NCBI GenBank assembly: GCA_946965045.2
Contig: OX337229.1
Coordinates: forward strand, 1,922,001-1,986,000
Length of the DNA: 64,000 nucleotides
Direction: 5' to 3'
Origin: Epithemia pelagica
Lineage: Eukaryota; Protista; Bacillariophyta
Part shown: piece after piece, positions 1 to 64,000 of the stretch
Numbering within the stretch: position 1 is the stretch's first letter
How the letters are laid out: each line of letters opens with the position of its first letter
Program-made: the position numbers and the translations under genes
The notes under the pieces: generated by a model
What the model was told of the DNA's origin: nothing
Database searches by the model: none
What the model saw: the letters and a program-made list of their open reading frames with translations, nothing else

Positions 1-89
1 TGACAACGACATCTGCGACGACCACGGCTTCGCGAAACAGTCTCTGGGAAGGACTGGGAGGTCCAATCCAAGTGCAGGGCTATCCTAGT

Positions 90-1262
90 ATGGGCAATCA
101 CGTGGTGGACCCAACTTTGGATTCGTGTTGTCAACGTGAGCTCGAAGACAGTCGGAAATACAGTGCCCTTCGTCGAACCCTGCAGCGACATGACGTTGTG
201 GCCGAACGAGAACGTCGTCGACGTAATTTAGTGCAGGCGTCGGACTTTGATGGGTGTCGATGCTTGTATGTTCCTCGATTGGATGGAGGAGGTGACTATC
301 GCGCCTTGTCCATTTTGCGAAAACAACGACAACAACAAATGTCTACTCTCAACATGGGAGAAGAATTGTATTGTGTCGATATTGCGGAAGTACAAGAAGA
401 TGACGTGTTTCCGAACTCGGAACGATCAAACGTAGAGAAGGACGATGAGAAGGACGAGGTTGACGAAGAAGAAGAGGAGGATGAATTTGATTATCTATTG
501 GACGAGGATCTTCCAGGACAGAGCGAAGAGCTCAAGTTAATTGAAGAACAACGTCGTGCAGAACTTGAAATGGAAATGTTGGAGAAAGAAATTCAATTGC
601 AACATGGATATGGCGTTCATCGTCAAATGCATCCATCTCATGCACTCAAGGCAGCTGGATTGGTTCCTGGATCTCGCGATCCCCCGCCGTGTGTTGTAGT
701 TCACTTGTTTGATCCAGACTCGATGCAATCGGCATCGTTGGATTTGTACTTGGAGAAATTGGCCACTCAAATGCGAGGAACCAAGTTTCTGAGGACCAAT
801 GGCCGTGGCACGCTCCGGTCTGAGGCCACATTGGTGGAAAAGGTGTTGCCACGGATTCGCGCCAATGCCGATTTACCCCTCTTGATTGCCGTACGAAACG
901 GAGTAGTGGTTCAAACAAGTCCAGGGCTCCAAATCTTTGGGGACTCGCGCCGATACAGTGAAAATAATGATCAAGAGGCCTCTATCCTGCCGGAAGCCGT
1001 GTACGAGTGGCTGGATCAACTGGGTGTTTTGCACGAACGACCACCCCCACTGGAAGCCTTGTGTCGGATTCGTCCCGAAGAAGAAGTTCTCATGGACTAC
1101 TTGGCCAAGCAAAAGCCATCGTCGCCGCCGCAAATGGAGGAATTTTTTAAATGTGGCATGCCGGGCTGTCAAAAACTCTTTGCCCATCAACATGTAGGCG
1201 TGGAAACCAAGGAACAAAGTGGATTGGTCGTCTCCGAGAGTGAGATTTTAGGACAAAGCTAG
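90..1262 (+). CDS. Phosducin-like / thioredoxin-fold protein with acidic linker and C-terminal Cys/His cluster
   Basis: The track ORF 72..1262 starts at GTG; the first ATG is at 90. CVVVHLFDPDSMQSASLDLYLEKLATQMRGTKFLR ... LPLLIAVRNGVVV resembles the phosducin-like Trx domain. The C-terminus contains CGMPGCQKLFAHQH. No intron is needed. Confidence 0.6.
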   Translation: MGNHVVDPTLDSCCQRELEDSRKYSALRRTLQRHDVVAERERRRRNLVQASDFDGCRCLYVPRLDGGGDYRALSILRKQRQQQMSTLNMGEELYCVDIAEVQEDDVFPNSERSNVEKDDEKDEVDEEEEEDEFDYLLDEDLPGQSEELKLIEEQRRAELEMEMLEKEIQLQHGYGVHRQMHPSHALKAAGLVPGSRDPPPCVVVHLFDPDSMQSASLDLYLEKLATQMRGTKFLRTNGRGTLRSEATLVEKVLPRIRANADLPLLIAVRNGVVVQTSPGLQIFGDSRRYSENNDQEASILPEAVYEWLDQLGVLHERPPPLEALCRIRPEEEVLMDYLAKQKPSSPPQMEEFFKCGMPGCQKLFAHQHVGVETKEQSGLVVSESEILGQS

Positions 1263-1366
1263 TGATTGTAGAAAAGGGGAAACTTGTGTGAATTGCAGCC
1301 TACTTCCTAATAATGGAACAGAACTAGTTCATTCGTTGTGCGTCAAATCTACAGACGGCCAGCGCA

Positions 1367-2958
1367 TTAGTACCAAGACTGTCGATGTCCTCCACCTCGT
1401 TTGCGATGTTGACTGAGTCCTTTCATTTTGGACTTGCCGCCTTTCTTGGCACCAGCCGATCGCCTATTCTTGGGACCCGTTGAAGGTGCTGTTGTCGAAG
1501 GAATACCAAGACCAGTTTCATCGAAAAGCCCCTTGTCGCTTTCAGCGACTTGCCACGCAGTACTGAGCTCCTTGGCCATGGCTTTGGCCTGCGAACGTGG
1601 TCCCTCGTATTCCCCCAAAACAAGAAAGGGTAATTGCCAAATGGGCTTGGTCGCCCAACTTTCTTGAATCACGATTGAGTCACCTGTGAGCAGAGAATCG
1701 TGGCGGTAGTCGTGATTCTCTTCTTCATCATAATCCTCGTCCGCATCTTCCATGGTTCCATCGAGAAAATTGTTGCCGTTGGTGGCTATTCTTTCCCAGC
1801 AGACATCCATCTCAGCATTGGCTGCAGCTTCATTCACTCGCCTCATGTAATTCTGCACCAACAGCTCCACATCCTGGACATGATCATTCGATGCATGCAA
1901 TCTTAAGGGGGACAGGTCCACCAAGACTCGATCGACGGGTTGTTTGGTTTCAGAACCAGTTGATTTGTACAAGATTATTTGAGGTTTCCCTCTAGCATCA
2001 CACCATTGTCTGTATGTGTTTGCCAAGGGAGACCCTTTTCGGGTTCTTCGATTGCCTCTTCCAGTAAGCGAGACATAACCCTTTCGTTGCGCTCGATTCA
2101 ATTCGGCCCGTTCCACGTCATTGAGTCGATGGGGAACGGAGCGACTCCCATATCCCTTTTGTTTCGAGGGTTGGCCTCGACTCAGACGTTCTACATCGTC
2201 ACGAGACACTCGACGCAATGACTTCATTGGTCTTTGATGATTGCTGTTATTGGTACCGCTGTTGCTCTTTCGGGGACCCGAGACGTAGGAAATCATGCGT
2301 TCGGGCAATCGTACTCGGCCAGCTGTTGGATGATCTTTGATTGCCTCTACTTTGAGTGATTGTCCTCTCCACTCATAATTGTGAAATCTCAGTATTGCAG
2401 CCTATACCAAGCAACGACAACCACATTCGTTTTGAGCAATGCTGCTTGGCAGTCACGTGCCACAGCGAGAATGAATCGTTGTCCCTGCCTGCCACGTACC
2501 TCTTTTTCTTGGACGGTGGGGAAGGAAACAAAGCCAAACTGCCGAGAAGTCATGTCAGCCTTGCGTACGACACATGCTGGCACGGATTGCAAGGAGCTCA
2601 CGGATCGAAAAAGTTCTGACAGATCATTATCGTTTACAAATTCACAAAGGTTGCCGACAAAGAGCGTGGTATCCATCATCGAATCTGGCAATTCGGACAT
2701 TTCAAAGCGTTCTCCACCCACCATTTGTTCCACCATGTCAGCAATATCTGCTTCCTGATCCGAGTATACAGAAAGAGGTCGATATCTCCTACAAGGTCTG
2801 TCATTGTGATGAATGAAACTGCCGCGTGGACCGTTGGAGATGAATGATATCTTTGCGTGAGCTTTGCGATTGTTGGCGAAAACAAATCCAGCGGCAACAA
2901 CCAATTCACGCAGATCTAAAATGACGAGACCAAACAAAAATCGACTGTAGCACCACAT
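1367..2958 (-). CDS. RRM RNA-binding protein fused to a basic conserved C-terminal domain; probably plastid-targeted (2 exons, about 497 aa)
   Basis: Exon 1 is 2958-2500, the intron is 2499-2402 (GTACGT...TATAG, 98 nt) and exon 2 is 2401-1367. Splicing joins track ORFs 2389..2958 and 1367..2308 in frame (..TVQEKE|AAILRFHNYEWRGQSLKVE..) and completes the RRM (RNP2 TLFVGNL, RNP1 RQFGFVSF). The N-terminus is hydrophobic and ends in VVAAG-F. Confidence 0.8.
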
Positions 2959-3487
2959 CTTGCATTCGAAATGAGCATAGCCTGGGCAGCAAGGCTGTGG
3001 TGTTGCCGTGAAGATTGATCTCCTCGAATAGAAAAAAGCATTGCATACACATCACACCGGTCTTCGGTATGTATCGGAACTTCGTTCAAGATTCTCGATG
3101 ACACAGAATTCGTGCAAACAACCAGGCGGTTATAAATATCAAAATTTAAGGAAGTATATTGAGCGACGAACAGGCTATCCGCGAGGGATTCATCAGAGTG
3201 ACGTCTTGAGACTTTTGAATGCGACTGCGACTGTATCGCAGAGCTACCCTATGAATCTACCTTAGGAGGTAAAGTAGGAGTACTCATCCCTAGCTAGAGC
3301 TAGAGGAGTGTAGGAGAAGGTCAACAAGACGGCTTCGTATCTAGAGGCATCGTTTATTGGCAACACAAAGCCAACTTCCACCTTTCTGTCCTCATACGAG
3401 ATGCCACGTTTGTTTCGACCGTGTTTCCATAGCCCGGTCACTGCCGTGTTATCCAGGGCAAAAGCTCAAGGTCACTACCTACTCTCT

Positions 3488-4355
3488 CTAGGAAACTGGG
3501 CATCCTCCTGACATTGATCGAAGGGAGGCTTCCCGTGACGGCTCTGGCGGCAAAAAGTTGACTTCCACTCCGTCTCTTCCACCAAAAATGAGCTAGATGA
3601 TCCCATACGATGAACATAATAAACAAGAAATACGCCATTAGAAAAAAGTTGGTGTGAGGCGCGGCGTGTTATCCAAAATAAAAACGTACCTTGTTATTTT
3701 CAAGATCAATCAGGCATTTGAATCGACGCATCTGATCGATCCCCATAATCATCATGTCTTGCGGAACATCCAAAACCAAAAAGTATAGCAAAAATTCCAC
3801 GTGACCGATAGACACGGGGCAATTCTCAATGACCCCGAGTATTCTTGCTTGTCCTACACCCTGAGCAACTCCCTGCATAGAGGTATTTAGTTTGGATTGA
3901 AGACCCAGAGTCCTCATCAATTGGGCGGATATGACTGACGACTGCGCACCCGTATCCACCATCATTTCGACAACTCGACCATTGATTTCAGCAGGAACAA
4001 AGACAAGACTTTGATTTTGTCGCATAGAGAGGCCGTCACTCGAAATGGCCGAACGTGCGCCGGAGGTAGACCGTCGTGATGGTAAAAATCCGCGTGGACC
4101 AGGAACGGAACGTCCTTCCACTACTGGAATACTCCCTGGAAACGAGTTGCCGCCATTGCGCGAGTTCGTCCTCAAAGCCTGTGAAAATGGTCTTGTTGAA
4201 TCGTTCGCTTGATTTTGACTGTATTCGTTCGCGTGATTTTGTCTGTATTCCTGTAATTGTTGAACTTCCTCTTGAGCCTGTAAATCGTATGCCATTTGCA
4301 TGTCCGCAGCGAATTGGGCATCTTCCTGCACGCTTCGATCGCGTTGGTAACTCAT
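3488..4355 (-). CDS. DDI1-like retroviral-type aspartyl protease (2 exons, about 256 aa)
   Basis: Catalytic motif MMVDTGAQSSVIS, flap GVAQGVGQARILG and IMGIDQMRRFKCLIDL. Intron 3689-3593 (GTACGT..TCTAG); exon 2 reads LIFGGRDGVEVNFLP...CPVS*, with TAG at 3490-3488. Confidence 0.85.
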
Positions 4356-4624
4356 TGTGGGCTCTTGCTTTAACGACTATTCGAAGCTTCCTTCTTCTTC
4401 TTATGATAAGCAGCAAACGACTTTTATGTATACGCTAGTGTTTCGGTTCGATTCATTTCATTTCCAACAATCGCTGACAACGACAACCCATTTGAAACCA
4501 GGTCTTTGTGTTCATTCGTGCTCGTGAGCAAAAAGCCAAGACCATGATCCAGTCGTGATCGTGATCGTGTCGCTATTGCTGCTAACTGCTAACTGCTAAC
4601 CCCAAGTACTCCTATGGTTTTGTT

Positions 4625-4679
4625 CCATCCAGAGTTGCAACTCCAGACCAGTTGGCCATCCAGAGTTGCAACTCCAGAC
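4625..4679. repeat. Two exact 24-bp direct repeats (CCATCCAGAGTTGCAACTCCAGAC, period 31), each containing the 12-bp palindrome GAGTTGCAACTC
   Basis: Units at 4625-4648 and 4656-4679, read directly from the sequence; intergenic, upstream of the DDI1-like start. Confidence 0.9.
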
Positions 4680-4915
4680 TTGGACCTTTATCAATCATTG
4701 AACAAATCCTGCCACGCTCCAGTTACGAGAAATATTTCATGAACCAGCACGTCGGACAACTTGCTTTTGATAATGGATGGTGCTAAGTAATAGCTATCTA
4801 TATTCGGCAGAATGGATAAAGGATTCAACATAGGCGTTCGATTCAAGGTATCATTACGATTCTCAATTCCCTTGACCAGTCTGGGTCGAATGCATGCAGT
4901 TATTGGATCATGTTA

Positions 4916-6823
4916 CTATCGATTCACATACGCAACGACTTGTCGGGGTAAGTTCGCCAGTGCACCCAGGGCAAACTCAGAGGGAGATTCCTTGCTCCGA
5001 AATTCGACAAACGTTGTGTTGGTAGAACAAAGCTGACAAATACGTTGCAATGTCGAAAAGTCGGAACGTCCAACACCCACAAAAATGATAGATAGAGGCA
5101 GTTCCTTGTACACTTCAATCTTTCGATACGTTTCATCAAAATCGTCCATAATTCCATCCGTGATCACCAGGAGTACGGTGTATATCATCGCTGATTCTCT
5201 ACCAGTGATTCTTGCTTGATGGTGCGCCTTGGCTTGCATGGCCGCCGCTTGTATGACTTTTAAGAAAACCGTGGGTCCCGACATTGTAAAGCCAGAACTG
5301 AATATTGACCGGTATGCTTCTAGGATGTTGTTCACTCCTTTCACCTGAGGGTTTGGTCCACACTGGAACAAATGCCGTACTACGCCATCACCAAACTTGG
5401 CACCAAACCCCCACACCGAACAGCTGCGGTCTCCAGAGTAACCTTCGATTGCCTGCCCCACAGCCATTATTGTCTCCTCATAGTCATTCAGACTTTCACT
5501 TTGAAAGTGCAAGCTTGATTCATCATTTATGGGATCACCGTTTGAACTCGTAAAGTCAATGGCTACGCAAAAGTTGAACTGACACTCATTCCTCAACAAC
5601 AGTTCCTGAAATGCTTGCTGCTGGAGTCTCATAGATTGCTCTGTATCCACTCCAATTTGGACAGGACTGTACACTTGCACATGTACCAAATCGACAGGTT
5701 CCTCTGACGACTGTTGAGCAAATGCGCCGCATTCAGAAAAGTTGCCCGATTCATCAAGAGTAACAATATCCGCCTCAAGCACTGTTAAACGACCAACATC
5801 TTTAGCTTTGCTTTCTGATTGTTGCAAAATAAACTGGCATCCTTCTTCGTTATAGGATTTCGGAGACGGGAGTTCCTCTCTTGCCATTGCGAGCTCATTT
5901 TCTCGTCGAACGGTTGCCGCTTCCAAAAGGAACCGAACAGTGGTCTCGCAATATCCAACGAGAGTGGGCGCCCGTTGGGGCCATACAGCAAACACAGAAA
6001 CTCTAATCTGTTGGTGAATATCTCCGTGGCAAAGACATTCTAAATTGATCGATCCAGGGTCCCATCGGGGGTTCAAGGTGTTACAGACTGGTTGTGATCG
6101 GAAGACTGCAATCCAAACATGACGTGATTGAGAGTCTGGTCTTCTCGACAGAGCCACACTAAGGTCCGGGAGAGATTGAAAGAGAGAACCAGACAGTAGA
6201 GACTTCCGACGAGGAAGTTCAAGATTCTTGGCCGCAAATCGAATTCTTAGATACTTGATTTCTTCGCCTTCGGTACCATCCACAGTGGCTATACTTCGCG
6301 AGGGAGGTTCCAATCTTGAAAAGACAACTCCCCCCTTACGGAGCCTTCGCGCCCGCCAATTACTAGGTGATCCAAGGATGTCTCCAACTTCAAATCGAGC
6401 AGTCCCCAGGAGGGTTTTTCGTTCCTGCTCGGACGGATTCTGCGGTGCGGCGAAGATGTGAACAAAAAAGAAAAGCTTGGTTCCATATTTGTAGTCCAGA
6501 TGAAAGACCTCGGTGTATTGTGGATTACAGCAACGTGGAATAACCTCAGTTTGACCATGGTGGATCCCAGGGCTGGTCACCATCCCATCGATGAATTCAT
6601 TGTCATTGGAGGCTTGGTCGCTGCAAGTCGCAGCGCTGGTAACTACTGCATAGGTGCTGGGGTATCCCCCACGTAAAAGACCTTGTCGAGGCAAGTTCGC
6701 AACTTGAATCCACAAACGATATCGGTTCGTGAGAAGAGGAAGATCTTCACTACTCTCGTTGAAGCCCGAGCTGTCGTAATGTTGTTTCTCGGAGAAAGAG
6801 CAAGTGACGGTACTTGTGTCCAT
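4916..6823 (-). CDS. Copine (two C2 domains + vWA domain)
   Basis: C2-like segments (HGQTEVIPRCCNPQY; RSQPVCNTLNPRW) and a copine vWA domain (NFCVAIDFTSSNGDP, VWGFGAKF, GPTVFLKVI, LLVITDG, LPLSIIFVGVGRSDF). First ATG at 6823; the track start at 6871 is non-ATG. Confidence 0.9.
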   Translation of the reverse strand: MDTSTVTCSFSEKQHYDSSGFNESSEDLPLLTNRYRLWIQVANLPRQGLLRGGYPSTYAVVTSAATCSDQASNDNEFIDGMVTSPGIHHGQTEVIPRCCNPQYTEVFHLDYKYGTKLFFFVHIFAAPQNPSEQERKTLLGTARFEVGDILGSPSNWRARRLRKGGVVFSRLEPPSRSIATVDGTEGEEIKYLRIRFAAKNLELPRRKSLLSGSLFQSLPDLSVALSRRPDSQSRHVWIAVFRSQPVCNTLNPRWDPGSINLECLCHGDIHQQIRVSVFAVWPQRAPTLVGYCETTVRFLLEAATVRRENELAMAREELPSPKSYNEEGCQFILQQSESKAKDVGRLTVLEADIVTLDESGNFSECGAFAQQSSEEPVDLVHVQVYSPVQIGVDTEQSMRLQQQAFQELLLRNECQFNFCVAIDFTSSNGDPINDESSLHFQSESLNDYEETIMAVGQAIEGYSGDRSCSVWGFGAKFGDGVVRHLFQCGPNPQVKGVNNILEAYRSIFSSGFTMSGPTVFLKVIQAAAMQAKAHHQARITGRESAMIYTVLLVITDGIMDDFDETYRKIEVYKELPLSIIFVGVGRSDFSTLQRICQLCSTNTTFVEFRSKESPSEFALGALANLPRQVVAYVNR

Positions 6824-7249
6824 TGTCAAAAAATGTTTCCCCGTGGATTTCACAAGGATTTTGAATCCCACAGCACAAGTGCGTGGTATCCGCGACCGGA
6901 AGAAATCTGAGAAATAAGAAAGACAACGTAGGGAGGTTAGCTGTTAGCTTTGAGTTGGAAGTTGGAAGTTGGAACGTCTCGAGTTACAGAAACCAAAGAT
7001 CCTGACTGACTAGAGCAACTGTCATTTCTTCGATTGGCGATAAAGTGGACCCCATCTTCTGCTCCGTTGCAAGTTTCAACAAGCCAAAGTTAGTCGCGGA
7101 CGCTGGATAACTTCAGCATGTACAAGGTCGCAGAAACATTCCTCTGAAACAACCAGATCATACACCTTGGCCAAGGTAATCAAATCTATACACAACTCTG
7201 GTTCAAGGCATTCTTTGAGCCTTTTTCCTGCCTCGATGAAAGGGCGTTT

Positions 7250-8176
7250 CTAGGGATTTTGTATGCACCACCCGTCACCTGTCTCCGTATCCATGACTCG
7301 AACCCAGATCTTTTCAACAATGGGATCAGACCCTAAGGGTCGTCCTGATCTTCGCATTCCTAGCAATTCTTCAAACTGTGGTGAGCCGCGGTCGAGAAGC
7401 ATTGCCAGAGGATCGTTCGGGACGAGTTGTACAGTATCCCCGACCGCCAAAAAGTCGGCCCATTCAGACCGTTTCCCATCATTGGAATTGGACTATTCCT
7501 CTGTAGTTTCAGATGGATCACCTGGACCTCGTTTCTTCCAAAACAACTCTCCTACCTCCGTCTGTTTGTCCTTTGGTAGTTGTCCAGCGTCAGCTTCAGC
7601 TGGTCCATCCCGTGGAGATCCAAAGTAAATTCCATGTGCTGGGAGGGAAGCACCAATCCCCATACTGCGAGCCCAGTAGTAGCCACCCACATGATGATTG
7701 GCAAGTCCAAGTCCTAGATAGGCTCCAGCAGGTTCAACCAGTTCCACAGACGTGTCGACACAACACACAGACAAGGACTTGCCACAACCCTCTCTGCTGA
7801 CCACAGCATCTCGTTTAGCTGTCGATGTGACAGTCGTGTGAATGAAAATAGCCCGGCAATCGTCAAAGTTTCCCTGAAATGTTTCCATGGCATGTTTGGG
7901 GTTCTCTAAAAACTCATCCACAGACAATCCTGCGCCGTACTCATTCAGGTATCGTTCCAACAGCGAAATTTCGACGAGAAGGCTTGGTGTGGGAAGACTT
8001 GCGAGCAAGTCGCCAACTTTTGCTCTCTTGCTTGAACTTGTCGCCACACCGTCAGCGGCGCTGTATTGATTCGAGCAAAGCTCGTTCCGAGAAACAGCTG
8101 AGTTTGAATTGGTGATGAAACCCAAGGTGGTGTCAAATGTCAGAAACAGCGCTACGCAGAACGAACAAGAGATCAT
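7250..8176 (-). pseudogene. D-serine dehydratase (DSD1)-like C-terminal-domain protein, plastid-type presequence, interrupted by a single in-frame TAG at 7495-7493
   Basis: ATG at 8176 (MISCSFCVALFLTFDTTLG-F). LPTPSLLVE, AIFIHTTVTS and VGDTVQLVPND resemble DSD1/fold-type-III PLP family motifs. Track ORFs 7493..8335 and 7250..7450 are in the same frame and read ..ETTEE*SNSNDGKRSEWADFLAVGDTVQLVP.. with no plausible intron around the stop. Confidence 0.5.
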
Positions 8177-8649
8177 GGCACGGGCAGCGTTCGTAAATCG
8201 GGCGTTAGAATAACTCTTGAAGATGTTGCTATGTTGTCTGCAATTTACGGATATGGTCGATGCAGAAGTGTCGACCACCGTACGAATACGGCTAGAGAAA
8301 AAAGAAAAATCTGAAAGCGTCATTCGTTTAATCACGAGCTGCTTATTCTCGCGGGTTTCGTCTAAGTGTCAATGCCTCCGCCCTACTGGTAGCCGCGGCA
8401 CATGGAGAACGGAGACCCCTACCGAAGACCACAATAGAAGTAGCAACTATCTAGATGATCACGCGTTGATCTGTGATCGTCTTGTGGTCGTCAACGCACT
8501 TCTCTACGATAAAGACACACTTGCTTCCATTGCCAGTCTAGGTTTTGCAACGCCTGATGTATGCTTGTGTTTTGCTATATGTATATTTCGCAATATGTAT
8601 AGTTACCGAAAGGGAGGATGCAAGACATGTGACCATACAATCACCAAGT

Positions 8650-9564
8650 TCATTCATCTTGATTTGCGGGAGGAGCAGAAGGTTCTACAGGAGCAGAAGT
8701 CGCAACGGTTTCTGTCGGTTCTGAAGTTCCGCGTACGTTGTTGTTGCTCAGTCGGAGTTCATCTCGAATCTCTCGAAGAAGAACCGCCACTTCTCCGCTA
8801 TTACTGGAGGCTTCTTGGATTCCACGATCTTCTATTACCATTGCCAGGCGCCCCGTGGCTGTGGCAGTATTGACATTTCCACCATTTTGCTTGAGACTCA
8901 TGGCGAGTTTCTGGAATGCAAAGGGATCTTTGAGACCTGTAATTTTAAGGCCATTCCGAACTGATGTGTCGGTATGAACTTCCACGACGGTAAGCTCATT
9001 GTTCACAGCACATGTTCTGTTGTTTCCATCCGAGACAGTGCATTCCGTGATACGATCATAGGGGATGAATTGCGAGCGCTTTCGAATGGTGCAGCAGGAT
9101 TCACCCCAACAAGCGGGACGTTGATCATGAACAAACAGAATTCCAGTCCGCGTCAAGGCAATGTGCTGAGACCTTACATTCCAACGAACATTACGATTCA
9201 AGTTGCATGGTAGAAGAGACAAGAGTATCCAGGGAATGGTGGATGGGCAACAGACTGAAAAGAAACCCAAGAGACTCCATCCGACACATCGATAGTGACT
9301 TTCCATGTTCTCGTAGTCGAAATCAAAGACCGCGATAATTCCATCATCTTCGAAATCACCTCCTTCAAAGAAATCGTCTCGCCAACTCAAGCCATTGGTT
9401 TCAGGGATCCCAGTGAATTCTTCAGCCACAACGTTGGAGGCAGGTTGATCAAGTTCGACCGCTGTGGCAGCCGTCCCAGCAACAGTGTACGCTGGGATTT
9501 CTTGTTCCTTCTCGGGGACAACCGCGTACGCATTGGCTGTAGGAACTTCGGATGTTTTACCCAT
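8650..9564 (-). CDS. Uncharacterised membrane-associated protein (hydrophobic Cys-rich segment followed by a PH-like beta-rich region)
   Basis: 304-aa ATG-initiated ORF with coding-like composition. IIAVFDFDYE, a hydrophobic stretch (WSLLGFFSVCCPSTIPWILLSLLP) and QHIALTRTGILFV...QFIPYDRITEC suggest a PH-like fold (inference). Confidence 0.6.
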   Translation of the reverse strand: MGKTSEVPTANAYAVVPEKEQEIPAYTVAGTAATAVELDQPASNVVAEEFTGIPETNGLSWRDDFFEGGDFEDDGIIAVFDFDYENMESHYRCVGWSLLGFFSVCCPSTIPWILLSLLPCNLNRNVRWNVRSQHIALTRTGILFVHDQRPACWGESCCTIRKRSQFIPYDRITECTVSDGNNRTCAVNNELTVVEVHTDTSVRNGLKITGLKDPFAFQKLAMSLKQNGGNVNTATATGRLAMVIEDRGIQEASSNSGEVAVLLREIRDELRLSNNNVRGTSEPTETVATSAPVEPSAPPANQDE

Positions 9565-10212
9565 GGTTTGATGTTTGCTTTTAGGAGTAGAAGAGAATGT
9601 AAAGACCTGTTGCTGATCTTATGGGGGAAGATGAAGATACAATCTCACAAAAACATCGAGCATGAAAAATTTAAGTCGTGATGCGCGCAGCGCGCAGACA
9701 CCGTTTCTCGATTGTTCCTATTAATCCCACGACTAACGGTAGCGTAGCGGTAGCTATGTGTAAGGTTACCTATTCTACCATGCCAAATGACTTGCGACAA
9801 TGGGGCAGAAGAGTTTGGCATTCAACGACATCCCATCAATAGCGGTCGGTCCAGACCCATCATATGCTTACAAGGTGTCCATAGTGGGCTATCCTGTCCA
9901 TCGTCAACGCGATCTCTGCGACTTTTCCCATTTTCACATCGAAGCAAGTCGACTAAATCCACATTAAGCACTAAAGGCGATCAAAATCATCCATTTTAAG
10001 GAGTGACCCAAGCCGAGAGGCTAACCCAGTCCCTTTTTCATCCCTTCAGCTTCCTATTCTCAGTTTTTGTCTTTAACCCGTCGCAACGGCCACGTGGACG
10101 AATCCTCCAAACGTATGTCGTGGATAAGGATAGTCTATGAATATCGAAGTTACTATTAACAAATTTACTACTGCACATTAATCATAATAGGAGTTGGATT
10201 TCGCAGTAGATA

Positions 10213-12168
10213 CTATTGTTGAACCTTCTTTTCATCATTCAGTACCTTTGGAGCACCATCACCATTTGTTTTTCTTCGCAACTCTTCCAGTTCTTTTCCT
10301 TGTTTCTCAAGTTTCTTAACAAGCATTTGAATTTGTGCTTCCATAGACGGCGATGGTGTTGCTGGCGTTTCTTCTGGCAATTGTGGCATGTCCAGGCCGT
10401 TGTCCTTGGAGTTGATGTGATTCTCTGTTTGTGGAGTGAGTTGAATTTCTTTTCGCGGGGTCAATTGATTCTCCATTCGTGGAGACCACTCCCCCTTGCT
10501 AGCTACGACGGTGTGGGAAAACCGCGGTCTTGGTGGAGTTTGAGGGACTGCTTCCGCAGTAGAACCCTTTCCCAATTTGGAGTCTTGGAGACTCGGTCGA
10601 CCCTTGCAAACATTCAGATAATATTCGGCTTCGGCTCTCCAGAAATGATCGGGATGGTAACCGGCATACATTGTGATTAACGCTTCGTTGAATTGAGCTT
10701 GAAGAGTGACCAACGGAATTTCATTGGGTATATTTCGAAAAGGATTTTCCAATTCACGCGCCACTTCGTGAATTCCCGACAAGCAGGTAATGGTCAAAAA
10801 TGTCAAGACACAGCCAACCCATGCTTCGTCGGTATACTGATCCATCAAAAAGGACACGGCCGGAATTGCCACCAAAATGTAAATGGCCGACAGTTGCGCA
10901 TGTGGAAAGGGGAATGGGACAAACATGATTTTGCGCGCGTGGTTATAGTGGATCATACCGTCACCCAAGAACTGAATGATCCGACTAATAATGGGCGGGC
11001 CGACATTTCCCGTAGATCCAGCCAAGTGTTCGCGAACAATGAATTCGGACAGCCACTGCCAGCACAACTGCGTCTTGGCATAGGGCCCACGACTCATTTG
11101 CAAAAAGCGAATCTCCCCCTCGGACACACCGCCAATGATAGGCATCGGCCGACTGGCATTGTACCGTGTTCGCTCCTCGTCCGATCGGCCCATGCCCAGG
11201 AAATTCATAAATTTATTCCACCTCGACGATTCAAAGGTGCTATCGCCTTCCAATGGGTTGACCTTGGGCCAATCAGCACCTGGCAAGTAAATATCCAAAG
11301 GAGATTCGCTGCCCTCAATGTCATTGCGCAACGTTGCGAGTGCTACACCACACATGAGCGACGCCAAGTGGGCCAGTTCCTGAAGAAAGAGAGGTGCCGT
11401 TCGTCCTCCCTGAAAAGATGCAAAACCACCCTTGGGAATGGATCGTTGAAATGGCTTTTTCGGGTCGAAATACGTGGCTTTTTCGTCATCAAAGAGGGCT
11501 CCAAAATTACCATCCAATTTCGGCATGCCTTCCAGTGGATTGGGTAATTTGTCCAGACGATCCGATGCTTTGGGACCGGACATGTCACTTCCTTCCGAGG
11601 AATGTCGTTTGTGAGAGCTCGATGATCCATTTCTTTTTTTGAAATTATTTTGAAATCTGGCATCTTGTACCGATTCAATGGATTTCGTGGTGGCCCGCTC
11701 GGAGATGCGTCCCACATCCATGTAGGACTCGGTCGAAAGTTGGGTCTGACGATCTTCCCGCTCTCGTGAGAGAAAATGAGCATTTAACTCCGGGTATTCA
11801 AAAAACGAAGGCGGCTTGATGTGATTGTAATGATCGCATTGCAAATGATAAATAGCCGTATGCGACGTGGCGTCCATCCATTTGCTCATCATGTGAAAGA
11901 CGGCCGAATTGGCTTCCCAATAGCGCGCATAGGCGGCTTGTGCTCGAAAGACCAACAAAAATGTCAAGGCCGAAATGAGGATACCAACCGCGTAGGGGTG
12001 TGGAATTTCGTCGGGATTGGTGTCCGATCCAGAACTGTCCCAAAAGGAGCGAATCAGGGCAAAGACACAGACGGCAAAAAACCCCGAAAAACAGGCCCGG
12101 TAGGCCGCACTGCCATGAATGCGAAAAAGAGTCCCGAGCCCAAAGGCGGTCTTGTGATATTGAATCAT
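10213..12168 (-). CDS. Bestrophin-family (UPF0187/VCCN-like) anion channel
   Basis: Family motifs LTFLLVFRAQAAYARYWEA, VPFPFPHAQL and EVARELENPF, with four hydrophobic helices; single 651-aa ORF. Confidence 0.9.
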   Translation of the reverse strand: MIQYHKTAFGLGTLFRIHGSAAYRACFSGFFAVCVFALIRSFWDSSGSDTNPDEIPHPYAVGILISALTFLLVFRAQAAYARYWEANSAVFHMMSKWMDATSHTAIYHLQCDHYNHIKPPSFFEYPELNAHFLSREREDRQTQLSTESYMDVGRISERATTKSIESVQDARFQNNFKKRNGSSSSHKRHSSEGSDMSGPKASDRLDKLPNPLEGMPKLDGNFGALFDDEKATYFDPKKPFQRSIPKGGFASFQGGRTAPLFLQELAHLASLMCGVALATLRNDIEGSESPLDIYLPGADWPKVNPLEGDSTFESSRWNKFMNFLGMGRSDEERTRYNASRPMPIIGGVSEGEIRFLQMSRGPYAKTQLCWQWLSEFIVREHLAGSTGNVGPPIISRIIQFLGDGMIHYNHARKIMFVPFPFPHAQLSAIYILVAIPAVSFLMDQYTDEAWVGCVLTFLTITCLSGIHEVARELENPFRNIPNEIPLVTLQAQFNEALITMYAGYHPDHFWRAEAEYYLNVCKGRPSLQDSKLGKGSTAEAVPQTPPRPRFSHTVVASKGEWSPRMENQLTPRKEIQLTPQTENHINSKDNGLDMPQLPEETPATPSPSMEAQIQMLVKKLEKQGKELEELRRKTNGDGAPKVLNDEKKVQQ

Positions 12169-13626
12169 GGTGTTTGATTCAGTTCAGGTAAAGCAGTTCC
12201 ACGGGTGCAAGAAATAAACGACCAGAATGGGGGATGGTTGGCTTGAGCGTGTGACGAATGAATGAACGTTTCGTTTACAATTCCTTTTCAATCCAAATAT
12301 GCAGTGAACGACTGCGCCTTACTGCAGCTCGATGAGTTTCCTTTCTGCTTATGCAGAACGATAAACGAAGACCGGTTGTGTGGGGACAGGTTATTTTGAC
12401 ATGTAGAGAAGAGACCCTTGGTCGTGGCGAATGGTGGAGGGAGATTGAAGGAGGTACATGAGACTTGGGCTTGAGGTACCCCCTAGCGGGAGTGACTTAA
12501 AGGGTGTAATTTCTCTGAGCCAGAAACTACAACCTCAAAACCACCCTCGCTAGGAGGTAGGGGTTGGGGGTTACGTAGTGAAATAATCTCTAGCGGAAAC
12601 AGATGGTATTCTAGTTTATTCACGAATAGCGCGTTCTTTTGTATTGTGTGCAACTGCGGCGAGTCCTGTAATGCCCTTCGTCACTTTCATCCGATAGGGT
12701 GTATTATTGCCGAGTGCGTTGTGGCCGCAAAAGTTCCGCTTCTTGCTGTTGAGGACTTGCACGCGCGAGAGTGGACTTCACTGTGTAATAATCTGTAGCC
12801 AGAGGTAAACCCAACGGCTGCAAGGTGAAATTCCCGGCAGAACTGCGCGAACTAAGGTGATATCTTTCGATCTTTCGTATGCATTGGCAAGATGCCACTC
12901 ATGCAAGAGCCTTGGAGTTTGACATTCGAAAGGCGTCTGCGGACGCAACATGAGAGACAAGCACACAGATTCTGCGAGTCTGTCTTGGAGCTCGATTTTA
13001 CTTCTAGGAAGACGACATGGTGGTCGAAATCGGATGGTCGAGGCGATCCGACTCGATGCTCTGGAGTGCTTCACGTTTTCTAGGTAGCTCGTTTGCATAC
13101 TTTGGAACCTTTTCATCGGTGCGGACCATTCAGACAATGGAACAACTTATTTGGTCGCGTTGCAGGATACTGTAAATGTCTGGACTAAAATGAATACACC
13201 CCCTGATGCCATTCCCATGTTCTAATCATGACGGGCTCTTGCTCCATCGTCTCTTTTCCACATTCCATGGTTATTTTGTGGGATCGACGCAAAAAGTGGT
13301 GGGCCATGTGAAAGTTTGGGGTCTGTTTGAGGATGTCCGGTCTCGAAAATTTGGAACTCGGAAGCTCGACGGCTTGCCCAAGCAACAAAAAGTGGCATAG
13401 TGGTAGGGACTATTATAGTAACGAGTGGGGAAAATATGCTGTCAATTAACAATCCCATACGAGCTGTTTGGTCGTGATTTCACTACTTAACAGAAGATTC
13501 GCCCAACATATTTCCGAAACCCCCTGTCCACTTTCTCAAAGGGAGAGCAGAGAGAGCAAGAATGTACCGCCCACACAACTTTCGTGAGTTGATCCTGCCA
13601 AACTTTCGTCCACCTTTGTCGTCACC

Positions 13627-15677
13627 ATGACAACCCCCAATATTGACCCGCCCATGGACATGGGTCCTCCAGCGAGTAGTATGGTGCCCTCGATGACACC
13701 TTCGTTTATAGAGGCGGCATTCTCTGCCGTTCCGACCATTACGACAGAATCTCCCACCGTCAACGCAACCGTATCGGCCTCACCCACCGTCAACGCAACC
13801 TTTGCATCATCCGAGTCTCCCACGTGGAACGAATCCATGTCCTATGACGACTCTGCTTCTCCAAGTATTTCTCCCAGTGACGAATCACCAAGTCATCCAA
13901 CCGTCCGTCCTACTCCTTCCAGTCCCTTTCCCTATCGAGCCGAAGGGGACAGTAGCTTTGGCCATCAGTGGCAAGACGAATACAATTTGGCTCATCAACA
14001 CGCCTTTCGACGACCTGGATGGTCCTATGGAGACCCCTCATCCGGATCGTCGCCCTTTTGTTATCGCAATCTGTGCTACAATATTACCGAAGCCTGTGAT
14101 ACCTTTGGTGGCGAATTCTTGCATTCCAGTGTGTGCAGCTTCCCCGAAGATGTCAAAATTTCCGGTCCCTCGTGTTGGAGAGGAGCCTGTACGGCGGCAG
14201 GGTACACACAATGTCGGGAAATCGGTGGTGTTCATGTCGGTGAACCGGACGGAAGTGGAGGTCCCCAGTGGTGTGTGTTCAATGGGGCTCATTCCATGCT
14301 GGGACCCATGTGTTATGGACGGTAAGTAAACGTCGTTGTGGCTTTTTTGTGTTCCACGCGAGTAAACTCTGGACGAGTGTCATGTTGTAACTGACGCTTA
14401 TGGGTGATGCTTTGTCATGACACAAATAGGGAATGCTATGAAACGGAAGCCCTCGAGGCATGTAATGAAGTCGAGGGAACAATCTGGAACAGCAACTATT
14501 GCTTTGTCGAAGGTTACCACACACCGATTGGGCCAATCTGCTGGAATGGTCATTGTATTGTTGGTGATGCGCAAAACAAGTGCCAAGATCTTGGTGGTAC
14601 CGTATTTGCCAAGCGATGGTGTCTCTTGTCAGGATGCGACCGCACGGGTAAGTATCGAGAAAGGACGAGGGAAAAGCATGGTTTCCATTGCATCTACAGG
14701 TACTGACACACAAGTCTTTCCCCTCTTGAATCTGGTCAAATGAACTTGATGGCGTAACATGTAGTTATTGGTCCAACCTGTTCCATGGCTCCGTCATCTT
14801 TCGAACAGCAGTGCTTCCAAGATGAGACGGTCAAAGTATGTCGAAGACTGGGCGGTACCCAAATAGCGAATCGCTTCTGCGTGCTGGACGGTACAGATTG
14901 GACCTTTATCGGTCCAACTGTCTATGAGAAAACAGAAACCATTGGTCAAACCAACGACTTTTGTCGGGAATTGAAGCAAAGTACGACCAATTTCTTTAAC
15001 TTTATGGATTCGTACGAAATTGCCGGTCGGTTCTGTCTGGTCAATGAACGCATCCCAACCACCACACCCTTTTGCACGGATTCGGGATGCAACATAACCA
15101 TGGGCAAGAAATTTTGTGAGCGATTCAATGGAAAGACGCTGGCAGGAGGTTTCATGTGCTCCTTGTGTGACTCTTTCCGACAAGTGGTTGGACCACTGAG
15201 TTGGAATGGAACCCTCCTGGAAGGGAATCCAAAGTATTGCGAGGGGGCCTTTTGTGCCATTCCCCGCCGAGGTACGCAACGCAGAATGCCAACCCAACTT
15301 GTTGAAACGGTCAGAACTCGTTCAATATCCTCACTCTTGGAGTTGCTTGGATTCTTCTTATACCCTATGGATCGAACAATGACGATATTGCAGCAAAAGA
15401 TTCGACAGAGAATGCACGATGTCCAAATGCAGAGCCTGTAATTGGTCGTTGCGGTTCGTTTGGTGGCGCCGTTGGTGTTCCTGGCGAAGCTAATGATGTT
15501 TTTACGGGAGAAGATGATGATGGTAATGGTGATGCCAGTGAAAGCCCTGGTGGTGATGACAACAATAACAACGGTGCTTCATCCGGCTCAATGCAGAGTC
15601 GACGTGTGACGGCTCTGGTTGTATATGCTTCTCTCTTCTGGATGGTACACTCGGTCCGTTCCTTGGGCTCTTATTAG
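13627..15677 (+). CDS. Cys-rich repeat cell-surface protein with Pro/Ser/Thr-rich N-region and GPI-anchor-like C-terminus (4 exons, about 567 aa from ATG 13627; true 5' end uncertain)
   Basis: Introns 14322-14429, 14648-14764 and 15272-15393 (all GT..AG) join ORFs 13627..14325, 14404..14706 and 14785..15441 plus a last exon ending in TAG at 15675-15677. The first two junctions restore repeat motifs (GPMCYGR|ECY; DRT|VIGPTC). The third acceptor is less certain. Confidence 0.65.
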
Positions 15678-16443
15678 AGCAAGGAAAATGAGTCTTGTGC
15701 TGACCGACCACTGTGGCGAATCTTCTATTTCTTGGCTGGGATTCCCCATAGCTTCGAATTCGAATGGGGTGCAAATTGCGTCGTCGAACAGACCTGTGTT
15801 AGACAATTGATCTGGGAAAGTACCGAGGATTGAGATTGTTGTATTTTATGTTTAGCGGGACTAGTTTAATCTGTAGGAGTAAATTCTTTTAGTTTTTGTT
15901 CACCCACATTGCCTTATCAGGAAAACTGGCGTCTCTCACAACAAAAACACATGGCCGCACGGGGGAATCGGCGGCATCATTGAACGACTTGGTCGTTGGT
16001 GGGCATCAAAAGTTGAACACAAAGCTACCGTGCCTATTGAGAATAGAAAAGTGATTAAAGCTAGGTGTACATCTCCTTGTGGAATCGATAACGAAACTTT
16101 TGGAACGAAGCTTTTGCTCCAACATTAGACCAATGTAAGTCGATTCGGTCGACTGTAGACTTTTCTCTCAGGAACCAGAGGCTAGAGAGAAACTTTTCTT
16201 TCGGTATAGTCATAGCTCCCATAGCTCATTCGACTTCGGGATTCGAGAACCAAAACCACTGGGAGATGGGGTAATCCTGAGCAGGTCGCTACCTTACCAG
16301 TCAGATACTGACTGTGACCTATAGGAGTTACCGAACGCTTTTTCTGCATAGAGAACACTCTAGCGACAAAAGATGATATACCGACTGCTAGTACTATTAA
16401 AACCCACCACCACCCGGTTCATAACCGCTACATATTTGTACTG

Positions 16444-17382
16444 CTAGTCATCTTCCACTTCGATCTGAAACACTTTCGCCTCACCATTTTCAATCTTCAT
16501 CTGAACCAGATTCACCACTGCTCCAAACACCTTGTGATGCCCATCCAGATCTCCTCTGTATTTCTCCTTTAAGATATTGTAATGTTTCAGTAAATTGTTG
16601 ACAGTTTCATGTCTCGCCCTGGCATCAGCCATCATCTTGTCTTGATAGTCATTTCTTCCAGTAGGTGTGACAAAGTAGCATCCAGAATCGTTGTAACCAC
16701 CATCAGCAATCACTTTCTCATTCGGTAGTAGCTCTTGAACAAGCCAGTCTCTGGCAATCCGTAGGTCTGGCCAAGCGCCACAAGGGAATGCACCATTCCA
16801 CCACACTATCCAGCCAGTTTTCAGGCAGATTCCCACCTCATACCTCACACCTGCTCCCTTAAACTTGTGCGAGTACCATTTTGGATCAAAAGGTGACGGC
16901 TCCAAAATCCTGAAGTCAGTACCATCCAAACTAATGAAACAGACCTGTCCAGGTACACAACAATCAAACCTATTGTCCCATACAATCTGGTATAAGAACA
17001 ACAGCAATGGTCAGATATGAGGAGGACGACTTCATGGCAAATTCATGTAGGGCCATGTACTTACATAATTAAGACCACTATACAACAAATTTACAAACAC
17101 TTTGACCCACTTCCTGTAGGTCTTCCTCGTTGTTTTGGCTATTGAGACCATAACATCCTCTGTAGCATAGACTTTCAGAAAAGCCAGTGTCCACAACAAA
17201 TGACGAGGTGATGCACCTTTGGGCAATGAACTGTCCAGTTCATCCCACACATGAACACAGAGCAAAGGAGACATTCCAAAGTAAGAACGAAAAGCACGTG
17301 AGAAATCAAGTGAGTGTGAGTGTCTTGCTCTACCAAGCATTGGCAGAGCCAAGTTGATGAATGTTCGTTGTGTCACCAACAT
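16444..17382 (-). CDS. Harbinger/PIF DDE transposase (DDE_Tnp_4 type; 2 exons, about 286 aa)
   Basis: Intron 17064-16987 (GTAAGT..ACCAG) joins ..SGLNY|IVWDNRF.. in frame. The catalytic triad is intact: SLDGTD, IADGGY, RHETVN. The YSHKFK motif and N-terminal HTH-like FRSYFGMSP/HLLWTLAFLKVY are present. Confidence 0.92.
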
Positions 17383-17725
17383 GGTGGGAGAAAACCGCTT
17401 TGGAAAATTTATGTTTGCTCAGTGTGTGTCGCGATGCTGACCACACCTTTACTCTGATCTCGGTCTGTCTGTGTGTAGTACTGTCAGTTCATTGGAACAG
17501 GTTTTTTAGAATTTCATCACGTTCATTTGATTGGCTGGTCAGTTGAGCAGTGACACTAAACTTTGTACTGTTCTACATATAGTGACCAATTCGAATTCGT
17601 GTCCGGTCATTGGAACCGGCCTGGAACGGTGCAGAAATCGATTCAAAAATCGTTTTCATTCAAAAACTGGAATTTCTGAATGGCCCTACCTCGCCAACAT
17701 CCTATTACTTTCTACATCTTAAGCG

Positions 17726-17942
17726 ACCCACATATTGCCCTTATCTTGGGTTAACTGTGGGTCGCTTGATTATATCATTTGAACCACTAGAAAGTGTCCT
17801 GGGTCGGTTTTGAAAAGACGACCTGGCTCGAAAAAATCGACCCAGCTCGTTTTTTTAAAACCGACCCAGGACACCTTATAAGTGCCCTATTCACTTGGAC
17901 GAACGACCCACGGTTGACCCAAGGTAAGGGCAATACGTGGGT
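17726..17942. repeat. 217-bp imperfect palindrome (106-bp arms, 5-nt A loop) in the divergent promoter region of the Harbinger element
   Basis: Arms at 17726-17831 and 17837-17942. The outer 39 bp match 35/39, the inner 39 bp match 34/39, and the middle 28 bp are diverged. Centre at 17834. Confidence 0.9.
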
Positions 17943-18138
17943 TGCACTACTTTAAGAATTGGAGCCAAATTGGGCATGGCCTCCTCGATTGAAAAATGGA
18001 GTCCATGATGAAAACCGACCCAGTCCGGATTTTGGTGAACTGTTTTTAGGGTCATAATTAGTTTTCGTGCGAACAGACCAGTCTGGTTTTGCACTCCCTC
18101 GCACTTTTGTTTTACGTACTAATAGTACCTATACTCCG

Positions 18139-19211
18139 ATGACCAGGTCTGGCCGCAACACTTTGGGTGAGGGTGCCCTACTTTCGTGGGATTCAAAGTC
18201 AAAAGATGCCGAATTCCTTGACAAAATCGTGTCAGAAGGCTTGATTCTGGAGAGCGCCACACCCAAATCTGTGTGGTTGGAACACGCTGTTTTCCAAAAG
18301 TACAAATTGGAATCATTCAGGTCGGCACTCAACAAAGCCAAAAAAAAATACCAAGTCCACTTGAAGGATCAACATGAGAGAGAGACTGGTCATGAGTTGT
18401 TGGGTCGTGGTGAGACGGCCCCATCTATGGATGGAAAGGTAAGGAACCCCAATGATGGAGATCTCAAACCAGCTCCTTCTTTGTTTGGGTCGTCCAAAGG
18501 ACAAGGTAAGTGCCAGTGTACACTGTTTGTTTGATTGTTGAGTCACTATCCTTACCTGTTGTGGTTTATTGTCTTTTATGACCAGGTGTTGCTGCCAAGG
18601 TTGCTCCTGAGTCTGTTGTCAGTGACGATGCTATGGTGAAGAAAAGGGCGGCAGGATCCATGCCATTACAGGAGACACTACAGGTACAACTACAACAAAA
18701 GAGGAAAAAGACAAATGAAGAAGACAGTGGTAATGACATGATGAGGAATTGGGAGCCTCCTCATGTCTTGACACAGTGGGTCGACGACAAGAAACAGCGT
18801 CATTTGGTGATTTTGGTGGTGTTGCCTACAGGTATTGCACATGAAGACACAACAAATTGCTTGATTGAAGTGGATCCGAGCCAGCTACAGGTACATGTGA
18901 AGGTAATTTGGCCTGACAACGCAACTCATATCCATTATCTAACCCAACACACGCACAGAGAGTGGCATGTCGAGGAGAAAAACCTACGAATGAAACTTGC
19001 TTTGGAAGACGCCATGAATCAGATGCGAAAAAGAGAAACAGACTTTGTCAGGTCAAAGTTTTCTCTTTCTCTTCCTTTCATGGTCCAAAGCAGGTTCGAC
19101 TACGAATTTATGTACGACACAACAAACGGATTCAGAGCGTTGTTGATTTCCCTACATGAGCCGGACGCACAGTTTGAAGGCGGCATGAAGCACAAGATGG
19201 TGCGTCTGTAA
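18139..19211 (+). CDS. Harbinger accessory ORF2 protein (N-terminal helical DNA-binding-like domain, C-terminal beta-rich domain; 2 exons, about 330 aa)
   Basis: ATG at 18139; intron 18506-18585 (GTAAGT..ACCAG) joins ORFs 18067..18534 and 18633..19211 in frame. It lies inside the TIRs opposite the transposase; AATAAA overlaps the region just after the stop. Confidence 0.8.
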
Positions 19212-19941
19212 ATAAATGTAGTATGATTTGGGGCGGTTGCAAAAACCGGGTGGTGGTGGGCCTAAATCTTTCTATTAGTTCTCTATTTGTCCATGTTCAT
19301 AGTTTATGCTATAGTACATCGATTAAGCGTTCTGGTCGTGTTCCGCTTTCTAGTCAGACTTTGCCTGGAATGACAGCGAGCTGCTCAGGATTACCCCAGC
19401 TCCCTGACCACATTCGGCTCTTCTTTTGAACAAATGGCTCAACTTTTCTTTTGCATAGAGAGATATCTCTGAAAGTTGGGAGGCCATGTTGTTGTCGTGT
19501 CGGCCGCACACACAAAGGATATTTGTCGTGTTTGGAAGCTTCGGCTGTGTGTTATCAAACATCCTCCTAACTGCTGGTGCTGCAAGGGGCTTCACCTCGT
19601 CTGGAGAAAAAGAGCCATTGTAAGTCTTCCTATTACGTGATTTGACAGGGGAAGGGCAATTAGAAATTCGTAAGGAAAGAACTCTATTCTGAATCCCACA
19701 TACACACACCCTCTCGATAACTTGTCATTTATCCCATGAACCATGAGTATTTCATGGAACCTTCTGTTTCACAAAACCTCATTTAGTTTGTCTGTACTTC
19801 TTTGGTTCATGGTGATACCTCTGTATCCTTCTATCTTCGCACCTCGATGATGTTCACTCCAGTCCTCTTTTTTCCGCCCGTTCATCATCACATTTACGTA
19901 TAGGCACCAAGGGGAAGAGGAATTCGAGCAGCAGTGTCGGA

Positions 19942-22400
19942 ATGGCATCTGTACCCGTAGCTTCCCGAGAAGAAGACCGTGTTGTCTACGCCGGAGTAGC
20001 ACCGGAGGGGTGGGATGTTAAATTGCCACGCCAATCGGCGTCGTCCAAAGAGCCCTTGTTGGACCCACCTAGGGCCGTACCGGATCCGTACGGCTGGATG
20101 CGTGATGAAACCCGAGAGAATCCAGTAATGCTGAAGCATTTGGAAACAGAAAATAGGTATACAAAGGCGTTAACACAGCATCTGGAACCTTTACAAGAAA
20201 CTATCTATCAAGAAATGATTTCTTCCATTCAAGAAACGGATTATCGAACTCCCTATGCTGATGGACCGTACTATTATTACTCGCGGACCATCAAAGGAAA
20301 ATCGTATACGATTCATTGCAGGGCACCTCGATCGAAAGATGACGATACATCATCAACTTTTCCAATTCAATGGGACGGATCGGCAGAATCGCCCATTTTG
20401 GAAGGGGAACAAGTTATGTTGGACATAAATGAATTAGCAGTTGGCAAGTCCTACTGCAAAATTGGCTCGCTTCGACAATCTCCTTCGCACAAGTTACTCG
20501 CGTATACGGCCGACTACTCAGGAGCCGAAACCTGTCTCATGTATGTCAAGGATTTGTCAACGGGGGAGATTATTCATCACGACCCCGAACTGAAAATGTA
20601 CGGCTACATAATGTGGGGCTCTGATGATTCCACCCTATTTTATTTTAAATTGGATGAATCCAAGCGACCGTTTCAGCTGTATAAGCGTAATTTGGCTACG
20701 ACGGCCTCTGGAGGAAACGGCGATGAATTGTTGATCGAGGAACTGAACCCATTGTTTTGGATGGGAATGTATAAATCATCAGATGACAAATTCTTGTTTG
20801 TTGAAGTTTCTTCCAAGGAGACTACCGAAATCCACTTTCTGGATTTACAAGACCCAAACGCTTCATTACAGTGTGTTGCTCGGCGCCGATCAAAAGTGTT
20901 GTATGAAATTGATCATCGAAATGGAGTTTGGTGGATCCAATCGAACGTTGGAGGATTGCCTAATATGGCACTATTCTTGTCCCCGGCAGTTGCTGAGTGC
21001 GAATCACAATGGACATTGTTCGAGGGGCAAGATGGAAAACCATTATTCACAGGTAATTATTCACGCTCATTGGGTTACGTGAACTGTTTTGCCAATCATG
21101 TTGTGGCGTCTGGTCGTGAGGGAGGAATTCCTCGTGTTTGGGTTCTCTCTCTTGGGGAGAACAATGTGCTACGAGGGATTGAGCGTCTCTCCTTTAGCGA
21201 AGACGCACACGATGTTGGTTTAGGAGTGAATCGTGAATACGATACCAATAAACTTGTAGTCGTTTATGACTCAATGGTGACTCCAACGCAATCGCTGGAA
21301 ATCAACATGAATGACCTTAAGGATCGTCGTGTCTTGAAAGAGAAGGTTGTGTCGGGCTATGACAAGACACTTTATGCGAGTGAACGCACCACAGCCCTGT
21401 CTCGTGATGGGAAAACGGAAATTCCGGTGTCGCTGGTTTACCGCAAAGATATCATGGACCAACACAAAGCTTCGGGGGAACCACTTCATGTGCACATGTA
21501 TGGTAGGTTTGTTCGTGTACAGCGATGTAAATTGTCAATGATTGCGCATTGTGTTTCACAACGTGCACTTCTTTCTCTATTTTCAGGATACGGTTCGTAC
21601 GGATCGTGCAAAGAAGCGAGCTTTTCGGTCACACGGCTGTCATTACTAAACCGAGGAATGGTGTATGCATTGGCGCATATTCGAGGTGGCGGTGAAATGG
21701 GGCGTCAGTGGTATGAACAACCCCACGGTGCCAAGTATCTCTGTAAGAAAAACTCCTTCAATGACTTTGTGGACGTTGCTCGGTGGTTCATAGAGGGTCG
21801 AAAGTTAACTGTCCCGAAAATGTTGTCGTGTGAAGGTCGAAGTGCTGGTGGGTTGCTTATTGGCGCAACAATCAATCAGGCCCCTGAACTATTCCAGGTT
21901 GCCATTCTGGGTGTACCTTTTGTTGACGTTGTTCCAACAATGATCGATGCTTCGCTGCCTCTCACGACCGTCGAATGGGAAGGTAAGTTGTTTGGTGGAT
22001 CCTGAAGGTGAACGTGGTACGCTGCTATCTTACTTCCGTTCTCTTTGATTTTCACGATTCAATAATAGAATGGGGAAATCCCAACGAAGCAAAATACTAC
22101 GAGTACATGATGGAATATTCTCCAGTTCAGAACGTTGTCCCTGGTGCCACCTACCCTGCATGCTTACTGACGGGTGGTCTTTTTGATCCTCGGGTCCCAT
22201 ATTGGGAGCCGGCTAAATTCGCGGCCACTCTGAGGCATCATCAAAACTCGGAAAAATCTGGACCAGTGTGTCTCAAATTGGAAATGAGTGCTGGCCATGT
22301 CGGGGCCAGTGACCGGTACAAGTACCTTCGAGACTTATCTTTTGAATACTCTTTCTTGCTCGACCATCATGGCATGGCAGACCGCGCAAATGCTAATTAA
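19942..22400 (+). CDS. ptrB: Oligopeptidase B / protease II (S9A family; 3 exons, about 762 aa)
   Basis: DPYGWMRDETR, HMYG|YGSYG, HIRGGGEMGRQWY, nucleophile GRSAGG, EWE|EWGNP, Asp in FDPRV and His in SAGH. Introns 21503-21586 and 21983-22068. Confidence 0.92.
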
Positions 22401-22916
22401 ACTAGATCTCCAGCGAAACTGATACCTTATGTTTGTCTTCAGTCAGGTTCTCTGAACAGCACGAGTTGAAAAAAAACTTGATTTTGTGTCCAAAAACGCA
22501 TAGTGATCCAGTCGGACTTTCTCTAGTGCTTTCTTTAGATGGGGACTGCACTAACAACCGACTGGGTTATGTCCTTTTGCAATGTACACTGCGTTCCTCC
22601 ACAATGATAATCGATTGACATATTCAAAGTACCCGACCAATTGGCCTACCTTCAGGTACAACTTCCAGTTTGATGGGTGAATCTTATTATGATGTTTTAT
22701 ATAGATCCATATTCGGTCTTAATGCCCGACTCTATGGTCATTGTCGTACTGAAATTATCTCCTTTTGAAGATTTCTTGTCTTCACAATCAACGCTCATCA
22801 ATGTTGCGTCGGATAGAATGCGAGACAAAGCATCCGAATCGGGCGTGTCGTTCCGGTCCCTCATCGTTCGTGTGGTTGTTATTGGAGACCAATGGCCATG
22901 GCGCCTTTTCGAAATG

Positions 22917-24269
22917 TCACAGGAGGTCAAGTCCGCCTGGGATGGAGGAGGAGTCCCTGACATTGGAAATTGGAATCCCATGGAGTAGGCGAGGACGAGA
23001 CTTCTTCATCAAACGTTGATTGGATGCACTCATTGGACTCGGACGTGGAGGCGAATGCCAGAGGGCTGTGGAGGAAGAGTCCAGTGCGAGAAGCGGGTCC
23101 TGACGATACTGTTTCGTGAGAGGTGCGGCACCGAGAAGCCACGGTGGTGAAATCACAATCTCTGGGGGAGGAAGTACCGTCGGAAGCTTCCTCAGTTTTC
23201 GCGAAGGTGTTACAAGTTTGCGGGGTGGACGGGGTTGGTTTTCAGAGACAGGCTTCGGAAAGGAATTCTGAGTTTGTTTTCGAGTTTCAGGCTGATTCCG
23301 ATTCCGTGGATGAATTCCAATTCGTCCTTGTACATGACGCTGATCGGTTCGTCGACTCGGGATTGTCAGAGAAGTAGATGAAGCATTCCTCGACATTTTA
23401 GTGTTGGTGTAGGTGGATATGTTGTCTCGGATATCCCAGTTAGTTTTTGGCCGAAAAGTAAATTCTTTGGGATCCTGTAACAACATGTTCAGTTCACGAC
23501 GATCCTGTTCTTCCTTATCTGAAATGGGTCGACTAAGATTTCGCCGTACTCCCTCATTGTAGAGCTCGCTGAGTCGTGAACTCATTCCGGTTGCTACAGA
23601 GCTTGAAGCACTGGAACTCTGATGCGATGTGGAGGACGCGTCAAACGGGGTTGTCGGTGAGCTCGAATTGGAAGGACGATAAAGCCGATCATAGTACGGT
23701 TCGTCTCCATTTGCAGTGCTTCCATCACTAACCCGCGAAGAGACAAATCTCGTTGCTCTCCGTCGCGAATGTGGCGATGGTGCGTGGCTCCGCTCCGGCA
23801 CCTTGGTGTTTGTCTTCGTTAAAGTTCGCGTAGCTCTCGGCCTGGTGTCTCTTTTTTGTGGCTCAGGTTCCACAGGTTGCTGATGGATGGACGTAGAATG
23901 CTTTCGATGTCTCTGGTGTCGTTGTTGATGCTCCTTCTTTCTTCTTGAGATGGAGCTTTCTTCGTTTTGTTGCTGTTGTAGACGCAAAGCTTCCACACGT
24001 GCGTCTCGTTCCCTCTTTTTCTCCATGAGCCGTGTATAAACATCCTTCGCTGGACTGACAGTGGCTGTTCCTACCTCTTTTCGTACCTGACCACTCAAAA
24101 CTCGACTTTGTCGACGAGTTTTACCGTCCAAGCGGCTCGGCGGAATTCTTTCAATGGGAACATTTTTCCTCGATGCTTCTTGATTCAGATCTCTGAAATG
24201 CGAGTGAATTTCAGCCGATGTTTTGTTGTACTTGAGACGGGACGACGATTCCACAGTTGTTCGTATCAT
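22917..24269 (-). CDS. Low-complexity Ser/Arg/Gln-rich protein with a short coiled coil; possibly cytoskeleton-associated
   Basis: 450-aa ATG ORF. DVYTRLMEKKRERDARVEALR and EFTFRPKTNW recall the RLY.../xTFxPxxN motifs of protist microtubule-associated proteins (weak inference). Confidence 0.45.
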   Translation of the reverse strand: MIRTTVESSSRLKYNKTSAEIHSHFRDLNQEASRKNVPIERIPPSRLDGKTRRQSRVLSGQVRKEVGTATVSPAKDVYTRLMEKKRERDARVEALRLQQQQNEESSISRRKKEHQQRHQRHRKHSTSIHQQPVEPEPQKRDTRPRATRTLTKTNTKVPERSHAPSPHSRRRATRFVSSRVSDGSTANGDEPYYDRLYRPSNSSSPTTPFDASSTSHQSSSASSSVATGMSSRLSELYNEGVRRNLSRPISDKEEQDRRELNMLLQDPKEFTFRPKTNWDIRDNISTYTNTKMSRNASSTSLTIPSRRTDQRHVQGRIGIHPRNRNQPETRKQTQNSFPKPVSENQPRPPRKLVTPSRKLRKLPTVLPPPEIVISPPWLLGAAPLTKQYRQDPLLALDSSSTALWHSPPRPSPMSASNQRLMKKSRPRLLHGIPISNVRDSSSIPGGLDLL

Positions 24270-24657
24270 CCTGGTCCAGCCGACAGAATGAACAGCAATC
24301 CATTTTCATCATTGGATAGAAGGCGTTGGACCAGCATCCTCACGTTGGGTGATGGTCAAGGTCCAAGCTCAGCAGGGTAGCGGAAGTAAACATGTGTGTG
24401 AAAAGATAAGAAGATGGCGAAAAATCAATCGTGAGGGAGTGAAAGTCGGCTGGCGCGTGACCCACTTCCGCTCGCGCGATTTTGTCGCGGAGGGGTCGCG
24501 GATAAAGGAACCTTTTGCACGAGACGTTTCGGTCTTTGCGGTCTTTTCATGCGACGGGTTGACCAATTTTTATTCTTGGCTATTGGCTATTGACCTTGTG
24601 GTTGTGGTCTTTCGGTGTTTGTTTGATTGACCTTGTTGGAAAGAACGTATTACAACA

Positions 24658-25673
24658 ATGGTGGCTACCCACACACGGAAAGATGACGAGCTCACGGAGT
24701 TGCTGACGAAGCTTTACACTATTCAAGAAGACATTGGTGCGAAACCAAAAACATCTCAAGAAGAGAAGAAACAAAAGGCGGAGAATGTTGCCACCATGGG
24801 AAGTACAAAGAAATCACAGAAGAAGGGTTCCCGCTTTCTCGACTTGAAATCAACAATTCTGGATCGTCTCAAGACCATTCATTCTCTCTTGAAAGAAACA
24901 AAAGAAAAGGAACAAGCAGGCATGGGCGGTGACAATGCCAAGGACATTATCAAAATGCAAGCGGAAATTCGAGAGCAGATTCGGCAAGCCGGTGACGAAT
25001 GGAATGAATTGGATGAAATTTATAAAAGAGAAGCCCGTAAGAAAAAGTCAAAATTCACAGAGGAAGAACTGGAGGTGCAATCCGAACTTGTCCGTCGTTT
25101 GGCCGCCGAAATTGAAAAAGTCAAGGAGTTGCAAATGCGTGGATACGCAAGAGGGCGTGATGCAGGCACAGCAGTCTCTCTCAATACCAAAGCGTTGTAC
25201 GCAGATTCCGGTAAGCGATTCTTGATTTGTGCTTTATATGTACTGTTGGTCGCTAGTCATTGGACTCACTTTTTTGCGATGTAGTTGGCAACGGAAGTAG
25301 TAAAAAGAAGGAACCATGGGCCGGCACTGGAGGTGGTGTTGCCCTGACGTCTGGTCAGCAGCAACAGATTCAGCAACTAGAGGAACGAGATGCTGATTTT
25401 GATCGACAGTTGGATGAGATTGGTGAAGGTATTCAGGATCTCGCCGAGATTGCCCAAATGCAAGGAGAAGAAGTAAAGAGACAGTCAGCCATGCTTGACC
25501 AAGTCAACAGCAAAATGGATGCTGTCAATGAACGCATGCTTGGAGTCAATGCTAAAATGAAGGAAACCCTGGAAGAAGTTGGACGGGCATCGGACAAACT
25601 TTGTGTCGATATCATGTGCATTGTCTTGGCGATTGGTTTTGGTGCAGTCATCTACAACTTTACGCAGAACTAA
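24658..25673 (+). CDS. Syntaxin-family Qc-SNARE, SYP7-like (2 exons, about 313 aa)
   Basis: Intron 25211-25284 joins ..LYADS|VGNGSS.. in frame. Helical Habc-like region, SNARE heptads (DADFDRQLDEIGEGIQDLAEIAQMQGEEVKRQSAMLD) and a C-terminal TM segment (LCVDIMCIVLAIGFGAVIYNF). Confidence 0.88.
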
Positions 25674-25802
25674 GAACATGTGGAAGCCATGGGTGGAACA
25701 ACATACTTTGTATTTCTAGCGTAGTGGGACTCCTTGCCGTAACCGCTGACCATAAAATCATTTAAAGTACAAGAGCAGTTGCTCTGCATTTCTCTAGTGT
25801 TT

Positions 25803-28800
25803 TTACATTGTATGGTACCTTCCCGCTTCCGGATCATGAACCGCGGATGTGGTAAAGTCATTATTGAGTGTCGTGTAGACAGGTCGTGTGCATACCACAC
25901 GTGCTTTCCGTACAAGAACTTTCAGTTGTCCTGCCGGAACGAGGTAACAGAGATGGGGATCTGCTGGATCGGCACGGCTCAAAATGCCCACAACCAAGCC
26001 ATCGTCATTGACGCAGGGACCTCCGCTATGACCAACACTGGCGGACAAAACAAGTGCTTTTAGTCAGGATGTGATACAAAAAATTCAGTATGGAAAGCAA
26101 GCAAAGTCAATCACTTACATGGTAGGACAACGAGTAACAATTTCTTCTCGGGGCGAAAACGTGTTTTTCGAGGCCGAGTCCGAAGAGGAGCTACTGTCGT
26201 CAGACATTGTATTGGAAAAGACGCGACAGATGTATCCTTTGGCAAAGTCAGGCGAACGCAGAATCTGGCGGCGAGCATCCGGATCAGAGACTCGTTCTCG
26301 TTGACTGTAACCCAGAAGTCTGACAGGTTCACCGAGTTCAAAGTTGGTCTCCACTTTCAACTTGATCAAATTCTCCTCCTTCATCTTGGACGCGTCCAGA
26401 ATAACTTCGGGAACATTACAGCCAGGTTCTTCTTCATCCACGTCTTGCTCCATTCGAGTTGTTATCTTGAGAACGCATGCATCAACATTATTTTTAACGT
26501 CATCGGCAATGACTTCAGCAAAATATCGCCAGACAGCATTTTTGGAATCTTTGCCAACATTCACTCCAACAACAACCTTGGCGTCCTCAACTCCCATGTA
26601 CACTGTGCCGTAATGAGGACCTTCTTCCATATTGAACAACACCTGAAGAAAACAACGTGCAAAAGTCAGACATTTATACGACGAAAGGAACAAAGGATCC
26701 AGAACTCATTCTTACATGTCCCGCAGTCACAATCAAACCAAACTTTTTGTCAGCAACGAACCCGGATCCAACGCTGCGAATTTGCTGGAGTTTGGGATCC
26801 CACAATCCCACCAGAACAACACTGGGAAGAATTTCTGGAACTGATTTGATCGGGGATGGATAAACATGAGGATCGTGGATAGGTAAAGGCTCTTCGTTGC
26901 TAGAGCCGATCAAATCGTGAATCTTGACACGATGTCCACGACGACAGACAATCGATGCCTCTCTTCGTTCTTCACCCGCCGCCACCACTTCATCCCATCC
27001 CCAGGTGCTGGCACGGCGAGGATTGCCGCGTGCCAAACACTCAGGACAAACAATTTGCATATTCACATTGTTAAAGGTGGCGAGTGATGCTTGCACCGAG
27101 TCCAAAACTGCTTGATATCCTCCTTTGAATAATTTGAGGCCGGCCAAACCGGCCTGTCCTTTTCCACTCACAATCACGCGCTGCATATTAACACGCATCG
27201 CATCCGAAGCAACACAATGGGTGGAATTCTGGTCAACTATGGTCACAAATATCTCCACAAAACTCTCCCGGAACTCGTCACTTTCCCTATCAGGAAAGAC
27301 GGTTCCAATCTTGAGTAGCATGGCCGACTTCCAACATATAATCTGATGAATTCGAGCTGGTCCCACTGACTGTCGACTATGTTCCTCTACAAAGTCATGC
27401 CTGGACGCGCGTCCCAGGGGCGTGGATCGTGTCCGTGCCAGTTGTTCCTTGGGGGCAGAGGAAAATTCTCTCGTAAAAATGTACAAATCTCGTAATAGTG
27501 CCACGGCAACGTATTCAAACAAATCGGATGGAGCCCCATCGCGAAAAAGCCACGAATTACACAATGTCGTGGTCCAACTTTCGGGTGCTCGGTATCGCCA
27601 TATATCACCAGGGTCCGTTTGCGACAAGAGACTGGGAACAAAGAAGACATTGTTGGAAGAAGAAGACGCTGAGGCTTCCAAGCCACCTCCTCCTGAATGA
27701 CAAGGTAGACTTCCGAAGGGAATAAAGATTCCAAATTGCACCAACAAGCGTTCTAGGAAATAAAACACCGTGGGTCCACAGGTCGAATTTTCGTTCATTT
27801 GAGAATAACGGTCCGCCGCTTCTCGCATAAATGACATGCTCCGCCACAACATAGCAGCATCTTGATCGGACAAGAGCGGACAACTCGTCGCGGCACCTGC
27901 CCCCAAGGTTTTGATAATTTCATTTTCTTCAAATTGTTGTTCACTGTAGATGCACTGCATATTCATAAATTTGCGAGCATCAGACAATTCTCGTTTTAAG
28001 TCATTTCGTAAAATACAGGACAAGGCCGACACAAGCCATTGACGACTCAGTACAATAAAGCTGGAAAGCACATTTTCATCGTCTTGACGACCGCTTCCAA
28101 AATACAGTAGTTCTCCTACGGAGGACAAGAAGTGCAACGCCGGAATGGCTTGATCGACGGGGACGACATCTCCTACCGCTCCCAAGACATGGTCCAGTCG
28201 AATGAGTTTGTGTTGATGTTTGACACTCTTGGTATATTCCAAAATCTCCACCGTTCCCGGTGGAACCGGCGTACCCACATGTTCAAAGACTGACCGGGAG
28301 GTATCCGTGGCAATGGCCACCATGGTTTCTTGAATTTGCTGAATACCGTAGTGCTGAGAAAAGTTGACACTCAATACATTCCGGGAATCGTCCAAAACAA
28401 TGTTGGGCATACTTTGTTGGTTGGCATCGAAATCGGCTGCCGCCTCTTTCCATTTTACATAGTTTTCCAGCATTTCATACAATTTGCTACAACGTCGGTG
28501 CACTTCCTTCTCTTCCATACCATCGGGGATAATGGCCACAGGCAAAATGGCTGACCGGGGAGCTCGCTGGGCAATCCGGTCCACCCACGACAAGACACGG
28601 CTGGCAATGTCTTGATGCAAGGCACGATCGGCTTCGGCCAAGACTTGTTCTCGGACAAAGTCATTGTGTTGCTCGTCGCCCTCTTCGTCGGAATCGTAAT
28701 CAAAGACGGGATGGACATGAGTATTGTGGCAAGCCAAATCCCAAACCAAGAGATAGAGCGATTCATGAGAGAAGAAGAGCGATTGGGTACCAGGATGGGC

Positions 28801-30930
28801 TCCAAAATTGGGCAAGACGGTATCTTGACAACTGGCATTGGAGGCGCCTTGGACATCCCAGATTTGAAAATTCACATCCGATGCTGACCAGGTATGGACA
28901 TCCAATCCCAAGGTGGTACGAGTGCGTGGTTTCTTTTGAGATTCTCGAATTGCCCGAGCCAAGGCCGACTTGGCTGGTCCCACGGATCCCACCAATAACA
29001 CCTTGAGCATATCATTGTGCACATGCTTATCGGATCGTTGTGCTTGCGACAGGGGAACAGAAGATCCATCCGACTTGCCTTTTTGGGAACGCTGTGCGTA
29101 CGACGAGGATGCCTCCAATTCACTACCCAATTCCAAATCCGTGTTGGTTTCATGTTCGGCTCGAACCAACATGGCCTGTACATCGGGTGCCTCACCCTTA
29201 TCAACTTTGAAATCAGCTTCCACCGGGACCATGGAGGCAGGTATATCGCCCTTGCGTAGCTTGATATCCAAATCATTTTGATTGTGATGATCGTCGTAGA
29301 TTTGGTCGTATTCGACCACCACGGCTGTGGCCACATGACCCTGCTGGACCTGATCTTCGGTTCCTAGGGGAGTGGCCGTGACGGACTTAGTGGCACCTGA
29401 CGATGCCGTAGTAGTAGGAGTGGTTTCTCCTAGAGGTTCGCGGGGAGGTGGATGATTCCATCCAGCGACTGCCGCGGCGGCATGAGGATGTTGGGTTGGA
29501 GGGAGAGCGGCCGCGACGGCAGGTGATTCGCCCGATGGATGAGCGAGTCCTGCTCGTGCTTGCACTTGCTCGGCCACCTCTCGGGCCGCGTCTTGACGCA
29601 TTCGTCGTGATCCTCGTTCGCGACGACCCCCCTTGCCCCTTCCATGATGATGAGATTGTGGCGCTGCAGCGTGTGTTCCTGCACCGCCCGCCGAATGCGT
29701 CGATCCATCTCCCAGAGAAGATTGCCGTGCGAGCATATGTGAGGCATGCGTCGGATGACTGGCACTGTTGAGGCTCATGGTGGATGCCTCCAGACCATCC
29801 GGCATTCTCATGGCCATGGCGGTCGAAGCCGCTGCGGCAGATCCCGTTTGCACCTCCAAGCCCGTCAAGGCGGCAGCTGGAGTGGTCGCTGGTACATCCC
29901 CTGCTGCCGATTCATGGCTGGTGGCACGATGATGTTTTTTCTTGTTGCGTGCAAACCATTTGCCAATTTTTCGAACTCCTCGTCGCATCCGACCAGGACG
30001 AATGGGTTTGTGTGGTTGGAAAAAATGAGGTGACCCGTAGAGAGCCGAGGGGTCTTCTGTCGTCTCATCCGTGCTGTTGCGACGACGATTGGCTGTGGAC
30101 CCATCCTGTGCATGTCCATGTTGTTGCGGAGGGGGTGGAGAAATGGCAATCAAATCACCATCGACCAAAATATATTGGACTTCTTCATTCATGACATCTG
30201 CGACAGTGCGAGCCGATACTGTGGTCGTAGGATGAAGGGCGCCATTTGCGGCGTGGACCGCACCACTGGCTACTGGATGAAAGGCTTGCGCATCAGCTTC
30301 ACTGCGAATGGACAAAACAGCGACATTGTCTTCTGGGGATGACTGTGGTAGTTGCGTTTGTCGAGGTTCGACATGGAGAGCTGTATTGATGTTGTGGTTG
30401 CCTCTTGGCGGTGGTGCTTCATTGTTGTCATTGTGGTTGTCTTGCGCGTCACGCGATCCCGAGGGTGGATACAAAATATGATCCATTGAGGTTCGCACCA
30501 AATCACGCACAAAGGTGGCCACGACGGAAGGAGAGTTTGTTGTGGTGCTGGCGGAGGCTGCCGTAGCTTGGACTGTCGGTTCCGCACTAGTGGAGTCTCC
30601 GACATGAGTGCCTTCGACCACCACCACAGCTGGAGCTACCGGTGGATAGTGCCATTCACGCAACAAACTGCGTTCTGGATTGGACGATTCGGCCAGGTTG
30701 TGGACGTCACCATTGTGATGAGTAGGTGTAATGGCTGGCTCCTCTCGAACAAGCTCCGCTGCAGGTGGTGATGAAGGCCGTGGTGCATCGTTGTCGGATG
30801 GTTCCACCAAGCCTGTTGTGGCCGTAATTAAGGAACCGGGTTCACTGGAAGTACTTGTGGTGGGTGCCTCGGCTGTGGCGGTTGCGACAGAAACAACCGA
30901 TGATGCTGCGGCGGCGGCGGTAGTTGCCAT
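25803..30930 (-). CDS. Roco-type protein: disordered N-terminus + Roc GTPase-like + COR + C-terminal trypsin-like serine protease (3 exons, about 1,657 aa)
   Basis: Roc: LKVLLVGSVGPAKSAL, TTLGLDVHTW, FQIWDVQG, HPGTQSLFFSHESLYLLVWDL. COR: LHFLSSVGELLYF, FIVLSRQWLVSALSCIL, FFVPSLL, CPEC...CRRGH. Protease triad: IVTAGH|V, VDACVL, GHSGGP. Introns 26715-26643 and 26118-26038 are both GT..AG and keep frame. Confidence 0.85.
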
Positions 30931-31574
30931 TGATTTTCAACAACCAATAACCAAAAACAACAAGCACTTTGCTGATATCTGGAGCGCTTTTTGTTTGTTG
31001 ATTGCGCTGGTAGTGTTGATTGTCTTTTTGTTTGTTTCTCTGTTGACGATCGATTTTGCACGACATCAGTCGTCGTCTGAGTTCCCTCTCTCCATCCACG
31101 CTCGTCGCCATGACGACAAGAAGACAGAAGAAGATGTCACAGCGTTTGCTTCCTTGTCGCTCCTACACTATCATCTAAAGTAGTTAACCGCTGGTACAAT
31201 TTACTTAATGTGAGAAGACGGGAGGTTTTTGTATAGGATGAAGAGTAGTCTGATTATCCACGACTTGAAACGATCGATTCATGATTCCTTTTACGCGGGA
31301 CCCAATCTTACTGACCTCGTGACTCGACTCTACTCGTGACTTAAGCAGTGCACGCGATGAAAGGAGTACCGGACGCCCGGGAGTTTCGACGGAGGGTGTC
31401 TCTTGTCTCTCGCTCTCATTCTCTCAAAATCTCCGCCGCACACAATCAACAATAGTGTTTTGGAAGAGAGAAGATACAAACACAACAAGAATACGGTACC
31501 GTGGGCTCTCGATTGTCATCAAGGTGGACCGTTCCCAGAGGTTGGACTCTTTCAAATCTAGAGTTTCTGAACGA

Positions 31575-34500
31575 ATGGGAGGTTCCAAGCGTCGGAGAAA
31601 GGGGGAGACCGATGCCTCATCCAGGCCTCAGGCCAAGGCCAAAAACGAAGGGTAGGTGGTGGTTATTTCTTCCTACCTCTTGTGTGCGACTGTGTCACAA
31701 TGTATGAGGAGGTCCAAAACGTCGACCGTAAACAAGTTTCTCTCGTCATATGTTTCGTTTGCTTACCTCTTTGTTCGCGTAACCTTTTTCTAGAGAGGAG
31801 ACGGCCGTCACAGACGACCGATTGGAGTCCATTCTGATGGAGTTCGTCCAAGGCCTAACTCCGTGGACGGCGGCAAGCCCGGATCGAACGGCCGCGATCA
31901 AAGCCTTGTGTTCGGGTACGTCGTCCGTCTTGTCACTGGACCCATCGCCCTCGTCGGGCAGTAGTGGTAGAAAGGACCCGAACCAACCAATGGAGGAAGA
32001 CAACCAAGATCCCACGACCCTTGTCCCATTCAGTACCGGAGAAGCAACCGCCACTGCGTTGGCTCCCGATAAGGCAGATACAAGAACGCCTAAGAATCGA
32101 GATGTAGCTGGAGACCCGCAATCCTTGTCCAATACGACCACAACGACAAGGTCAACAAACGAAAGTATGGAATCATCGGAGGTGTATGGTTACTGGATGC
32201 TTTTGGGCTCGCATATCTTGCATCGGTTGATGATTGAATATTCCACCAGTTTTCTTTCTCAAGATATGCCACGCAATACTTCAATAGTCTCCGTGGGACA
32301 CTCGTACCGTCGAGTATTGTGTTACCTATGCCATGAACTGAGTGCAGCTTTCTTGGGGACACGGAACGAAACTTTAGATCCCGAAAACCCGCCATCGGAA
32401 AAGACACAAGGGAACCATGACAGTCGAACGTGGGAGATGGCCAGTACAGGAGCCAGTCGCCACTGGCAAGCCCGACTAGTGATCACCATGGCAGCTGCCA
32501 TTGCCGGTCATGCGCTGGCCCCACCACCCACCAAGAGTCGTCGCTCCTCCTCCAAGTCGTCCTCCTCATCCTCCTTGGGTAACTTGCACACCAATCCTCT
32601 GGATGTGTCGGCATGGGCCGCAGCAACCCTGTGTGTAGAACGACTGTTGGAGGTTGGTGGAAGTGGCGTCCCTCCTCCTCCTCCTGCTCCTCGTGCAACG
32701 ACCACAACGAATACCAAACCCGCGGCTTCGTCATCCCAAACGGGGGTACTGGGACCAATTCTAGGTACCTCTGCCCACGTATCGTATTACTGGCGAACCA
32801 TGGCCCGCCCCCTTCTTCAATCATTGGCCACGAATGGGATCCAATCGCAGCTCTCGGAGTGCATTCATACCGCCTTTGGTGAAGCACGGGGAGATTGGTC
32901 TCGTGAACGGGCCGCCATGACCGCCTTGCATTCTCAGTCCATGTCGGCCATTCAATCAGCCTTTGTCGAATTAACCAAATCTGTTCCTCCCTTTACGTTG
33001 GAAGGACGTTTGCCCTATCGTCGATGGGCTCCCATTGTTCTGGATTGGTACTCTGTTGGACCCTTGCTGGCACAATCGAGACTGGTGGTGAATTCTGCTT
33101 TCGATTGTCCTCCGAGTATTCCCCTGGCACTCTTGGCAAAATGGGTCCACTGGATGGGGGACTGGCCGGGCTGCAGCACCAGTAACAACAAGAGTGGAAC
33201 AAAAGCGCTCACGAGTAGCACTCTGGACGAGTACTTGAAGATACTCTCACCCGGAGCTGGACGAAAAAAGAAGGTACCTGTCCCCAATCTACCCGAGATT
33301 ATGACACAGACCCTTGAATACCATGCGCAGTCTTTGGTCACGGACGGCCGTCCTGTCATGAGGAATGATGAGGATTGGGCAGGAACAATGACAATGCAAC
33401 AAGAGAAAACTGGCAACGATACAAAGAACGAAAGAGGATCCAGCGCAGACTGTGATTCTGTCAAGCAAGACGTTGGATTCACGTGTTACCCATTTATGGC
33501 ACAGTTTTTGTGTGACTTGGCCAAACTTTATGGTAAATCAGATGTTACCCTGGTGGGACTTTTTGAAACAGCCGCCGGCGCCGCAGTTCTTCAGTACCAA
33601 ATTGTGAGCGATGTGAAATTGCTCTATTGGGCCTTGCGGCGAGCCATGGTACTTTTGCAGCAAATGGTTCGTGCCCCGGGTAATTACGACCACCTTGTTA
33701 CGCAACCCTTACTATCCTCCACCACAACCACGAAGCTGGATGACGTCTTGGGAGCACGGGTGGGCGGTCGGAAGCGCAAGGCCGAAACCACGTTCAGTGC
33801 GCCGTCCTCCCAACCCGGGATTCATACCTTTTGCGAACGGTTTGCCCTCTTTCTTCGGGCAATGCATCCACTGGAAGACTCTTCCTTTTCAACTGCAGGA
33901 CGCAAAAAGAGTCCAAAGTCGGTCTCGGTCGGACAAGGTTTTGTCCATACCATTCTGTCAGTCATTGAAGCGTGTTTGGACACGAGAACCGTCATGGATC
34001 CAATCTCTACTATTCCTACAAATGCCAGTGCTGTTGTACGAGTGCAACAAGAAGAAGAATCAATGAGTACGACTCGACGGCGCAAACGGAGAAAGAAAGA
34101 AGAACCGGACGCAAGTTCCAGAACCGTTGCGGCAAATGATGGCCCTTTGTCCGAGGTCGAAATGACACCCGGACGAGAAAATAGGACTTTTCAGTAAGTT
34201 ACATGTGGTGTGTCTCAATCTTGTTGTTCCAGTCTGGATTCGCTCTCATGTGTCGTTGCTGGGTTTCTACTTCTCAAAAGACCAATCAGCAAGGAAAGAT
34301 CGTCATTAGCTTGCGTAGCTCTGGATATACTGCATGATCTTTTAGATGAGACACATCCAGTGGGGGAGGGTTTCTCATGCCTAGAACCTGGAACTATTGG
34401 CACTGAGGAGCTATGTCGTATCGTCTGGTTGGGTGAAATTGTTGACAAGGTTCTTTTGCGGACACCCAACTGGGAGAAATCAGTGGGTCCATCCAAGGGA

Positions 34501-37500
34501 AATGTATGGCTGGTTCATCAACCGCAGCTTGGCTCGTCGGAAAAACAACTTTGGTACGTCTTTTACCGCACAAGGGTGGTACAAGTCCCTTTCTTATACC
34601 AGATTTTGATTTTTGCTTGTCACCTTCTAGGGATTCGCATATGAATGTTTCCATTGTGGCCGCCAGATGCCGAAACTTTCATATTTCAGAGACCCGCGTT
34701 GAAGTTTTGAAAGCAGTAAAGAATGCAGTCAAGTATCGCAACATTTCCCGACATGTCCCGGACGGGTGGCCGCTGTGGCTTCCTGCCTCACATTTTCTGC
34801 TGATAGCGACAAACATCAGTTTCGAACGTGAAACGGAAGCTGTCTTGTCAATTGTCAATGGAGTGCTGGTATCGGTCAACTATGTTCTATCTCATTTGGA
34901 ATCACTACTACCAATCAATCCAACAACAAGAGCAGCGATTGTAGTTGATCCTGAATTCCCTCTCTCCGTACAGGATGTCCAGCTCTTCCTTGGAGCGTTG
35001 ATGCGCTTGTCAGACAAACAGCGATCCATCGCATTCATCGCGTTGACCAAACTTGTTTGCTCATCGTTCGACAATATATATAAAGATTCCAAGTCTATGG
35101 ATCTAGTGAAGACCAACAGCGCTGTTTCTGGTTTCCTTGCTCGCCTTGTGACCACCTGTTCATATGTTGCTTTGATCTCAAATTGCGAAGACGATGTACA
35201 ACATGACGTCATGCACATACTCAGCTTCATTTCAGCTAGGTCTCCTTCTTTCTGGCATGTCAGCAGGGGATTCCATTCCCAGGGTCATTTTCTGGGAGTT
35301 TTTCCGGACCATGTTTCATCGATGGTCCCTCAAATGTCTGCAAAGTTCAGCAACGAGGAATCCGCAGATCTACGACAAATTTTTGAGATTAGTTTTGAGA
35401 TGGGACTGTCGACTGCTTCAAATGACAACGGTTTTCTCATGTTCTCCGCGTGGAATGCTTTTGGAAAAATTGCCGCGTGCGAATCAGATACCAATTCTCT
35501 CCAGTTGCATGATGCTGTGAAACAGTCTCGATCTCTTGGCTCTTTGCTTCTTGTTCTTAGAGAAAACGTTTGTTTTCTGTTTAAGAACATTAAATCAGCA
35601 GATGCTCATCACGACAACAACTCGGGATCCTCCACATCATCCCTTCCGCTTGCGTATCATCTACAACTTTTGATTGATACGGCGTCTGAATTGATTGAGT
35701 CTTTGTTGCAACTCGATAATCTGGACGACCGCGAGATGCATTTGAGTGGCGAGGCTTGTGCTCTCGCGGAAGGAGTATGTGTACCGGCGAACTCTTTATG
35801 GCTTGCGGTTGAGGTGCTCTTACAGTGTTCCTTTTTTTGTTGCAGCTTTGTGTCGCGTTATGTTTTGCAATTTCGTCGATTACAAAACCAAAGACAAACT
35901 TTATTGATGGCATGGTTGCTAAGGTGGAATCCAAAAGACAACGGACTTATTCTACGGAAAGCGAAGCGGGGTCAGATGGCGAGTCAGGAACGACAGAGGA
36001 CATTCTTGTTGAAGTGTTGGATCGAATTGAGACGTGCGTGTCCCGGATCGGCGGAGTGCCGGCGCATCCAGATTGGCTTGACAAGGAGTGTTTCTTACGC
36101 TCAGTTTCTATGGACGAAGCACACCTTCTTGCCCGAAAGGCGATAGATGTCATGGCTCGTGTGGTCAAACTCGCAAAAGTCCAGCAACACAAAGCCGGCG
36201 TAGCGTCGCTTCAATTATCAGGTTCGTCAGAGAACTCTCCGGTTCGTGCTGACCTCGCCTTAAAGCTTGTGACCAAACCATCTTTTAGCGAACCCAGAGG
36301 TTCTGACTCAATGGATATCGGTGAGGTTTCAAGGATCTGCAACGTGGATCAGAAGACTCTTCGGTACATATCGGAAAACACGGCATATGACCAGTGTCTG
36401 CTCGCCGTCGCTAAGTGGTGCGGAAACTTGACCCAAAGAATTCACGGCCGCTTTCACGTTTTGATTCAGAACCAAATGCTTGATACTACCGAGTTGGGGT
36501 TGACAGAGCTGAGGGTAGGAGAAGAATGGGAAGTTTCCCTTGCGTTTGTCCTGGCTTCCTCCTGTATGGGTCTCGTAGGTGGCGAGAGGATTGACGACGC
36601 GTCAGATGAACTTCGTAGAAACCTTGCTACATACGCCTGTTGGGAAAGGCTCGCGGACACGGCTGTGAGTTGTATGGTACCAGCCTCCGCCTTGGTGCGT
36701 TTGACGTCGTTTAGACAGGGACGAGTTTCGCACCCCTATGCCTCCTTCGAGGCATGCCCCGAAGAGTACCGATTCTGTCAGACATATTTAGCAGAACAGA
36801 TGACCTCAAGTCAGAAGCAAGATACAGGGCTTTCTCCTGTTCTCCAGAAAAGCTTGGAAGCCTTGACTTCGACACCAATCTACCACGAGCCTGTAGGGGA
36901 GCTAATAGCAGCCAACCTGTTCTCCGACCCAGTTGCGTTTCTCAATTTGCGGTCAATGGCTTCAGTTCGAACCGCACTACGGACACTGTCAGACTTGAAA
37001 GAAGTGTACGCGAGCATGACTGGGATTGTCGACCCAGGCTTTCGTTCAATAGTAGAACGTGAAGTAGGTGTTATGACAAGCGTTCATCATCATGACATAG
37101 ACCGGACAAGCGGTCTTGTCAAGCTTTTTTTGACTGTTGAGCAAGAGAAGTCTTTGCAAACAACTCTATCTTCACACTTTGTTAATCCCCAGTTTTTTTC
37201 TGGGGATTTAAGCCACCTTTCCAAGATACTTATCTGCTTACTCTGGGAATGTCCTCTACTACCTTCGAGCTCTGACAGAAGCTCGGTGATGACCGAACTT
37301 GGTTGTCTTGCAGCCATGGAAATACACAATCTTGGCAAAAACGAGATGTCCAAGAACTTTCTGTTGTGGCTTGCGCAACAAAACGGCGACCGTCTCAAGA
37401 AAATTTTAAAAGATGATTTATTTGATGGACCTGATCAAGATGCTGAGAGTTTGAGTTGGCTCCTTGCTTCTGTCTTGCTCAAGAACCACACCAAGAAAGG

Positions 37501-40500
37501 AGGGAAATTCGAAAGCACGCTATTCGATGTACTCTTTCGTGAAGTGCGCGAGAAGATCGTGTCGGACTCAACATCCTGGCATCGTTCGGCAAGGTTCGAA
37601 ACGATTATGCATCTACTTTGCCTGTACGGCGCCTATTGCCAACAGGTTGAGGCTATGATAAAATTTTTCATGGAGGATGCGAAGGCAAATCTACAGTCGA
37701 TCGAAGTATGTGTAACGTTTCTGCAACATCTTCATAACCCTTCATCGGCAAAGATTTCTAAAGAGCGCTGGGTGGACAATTCTGCATCTGCTGGTCGGTC
37801 TTCTTGTTCTTTCGCTTTGAGAGAAGGGTTCTATGAGCAACACTGGTACAATTGTAGGACTTGCGGGCTGACTGACGAGAAGGGATGTTGTACGGTAGGT
37901 GACTGCTAGGCTTTGAAGCGTTTTGATAGCTCCTTCTAATCCATGCCTTTTCGAAGCTTTGTGCTCTTATATGCCATCATGGCCATGATATTTCATATGC
38001 AAGATTCAGTTCATTTTTCTGCGATTGTGGGGCTCAGAATGGGCTCGAGGGTCGTGGGACATCTTGTAAGTGTTTGGCTTCGGTTGCAAAAACAAAATTG
38101 GTTCAGGCTCGACATGCAGGAGCGAATCGACATTGCTCTGAGAAACAGAGCAAGTCATTCTCTCGTAAATCTCTTCATGTCGAGCCACTTGACTATTCTT
38201 GTTTCGCCTCTCGTGCATTTGGGGAGAAGGCATCGGATGCTCTCGAGTCCAGTGTCGGTCTCTTGAAGAGAATAAAGTTGATTACAACAATCGAATCTCT
38301 ATTCAAAGATGAGCTCCCGAGTTGGAAGGTTAACAACCCTACCTTTCCTCCTACGAAGGATGTCGTAGTTTCCTTTGAAGACCTCAGGCATCGTATGATC
38401 AAGTCCAGTTCCTATTACCTTCCTTCGGACACCAATGTCAAGTACGTAGATCCTTTGATAACCCTCGGAACTTGTTCAAAGAAGGGCACACTGGAAATGA
38501 GAAGCGCAGTTGATCCATCCGAAGAACTAGTTCTTCGATCAAAATTACTCGAACTGAATTCAACACGCTCAGTCCTCGCGTGTGATAGCCGAGGTCGGTT
38601 AATTGTTGCCGAGAGTGGACAGATCTCAATTATAAGCGGCGGATCCATTCCAGGGGATGAGGCGTTGGAAGGTATGGTTTTGGGAAGAGGATTAGTCCCC
38701 ATAATCACCTCGAAGACGACGTCGATGAAAAGCATTATTGGCTTAGCGATCAACAGGCACAACGAAAAGCATTTTCTGTTGTGGGGGGCAGATTGTGCGT
38801 GCATAGTGCTTCTGAACAACAATGGGACTTTCATTGAAGGCACTGTCGACCTGAATTTGCACCATGGCAACAGCGTCACGGGTTTGGATGGACTCAGCAA
38901 AGCACAGTGGTTGCCTCGTGCTGAGTTTCTATCTTCGGTTGGACGTGGAAATTGTATTTTGATATTCGATTTTTCCTCGATTTCTCTTCCATTAAAAAAC
39001 ATCAAGGTTTCCCCTGACCTGAAAATATCAGTTCATTCTTCATTGACAATTTTAGACTACTGCCTGGTGGATAACGGTAGGAAGTCAGAACGAGGGTGGA
39101 GAGTATACGCGCTTCTTAGCGATGGATCACTTCACAGCGTGGAAGTTGACATTGACGCCTCTGGTTCTCTGACAAGTTCATTGTCTGTTATTGGCAACGA
39201 TGATTCACGAGTCATCATGGCTTTGGATCGAAAGACTTCGCGTTTGGATTATCTGAGACAGAGCCGAACTCTGGTTTGTCAAGGTGTCGGAGGAAGTGTG
39301 ACGGGGGTGGTTCTTGACAGTGAAGGAAGACCTAAGAAGCAAATCAGGTTGATACCTGAATGTCTTCATCTGGACGAGCAGGTCGATGGTCCCTATTCCA
39401 ACTTCACTGAACTTGGATTGAGTAGACACGATGGCTCGGATTATTTTCGTTTGTTGTGCACGTCACCAGTTGCGAGTCCGAAGGGACATATTGTGCTATC
39501 TATTGAATTCAATGAGCATTTGGTTCGAGTAGGGCGTGTGCGAAAACTGTTCGGAGGTTCGATTGATGGAGCAGCAGCATTCAGCGTCCCCTGTTGTATC
39601 GAGGATGAAGATGATGAGATGAATCTTTCAGCCCAGAAGAGATTTACTGAAAAGATTTTGGTTTGTATGGTCGACTCTGACGGGCGACTCTCCCTTCTTT
39701 GTGATGGGTGTCCAATGATATCAAGTAACCGACTAGCTTCGTTTTCACGGAGGGTTCTTGACTCGACATATCCTTTACTGGCTTTTGAGAGGATGGGATA
39801 TGTTGGTGGCTCCAGATTGATGATTCATGTCACTGGGTATAGGTAAGCGTGCACTGTAAAATGGTTCACATGTGAGCTGTTCAGTTCTCACTCATACTTC
39901 AAATAAGCTCTTCTGACCTTTCGAACAAGCTTCAACGAGATAGCGAGTCCTATGTAGTGTCACCAGGATGTGGAGGATTCACCATGTCAATATCTCTGCG
40001 GGAGATAGAAGGAAACCGAAATCTTATTATTGGTGGTCTACGCCTACTATTTGGGAAAACTTCACCAAGTTGTGTTCCTCGGAGAGTCTACATTGGAGGG
40101 CGTCCATTGAATTTAGAGCACGGGGTGAAAAGGTGGTATTCAGTAGTTTTGACGGCGGATGAGATTGCTCTGGCTTTACGAAATGGATTTGTCACGATCA
40201 CAGTTACCCAGTCGGTGGACCCCACAAGCCATCCAATTCTTGATGCAGTGGATGTTTTTTGTGTCACACGGAGCGCTGTTCAAAACTGGCTTCCGCAAAA
40301 GCTCCTCTATCTACACAGTTCTGCTATTGTTCCTTATACTTCTGCAACGGCTCGAACGGGCCCGCGGTTGTCGTCAGTGAAAATTTTGGCCGCTCTCCAT
40401 CGTATGTTGCAACCATCGTCTGTGTTAACCGGACATTCGAAGTTTCAAGTTCTGCATGAACTCGTCGCGCGAACTTGTCTGTGCAGTCATAGAACTGTTA

Positions 40501-43500
40501 CAGAGGTCGAAGATTTCGTACGATTGATCGAACCAGAAAACTGTGAACAACTGCTGGATAATGCACGCCTGGTCGGTTGTGTTGAATTCCTTTCAAATTG
40601 TCCCGGGGAAGCCTGTTCAAGCACCGCAAGATACTTCTGGCGAGAGAATAGCATTTTGGACTGTTTGCGGCTGGCTTCGAGCATTGCAAAAAAGCGACCC
40701 ATGAACTACACTCCATCGCTTGACGGCACTTCCACATCATCGATTGCCAGTCTTGCGTCTATTCCTCTAACCCAATCATTGGCTCTCACTCTTGATTTCA
40801 AAATGTTGGTATGCACCTTTGTGGAACTATGCCTTCTGGAGATGGCTGTGGCAGGCTCGATTGGCCATGATCAAAGTAAACGAGGAAGCATGGGAAGTTT
40901 TGCTCCATTGCGCACGCTGTTAACTCAACGGAGTGATGCCATCGTAAAAATGGCCTGTGATGCCATATCAAGGTTCTGTACGACGTATTCATCTCCGGAT
41001 TTTCTCGGCGACAACTATGATTTTTTCCATTCCTCACGTTTGATGACCTTCGCCTGTGATAGCTGTCAGTTGACACCGATTAGAGGTAAGCAAACGTGGA
41101 ACCAAACCATTGTTCCAAGACTAATTCTCAACACTTCTCTCCTATGTTAGGAGTGCGTTGGACTTTGTTGGACGCGAATCATCCTTTCGATCTCTGTAAT
41201 TCCTGCCATGAGCAGGCTATGGCATATGCTTCAACGCGTGACTTTGACGAAGCTACCGATGTTGTAATTGGGGATAGAAAAGTTGGTGACCCTAAGCTGA
41301 CCTGCTCCGAGGTGGGACGGATGAGCTCTGTTTTAATGCAGGATCATCCATCGACAGGAGCAGGGCGCCAACAGCTCTATGATGTCTTTCTGGACGGTTT
41401 GTTCAATGGACTGGTAGTACTAACATCTGGTCCACAAGACCGAGACAGCTCGTCCACTTTGTACCTCAGTCGTCTTTGTTTGAAACTCATTGACATGGCC
41501 GACTCAGAGAGACGAACAGAAAGGAAGAAACGGATTGCAAAGGAAATCTGCAACGGGATATCGTTGAGTATGAAGTCATCAGGGAATCTCGGCAGAGAAG
41601 CCCCCCCACGCCGGAATATAGAAATGTATTTTAGGTGTCTTTCTCAACTTATGGTTGATGATCCGCGAGTTTGCGCCCTTCTTTCAGGGAAGAAGAAATC
41701 AGAGATTGTTGATGCCAACGAATACCCAAAACAAAAAGCAATTTCTTGCGGTCGTCACAGTGGAAAACCAATTTGCAGAAAGGCTGATGACACCGAGAAA
41801 TTCTATGTTTGCGGCCAAGACAAATGCAATCATTTCGTTTGGGTAACTAATTGTTGTTCGGGATCTGAAGGGCAGACAGTCTCGTCGGAGTTTGATACAG
41901 AAGTGGCACAGCATATTTGGAAGCTCCTTGCGTCCTTGCATCGGCAAATAAGTGATTTCATTGAAGCTGGAATTTCGGTGAGATCTACTAAACTTAAGCT
42001 TCCCACTGCCAAAACTTACGAAGACGAACATCATGCAGTTTCGGACGGCGTGTTGTGTTGCAGAGAAAGGTTGTTTTTGTCCGTCACGGTTGACGAGTTT
42101 GTGGCGGAAGCAAGTCTACTTCCAACGTCCTCGGAAGGGCTCGGGAGTCAACCAGCGGATGAATCCGGATTTCTTGAGGTTGTTGAAAAGTGCTTGGAGA
42201 CCATTGGCCTTGCTGCAGGTCCTGATGCAGACGAACGTGTCACCCCTTGGTTTCCAGTTCTCTGCAAAATTCTTATGGAAGGAAATCCCACTGTTCGTTC
42301 TCTTGCCAAGACAACTCTGTTCAGGATTTGTGGTCGAAACAGGGATCGCTTTTTCGCTGTCCGGGATCACCATGGATTCGGAATCCATTTAAAGAAGGTC
42401 CTGTTACTTGCATGGCCTTTGTGGAAACAAGCGTCTCTTTTGAAGGCGCAGCAACGTCGATTTTCTCCGAAGCGGAGCGGGAACGAGAACGAGCCTGGTC
42501 ATGGATACGAGTTCGTTGGGATGCATCTGCTCCTCGCAGAAGATACATTGTCTTTGTCCTCGATTGAAGAAATACAAAAAAACTTGAAAGAGATGATGTC
42601 TTCTGCAAAAAGGCGAGTTATCAACTGGAGGAGTTTCTGTAAAATGGATGCAATTGAAAGATCAGTTGACAACAGGCATTCTTCTGAGCCCGCTTCAAAA
42701 CTGTTTGCCTTGGCGCCTATCAGGGCTCTGTTTTATCTGTCCTGTCTCCTACCTCGTAATTTCCCGGCTATGGTAATGAAGCTTCTGGATTTAGGAATTC
42801 CCAACTTTAGCGAAAAGAAAACAGTTGACTCGAAAACCCACGGTTTCAGATCAGTTGCTGGTGATTTTGTTGAACCTACAAGCGAGAAGGAAGCTCTGTC
42901 GATCTCCCAACAAGAGTTGCATGATTTCTCTGTTCATTTTGTGCTTCGGGGGGCCAGCGATATACGGCGGTCAGCCGGGAATGTGGGTTTGAAGCTATGC
43001 AACTTCGTGAAGCCTCAAGATGTTGAAGCCGTTGTTCAAGGCTTGGTACACGGACCAATTACCGAAGTTGGCGAAGCTGGTCGCGCGGGGACCGAATTTG
43101 TTGCACTTGTGTCCAACATGATCAGGTATGCCCGATGGTCGAATGGATCAGTTTTCTCGTTAGCGGAATTCCTTGAGACCATACTATTTGAACAACTTCT
43201 GAGTGTCCGGTACGATCAGAGCAACAACGAGTACGTCTTAGAAGCTCAGACAGCCCCATCACAGGGGAGACGGAGATTTGATCTGTCACCATGTTTACAC
43301 TGCAACGCGCATGTATGGAAGAGAAGCAGTCGATCGTCATCGAGTTTTCCTGGGGGCGATTCGACAAACTGCAGTACCGATACTGGTCGCGTGACAAATT
43401 CAACTCCTTCACCGTCTTCATTGCTCGGGTTGTCTCAGCCTCAGCCTCCTCACCAGAAATCTTGGATCAACGGTCAGGTTTCTCCCCTTATTCGCCTTCG

Positions 43501-45193
43501 ACTTGAATCAGTCATAGAATCACAGGCAAGCAGCGAGTTTGCAACTTTTCTGACTTTGAAGTATCGGATTGTACTCTCCGACATTTCAGTCGATATTCAT
43601 GAACATCGCGGTCGTTATGTTAAGACCATTCGAATTTACGGCAGCTCCCGAGTAGTCCAGAATGTTTCGCAACTCAAGTCAAAACATGGATGGCAAGAAC
43701 TTGGTAAATTCTCCATTACAAAAGGAGCTACAAGAGCGAGTTGCACTTTTGCAACCCCTTTCATAGCAGCCAACTTAATGATCGAATATTGTGATTTCTT
43801 CGAGAGACCAGGCGACTCGAGGGCAACGGATGGAAGTCTCCTTATTCATTGCCCTAGATGCACACGGGTTGTCACCAACGCCCATGGAGTTTGCGGAAAC
43901 TGCGGAGAGGTAGCTTTTCAATGCAGGAGATGTCGCCATATAAATTACGACAGATTGGATGCATTTCTTTGCGTCGAATGCGGTTATTGTGCATCGGGAA
44001 GTTTCGTGTACGAGGTAACTGGAGGGATTGCTTCGAATGCATCCGCGATTCTAGATGAGCGAGACTATCTACGGTCCAATCGGCAGCTTGAAGTTTCAAC
44101 CAGGCTGTATGACGATATTTTGAGATGTATCAAGGACCAATTCTTACTTTCTGAGAAGGGATCCGCTGGAACTCGTACTTCTTACAGAGCTGATGACCTT
44201 TTGCCCGATGGACTAAGGTGGGCGTATGCCAGCGACACAAGTGTCGAAGTGTCGCAAGCCGCGTTGGATTTGACGCCAGAATCAGTTGGTGGGCAAGGTT
44301 CGGTTGTCAAAGCGGTTTGCAGAACAACCACAGCTACTATCCTATCATCACCACACTCCGACAGTTATCGATCCATAGCTTTGCTGTCTGGCGCGACCTC
44401 TTCCGGGGGATCGAGTCGTCGACGTGCTCGAGATACTATAATTCAAGCTGGTGGTAGTGAAAGACTCGCTGCCGAGGACGAGTCTGATCTACTTGGATTG
44501 CTGGAAAGCACCGATACTCTTTCCCGTGATTCAGGGCTGGACCACTCAGATCCACTGAGCCGGGTTCTTGCGAGCATGCAAAACAGGAGACAGCAACAGG
44601 AGAACAGGGCCAGGAGACAGGCGAGTTCGAACAAAGCACGAGCGGAAAACAAGACAAAATCATCAAAAGACGCTTTGGCAGTTTCTGAAAAGCTTTATGT
44701 TCTGTTACGAGAATGTGAAAGAGAGATCTTTCATCTGAAAAGGCGCATTTCGGCGTGGGATGGTCTCCATAGAGGCCAGGAGGCGGAAGTGGCGAATTTT
44801 GGAGGGCAACCGTTCACGCCTTCGCACTGTTCCACTTGTGCGGGGTCATTGGCAGCGAGTCTGTTGCACCTGTGGATAAAACTTTTCCAGTTTGATCCCG
44901 TGTCTGTTGCTATGAAGGAATCGACAATTCGCATGTTGCTCGAGGATGATCGCGGCCTACCTCTGAACTTGATCGAAGCAAAACATTTGGTTTTGAGTGA
45001 GATTGCTCTTAAATCAGAAAAGGGGTCAGCATTGGTCCTTGATATGATGACAGTAAAGCTACGCGCTGGACACAACGTGAACACCGCTGAACTCTTGGGG
45101 CAAATATTGCGCAAAACTGATGGTAATTCTGCTTTGAAAGCAAAGTTTGTCCACTTGGCCAAGCTACAGCTGGAAAGCCACTACAACTCGTAG
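31575..45193 (+). CDS. UBR4: UBR4/BIG/p600-like giant protein (UBR-box, beta-propeller region, ZZ-type finger, Cys-rich domain); 8 exons, about 4,346 aa
   Basis: Exons 31575-31651, 31794-34193, 34290-34553, 34631-35774, 35846-37894, 37957-39842, 39908-41085 and 41151-45193 sum to 13,041 nt with no internal stop. The UBR box is restored by splicing (QHWYNCRTCGLTDEKGCCT|LCALICHHGHDISYARFSSFFCDCG). ZZ-like: FACDSCQLTPIRG|VRWT. UBR4 CRD: CPRCTRVVTNAHGVCGNCGEVAFQCRRCRHINYDRLDAFLCVECGYC. The intron 2 acceptor could alternatively be 34232. Confidence 0.85.
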
Positions 45194-45803
45194 TTGTGTA
45201 CACTCTACCTCCCTTCTGTCGTACTTTACTTCGGGAAGAAGCCGAGCTTATCACTACAGGTATTAATCATGGACTTGTCGAACGGCAATTGATACTATAA
45301 CTGTGTTCCTGACATTCTCATAACTCATAATGTATGGCTTCAAAATATGCGTAGACGAGCGCAAACATTCGAGACGTGCTAGACAGTGCCAAATGAGATC
45401 CCACTCTCGTGATGCGCCTCATTTTGCATACTTAAGACGGAAAACTTATTCTCTTGTCCAGTCTCCAGTTGGCTTGTTGCTTTTGTTGCATCTGACCATA
45501 TCCGTACGGTACTGTCATCGAGAGCAAAAAGTGAGCATGTCACACGATCACGAAGCCTCGGTGTGGCCGGCGTGTTGGGGGGGCAGTAGAGGATCTGGTG
45601 GGGTTAGGTATGGGCTTGATCACCCCACTAAACTTGATCCTTTTCTCCACCCGCCACACCATCCCCACCATGGTGCGGCGTCACTGACTTCTCTTTCAGC
45701 GACCGCACTCGGCAAAAAGATCCCCTTTCTGGTGGCAACACAAAACAAGACAAACAGAATACATCGTTGAGATAGCTTCTTATACAGCTTCCCACAGTCA
45801 ATC

Positions 45804-47634
45804 ATGAGAAGACACCAACGCCTAACGACAACTGGTAGTGGGTGGATGCCTCCATTGTTGTGTATCCTTCTCTTGTCGTTGTACCACACGAATCCCAACA
45901 AGGACCAGCACAACTCGTGGACGATTGGCACTTCTTCGCTATTGGTAGTGAACGCCTTTACACCGCCTCTCCCAATCATGGGAGTTGCTGCAGCAACCTC
46001 GTTGACAGATTCCCAACACCCATCACAATCCTCACCGTCACCAGCCTCCAGCAACAGCAACCGAAACACCTCTCCGATTCCTAGCATGACCATTTCTGGC
46101 AGTGTCTTGCGAGCAACGTCGATACCCAATGGAGGAGGAACAAGCTCTACAGACTCTCGACCCTTTAAACATATCATGGCCATTTTGTCTGTCCCTTCCA
46201 CCAGTATTGATCGGATTGCCAATGAAGCCATTTTGGAAACAGCCATTGCTCAAACGGACAAATTGTCGGTTGTGTTGCGATGCCAAGATACAGCGACGGG
46301 TGGTGGATTGCAGCCTTCTTTAGTATCCTTGCGTGGATATGTGGGTGAAATTTATAGTCAATTGTGGGATTTGGTCATGGATGAATTTCCAGGCCGTGGT
46401 GTGCCGAATGTAGTGGTCTATCCGCAAAATTTGCCCAACACGGCACCGGAAAGTTGGATTGACATTCAACCCGATTTGGATGGTGTGTGTACACACGATA
46501 GTTTGTGTGGATGGGTATCGGAAGAAGCCACCGGCCGGGGTGTGCAATTTTTGAAACGAGGTGGGGCCGGCAAGGGAGGATTGGTGGAACATGTGCAAGC
46601 CTTGAATGCCGAACGCGTGCGACGAAAGTTGCAACCCGTCGTGGCCTTGCCACCCCAACATTGGCCCATGGGGGCGCAAGTGACGTATCAAGATCGCGTT
46701 ATTTTCTTGGACGATGAACCCAATGCCAAGTCCAATATTCAACAAGCAGAGGATTTGGAAAATTCCTATTACGATTCGCTCTCCACCAATGGAGGTGCTT
46801 CTAGTGATGGTCCCGACAATCTGGGTACCAATACGTTTTTAGAGGGCAATGCCGGTGGCAAGGAAACAACTAGCTCATCCACAAGTTTGAATGGCTCGCC
46901 TTCATCCTCTTCCTCCTTTCTGGGCCCCATTTCTTCCGACAATCTGTTTGAATCCGTGGCTGTGGGAGGGACGTTTGATGGATTGCATTTTGGTCATCGC
47001 AAATTGTTAACCTTGGCCGTGTCGTCGGTGCAACCCATGACGGGGCGCTTGTTGGTGGGTGTAACCCAAGATGCCATGTTATCTCACAAGGCTGGAGCCA
47101 AGGAGATTATGCCCTATGATCAACGCGCTGCGTTGGTGCGAGACTTTTTGAAACGATTGGCACCCGGATGTCTCAAGTAAGTCATCATGTAGAGGAGTGT
47201 ACCTGCATTTTCATCGTTGATGTTTCGATGGTGCATGCTTGTTGGTGGTATTGTAACAGAAGAAAGAGTGAAAGGCGTTTGTGGCATCGTCTCACCTCGC
47301 TCTTTCTGCCTTTCCCTCTTATCAACAACCATTCCTTTCGTGCTCTGATTGTCCCAGTCGCATCAAAATCGTTCCGATTCAAGATCGATTTGGTCCACCA
47401 GGTCAACCGGACAAATTCTTTGATGCCTTGGTCCTGAGCCACGAAGTCTTGGAGACGGGATATCAACTCAACGAACATCGCAAACGAATCGGGTTGGATC
47501 CCTTGTATTTGCTTTGTACCCGAAGAACAGAAGCAAGGGGAATGAGCAGCACTGCCTTGCGACGAGCCAAAAGTCAAGCCACCACGGCGACAACTTCCCC
47601 GAATACGTCCAAACCCAGTCCTTCTGTGCCCTAA
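45804..47634 (+). CDS. Phosphopantetheine adenylyltransferase (eukaryotic CoaD/CAB4-type), organelle-type presequence (2 exons, about 549 aa)
   Basis: VAVGGTFDGLHFGHRKLL (HxGH), LLVGVT, IMPYDQRAALVRDFL, IQDRFGPP, DALVLSHEVLETG..LN, and MSSTALRR. Intron 47177-47357. The N-terminus is hydrophobic and ends in LLVVNA-F. Confidence 0.85.
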
Positions 47635-48421
47635 CAAGCATACATAGGACCATGAAATTGAATCGAGAGCAGAGCTTCTAGTGTAATGTAAGAGAGAGAG
47701 AGACGGCATCATTTGAACTCATTCGTTTTCGAAGATAAAGGGAGTTTGGGACATGAGTTGCGACCGTGCACTCCTTCCTTACACACCACCACATCGACTT
47801 GCAACAAGTACCGCCTCTGGGGGCACCGTAAAGTCGTGGTGGATTCCAAGCATCGATCTGGTCGTCATTGTGCAGCATTCTTCTTCACCTCCTACTGATG
47901 AAATCTGCAAAACGTTCCATACATTTTGACACCTACCAGAACAAATCTGGATGTAGACGACTTATCTACCATTCTTGTTACATATCTTTTCCTACTCCTA
48001 CCTTCGCTTTCGTTCACAAAACTAGTGTGTCGACAGAACAAGCATCCTGAGAAAGGCGCACATGTCTAGCTTGCAACACGCTTGATGATACGCAAGTACA
48101 TCAATCCGTTAGGGAGAGCGTCCCATTCGTTTTGTCCAAGACAGACATCAAGGCAATTCAAAGAGGGGTGGGGCTTTCGCTTCGCATCACCACAATTGTC
48201 GGTACTGCCAAATCTCGGTAGAATCTTCACAATGCCCGAAGTCGCCCTAGTGTGAACAGAAGTAGGGAAACTCGCCTTGCTGGTGGTTTCCTTCCTCCTA
48301 CTAAGTTTCATCCTCAACAGAAAAATGATACTATCTAGAACTATACCACGCTGCATCAACATCTAAAACCTTTACAACATGTGCCTTTCTTAAGCAAAGT
48401 TTGGATGCTTGATCCAACCAT

Positions 48422-49552
48422 CTACTTCCCATTCACTTGCTTGCTGTTGTTGGTTTTCTTCTTTTCATCGGGCCATCCCGATTGCAATCGCTCTTGCAGC
48501 AATTTTTCCTGTTCTTGGCGAAGCTGCGTTCGCGAGGTCAACCACTTTTCATCAGTTTCGGCCACTTTCCAGGCCTTTTTCTTTTCTTCCAGGGCCACCA
48601 TCATGGCCGCGACTTCTTCTTGCAGGGACGTCTTTTGAGTTTGCGTGGCTTGCAATCTTTGTTGCGCCATGCTCAAGTCGTCTTGGACGGCCTTTAAACA
48701 AGCCGTGGCACGACGTCGTCGACCCGCGGTGAGGGATTCCGTCGAGGGCGGCGTGACGGTAATTTTGTAACTCAATTGCTTTTCACGGATCCAACTGTAG
48801 GAGTTGGAGAACAAAAACTGAATGACACAGGGGACGGCCCCGACCAAAAACTTTTGCGTCAAGGGAGATTCCGACGAATCTAAACGACCCATTTCCTAGG
48901 CGTACGTAGACAAGAGGGTAAGGAGGTAGGTAGGGGATAAGCATCGGAGTATCACCACATCACCATCGATTCGGAAAACAGGGTCGGCAAGGAATCAGAT
49001 ATTTCAACATTTCAAAACGTCGGTTGATGAACATAAAATAAAACCATGACGACAAATAAATCACAAGGGTCCAACAAGAAGAATGGCAAAGATTCGTGTC
49101 AGGATTGAATTGGATCCCGCCATGTCTCCTAATTTTCAAAAGATTTCTCGTACCTTGACAATGGTAATACCATCGTCCCGTTCGGCCTGAATGGCAATAT
49201 CAATATCGTAATGCGCCAATTCAATGGAGTATTCCACAACCGATCCCGGAGTGCCGACATGAATGGGCAATTCCAACTTGCCACCAGCCGCCACGGGAAT
49301 CATGCGACCCACATAGACCGACTCTTTGCCTTCATAGGTAGCCAAGGAGGGACCATCCACAGCGGCCAACAAGGGTTCCGATGTCGTGGCATTCATGATG
49401 AAGTTGGAGGGACGAAAACTGGAATCGGCCGTCGCCTTGGCCTTGTCGACGGCTTGTGCCTCCATTTCTTCCACCGATGCCATCTTTTTGGGCACGGATC
49501 CTTCACCTCCCTCCGACGACGGTGCAGCTGGTTTTTCTGATTTTTCTGCCAT
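48422..49552 (-). CDS. GOLD-domain protein with C-terminal coiled coil (2 exons, about 290 aa)
   Basis: Intron 49153-48896 joins GGKLELPIHVGTPGSVVEYSIELAHYDIDIAI..IVK|EMGRL..VIQFLFSNSYSWIREKQLSYKITV, a GOLD-type beta-sandwich with the F.NxYSW motif. An alternative in-frame ATG lies at 49579. Confidence 0.8.
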
Positions 49553-49980
49553 GCTCAATATATGCGGCAGTGCGTGCATTTATGCAATCCGTTCCGACAA
49601 GAACGACAAGCGGACGAGTTGACGAGATCTTCTTGTTGTTGTGGAAGCCTGCGACCGTTGTTGCCCGCACCTTCACTTTTTTTGCCTTTTTGTAGAGCAA
49701 TGACCGGGAGGCAATAAAAACCCTGAGTCGCGGATTGAGTGGAATCGCGACCGCGTACAAAACGGAGTCGCATAATAAACGCCACGTGGAAGGCACGACT
49801 CGTGGTCAATTCGTGACTCGTGACTGTTTGTGCGTGACAGACGAAAGACGTGCGATTTTTGTGTGACACAAGACAACCAAGATTTGTGACCACGAACAAA
49901 ACAAAGACTGCCGACGACCATCCATCGATCTCTGGTGTATCATCGACTTTCCTTGCGTTCTTCTTGTTTGTTTGTCAAAG

Positions 49981-51285
49981 ATGAGCACGAACTCAACTAT
50001 CACATTAAAAGCTGGAGGAGAGCGAACTCTTGTTAAGGAATCGGAAGCACAAGAGATAGCAGATCGATTCAAACAAGAGTCTTCCAACACTGACGTCGTC
50101 GTGGGAACAGTCGATTTATCCTGTCGATCATGGCCTCGTGCATCGCTTGACTTATTACGACCCACCCTCGAACCCTTGGTGGCTACTGTCACACATTTGA
50201 AAATTGACGATATCATAGCCTCATTACCCACCGAGGCTGGACTTGAGAGTTTGGGATTCTTCGCAGAAGTCTTTGGATCATCCAAGGTTTTGAAAGACAT
50301 TAATTTGGCGGACAATGCCTTGGGATCCCGAGGTGATGTTGTCTTGGCTCCTCTCTTTCAACTGCAATCTCTGCAACGCTTGTCGATCGAAAATTGCGGA
50401 ATGAGCCGCGAAGTAGCCGAGTCCATGCTTCAAACTCTTTCTTCTTCGGCACCCAGATTGACTCATTTGTCCTTGGGACGAAACCAAATTGGAGCGGAAG
50501 GAGCCCCCAGTGTTGGAGATCTTTTGGCAACCTGTCCCAAACTACAAGTGCTGAATTACAATGGGTGTCGTCCCTTGAAAGCGGGAACGGCATCCCTTTT
50601 GGCGGGACTCGTCAACATGGTAAAAGGAGTAAAGGAGACCTCCCTATCGCATTTAAATCTCGAAGATTGCACCATTGGATCCGAGGACAATGGCGACGAT
50701 GAGAATGATGGTCCATTGACAAATTTACGGACAATCATTGCCAAAAGTCCCAAATTGGTGGAATTGAATCTACAAGATGGCGAACTTGGAGCATCCGGCT
50801 TACAAGTTGTCCTGGATGCTCTAAAGGAAAGTGGAGCCCAGCTGACCCATTTATCGTTGGGTGCCTGCGAACTTGGAGAAGAGGGTGCCGAAATCTTGGC
50901 TAGCACCATTTCGAATACCTCAATTTTGGACAAGCTGCAATTATTACGAATGGATACAAATGAGCTTGGAGACGATGGCGTTTCCACCTTGAGTCAAGCG
51001 TTGGGCGGCTCCAAGTCGTGCTGTGAGACACTCAAGAGTTTGGATCTAGGAGACAACGAAATTGCAAAATCGGGAGCAGTGGCATTGCTCAAGACCAAGA
51101 TTGCTTCGTTGGAGTCGTTGAATTTAATGGAAAATATGGATATTCCCCAAAAGGTCGGTGCCAAATTGGCAACACTGTACCCTAAGGTATCGATGGATGA
51201 TGATTTGGAAGAAGACGATGACGACGACGAGGAGGAAGACGAAGTGGATGATTTGGCCGCACAACTGGCAGGTGCCAAGATTTGA
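49981..51285 (+). CDS. RanGAP: Ran GTPase-activating protein (RanGAP; RI-type LRRs + acidic tail)
   Basis: VDLSCRSW, INLADNALGSRG, LSIENCGMS, LSLGRNQIGAEGA and further LxxLxLxxNxL repeats, followed by a poly-D/E tail. ATG at 49981. Confidence 0.8.
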   Translation: MSTNSTITLKAGGERTLVKESEAQEIADRFKQESSNTDVVVGTVDLSCRSWPRASLDLLRPTLEPLVATVTHLKIDDIIASLPTEAGLESLGFFAEVFGSSKVLKDINLADNALGSRGDVVLAPLFQLQSLQRLSIENCGMSREVAESMLQTLSSSAPRLTHLSLGRNQIGAEGAPSVGDLLATCPKLQVLNYNGCRPLKAGTASLLAGLVNMVKGVKETSLSHLNLEDCTIGSEDNGDDENDGPLTNLRTIIAKSPKLVELNLQDGELGASGLQVVLDALKESGAQLTHLSLGACELGEEGAEILASTISNTSILDKLQLLRMDTNELGDDGVSTLSQALGGSKSCCETLKSLDLGDNEIAKSGAVALLKTKIASLESLNLMENMDIPQKVGAKLATLYPKVSMDDDLEEDDDDDEEEDEVDDLAAQLAGAKI

Positions 51286-52344
51286 TATGGATGACTCGTG
51301 CGGTTCAGTCGAATAGGTGTCGGTAAATGTCGACGTAATAGAGACCTTAGAAATAGATGTGTTTGCTTCACAGCGCAATGCGAGAATGTCACCAAGTGAT
51401 CCTCTTTCCCATTGTCAGTCGTCCAATCAAAGTGTTGAAAATATCCAGCTAAGAACCTTCATATCCCAGATCCAAGCTTAAAGGATATCACTCGGAACCA
51501 CTTGTCCTCATCCCTGTTGCGTTGCTTGCAGAGATTGACCAGAGGCATCAAGGATCAAGGTGTCGAGTCCATCGAATAGAGTATAGAGTAGGAGTAGGAG
51601 TAGGAAGAGCTATGCCGCCTCACAAACTTGAGAGCACCTACCATAGCTAGCGAGTGAAATGGTCGCGGTTGTCGCAGTGTCTTTTTCAAAAACCGACATA
51701 GATGACGTCATCATCTCCCTTGTATGACGAGGCAACTGTTCGACGTCAGCAAAATCTGACCCATGTACAAATTATCGTATAGTGAAATGTGTAGTACTAG
51801 AAAGTCAATAGTTGACGATTCCAGGTGCGACAGTCCCGAAAGAATCTTTTCCATCGCAACGACGGAACATTATCTATGACGGAGTGTATAAGAGAAAGGA
51901 TTTTGAAAACGCTTGGGCGTGTCTGTGGGAGCCTGGCGAGATTCAAACACGTGTTGCCACTCCATGCGGTACCACAAAACCATGGCCGGCGAGTACCGAC
52001 ACCATTCGTTATTTATCAATGGAGAAAGAAAAACAGGAGTGGCTTTCTGCGAGGGAGAGAGGGATTTCCTCACACAAGCTTTGTGCCCATGTCCGTTCCG
52101 AAAAAGCAGCTGAAAATGCGCTAGGTCAGCATGGAACCAACGCAGAGAGCCCGTACGAGAGACGTTAGGGTATCCTTGCATCATCAGGAGAACAAAAAGA
52201 CCATTGGGTCGGTGCCAGCATTTTCCGAATGACGTGAACACACTGTTTTGAAAGACACCCTCAAATTTTTCTGGGAGGGAGCATCTACACATCCATCAAA
52301 ACAAAACAGAATACAGAATTATTACAAGAACGACGGAAAGCAAA

Positions 52345-53970
52345 ATGACAACGACCTCGACGACGACTTGTACAATGGCAGCAACGAGCCATTCCATGAG
52401 CACGGGATCCCACTTGGTTGTCTCTGCTCTCTATTTTCTTCTTCTTCTTGTGGGGATACCAGAAACTTTGGCTTGGGTGACTCACAATGCTCGAGCGTCG
52501 ACGAGAAGCCTGGCTGTGACGACAGGGACCAAAAAATATGGTGTCTCGGATCCAAGACTCGAAGGAAACGATGCAACTCGTTTGCTCATGAGCCGTGGTG
52601 GTGAAATGGATGGAGACCGGTACATGTCAGCCGTGAGATCGCTGCAAGAGTCCTTTTACCGCACGTCATCGTCGATTCCTCCTTGTTCGTTTGACTGGCA
52701 ACAAGACCCAGAACAGGGAGAAGAGACGGACACCTTGTTTGGACATGATGAAACCATGGTTGCCACCAAGGTTGAAACACCCACAGGTCAAGTTCGAAAT
52801 TTGCCCATTCTCACCTGGCCGTGGCATGAAGTACCTGGGCGCACCAATGTCTTGCACGTCCATGAAGGTGCCTACACTCACTTGATGGAAACCGTACTGA
52901 GATCCAATCCATCTTCTTCCTGGTACGTGGGCCATGTCTATCGTCAAGGCAAACCGACGGAACGCACACTGAAAAGCTGGCGTGAGGTGGGCGATGATGA
53001 AGAGGATGATACGGATTTCGACGACGACGACGACGACAGCAATACTGTCGTCTTGGGAACGTTGATGAAAATTACCGACTACCGTCGCCTTTCGGACGGC
53101 AGACTCATGGTTCTAGTCCAAGGTGTCGAACGATTTGTCGTGGACCAAGTTGTTCAAACAGCACCCTACTCCGTCGCCAATGTCCAGTTGTTGCCCGACG
53201 TGGTCTCCGAGATGGACCTGCCGTTTGTTGAGAGCAACAGCGGTAGCCGACTTGATACCATTACACAAGCCTTTGAGAAATGGCACGACTATGAATTTGA
53301 GCAAACGCAATTGCCCATCCCCAGTGGTCATGACAATAAGGATCAAGAGTATGTGGATGCCAGCCACATCCTGGGATCGGCCTTGACGAAAGTCATGCCC
53401 CATGCCATGTACTCCTCCGAAATTGATGTCGAACAGCTCAAGGCAGAACATGTTCCGAATGCCAGTTCAAGTCAGGAGGATGATGCCATGGAAGATCTCG
53501 ACTTGGATCAAGAGCTCTTGGACAGGGGTATCATGTCTTTGCCTTGGTTGGATCGGGATCTGCGTCTTCAGTCTTGCCGAGAGCTTGAATGGGAATTGTG
53601 GGTTTGGGTGGATGAGTATTTGAAGCGATCCAACGCCAAGTTGTCTCCCGCTCTCTTGGGACTGCTCCCTCCTGGAGAATTCTGGCCGGCTGCCTTTAGT
53701 CTGGAGCATTTGGCCGATGCCCTGGAACGCCAACAAGACAGCGATTCCAGCGAGAACAAGACTAAGAAACTGGTGCGAGTCTCGCCGCACTACCCAGCCT
53801 TGAGACGCCAACATCGTTTGTCCTATGCAGCCGCGACCCTCCTCGAAGACCAATGCGATGAGTTGCAGAGACAAGAGCTCCGACAAAAGCTCTTGGAAAT
53901 CCCATCCACGCAACAACGGTTGGGATTCCTCCTGCAAACATTCCGAGAAAAGTCCCAATCCTTTCAATAG
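52345..53970 (+). CDS. Stand-alone Lon protease substrate-binding (N-terminal/PUA-like) domain protein with plastid-type presequence
   Basis: NLPIL..HEVPGRTNVLHVHEGAYTHLM and GTLMKITDYRRLSDGRLMVLVQGVERFVVDQVVQTAPYSVANVQLLPD. No AAA+ or protease motifs. Hydrophobic LVVSALYFLLLLVGIPETLA-W. Confidence 0.75.
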   Translation: MTTTSTTTCTMAATSHSMSTGSHLVVSALYFLLLLVGIPETLAWVTHNARASTRSLAVTTGTKKYGVSDPRLEGNDATRLLMSRGGEMDGDRYMSAVRSLQESFYRTSSSIPPCSFDWQQDPEQGEETDTLFGHDETMVATKVETPTGQVRNLPILTWPWHEVPGRTNVLHVHEGAYTHLMETVLRSNPSSSWYVGHVYRQGKPTERTLKSWREVGDDEEDDTDFDDDDDDSNTVVLGTLMKITDYRRLSDGRLMVLVQGVERFVVDQVVQTAPYSVANVQLLPDVVSEMDLPFVESNSGSRLDTITQAFEKWHDYEFEQTQLPIPSGHDNKDQEYVDASHILGSALTKVMPHAMYSSEIDVEQLKAEHVPNASSSQEDDAMEDLDLDQELLDRGIMSLPWLDRDLRLQSCRELEWELWVWVDEYLKRSNAKLSPALLGLLPPGEFWPAAFSLEHLADALERQQDSDSSENKTKKLVRVSPHYPALRRQHRLSYAAATLLEDQCDELQRQELRQKLLEIPSTQQRLGFLLQTFREKSQSFQ

Positions 53971-54254
53971 AGAGCATTTCTTTATATCCAAAGGATCTGC
54001 GGCTTTCTGAAGGACTATGTTGGGAGATTTCTTGTTGTATCATTATCCATGCTATGTATTATGGATCAACTCCAGCATGATTCAAAGTGAGAATGCAATT
54101 GCGTGGGAGTTTTCCAGAACATGTGCTATATAAAATACGTAAACCTATTGTTACAAATACACCTGAAGTACTATGTAGAAAAACCATCATGGCGAGAGAT
54201 GTGACCGGCAAGAGGACCAAACATGTACGTGCATTCTAGTATAACCAAGGAATT

Positions 54255-55512
54255 TTATGAAGACTTGGATACTACCTCGTACGTTTCTTTCAACAAGGTC
54301 AAAAACGTTTGATTTTCTTCTGGAGTTCCGATTGTGACTCGGATGCACTCGGTACAGTGCATCTCTGTGCCACGATACCTTGTCACAACCGATGAGGTTG
54401 CATTGTCCGCCATGGCTTTGTACACTTGCAGTGCGTGCGATTTCAATTGAAACAACAAAAAGTTGGCATCCGACGGGTGAACCTGCGTCACAAAATCCAT
54501 TGCCGTCAAGGCTTGGACAACTTTGTTGCGTTCGTTCAAGGTTTGTTCAATATTGGATTTCAATACCGAGTCTGTATAATCCAGGGATTTGAGTGCCATT
54601 TGACTCGTCAATCCATTCACATTGTAGGGTGCCTTGACGTTATTCAGCAACTGAATTACGTCGGGACTGCCGAAACAAAATCCACACCGAATTGCTGCCA
54701 AGCCAAACGCCTTACTCATTGTTTGCAGAACCACAACGTTTGGATACTTAAGAATCAGTGACAGAGCAGTTCCATGCGTAGAATAGTCAACATAGGCCTC
54801 GTCAACGACTACAAGGACATCTTTCGCACTGGATACGACTGCTTCAATATCTGACAGAGGCAAGGCTTTTGAAGTTGGATTTCCAGGGGAACAAAGAAAC
54901 AACAGTTTGATGGACGGTGTGATGGCTTCAAGGATCTAAAGCAGGTGTATCGTGTTGAGTCAATTTATTACCATGCGAACACGGACAAACAGCGGTGCAG
55001 GGGACTCCCATTACGAAAAGATCTCACCAAGCAAGAGTCAAACTACTTACTTTTGGTACCTCCACGTCAAAGGTCGGAGTCAAGGGAACGGATACAATGG
55101 GAATGTCGTTCACCTTCGCACAAACCTTGTACATGCCATACGTCGGTGGAGTGATCAATATTTGATCCTCACCACCCGGACGACAAAATATTCGCATCAA
55201 CAAGTCAATTGCCTCATCGGATCCCACTCCGACAAACATGTGAGCGGGTGTGATACCGTCGACACCACGAAACTTGGCAAACTTTTCCTTCAAGGGAATT
55301 TGATAAGGGTCTGGGTACCGTTCCAATACAATATCATCTGCCGATCCTGAATCAGTTCGAGGAAGGGGAGGGCCGTACGCATTCTCGTTGGCATCCAATA
55401 AGATACCTTCACTGTAGTCGTCGCGCGCACATCGATACGGGTGCAATTCCAAAATATTCTTGCGGGCTAAACGAGCCGCAATGCCACTTCCATTGGACGA
55501 TGATGAACTCAT
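54255..55512 (-). CDS. hisC: Histidinol-phosphate aminotransferase (2 exons, about 380 aa)
   Basis: ILLDANENAYGP, ERYPDP, VGVGSDEAIDLL, PPTYGMY, CSPGNPT, VVVDEAYVDY and PLP-lysine QTMSKAFGLAAIRCG. Intron 55050-54936. Confidence 0.95.
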
Positions 55513-56176
55513 GACGTTTCTCTCCACTGGTGTGGTTGTGTTTCTTCAGCACAGGCGTACCAATGTGGGTTTGGTTGGTTTTGGTGTCCACTTCTTTTCG
55601 TCTTGTCTTCCTCCTCTGTCGTCGCAAAGAATATCCCTTGGTCGTTCGTACGTGTGTTTGTGGCCGATCGGCCGCAGTTGAGACGTGGATGTGGATGGGG
55701 GGGGACTAAAATTTTCACTGACCATCCATTGCGACAACCTAACGTTAAAGAAAAGATACTTTATGTGATGGGTATAAAAAAGGGGGAGGTTGGAGAATTG
55801 GAGGGAACCCACAAATCAACCAGAGGCCTCTCGCGTCAACCAACAAGGACAACAATAGACAACAAAAGGCCTGACAATGACAATGACAAAAACTATCATG
55901 TGGGAGTAGTATGTGTCTCGCACCTAATTGACCAAAGAATTGCTTCATCACCTTACATTAAATCCGTATCGAGGAGAGGTTTACTGGTGTTAGTGCCCGT
56001 GCCTCACATCGGCCCAACAACCAACTCTCCAACTACTCCTGTAGGAGACTTTTAACGCACAAAGCTACGGATATAGGGGTAGCTCTCTTAGCTTGATGCG
56101 TCTGATCTCATCATCATAAGGGATTCAGCATCAGAGGTCACTTTCTGCGATTTGGGACTTAGGACTGTCAACGACA

Positions 56177-58894
56177 ATGTCGGAAGATTCCACAAATAAT
56201 CCGTCCTACACGGACGACCAGTTGCATCACTGGAAAAGACTCTTGACGACGAATCCATACAGCGCTCTGACTACAAAGTTTGATAAGAAGTATTATCAAG
56301 TTCGGCAAGCGAACCTTCAGCACAATAAGAGGAAGAAGGCCCGAAGGAGCTACAAACCTGCGGCAGATGAGTCGAAACAGGACGACGACAACGATGAAAA
56401 AGATGCTGCCCAAGAGAAACTTCGCAACTGGGTACAATCGATCCAGAAGGAAGTTCCATGGTGTTTTTTCTACCGTCGCTGCCAAGTCACCAGCTGTAAA
56501 TGTTTTTATACCATGAACGTAGACGATGCGGTAGAGATCCTTTGGTTTATGGCGAAGCAGGAGAAGGGGATTCGGCAAACATTTTACAAACAATTCATGT
56601 CATCGTCTCTCAAGAAAAGAGAGATTGTTATCGACCTACCATGCATTCGAAATCCTATAAAGCTTTGTTTGCATTCATTTCGGAATCTGTTTTCGGTACG
56701 TTGTGTCCAATTCGCACGACTTCGGAAAGAACTCAAAGGCGGCAACACCGGTCCGAATGAGGTGAGACACAAGAACAACGATAACCGGTCTCGCTCCAGT
56801 ATGCTTGCTCGGTGCAAGAGTGATGTTGTTGAGTGGTTGCAGAAGTTTGCAGAAGAGCATGGCGAAATGAGGGCCACTCGATTACACCGAGAATCCAACA
56901 ATCTCGGAGCTCGGAACGTTGAAGTCAACTTGCTATACATACCTTCCAACTTCACCAAACGCCGTATCTATTGTGGTTATGTACACCACAATGGGTACCA
57001 GATGTTGACCGCAGACCGCAAGGGGTCCTATGGTTCGACATCAAACTACAAACCTCGTCGGGACGACGCAACGGATACAGAGTGGCCGGAGGGGATGGAT
57101 CCTAACCCCGTATGTGCCTTCTCGGTATTTTGTCGCATATGGAGGCTACACTGTCCTCTCATTGTCAGTGACCGTTCCATGTTTGATCCACAGCGAGGCC
57201 GGTCGACCGACGACGACAACGACGAGCCCATGAGCGATGAAGATGATGGTCTAGATTGTCTTGCTCCCATTGGGGTTGTGGAGGACGACGAACGGTTCGT
57301 TACCGTATCAAATCTTTATAAAGCAGGCCTATGTGCGAAAGACGAGCCTCAGCTTTTCTATCAACGGACTGCTTTCAAGGAATTGTCAGATTTCATTGAC
57401 AAGATTGTGGAAGGATGCCACATTGGGCTCATTGACGGTCTTCCTGGAACTGGCAAATCGTCCACATTGTGGTGGGGGCTTCGAAAGCTCACCAAGAGAC
57501 GCCTTCTGTGGATCAACCTTGATCGGCAGGGAAACGTCAATACTCTTATTGAAGTAAAAGACGCCTCGATCCAAACTCTTGCAGTGCCAATGAACGGATG
57601 GCGAGGTTTACTGGACAAGCTGAAGAAACTCTCGACTCAAAGTACAATCCTTGTGTTCGATGGTGTCAATCACAGTATATACAACGATGCTTTCGTTGCT
57701 TTGCGTGACTTTGTAATGAAAGATCTAAATGGGCGATGCGGCTTCATTACAATGTCCGGAAAAATTACGAGGGAACACAAGCACAATCTGGAGATTTATA
57801 TCAAGAAACAACGAGATGGAGTATTTGTGGCCCAGTTCTACCACACGCATCACTCGTGGACTCTGGACGACTACTTGGGTGCCTATGTAAATCCTGATCA
57901 AAGTGCTACTCCACTCTTTTTTGAAGTCCTCCCCGTGTTCGCGGAAGAGTGGAACATTGACATGTACGCCCAATTCATGAACACATCTGACGAGGGTTCC
58001 AAAAAGTTTGTCTTGGTGGAAGAAGCTGTCACGCAAAAGTTTGCGTTCGCTGGAGGATCTGCAAGATGGATGGCATCTGAGACCACGCATTCAATTTCCG
58101 CTATCATATCATCGTATCTTCAAGAATGTGTTCACTTGGATTCTTTGATGAATTTCAAGCTAGGAGAACAGTCACCACCTGCACAGACGCATCTGTATTT
58201 TGCGTCGGAAGATGATGCAGGGCTCACAGTCTATTCGTTGATTAGTCAGCACGCAACGTTGTTGGCTGTAGAGAACCTGAGTGCAGCTGGAGCAAAGAGC
58301 TTATATCGACATGCCACGCGGCTCAATGACCCTGCATTCTTGGGATGGGTGATCGAGGCATGTATCATACAGCGCTGTCTCAACGGGGCTTTGGTGTTTG
58401 AAGACACAGATGGCTCAGCTGTTCAGTTTACTCAACAAGCGAACGATCCGATTGAATTTGATCATGACAGTCTGGTTAACGGAGCTTCGGCGAGGTCATT
58501 GATTCCTTCCCCTGGTAAGACAAACGTGTGTAGGCCCAAGAAATGGAACCGAGGTGGATATGATTTCATTTTTTTATCGACAGGATGGAGGAAGAATTTG
58601 GCACTTCGCTTTTGTCAAGTTTCAAAATCATCGTTGGACTCGTTGAAGCTCGAGTACTTTGCGGAGGTGGTGAATTTCCTTTCCAGAGCCGGATACGTCA
58701 TTGAGTCTTTGGAAATTGCGTTCCTTGTGGCGATCCGAAAAATTTCAGACTATTGCATTTCGCCAAACAAGGTATTTGGTAGGGGTCGGTTGTCTCATGT
58801 TGACCTTCCCCGTTCACTGGGCAGATCCAAATGGGTCGAAGGGAGAGAAGAAGAGTTGATTTCTGTTTACGCAGTTGATTTGATCAACCCGTAG
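56177..58894 (+). CDS. Chimeric 905-aa protein: Sola-like transposase N-terminal region fused to a Crinkler (CRN)-type P-loop NTPase + PD-(D/E)xK nuclease module
   Basis: aa 1-335: C..CKC, LCLHSFRNLFSV, GEMRATRLHR, LYIPSNFTKRRIY, FSVFCRIWRLHCP. An acidic linker follows. Then IDGLPGTGKSS (Walker A), ILVFDG (Walker B), HSWTLDDY, KFAFAGGSARWM, GWVIE, PKKWNRGGYD and LRFCQVS..LKLEYF. The ORF is uninterrupted. Confidence 0.75.
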   Translation: MSEDSTNNPSYTDDQLHHWKRLLTTNPYSALTTKFDKKYYQVRQANLQHNKRKKARRSYKPAADESKQDDDNDEKDAAQEKLRNWVQSIQKEVPWCFFYRRCQVTSCKCFYTMNVDDAVEILWFMAKQEKGIRQTFYKQFMSSSLKKREIVIDLPCIRNPIKLCLHSFRNLFSVRCVQFARLRKELKGGNTGPNEVRHKNNDNRSRSSMLARCKSDVVEWLQKFAEEHGEMRATRLHRESNNLGARNVEVNLLYIPSNFTKRRIYCGYVHHNGYQMLTADRKGSYGSTSNYKPRRDDATDTEWPEGMDPNPVCAFSVFCRIWRLHCPLIVSDRSMFDPQRGRSTDDDNDEPMSDEDDGLDCLAPIGVVEDDERFVTVSNLYKAGLCAKDEPQLFYQRTAFKELSDFIDKIVEGCHIGLIDGLPGTGKSSTLWWGLRKLTKRRLLWINLDRQGNVNTLIEVKDASIQTLAVPMNGWRGLLDKLKKLSTQSTILVFDGVNHSIYNDAFVALRDFVMKDLNGRCGFITMSGKITREHKHNLEIYIKKQRDGVFVAQFYHTHHSWTLDDYLGAYVNPDQSATPLFFEVLPVFAEEWNIDMYAQFMNTSDEGSKKFVLVEEAVTQKFAFAGGSARWMASETTHSISAIISSYLQECVHLDSLMNFKLGEQSPPAQTHLYFASEDDAGLTVYSLISQHATLLAVENLSAAGAKSLYRHATRLNDPAFLGWVIEACIIQRCLNGALVFEDTDGSAVQFTQQANDPIEFDHDSLVNGASARSLIPSPGKTNVCRPKKWNRGGYDFIFLSTGWRKNLALRFCQVSKSSLDSLKLEYFAEVVNFLSRAGYVIESLEIAFLVAIRKISDYCISPNKVFGRGRLSHVDLPRSLGRSKWVEGREEELISVYAVDLINP

Positions 58895-59031
58895 TTGGAA
58901 TTTGGTGTCGCTGGGCACAGCCAGTACCATTCAAATCGCTACTAAAACCCAAACTATCGGTAGTCTTGTATCCACCCTGACCGACCACTGAGCGTGGCGA
59001 TAACCCGCAGAAGGAACCATGTCATTAACGA

Positions 59032-59105
59032 CATGCCCTTTTTCCCGCCTACAATGAGTACCTAGGTGCATGCCCTTTTTCCCGCCTACAATGAGTACCT
59101 AGGTG
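59032..59105. repeat. Exact 37-bp tandem duplication (CATGCCCTTTTTCCCGCCTACAATGAGTACCTAGGTG x2)
   Basis: Units at 59032-59068 and 59069-59105, about 140 bp downstream of the chimeric ORF. Confidence 0.92.
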
Positions 59106-59842
59106 AAAGAGAAAGTGTGCAACCCCTTACAAGTACTACGGCAAAAGGTCTAGAGATCTAGATGCTAGATGTACTTTCGGTCGAAACCTGTTAGGCGTTA
59201 GGCACAAGGCCACAGAGTATCACTAAAGAGGCCATTAATCGTCCAACAGGTCTACGGCGACCTGCCAGTAGCAGATGCCTTGATCTGTTGGTTTGTCGTC
59301 GATGATGTCAATTATGGCTCCTCCTCGGAATCCTCTACCGTAATTCTGATACCAAGTCCATTCCAGAGATCTTTGACACCATCATTTTGTGGCAGAACAT
59401 TTGGCAGCTGTCCGTAGTTCAGACAATTGACACCAATGACAGAATATTTTGTGGAAGCGAGTCGCTCAATTTGGCAGGTTGTACTAATTGTGGTATAGTG
59501 ATTCCTCACTTTGTCCGAAGAAGGTCATGCCACACACTTTTACTTTGAACGGAAATCATGTCGGTTGACGTCAGTCAGCAACCTCCAACTCCAACCTCCA
59601 TGAGCTCTCTCTCTCTTGAATTCACGCACACTCATTGGATCACCAGCAACAATCGCATCCTGCAAACTGCAAAAGCGAGCCGCCGGGAGCACGTCCAGAG
59701 TATTTTGGTAAATAATCTGTTGGCCCAAGTTCCTTGGGTTCGCGATTCACCTTCCGAAATACGAATTGGCAACCTTTTGCGTCTCTTAGGTCGACATCTA
59801 CTAGAGACAACGAGCTCGTGTATATATACAGACAACGGAACC

Positions 59843-61275
59843 ATGTGGAGCGGCAAGAAACGTTCCTTGGCAGCAAATGCGGCATCTCTCCTCCCCTTGG
59901 CTTGTTGCTTTTGCGTTTTAATATCTTCAGATGTTGTGTTGGCATGGACTTGTCCGGCCTACGATATGTCATTGAATCGACATTCCCATAGGATGTGTAA
60001 TGGCAAGGCACAGAGGGTGGAGTTTACACGAATGCAGCAAAGAAGAAGAGAACAATCCACAACGTTGTTGGCTGTACCAAAGAATGGCGTAGGCAAGAGT
60101 GCCTCGTCCTCCACAAGGACAGACATGAAGCGTGCAGCTGTGGCAGTGGTCGAATCTGATTCTTCCACACCGGAGCCTCCCTCGTCTGATTCTACAAAAG
60201 AGCCTCTGCACCAAAAGAGTGCCTCATCGGCTGTTGCCAGCATGGAGCTGCCATCCATAATAGAGGATCAACAAGAGTTGATCTCCAAGATCACCAATGG
60301 CTTGTTCTTGGCTGCGTGCTTTGGATTCGCAATCGGATCAATCCTCAACATCGACCAAGGAATGACACGAGGATGGACTCAAAGCGTATGTTATTGATTG
60401 TTTTGTTTTTATTTCAACTCTGCTTCCCACTTTTTGCTCATCACATTTGCATGTCAATGTTATTTTGCGTGTCTTCACAGGAGATTGCCCTGCGAATTCC
60501 CTTGGATGCTTGGAGTAGCTACGAAGCGGCATTGGAAGAGTCCCCAGTCGCCACGAAAACAATGATCAATGTCGTGATTTATTTGTTGGGGGATTGGTTA
60601 AGCCAGACCGTATTTGCAAAACAAAACATTTTGGATTTTGACTTGGGAAGGACACTTCGGAATGGCCTGATTGGCCTTTGCTTTGGTCCGCTGGTTCACG
60701 AATACTATCAATTTAGTGATACTATCTTGCCTGTGGACGGGGGCTTGGGCAATCGTGTCCTCAAAATTTTGATGGATCAATCGATCTACCTTGTGGTAAA
60801 ATGCTCATTGTACATTCTTGCTGTAAATACCCTTCAAGGACAAGATTTTGAAACATCAACACGGCTCGTCAAGGAAAAGATTGGAGGCATTGTGTTGACA
60901 GCTTGGAAATTTTGGCCGCTTGTCCACTGTATCACCTATTCAGTGATACCAGCCAGACATCGAATTCTGTGGGTCAATTGTGTGGATTTGGTCTGGAATG
61001 CCATTTTGGCTTCCATGTCACAACAATCGAAAGATGATGATGATGACGCTATCAACGTGGCCGTACCAGATGATGCACAGATTGCAACCTTAGGGACAGA
61101 TGATATTGTGACTGGGAACCCACTGTTGGTATCGAACGAGAGCACCGGCGGTACGGGAGCATTCGTACTGGAATCCAGTGCGATAGAGAGTGAATCTCCA
61201 ATTGATGATGAGGATGACGATGCAGAAAGTTTGGTAACAGAGTTGACATTGGTCGATGGGAAACCGAAACAGTGA
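59843..61275 (+). CDS. Mpv17/PMP22-family membrane protein with plastid-type presequence (2 exons, about 445 aa)
   Basis: YEAALEESPVATKTM, YLLGDWLSQ, FDLGRTLRNGLIG, KILMDQSIY and AWKFWPLVHCITYSVIPARHRILWVNCVDLVWNAILA. Intron 60386-60480 (GWTQS|EIALR). Probable ATG at 59843, followed by a hydrophobic stretch ending in VVLA-W. Confidence 0.88.
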
Positions 61276-61754
61276 AACTTGTATCCATTTGAGCTGTTTG
61301 CTCTTGCGCGAGAAGGCTGTATTGTTCCATCGTCTAGACTTGAGATGGAATTGGATTCCTTTGAAGGTGACGGAACCATACTGGGTATATCGAATGGGAG
61401 GGAAGAAAAATGTTGTTATTGGCCCCATTGAGTTTACGCCTTACATTTTAAGGCTCCATCTCTCCGGCTCACTTCCCGAGTGGAACAACCCTCCATAGAG
61501 AACTTATTCTGTTTGCGTTACAAGCTCTATTGCATTATATACGTGGCCAAAAGGGAGTAGGTACCCTTTTCGATGTCGAAAGACGTACCGTATAACAATC
61601 TTATTGTGTATTGGCAAGTGAAAGAAAACAGGAGCCCCCTGTTGTCTACCCCACCTACCCCTCAGATAGGAGTAGTTCATTTTCAGCTTATTCTGATGAA
61701 CCCTGCATCACTCCATCCGCGTGATCATGTTTAAAAAATTTCCAGCAACGAAAC

Positions 61755-62987
61755 ATGCCAAAGAAGAAAAAAATGACGACTGTGCAATACCTCCGTGTCA
61801 AGCGACCTCGCGAAGAGACTGCCCCAAAGACCTTGCGACTCGAAGGGTTACATGAACACTCCCAAACTTCAGCTGCGGCGTTGGCCTTGTCCGGTCTTTC
61901 GGTCTCATCCTTGGGGAACCAGGGGTCAAGCACCTCCTCTTCTCGCAAACGACCCACGGCAGCAGTTTTGACACGAGTGACAGACATTCATCAAGTCCCA
62001 GCGTCGTCATCGACCAGTTCATATCATGTAGTAGATGCAGTTTTGGACCAAGATGAGAGCTCGTCCATTCCAGGCAACAAACGGCGGCGGCTCACTTTGG
62101 TTGCTTCCAAAACTCTGAAGGACCATAACTCGTTGGAACAGCTTCTTCAGACTGAGGAAAGCAAGGCAGCCACAAAAGCTAAAACTAGCAAAAAGAAGAA
62201 ACCATTAAAAGTCCTGAATCCACTGGAACGAAAAGTCGACGAGTCGTTGAAGCAGGTATATCAAGGCGAGATTTCTCCTCGGCAACATTTTGATTATCTA
62301 AGCCGCGATGAGTCTCTGGTGCCTCGACGTCTTCATTGGCTTGCATGGAGCAATGCTGAAATGGGAAACTTGCTACATGCATGTGCCTTGTGGAATGATA
62401 GCGAGCTTGCAGCGGAGTTGCTGAATGGCAGAAATATTGGGAAAATGGGGACACAAATGGACGGCGACGGTCGCACTCCATACCAGATTGCCGAGCTCAT
62501 GGGCCATGAGCTAGTGATTCAGGTATTGGAAGCATTTGGGGCTGATATTTCGAATTATGTCTACGATATATACTGTATAGATGGATCTTCGGAGGTAGAT
62601 ATGACGGAAAATCAGTCGCTCCATCCTCTCGACGACAACGATTCGCCAGTTGGTCAAGACTTGTCTTGCCATTTGAAGGGTGGCTATGGGTATTGGGACG
62701 AAGATGGTCAGCTCATGTTGGAGGCATTTGATCGCCACGAACTAGAAAACGACGGATACGAAAAGGATGAGGAGGAGGACGACGAAGACTCCAATGACGA
62801 AGGTCATGTGGCCAATGACTATCCGGACGAGGAAGACGAAGAAAGGCAATGGGGCTCACAGGAGGATGGGGAGAGTGATGACGAAGACATTTTGGAACAG
62901 GATAATACATTTCGTCACGCCCCCGTTGATTTGGGAGAAGAGGACTTTGATGCCGCTTATGGAATATATGGACAATCGGAACCCTAA
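61755..62987 (+). CDS. IWR1/SLC7A6OS/DMS4-like RNA polymerase II import factor with an internal ankyrin-repeat pair
   Basis: N-terminal YLRVKRPREE, the Iwr1 signature EDSNDEGHVANDYPDEED, and ankyrin-like LLHACALWNDSELAAELL..DGDGRTPYQIAELMGHELVIQVLEAFGAD. Confidence 0.7.
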   Translation: MPKKKKMTTVQYLRVKRPREETAPKTLRLEGLHEHSQTSAAALALSGLSVSSLGNQGSSTSSSRKRPTAAVLTRVTDIHQVPASSSTSSYHVVDAVLDQDESSSIPGNKRRRLTLVASKTLKDHNSLEQLLQTEESKAATKAKTSKKKKPLKVLNPLERKVDESLKQVYQGEISPRQHFDYLSRDESLVPRRLHWLAWSNAEMGNLLHACALWNDSELAAELLNGRNIGKMGTQMDGDGRTPYQIAELMGHELVIQVLEAFGADISNYVYDIYCIDGSSEVDMTENQSLHPLDDNDSPVGQDLSCHLKGGYGYWDEDGQLMLEAFDRHELENDGYEKDEEEDDEDSNDEGHVANDYPDEEDEERQWGSQEDGESDDEDILEQDNTFRHAPVDLGEEDFDAAYGIYGQSEP

Positions 62988-63354
62988 TTGTCATTTCGAA
63001 CACAATCACGGAGACACCAACAGAAACTCATAGAAGTACCTCTAGTAGAAATAGAAACTCAAGGAAGGCATTCGGGTGTGATGTCCGATTGCTTTTGGCA
63101 ATCTCTTCTTTCTAGAAACTCAACCGAAAATATTTTCGAATGGCGAAATGTAGGCATTCCTTTAGCTATGTGTTACTGATTTTAGCACGTGAGCAAATAT
63201 GAAGTTTTCTATCAAACAAATCTATTTCTATCAAAGCCGACAGTTGTAGGGATGGTGGCCCCAAGAAAAACACAGATTGGAGCAAGGGTCCTTGTCCTTG
63301 CTCCTTGACGATTATATTCAGTCTTTCGCCGCTTGAGGTGGTGCAAAAACATGG

Positions 63355-64000
63355 CTAGTGTCCTTGCGCAACACGCGAACAAAAATAAATGTTCCAAAGA
63401 ATTGCTGCCAGGTTGGTATGCAGTACTCGCAGCGATTCGGGAACATAGCGGAAGGACACAAACTGGGAAAATGGCCAGAAGGAATAATTCGCCAGAATGG
63501 CGGCAAATATAGGGCCCAAGCCTTGAAGCGTAAATGGTAGAAACGAAGGGGCTGAAAAAGACAGGAAAGAAGAGCGTTTCGTGAGTGTCTGATAAACTGC
63601 AAACATGTCAATAACCCAAGCAACTCACCTCGCCCAGCGACGAGAGCCGAGAAAAATTCGTAGACATAAAAGTAGGCGGGGAGGAATGCCAAGACACCAA
63701 CAGATTGATCCAAGGCCAGTTCGGCAGCAATTCGTTGGCCGTCGTTCCATCTGTACAATCGCTGGAGTCGTTGCCCAAAGCCAGCTGTAATGCCATACCA
63801 GGAATGAAGAAAAGGTGCCTTGAAGAAAAATCCCACCAAGGCAAAACAAAGAGTTCGAGGATAATCGTACACAAACACGCGGCCTGCGGAATACGCTGAC
63901 AGGGGCTGGGAAGTGGCGTCCCCCAATACCTGCACTACAGCCGCTGTACTAGCTTTGGTGAGCAAGGGCCGTTGCTTCAACGCCTTCATGTACCATGAAA
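63355..64000 (-). CDS. Second Mpv17/PMP22-family protein (5' end runs off the window)
   Basis: SWYMKALKQRPLLTKAST..VLGDATSQ, YDYPRTLCF, LALDQSV. Intron 63628-63552 joins to ANYSFWPFSQFVSFRYVPESLRVL..LWNIYF. The frame is open to the window edge. Confidence 0.85.

What the first reader, a model, noticed from the sequence alone, without database searches (positions are those of the whole stretch)
25803..30930. LRR-less Roc-COR protein with a degenerate GTPase and an intact C-terminal trypsin-like protease
Seen: Roc and COR motifs are followed, across two clean introns, by a chymotrypsin-fold domain with a complete His (TAGH), Asp (DACVL) and Ser (GHSGGP) triad. The roughly 630-aa N-terminus is Ala/Thr/His-rich and low-complexity, with no LRRs. 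The P-loop reads GSVGPAKS (Ala at the conserved Gly of GxxxxGKS), and the G4 region (VAIIPD) departs from the usual Roc THxD. Established: Roco proteins usually carry LRRs plus kinase or death domains; ROCO LRR-GTPases are proposed immune receptors in brown algae; trypsin-like domains act as effectors on NTPase-based immunity/cell-death proteins. Inference: a dimerisation- or nucleotide-gated protease switch, possibly in diatom stress or programmed-cell-death signalling, and possibly a pseudo-GTPase.
Basis: partly seen in the sequence, partly recalled or inferred. Interest (0 to 1): 0.7.

Follow-up and report, generated by a model that had tools for sequence, protein, structure and literature searches.

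The report
Diatom Roco pseudo-GTPase fused to protease
This is a real, expressed diatom gene that joins a relative of the Parkinson's-disease LRRK2 switch module, with its nucleotide-binding motifs eroded, to an intact HtrA-type serine protease; it belongs to a conserved but unstudied diatom family.

Summary
A three-exon minus-strand gene (30930..25803) encodes a 619-aa disordered N-terminus, then Roc, COR, a conserved Cys/His module and an HtrA-like protease with an intact His/Asp/Ser triad. An assembled RNA contig from the same organism skips both introns exactly, so Roc-COR and the protease lie on one mRNA.

The fold model of the window's Roc-COR matches only Roco proteins (LRRK1, LRRK2, bacterial Roco). 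The ortholog's protease model matches MarP, DegP and HtrA1.

The odd P-loop is a family trait, not a private defect. In 111 relatives the second P-loop glycine is Asp (76), Glu (19) or Ala (5, including this gene), and the guanine-specificity motif is missing in every relative inspected.

New here: diatoms also carry a sister clade with LRRs, a canonical GxxxxGKT P-loop and the same Cys/His module and protease. The window's clade is therefore a derived branch that lost the LRRs and the canonical switch motifs.

Best reading: Roc-COR serves as a nucleotide-independent scaffold for an active protease. Nothing found supports an immune or cell-death role.

A 2024 paper already notes Roco proteins with C-terminal peptidase domains in stramenopiles, without a function. 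Novelty is moderate.

The parts
25803..30930 (-). Whole coding region: three exons and two introns, 1657 codons by arithmetic
   Evidence: ORFs and splice sites; spliced contig of run X6 covering 30957..25500; ortholog P0002 has the same junctions
26716..30930 (-). Exon 1 (1405 aa): disordered N-terminus, Roc, COR, Cys/His module, and the start of the protease up to the catalytic His
26643..26715 (-). Intron 1, 73 nt, GT..AG, phase 0, directly after the His codon
   Evidence: Sequence; skipped in X6 and X2 contigs
26119..26642 (-). Exon 2: middle of the protease domain, including the catalytic Asp (codon 26483..26481) and a Ser/Asp-rich loop (26207..26160)
26038..26118 (-). Intron 2, 81 nt, GT..AG, splits a codon after its second base
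   Evidence: Sequence; skipped in X6 and X1 contigs
25803..26037 (-). Exon 3: GHSGGP with the catalytic Ser (codon 26027..26025), the last strands of the protease, an unconserved tail and the TAA stop
29074..30930 (-). N-terminal 619 aa: Ala/Ser/Thr/Pro/His-rich, low hydrophobicity, no Pfam domain, no LRR. A few short motifs are conserved in the clade, including a basic patch around aa 310-335
28408..29073 (-). Roc domain (aa 620-841), with an acidic insert between strand 4 and helix 3
   Evidence: Family profile finds LRRK2 Roc at E 1.4e-9; fold model; Foldseek
28966..28989 (-). P-loop GSVGPAKS, with Ala at the second conserved glycine of GxxxxGK[ST]
28846..28857 (-). G3 motif DVQG. DxxG is kept; the residue after the Gly is Ala where the LRR-bearing sister clade has Gln (WDFAGQ)
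28522..28539 (-). Position of G4, reading VAIIPD. There is no [NT]KxD or THxD motif; it aligns with THLD of LRRK2
27076..28407 (-). COR domain (COR-A plus COR-B, aa 842-1285)
   Evidence: Pfam COR-A in 52 of 54 family members, best E 5e-10; Foldseek alignments of about 670 columns to LRRK1, LRRK2 and C. tepidum Roco
26896..27063 (-). Conserved Cys/His module (C1295, C1298, C1329, H1333) between COR and the protease. Probably binds zinc
   Evidence: All four residues invariant in 49 sequences; also present in the LRR clade; model pLDDT 84-93
25806..26847 (-). HtrA-like chymotrypsin-fold protease domain, spread over all three exons. No PDZ domain follows
   Evidence: Profile finds HtrA1 at 1.8e-8; ortholog model pLDDT 87; Foldseek finds MarP, DegP, DegQ, Deg1, HtrA1 and DegS at E about 1e-11 to 1e-12

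Best explanation
The gene encodes a cytosolic multidomain protease of the Roco family. It belongs to a diatom clade that arose by duplication of an LRR-Roc-COR-Cys/His-protease gene. That clade then lost the LRRs, and its crown group changed the P-loop glycine to Asp, Glu or, in this lineage, Ala. The guanine-specificity motif is non-canonical in every family member inspected, in both clades.

Shown: the gene model and its splicing; the Roc-COR and HtrA-like folds; the invariant catalytic triad; the clade-wide loss of canonical G1; and the existence of the sister clade with a canonical P-loop.

Inferred: the Roc domain no longer cycles between GTP and GDP. The same Gly-to-Ala change in RhoA (G17A) abolishes nucleotide binding. 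Roc-COR would then act as a fixed scaffold for dimerisation and docking, holding and regulating an active HtrA-type protease. Control would come from other features: oligomerisation, the Ser/Asp-rich loop that sits where the HtrA sensor loop L3 lies, and short motifs in the disordered N-terminus. The likely job is regulated cleavage of specific cytosolic proteins, not pathogen sensing.
For: - Splicing and a single mRNA.
- Ortholog with the same exon junctions.
- Roc profile finds LRRK2 at 1.4e-9.
- Roc-COR model has pLDDT 83.6 and pTM 0.85, and the top 29 Foldseek hits are all Roco proteins (LRRK1 at 3e-17).
- COR-A found in 52 of 54 members.
- Protease fold and triad.
- P-loop column in 111 relatives: D 76, E 19, A 5, N 4, G 3. 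No G4 motif in any.
- Sister clade with LRR_8/LRR_4, GMAMAGKT and WDFAGQ.
- Tree: the LRR-less clade of 43 rows has SH-aLRT 100. Two early branches keep GxxxxGKS and the crown has D/E.
- RhoA G17A cannot bind GDP or GTP: PMC3460580.
- About 50% identity over the domains across raphid pennates.
Against: - The P-loop Lys (109/111), the Ser/Thr (94/111), the switch-I Thr and the DxxG Asp stay conserved. That is unexpected if the pocket were simply dead, so some phosphate or metal ligand may still bind.
- Three members have a Gly at the P-loop position.
- No binding, oligomer state or protease activity was measured.
- The fold tool returns no coordinates, so contacts between domains could not be examined.
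- No substrate, localisation or phenotype is known for any member.
Confidence: 0.55

Rival explanations
1. The Roc domain is still a working nucleotide switch with an unusual pocket. It binds GTP, ATP or another phosphorylated ligand despite the altered P-loop and missing G4, and this gates the protease.
For: The P-loop Lys and Ser/Thr, the switch-I Thr and the DxxG Asp are strongly conserved. Three members have the canonical Gly. The sister clade looks like a normal GTPase.
Against: The glycine before the Lys is replaced in 108 of 111 relatives, mostly by a charged residue. No guanine-specificity motif is present in any member. DxxG itself decays in several sublineages, to WDVLT or WDVSS. The equivalent RhoA G17A mutant binds no nucleotide.
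Confidence: 0.2
2. It is an immune or programmed-cell-death executioner. An NLR-like platform releases a protease effector on infection or stress.
For: The ancestral layout, LRR then switch then effector protease, resembles sensor-switch-effector immune proteins. Brown-algal ROCOs are proposed immune receptors (PMC11378527). An unverified note reports a Kelch-Roc-COR-TIR gene in the same genome.
Against: This clade has lost the sensor repeats. It is conserved and the named genomes hold only one or two copies, rather than an expanded, fast-evolving set. I found no expression or phenotype data linking it to infection.
Confidence: 0.15
3. The protease domain is a non-catalytic binding module, and the protein is a pure scaffold.
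For: No activity has been measured. Repurposed trypsin-like domains exist, for example MamO (PMC4794232, listed).
Against: His, Asp, Ser and the GxSGGP oxyanion motif are invariant or nearly so in 49 diverse sequences. That is the signature of a working active site.
Confidence: 0.05
4. The architecture is a gene-model artefact: two neighbouring genes read as one.
For: Many database entries end inside COR or at the catalytic His.
Against: Those entries are ORF calls cut off at introns. Exon 1 is one open frame from Roc into the protease. A spliced contig joins all three exons. Complete MMETSP transcripts of relatives carry both parts.
Confidence: 0.02

Closest known systems
Roco proteins (LRRK2, LRRK1, C. 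tepidum Roco, M. barkeri Roco2)
   Same: A Roc G-domain is followed directly by COR-A and COR-B. The model aligns over about 670 columns to these structures, and the Roc sequence profile finds LRRK2 Roc first.
   Different: There are no LRRs and no kinase. The P-loop glycine is replaced and G4 is absent. The output domain is a serine protease reached through a Cys/His module.
Diatom LRR-Roc-COR-protease clade (e.g. Pseudo-nitzschia multistriata VEU35608.1, Odontella aurita A0A7S4J5Y0, Thalassiosira oceanica THAOC_31278)
   Same: It has the same COR, the same CxxC...CxxGH module and the same protease with its triad. Identity to the window's clade is 30-37% over the shared domains.
   Different: The sister clade has N-terminal LRRs, a canonical GxxxxGKT P-loop and DxxGQ. 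The window's clade has a disordered N-terminus and eroded G motifs.
Brown-algal ROCO group 3 and related stramenopile ROCOs with a C-terminal peptidase domain (PMC11378527)
   Same: Roc-COR is followed by a PA-clan peptidase (IPR009003). The paper says some related SAR ROCOs share this.
   Different: These are only listed in that paper, with no analysis of motifs or function. I could not fetch their sequences, so their relation to the two diatom clades is not tested.
HtrA / DegP / DegS / MarP (Rv3671c) serine proteases
   Same: Chymotrypsin fold, with TM-score by target of 0.7-0.78. The GxSGGP motif and the order of the triad also match.
   Different: There is no PDZ domain and no signal or membrane anchor. 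A Ser/Asp-rich insert sits where loop L3 lies. Roc-COR takes the place of the usual regulatory domain.
Engineered nucleotide-free small GTPases (RhoA G17A, and by my recollection Ras G15A)
   Same: They carry the same substitution, Ala for the glycine that precedes the P-loop lysine, as occurs naturally in this gene. That RhoA G17 is this residue is from my own knowledge of the RhoA sequence.
   Different: Those are laboratory mutants of single-domain GTPases. Here the change is natural, fixed in a lineage, and sits in a clade where Asp or Glu is the rule.

Membership tests
Roco family | Ras-like Roc domain immediately followed by a COR domain | tested here: met
   Profile finds LRRK2 Roc at 1.4e-9. 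COR-A is found in 52 of 54 members. The Foldseek top 29 hits are all Roco proteins and the alignments span the tandem.
Roco family | Functional GTP-binding motifs (G1 GxxxxGK[ST], G3 DxxG, G4 [NT]KxD or THxD) | tested here: not met
   G1 has Ala at the second Gly, and Asp or Glu in most of the clade. G4 is absent. G3 is kept. Nucleotide binding itself was not measured.
Roco family | N-terminal LRRs (common in the family, not obligatory) | tested here: not met
   No Pfam hit in aa 1-619 at E<=0.1. The LRR regions of sister-clade proteins find nothing in the window by tblastn.
HtrA (MEROPS S1C) proteases | Chymotrypsin fold with His-Asp-Ser in that order and a GxSGG motif | tested here: met
HtrA (MEROPS S1C) proteases | One or more C-terminal PDZ domains | tested here: not met
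   The protein ends 73 residues after the catalytic Ser. No PDZ hit in Pfam or in the precomputed Pfam lists of relatives.
HtrA (MEROPS S1C) proteases | Trimer-based oligomers with allosteric loop activation | not testable with these tools
   No multimer modelling and no model coordinates were available.
Stramenopile ROCOs with C-terminal peptidase (PMC11378527, group 3) | Roc-COR plus a C-terminal PA-clan peptidase domain | tested here: met
   The architecture is shown. Phylogenetic membership with the brown-algal genes was not tested, because I had no sequences for them.
NLR/STAND-like immune receptors | Sensor repeats, then an NTP-driven switch, then an effector | tested here: not met
   There is no sensor domain and the switch motifs are eroded. 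The effector part alone fits.

The most novel reading that the evidence does not exclude
The clade is a natural nucleotide-free Roc. The Asp or Glu that replaces the P-loop glycine would occupy the phosphate site as a built-in mimic. It would be held by the still-conserved Lys, Ser, Thr and Asp, and would lock Roc-COR in one conformation that sets the activity of the fused protease. This would be the first Roco pseudo-GTPase I know of. It would also be a natural experiment on what Roc-COR does without a GTP cycle, with a GTP-competent, LRR-bearing paralog in the same group of organisms as a built-in control.
Probability: 0.25. Interest if true: 0.75.

Novelty: new variant of a known kind. Interest (0 to 1): 0.55.

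Why it matters
Roco proteins are studied mainly through LRRK2, where it is still debated how the Roc-COR GTPase controls the output domain.

Diatoms offer a matched pair. One clade has LRRs and a canonical GTPase. The other has neither. Both drive the same protease. Comparing the two could separate what Roc-COR does as a scaffold from what it does as a switch, using a protease read-out that is easy to assay.

For diatom biology, this is a conserved and expressed regulatory protease of about 1,650 aa with no assigned function. At least one ortholog is misnamed in public databases.

Tried and rejected
- A COR family profile against PDB sequences found nothing. COR was confirmed through Pfam on family members and through the fold search instead.
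- The single-sequence PDB search gave only weak Rab and Arf hits.
- The ESM Atlas feature search returned only the family's own cluster, without taxa.
- The 'protease-less' relatives are ORF calls that stop at introns, not real variants.
- I looked for a second family member in the window and found none.
- I checked whether the two clades are tandem neighbours in Mayamaea. They are not within 10 kb of each other.
- Literature searches for Roco plus diatoms, Roco plus protease, pseudo-GTPase plus Roco, and HtrA plus diatom cell death found no functional study.
- The fusion-artefact reading was rejected on the RNA evidence.
- The three exons of the window were never joined. The protease was analysed exon by exon, and through the ortholog P0002 for the fold.
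Full report
**Gene model**

The region holds one gene on the minus strand.
- Exon 1 is a single open frame from the ATG at 30930 to 26716. An in-frame stop lies three codons upstream of the ATG.
- The frame continues after a 73-nt GT..AG intron (26715..26643) into exon 2 (26642..26119).
- After an 81-nt GT..AG intron (26118..26038) that splits a codon, it continues into exon 3 (26037..25803, TAA).
- By arithmetic the CDS has 1657 codons.

The pieces were searched by reference. For the whole protease domain I used the database ortholog P0002.

**Expression and splicing**

I laid public runs on 25500..31200.
- Run X6, from the same organism as the DNA runs, holds one 5772-nt contig. It lies on 30957..26714, 26640..26119 and 26037..25500, so it skips both introns exactly.
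- A marine metatranscriptome (X1) shows the intron-2 joint, and another metatranscriptome (X2) shows the intron-1 joint.
- A DNA-like run of the organism (X3) keeps both introns.
- These are contigs, not reads, so they say nothing about expression level or transcript ends.

Even so, the joints show that exon 1 is spliced to the rest of the protease. Exon 1 already runs from Roc into the protease.

The Epithemia clementina protein P0002 has the same residues across both junctions. It is 82% identical, and 84% over the Roc-COR region. The window therefore comes from a close relative of Epithemia.

**Domains**

On the window pieces alone, Pfam gives only sub-threshold hits: Roc 6.4e-5, COR-A 3.4e-4 and Trypsin_2 2.4e-3. 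The family gives firmer support.
- The word-index search found at least 181 relatives. Every one that carries an organism name is a diatom (Epithemia, Seminavis, Mayamaea, Nitzschia, Cylindrotheca, Pseudo-nitzschia). Most carry precomputed Roc, COR-A and Trypsin_2 hits.
- A Roc profile finds LRRK2 Roc first (1.4e-9), then M. barkeri Roco2 and LRRK1, and only then Rab proteins.
- COR-A is found in 52 of 54 family members, best E 5e-10. A COR profile found no PDB sequence.
- An AlphaFold model of the window's Roc-COR (666 aa) has pLDDT 83.6 and pTM 0.85. Its 29 best Foldseek matches are all Roco proteins, with alignments of about 670 columns: LRRK1 at 3e-17, LRRK2, C. tepidum Roco and M. barkeri Roco2.
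- The protease profile finds HtrA1 (1.8e-8), HtrA2 and DegP.
- The model of the ortholog's C-terminal 341 aa has pLDDT 87. It matches MarP (Rv3671c), DegP, DegQ, plant Deg1, HtrA1 and DegS at E about 1e-11 to 1e-12, with TM-score by target of 0.7-0.78.
- No PDZ domain follows the protease.
- Between COR and the protease lies a module of about 55 aa with invariant CxxC...CxxGH, modelled with confidence. It probably binds zinc. This module was not part of the original finding.
- The first 619 aa have no Pfam hit at E<=0.1, low hydrophobicity and an Ala/Ser/Thr/Pro/His-rich make-up. A few short motifs there are conserved in the clade.

**The G motifs**

In an alignment of 111 relatives that cover the P-loop:
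- The glycine before the P-loop lysine is Asp in 76, Glu in 19, Ala in 5 (the window and its closest relatives), Asn in 4 and Gly in only 3.
- The P-loop Lys (109/111), the Ser/Thr (94/111), the switch-I Thr and the DxxG Asp and Gly are mostly kept. DxxG decays in some sublineages.
- Where LRRK2 has THLD, the clade has a variable xxPxxM stretch. None of these 111 relatives has a guanine-specificity motif.

The Gly-to-Ala change is the one made in RhoA G17A, which cannot bind GDP or GTP (PMC3460580). That RhoA G17 is the glycine before the lysine is from my own knowledge.

**A sister clade**

The exhaustive profile search found 315 cluster representatives at E<=1e-30. Among them are proteins of 1700-2100 aa with these features:
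- Pfam LRR_8 and LRR_4 repeats
- a Roc domain above Pfam's threshold
- a canonical GMAMAGKT P-loop and WDFAGQ
- the same Cys/His module and the same protease

Named members come from centric and pennate diatoms: Odontella aurita, Thalassiosira oceanica, T. exigua, Skeletonema marinoi, Chaetoceros, Pseudo-nitzschia multistriata and P. pungens, Nitzschia inconspicua, Mayamaea and Cylindrotheca.

Several species have both clades: Nitzschia inconspicua, Mayamaea pseudoterrestris, Cylindrotheca fusiformis and Odontella aurita.

I built a maximum-likelihood tree of 53 rows.
- It separates the LRR-bearing rows (9) from the LRR-less rows (43, SH-aLRT 100).
- Inside the LRR-less clade, two early branches (P0121, P0102) still have GxxxxGKS. 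The crown of 39 rows has Asp or Glu, with two nested Gly.
- The window groups with Epithemia (98).
- The root is not established by an outgroup. Because GxxxxGK[ST] is the general state of P-loop GTPases, the polarity is clear: LRRs and the canonical P-loop were lost in the window's clade.
- Rows left out: I kept every third of the close clade members to limit the size of the tree. Five rows have long branches and uncertain places.

**How it most likely works**

Shown: an expressed protein with a Roco-type Roc-COR, a conserved Cys/His module and an HtrA-type protease whose triad and oxyanion motif are invariant.

Inferred:
- Roc no longer cycles nucleotides.
- Roc-COR acts as a fixed module for dimerisation and docking, since COR-B mediates dimers in studied Roco proteins.
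- The protease is regulated by oligomerisation and by the Ser/Asp-rich loop. That loop lies one strand before the catalytic Ser, where HtrA proteases have the sensor loop L3.
- The disordered N-terminus probably carries docking or phosphorylation sites.

The continued conservation of the Lys, Ser, Thr and Asp of the pocket is not explained by simple decay. Either a ligand still binds, or the new acidic side chain sits in the phosphate site. I could not look at model coordinates to test this.

**Biological role**

I found nothing that links the family to immunity or cell death. The ancestral layout (LRR, switch, protease) does resemble sensor-switch-effector proteins, and brown-algal ROCOs are proposed receptors (PMC11378527). 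But this clade has lost the sensor, and it is conserved across raphid pennates. The named genomes hold only one or two copies; Epithemia clementina, for example, has P0002 and the divergent P0112. A regulatory, housekeeping-type proteolytic role seems more likely, but that is a weak inference.

**Novelty**

PMC11378527 (2024) notes three brown-algal ROCOs with a C-terminal peptidase domain (IPR009003). It says they nest among SAR ROCOs, some of which share that domain. No motifs or functions are discussed. The 2019 Roco review holds none of the terms protease, peptidase, caspase, stramenopile or algae. No paper in the library combines pseudo-GTPase with Roco.

So the architecture is known in outline. 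The split into two diatom clades, the clade-wide P-loop change and the Cys/His module appear to be new observations. I rate it a new variant of a known kind, with interest of 0.55.

Noticed in passing
window 24658-25673 (+): A convergent neighbour gene in two ORF pieces, with a weak Syntaxin 6/10 N-terminal hit (0.014) and a coiled-coil, membrane-anchored C-terminal piece. It is probably a Qc-SNARE. Its end lies about 130 nt from the stop of the Roco gene, and the X6 RNA contig runs on across the gap.
   Followed up: partly
window 28630-28691: One contig of the DNA-like run X3 skips 62 nt (GG..GG ends, not a multiple of three) inside the acidic insert of Roc. The RNA contig of X6 does not skip it. 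It is probably an assembly or haplotype artefact.
   Followed up: no
window 25817, 25828, 28075, 28678, 29411, 29544, 30454, 30825, 30829: Nine single-base differences between the window and the X6 RNA contig. Four of them are shared with X3. They look like allelic or strain variation, not editing.
   Followed up: no
window 31822-34197 (+): A 791-aa ORF that diverges from the Roco gene's 5' end, with no Pfam hit at E<=0.1.
   Followed up: partly
P0019 (Seminavis robusta), P0279 (Nitzschia inconspicua): Public names look wrong or uninformative. The Seminavis ortholog is called 'NADH dehydrogenase (ubiquinone) complex I, assembly factor 6', and the Nitzschia sister-clade protein is called 'Miro domain containing protein'.
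   Followed up: no
P0349 (JGI metagenome protein, 1296 aa): A distant relative whose precomputed Pfam list holds U-box (PF04564) and WWE (PF02825) as well as COR-A and Trypsin_2. It may be a further architecture of the family.
   Followed up: no
P0027 and P0296 (Mayamaea pseudoterrestris; L001): The LRR-less and LRR-bearing paralogs lie on the same 788-kb contig, with locus tags 000739300 and 000740300. They are not within 10 kb of each other.
   Followed up: partly
runs X1 and X2: Near-identical spliced fragments of this gene occur in a marine metatranscriptome (2016) and in a metatranscriptome labelled subsurface (2023). This organism or a very close relative is therefore active in those samples.
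   Followed up: no

What the first reader, a model, noticed from the sequence alone, without database searches (positions are those of the whole stretch)
56177..58894. Intact transposase-to-toxin chimera: Sola-like DNA-transposon N-terminus driving a Crinkler-type NTPase-nuclease
Seen: one stop-free 905-aa ORF made of two unrelated halves joined by an acidic linker (STDDDNDEPMSDEDDG). The C-terminal half has the ordered motif string of oomycete CRN C-termini (GxPGTGKS, hhhDG, SWT..DY, FAGGSARWM, GW..E, KWNxGGYD, RFxQVS..hKhEYF). Established: CRN/CR effectors pair an NTPase with a restriction-endonuclease-fold nuclease, usually behind a ubiquitin-like LxLFLAK or helical header. No LxLFLAK and no signal peptide are present here. 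Instead the header carries motifs I recognise from Sola-type transposase N-termini (Cys cluster, RATR, LP..FTKR.IY, F.RIW...P). It stops just where such transposases continue into DxCxxC and the catalytic core. Inference: a transposase DNA-binding module has been grafted onto a nuclease effector, giving a possibly site-directed nuclear nuclease, a selfish/addiction element, or a new mobile element that uses an REase instead of DDD. An in-frame GTATGT..CACAG segment (57110-57193, 84 nt) spans the junction and could allow alternative splicing.
Basis: partly seen in the sequence, partly recalled or inferred. Interest (0 to 1): 0.82.

Follow-up and report, generated by a model that had tools for sequence, protein, structure and literature searches.

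The report
Transposon-headed Crinkler protein in a diatom
One intact gene, likely of a diatom, joins the front part of a jumping-gene enzyme to a Crinkler-type ATPase and nuclease whose predicted cutting site has changed, so it likely works as a tamed DNA-binding protein rather than as an active toxin or a mobile element.

Summary
The chimera is real. The 905-aa ORF is stop-free. Residues 10-330 are 48% identical to the N-terminus of an intact DUF7869 transposase, a family whose bacterial members have terminal inverted repeats and 4-bp target duplications, as Sola elements do. Residues 371-905 are a Crinkler/RHS (CR)-type NTPase-nuclease that stands alone in other diatoms. Contigs of three runs and a second allele bridge the junction. 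One run skips neighbouring introns, so it is probably RNA; it keeps the proposed 84-nt intron, which encodes conserved transposase residues. The fusion was seen only in this organism, with no inverted repeats or target duplication, so a new mobile element is unlikely. Against an active toxin: the nuclease part has changed at 14 of 64 otherwise invariant columns, including a family-wide histidine, versus 3 of 65 in the NTPase. Best reading (0.4): transposase capture giving a nuclear DNA-tethered ATPase with a weakened nuclease. Selection on the header is not shown (4 SNPs). Two Epithemia genes carry the same truncated header with other tails. New variant of known kinds; interest 0.45.

The parts
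56177..58894 (+). Single-exon ORF, 905 aa, chimera of a Sola1-like transposase N-terminus and a CR NTPase-nuclease
   Evidence: second allele P0002; contigs without indels or joints
56204..57166 (+). Transposase N-terminal region (aa 10-330), without DxCxxC and without the catalytic core
   Evidence: 48% identical to P0169 aa 14-336, E 1e-98; 146 phmmer hits; model pLDDT 91
56327..56347 (+). Basic stretch aa 51-57, possible nuclear localisation signal
   Evidence: sequence; function inferred, no predictor run
56462..56668 (+). Conserved cysteines 96, 107, 109, 164; possible metal site
   Evidence: invariant or nearly invariant in alignment A2, kept in both alleles; metal binding inferred
56774..57166 (+). 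Region with weak winged-helix-like fold matches (aa about 200-330)
   Evidence: VIA-align Z 4-5.5, below the tool's trust level of 8; no Foldseek hit
57110..57193 (+). Proposed 84-nt intron: coding, retained
57167..57286 (+). Acidic linker (aa 331-370), perhaps partly the transposase's own acidic spacer
   Evidence: score 51 against the P0169 spacer, reached by 9 of 2000 shuffles, but another transposase's spacer scores 47: weak
57287..58276 (+). CR-type P-loop NTPase (aa 371 to about 700), Walker A 421-428 and Walker B 493-496 intact
   Evidence: AAA+/STAND-like fold matches; allele pN/pS about 0.09
58277..58891 (+). CR nuclease-type domain (aa about 701-905); E727, D796 and Q814 kept; family residues changed at 729, 792, 816 and 821 (the conserved histidine)
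   Evidence: restriction-endonuclease fold itself not tested by a fold search

Best explanation
This is a fusion of a Sola1-like transposase N-terminus with a Crinkler/RHS-type NTPase-nuclease, and it likely acts as a tamed nuclear protein in which the captured header would tether an intact ATPase to DNA, probably at Sola-type ends, while the nuclease is predicted to be weak or inactive. Shown: the two ancestries, the breakpoint before DxCxxC, an open frame in two alleles, purifying selection on the C-half between alleles, and loss of family-invariant nuclease residues. Inferred: transcription as one unspliced message (one RNA-like run); origin by a transposon or transposon-derived gene landing next to a headerless CR gene, with deletion of the transposase core; DNA binding by the header; ATP-driven assembly on DNA; a role as competitor or repressor of Sola-type elements; and that disarming the nuclease is what made a DNA-tethered CR protein tolerable.
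For: Header: keeps 32 of 39 columns conserved in 20 core-bearing transposases (their range 26/35 to 38/39 and 31/31); 4 of the 7 changes lie in one segment, aa 236-242 (F236, V237, T241, G242), which is also deleted or garbled in the two Epithemia truncated relatives. Its branch is as long as that of intact P0169 (0.4 each; quick tree). The closest intact transposase found is only 48% identical. The same header, cut at the same place, is fused to a RING finger (P0015) or a low-complexity tail (P0016/P0161) in Epithemia, in one clade with SH-aLRT 100. NTPase: 19 synonymous to 6 nonsynonymous allele differences in aa 366-641, pN/pS 0.09, p 2e-8. Nuclease: 14 of 64 invariant columns changed versus 3 of 65 in the NTPase, Fisher p 0.004, with no such excess in 6 of 6 relatives; identity to five outgroups is 9-13 points below that of P0003 in the nuclease part but 0-5 below in the NTPase. 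The histidine is kept in 16 of 17 parsed motifs of distant relatives matched at 23-42% identity. Precedent: capture of transposase DNA-binding domains (10.1101/2020.05.07.082677, abstract).
Against: Allele differences in the header are 1 synonymous to 3 nonsynonymous, as neutrality predicts (p 0.61, only 4 SNPs). A recent insertion from an unsampled active parent would also give a conserved header and an equal branch length. No orthologous fusion was found in any other organism. DNA binding rests on architecture and on fold matches under Z 6. E727, D796 and Q814 are kept, and allele differences in the nuclease part are still mostly silent (at most 17 nucleotide differences against 4 amino-acid differences in aa 718-871, a rough count from two sources), so the nuclease may be altered rather than dead.
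Confidence: 0.4

Rival explanations
1. Passenger header: a truncated Sola1-like element inserted upstream of a stand-alone CR gene and supplied promoter and start codon. The header stays open only because the downstream NTPase must be translated, and has no function of its own.
For: Neutral-looking SNP ratio in the header, 1:3; fusion seen in one organism only; 10 of the 11 C-half relatives are 509-642 aa with short or unrelated N-termini, one from a 2138-nt diatom transcript record.
Against: Changes in conserved header columns cluster in one segment instead of being spread; all four cysteines are kept; no close parent was found; the same header recurs as annotated genes in Epithemia.
Confidence: 0.3
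2. Active site-directed nuclease: the header guides a working CR nuclease to Sola ends or other sites, as an anti-transposon weapon or a Medea-like selfish element.
For: Walker motifs and E727, D796, Q814 kept; the nuclease part is still constrained between alleles; C-half alleles are unusually divergent (pS 0.10 versus 0.005 in the header), as conflict genes can be. CR NTPase+REase occurs in Medea1 (PMC11342252, section 19), and DNA-binding Myb-like headers are proposed to aim plant CR proteins at invasive DNA (PMC5289972, section 11).
Against: Selective erosion of the nuclease motifs, including the family histidine, in both alleles; both alleles carry the gene, so no carrier/non-carrier polymorphism is seen; no antidote-like partner is evident among the neighbouring ORFs (by inspection).
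Confidence: 0.17
3. New mobile element that uses the restriction-type nuclease instead of the DDD core.
For: The NTPase's best fold matches include TnsC (Z 10.4, rmsd 5.0, 224 aligned) and MuB (Z 9.9), tied with many other AAA+ proteins; NTPase+REase pairs are linked with transposons in prokaryotes (PMC5289972, section 11).
Against: Candidate inverted repeats with a 4-bp duplication: 2 at 10 bp with up to 2 mismatches versus 0-3 in 20 shuffles, 0 at 20 bp; no second fused copy among proteins; contigs show two haplotypes and no joint that skips the gene; eroded nuclease motifs.
Confidence: 0.04
4. Artefact: assembly chimera, or two genes separated by splicing or internal initiation.
For: All four runs come from one study and one may be the source of the window; only contigs, no raw or long reads; contigs drop rare isoforms; ATGs exist in the linker.
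Against: Three runs from different samples bridge the junction with no gap; a separate assembly gives the same fusion with 18 aa differences; the proposed intron is conserved coding sequence.
Confidence: 0.07

Closest known systems
CR (Crinkler-RHS) proteins with NTPase + REase C-termini (Zhang et al. 2016, not held; as summarised in PMC5289972 section 11 and PMC11342252 section 19)
   Same: [quoted passage not shown]
   Different: The header is a transposase N-terminus, not a ubiquitin-like, helical or Myb header; no LxLFLAK; nuclease motifs eroded; close diatom relatives have no header at all.
Sola1-type DNA transposons (DUF7869, PF25273 transposases)
   Same: aa 10-330 are homologous to their N-terminal region.
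   Different: No DxCxxC, no catalytic core, no inverted repeats or target duplication; cannot transpose on its own.
Host-transposase fusion genes such as KRABINER (10.1101/2020.05.07.082677, abstract)
   Same: A transposase N-terminal, presumably DNA-binding, region joined to an unrelated domain.
   Different: Here the join is a continuous frame without a splice, the partner is a conflict-type ATPase-nuclease and the host is a likely diatom; selection and binding are not shown.
Medea1 of Tribolium and AACRNL (PMC11342252 section 19; PMC12957317 abstract)
   Same: CR-type proteins in free-living eukaryotes, linked to transposons or selfish behaviour.
   Different: Those keep or are described with active toxin domains and sit beside, not fused to, transposon parts; no spread is seen here.

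Membership tests
Sola1-type DNA transposon | Transposase N-terminal region homologous to the family | tested here: met
   48% to P0169; a profile of the region hits 50 of 54 prokaryote-collection transposase loci and 0 of 18 CR loci, including L024 at E 6.5e-11
Sola1-type DNA transposon | DDD catalytic core (DUF7869) | tested here: not met
   No DUF7869 in P0001; no core remnant in the window; present in 18 of 30 N-half hits scanned
Sola1-type DNA transposon | Terminal inverted repeats with a 4-bp target duplication around the gene | tested here: not met
   nothing above chance between 55513-56176 and 58895-59700
Sola1-type DNA transposon | The donor family is Sola (4-bp, AWWT-like target duplication) | tested here: inconclusive
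   5 of 5 copies in one Desulfobacterium chromosome have about 34-bp inverted repeats and 4-bp duplications, AWWT in 3 of 5, matching Sola descriptions (PMC10741241, PMC3845634 passages). These are distant relatives (27% in the core) and no named Sola1 reference was compared; the name is inferred.
Sola1-type DNA transposon | Multiple dispersed copies in the genome | not testable with these tools
   No genome held; contigs show two haplotypes only, but depth is no copy number
CR (Crinkler-RHS) NTPase+REase protein | P-loop NTPase with Walker A and B | tested here: met
CR (Crinkler-RHS) NTPase+REase protein | Sequence kinship with Crinkler/RHS clusters | tested here: met
   Tested on relative P0004 (69% identical to the C-half): Atlas scores 0.97 Crinkler family, 0.93 RHS; not on the window protein itself
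CR (Crinkler-RHS) NTPase+REase protein | Restriction-endonuclease fold with complete active-site motifs | tested here: inconclusive
   Model has a mixed alpha/beta C-terminal domain but fold searches were filled by the NTPase; acidic residues kept, histidine and three other family residues changed
Oomycete CRN effector (strict sense) | LxLFLAK ubiquitin-like header | tested here: not met
   No LFLAK, no Crinkler Pfam hit
Oomycete CRN effector (strict sense) | Secretion or delivery into a host cell | not testable with these tools
   No predictor available; N-terminus is polar by inspection
Domesticated host-transposase fusion gene | Fused transcript | tested here: inconclusive
   X1 is not on record as RNA; it skips two GT-AG-type introns nearby and its 1945-nt contig 56157-58101 crosses the junction; contigs cannot prove a single transcript
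Domesticated host-transposase fusion gene | Purifying selection on the transposase part after fusion | tested here: inconclusive
   4 SNPs, 1 synonymous; conserved columns mostly kept
Domesticated host-transposase fusion gene | Orthologues in related species | tested here: inconclusive
   None among proteins searched; no eukaryote genome collection is available

The most novel reading that the evidence does not exclude
A diatom has built an anti-transposon weapon from the transposon's own parts: the Sola1 end-recognition module aims an ATP-gated Crinkler nuclease with a remodelled active site at Sola ends, and the same Sola header is a reusable targeting module that diatoms have repeatedly captured (nuclease here, RING finger in Epithemia).
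Probability: 0.13. Interest if true: 0.8.

Novelty: new variant of a known kind. Interest (0 to 1): 0.45.

Why it matters
It shows how CR proteins gain new headers, here from a DNA transposon, and gives a candidate case of transposase capture in diatoms. It also points to the uncharacterised N-terminal region of Sola transposases (no Pfam family; no confident fold match) as a detachable module, cut at the same place in two diatom lineages. If the header binds Sola ends, this would give a first handle on how Sola transposases recognise DNA. The weight is limited by the single-organism range and the untested function.

Tried and rejected
No genome was held, so copy number and empty sites could not be searched. 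No RNA holder listed. Pfam on the full protein gave only sub-threshold AAA hits; PDB sequence searches gave nothing significant (a Z-alpha hit at E 0.59 is not evidence). The Atlas held none of P0001, P0002, P0169, P0021, P0015, so the header was not tested there. Foldseek found no match for the header. No restriction-nuclease row appeared in the fold searches of the C-half, which the NTPase filled. A search for longer C-half relatives (1125-3210 aa) found none among 7291 candidates, weak evidence. No transposase relative in viral contigs; alignment A3 was too loose for a locus scan. X1 has no cover at 55674-56007 and no other contig lies on the header at 80% likeness, but holes in contigs prove nothing. 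Contig depth was not used to rank expression. The 84-nt intron and a 30-nt in-frame GT..AG at 57164-57193 were rejected as major splice forms. Literature searches for Crinkler/REase/NTPase/transposase/diatom, Sola+transposase+diatom, DUF7869, Sola+domesticated, diatom+Crinkler and transposase fusion+diatom listed no paper whose title or abstract start describes this fusion. Zhang et al. 2016 and the original Sola paper were not held; Zhang's supplements may list such a header. The careful tree did not finish; the quick tree was used. No complex prediction was run.

Full report
Observation. It sits between a divergent gene ending at 55512 and a gene starting near 59558; I read these as histidinol-phosphate aminotransferase and an Mpv17/PMP22-like protein from recall, no call tested this. 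The nearest named relatives of both halves are diatoms (Entomoneis, Striatella, Nitzschia, Epithemia), so the host is likely a diatom. No whole genome was held.

The junction is real. A protein of a separate assembly, P0002, is the same fusion with 18 differences in 905 aa. Four runs of one study, at most three samples, hold the locus. Contigs of X2 (56168-57304), X4 (55860-58101) and X1 (56157-58101) cross the junction; no indel and no joint is listed in 55900-59100. X1 is not on record as RNA, but its contigs skip 95 nt with GT..AG ends near 60385-60481 and 115 nt with CT..AC ends near 54935-55051, which the other three runs do not. I therefore read it as RNA. Its contig begins 20 nt before the ATG and keeps the proposed 84-nt intron. 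That segment encodes the VCxxSxFxxIW motif conserved in the transposases. Contigs drop rare forms and do not prove one transcript, so a minor spliced form is not excluded.

The N-half. phmmer with aa 1-335 found 146 relatives; 18 of 30 that I scanned, chosen mostly for length, carry DUF7869 further on. The closest intact transposase, P0169 (777 aa), is 48% identical over aa 10-330, and the likeness ends just before its DxCxxC motif; 41 of 55 relatives with a parsed motif and a long enough tail continue into DxCxxC. To test the Sola label I fetched 54 related loci from prokaryote genome records. Five of five copies in one chromosome are 2063 bp with about 34-bp inverted repeats and 4-bp duplications (TTAT, AGAT, ATAT three times). 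Sola elements have 4-bp duplications (PMC10741241, passage) and Sola1 prefers AWWT (PMC3845634, passage). A profile of the header region hits 50 of these 54 loci. No named Sola1 sequence was compared, so the name is inferred. The header folds with mean pLDDT 91. It has no Foldseek match; aa 200-335 give many winged-helix rows at Z 4-5.5, a lead only.

The header recurs. Epithemia clementina has annotated genes with the same region ending at the same place, followed by a RING finger (P0015) or a low-complexity tail (P0016/P0161), and a 200-aa piece (P0063). In a quick tree of 61 of the 71 aligned rows (those covering 60% of aa 75-330) the window header, P0169, P0015 and P0161 form one clade (SH-aLRT 100) whose inner order is open. 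The window header keeps 32 of 39 conserved columns; four of the seven changes fall in aa 236-242, a segment that P0015 lacks and P0161 has garbled. These gene models may hide introns; I could not see their DNA.

The C-half. Eleven relatives cover only the C-half: ten are 509-642 aa with short or unrelated N-termini, one (P0010) has two such modules in tandem. P0004, 69% identical, falls among Crinkler and RHS clusters at 0.93-0.98. The model (pLDDT 83) matches Apaf-1, NLR and Orc/Cdc6 ATPases by Foldseek and TnsC, MuB and many others, tied, by VIA-align; the nuclease fold was not reached by either. None of 148 header relatives has CR motifs and none of 18 distant CR loci has the header. These searches are bounded by length windows and candidate limits, so absence elsewhere is moderate evidence.

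Selection. Of 63 variant places, 40 were shown and 36 lie in the ORF: header 1 synonymous and 3 nonsynonymous, linker 1 and 1, C-half 22 and 8. For aa 366-641 pN/pS is 0.09 (p 2e-8); for the header the four changes fit neutrality (p 0.61) and have no power. The nuclease part departs from the family: 14 of 64 invariant columns changed against 3 of 65 in the NTPase (Fisher p 0.004), with no such excess in six relatives. The changed places include 729, 792, 816 and 821; both alleles share them. Position 821 is histidine in 8 of 8 close relatives and in 16 of 17 motifs parsed from 19 occurrences in distant loci. That this histidine is catalytic is inferred from its conservation. Against a dead domain: E727, D796 and Q814 are kept and allele differences there remain mostly silent (rough count).

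Mobility. No inverted repeat with a target duplication above chance flanks the gene. In X4 the two haplotype contigs at 58072-58192 and 58651-58789 have depths summing to 126 and 127, against 120-128 on the flanks; this fits two alleles of one locus, though the tool warns that depth is no copy number.

Mechanism. Most likely (0.4) a captured transposase header tethers a working CR ATPase to DNA in the nucleus while the nuclease has been weakened; binding, target and role are inferred. A passenger header (0.3), an active guided nuclease (0.17), an artefact or split product (0.07) and a new mobile element (0.04) are the rivals.

Known context. CR proteins occur in free-living eukaryotes, take varied headers, and plant members with Myb-like headers are proposed to target invasive DNA (PMC5289972, section 11 read). 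CR NTPase+REase occurs in Medea1 (PMC11342252, passages and section 19). Transposase capture is frequent in tetrapods (10.1101/2020.05.07.082677, abstract). AACRNL is a CR-like genomic parasite in free-living animals (PMC12957317, abstract). Also seen as passages only: 10.1101/2021.09.26.461848 and PMC12477816. The six searches listed under Tried and rejected showed no paper on a Sola-headed CR protein, but the key survey (Zhang et al. 2016) and its supplements were not available, so novelty of the header is not certain. Verdict: a real new domain combination of known parts, in one organism, function untested.

Noticed in passing
window 57244-58789: C-half alleles differ at about 10% of synonymous sites (19 of 184 in aa 366-641) against 1 of 210 in the header and about 0.4-0.5% of letters on the flanks; balancing selection or old gene conversion would fit.
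   Followed up: partly
window 55757-56167: The region upstream of the gene has a divergent second haplotype with many small indels (tables 4, 7, 8); P0002 has a 27-aa N-terminal extension where the window allele has an in-frame stop.
   Followed up: no
window 57164-57193: A 30-nt in-frame GT..AG segment begins exactly where transposase homology ends; it is retained in X1.
   Followed up: partly
window 59032-59105: Perfect 37-nt tandem duplication; an X1 contig has one copy only.
   Followed up: no
P0015, P0161, P0063 (Epithemia clementina): Truncated Sola-type N-termini as annotated genes, one fused to a RING finger: possible independent domestications.
   Followed up: partly
L024 3155-5226 (also L025, L027, L028, L052; L034, L042): Near-identical 2063-bp Sola-like elements with inverted repeats and 4-bp duplications, five copies in one Desulfobacterium chromosome.
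   Followed up: partly
L019 200-2212: A 670-aa Sola-like transposase ending in a homeodomain-like stretch (recalled motif), with near-identical hits in records of three unrelated bacterial groups (L019-L021).
   Followed up: no
L048-L050, L053, L054, L056, L059, L061, L064, L069: Repeat-rich, eukaryote-like elements with split ORFs in a record labelled Stappiaceae; possibly contamination.
   Followed up: no
P0010: 1097-aa protein with two CR-type NTPase-nuclease modules in tandem.
   Followed up: no
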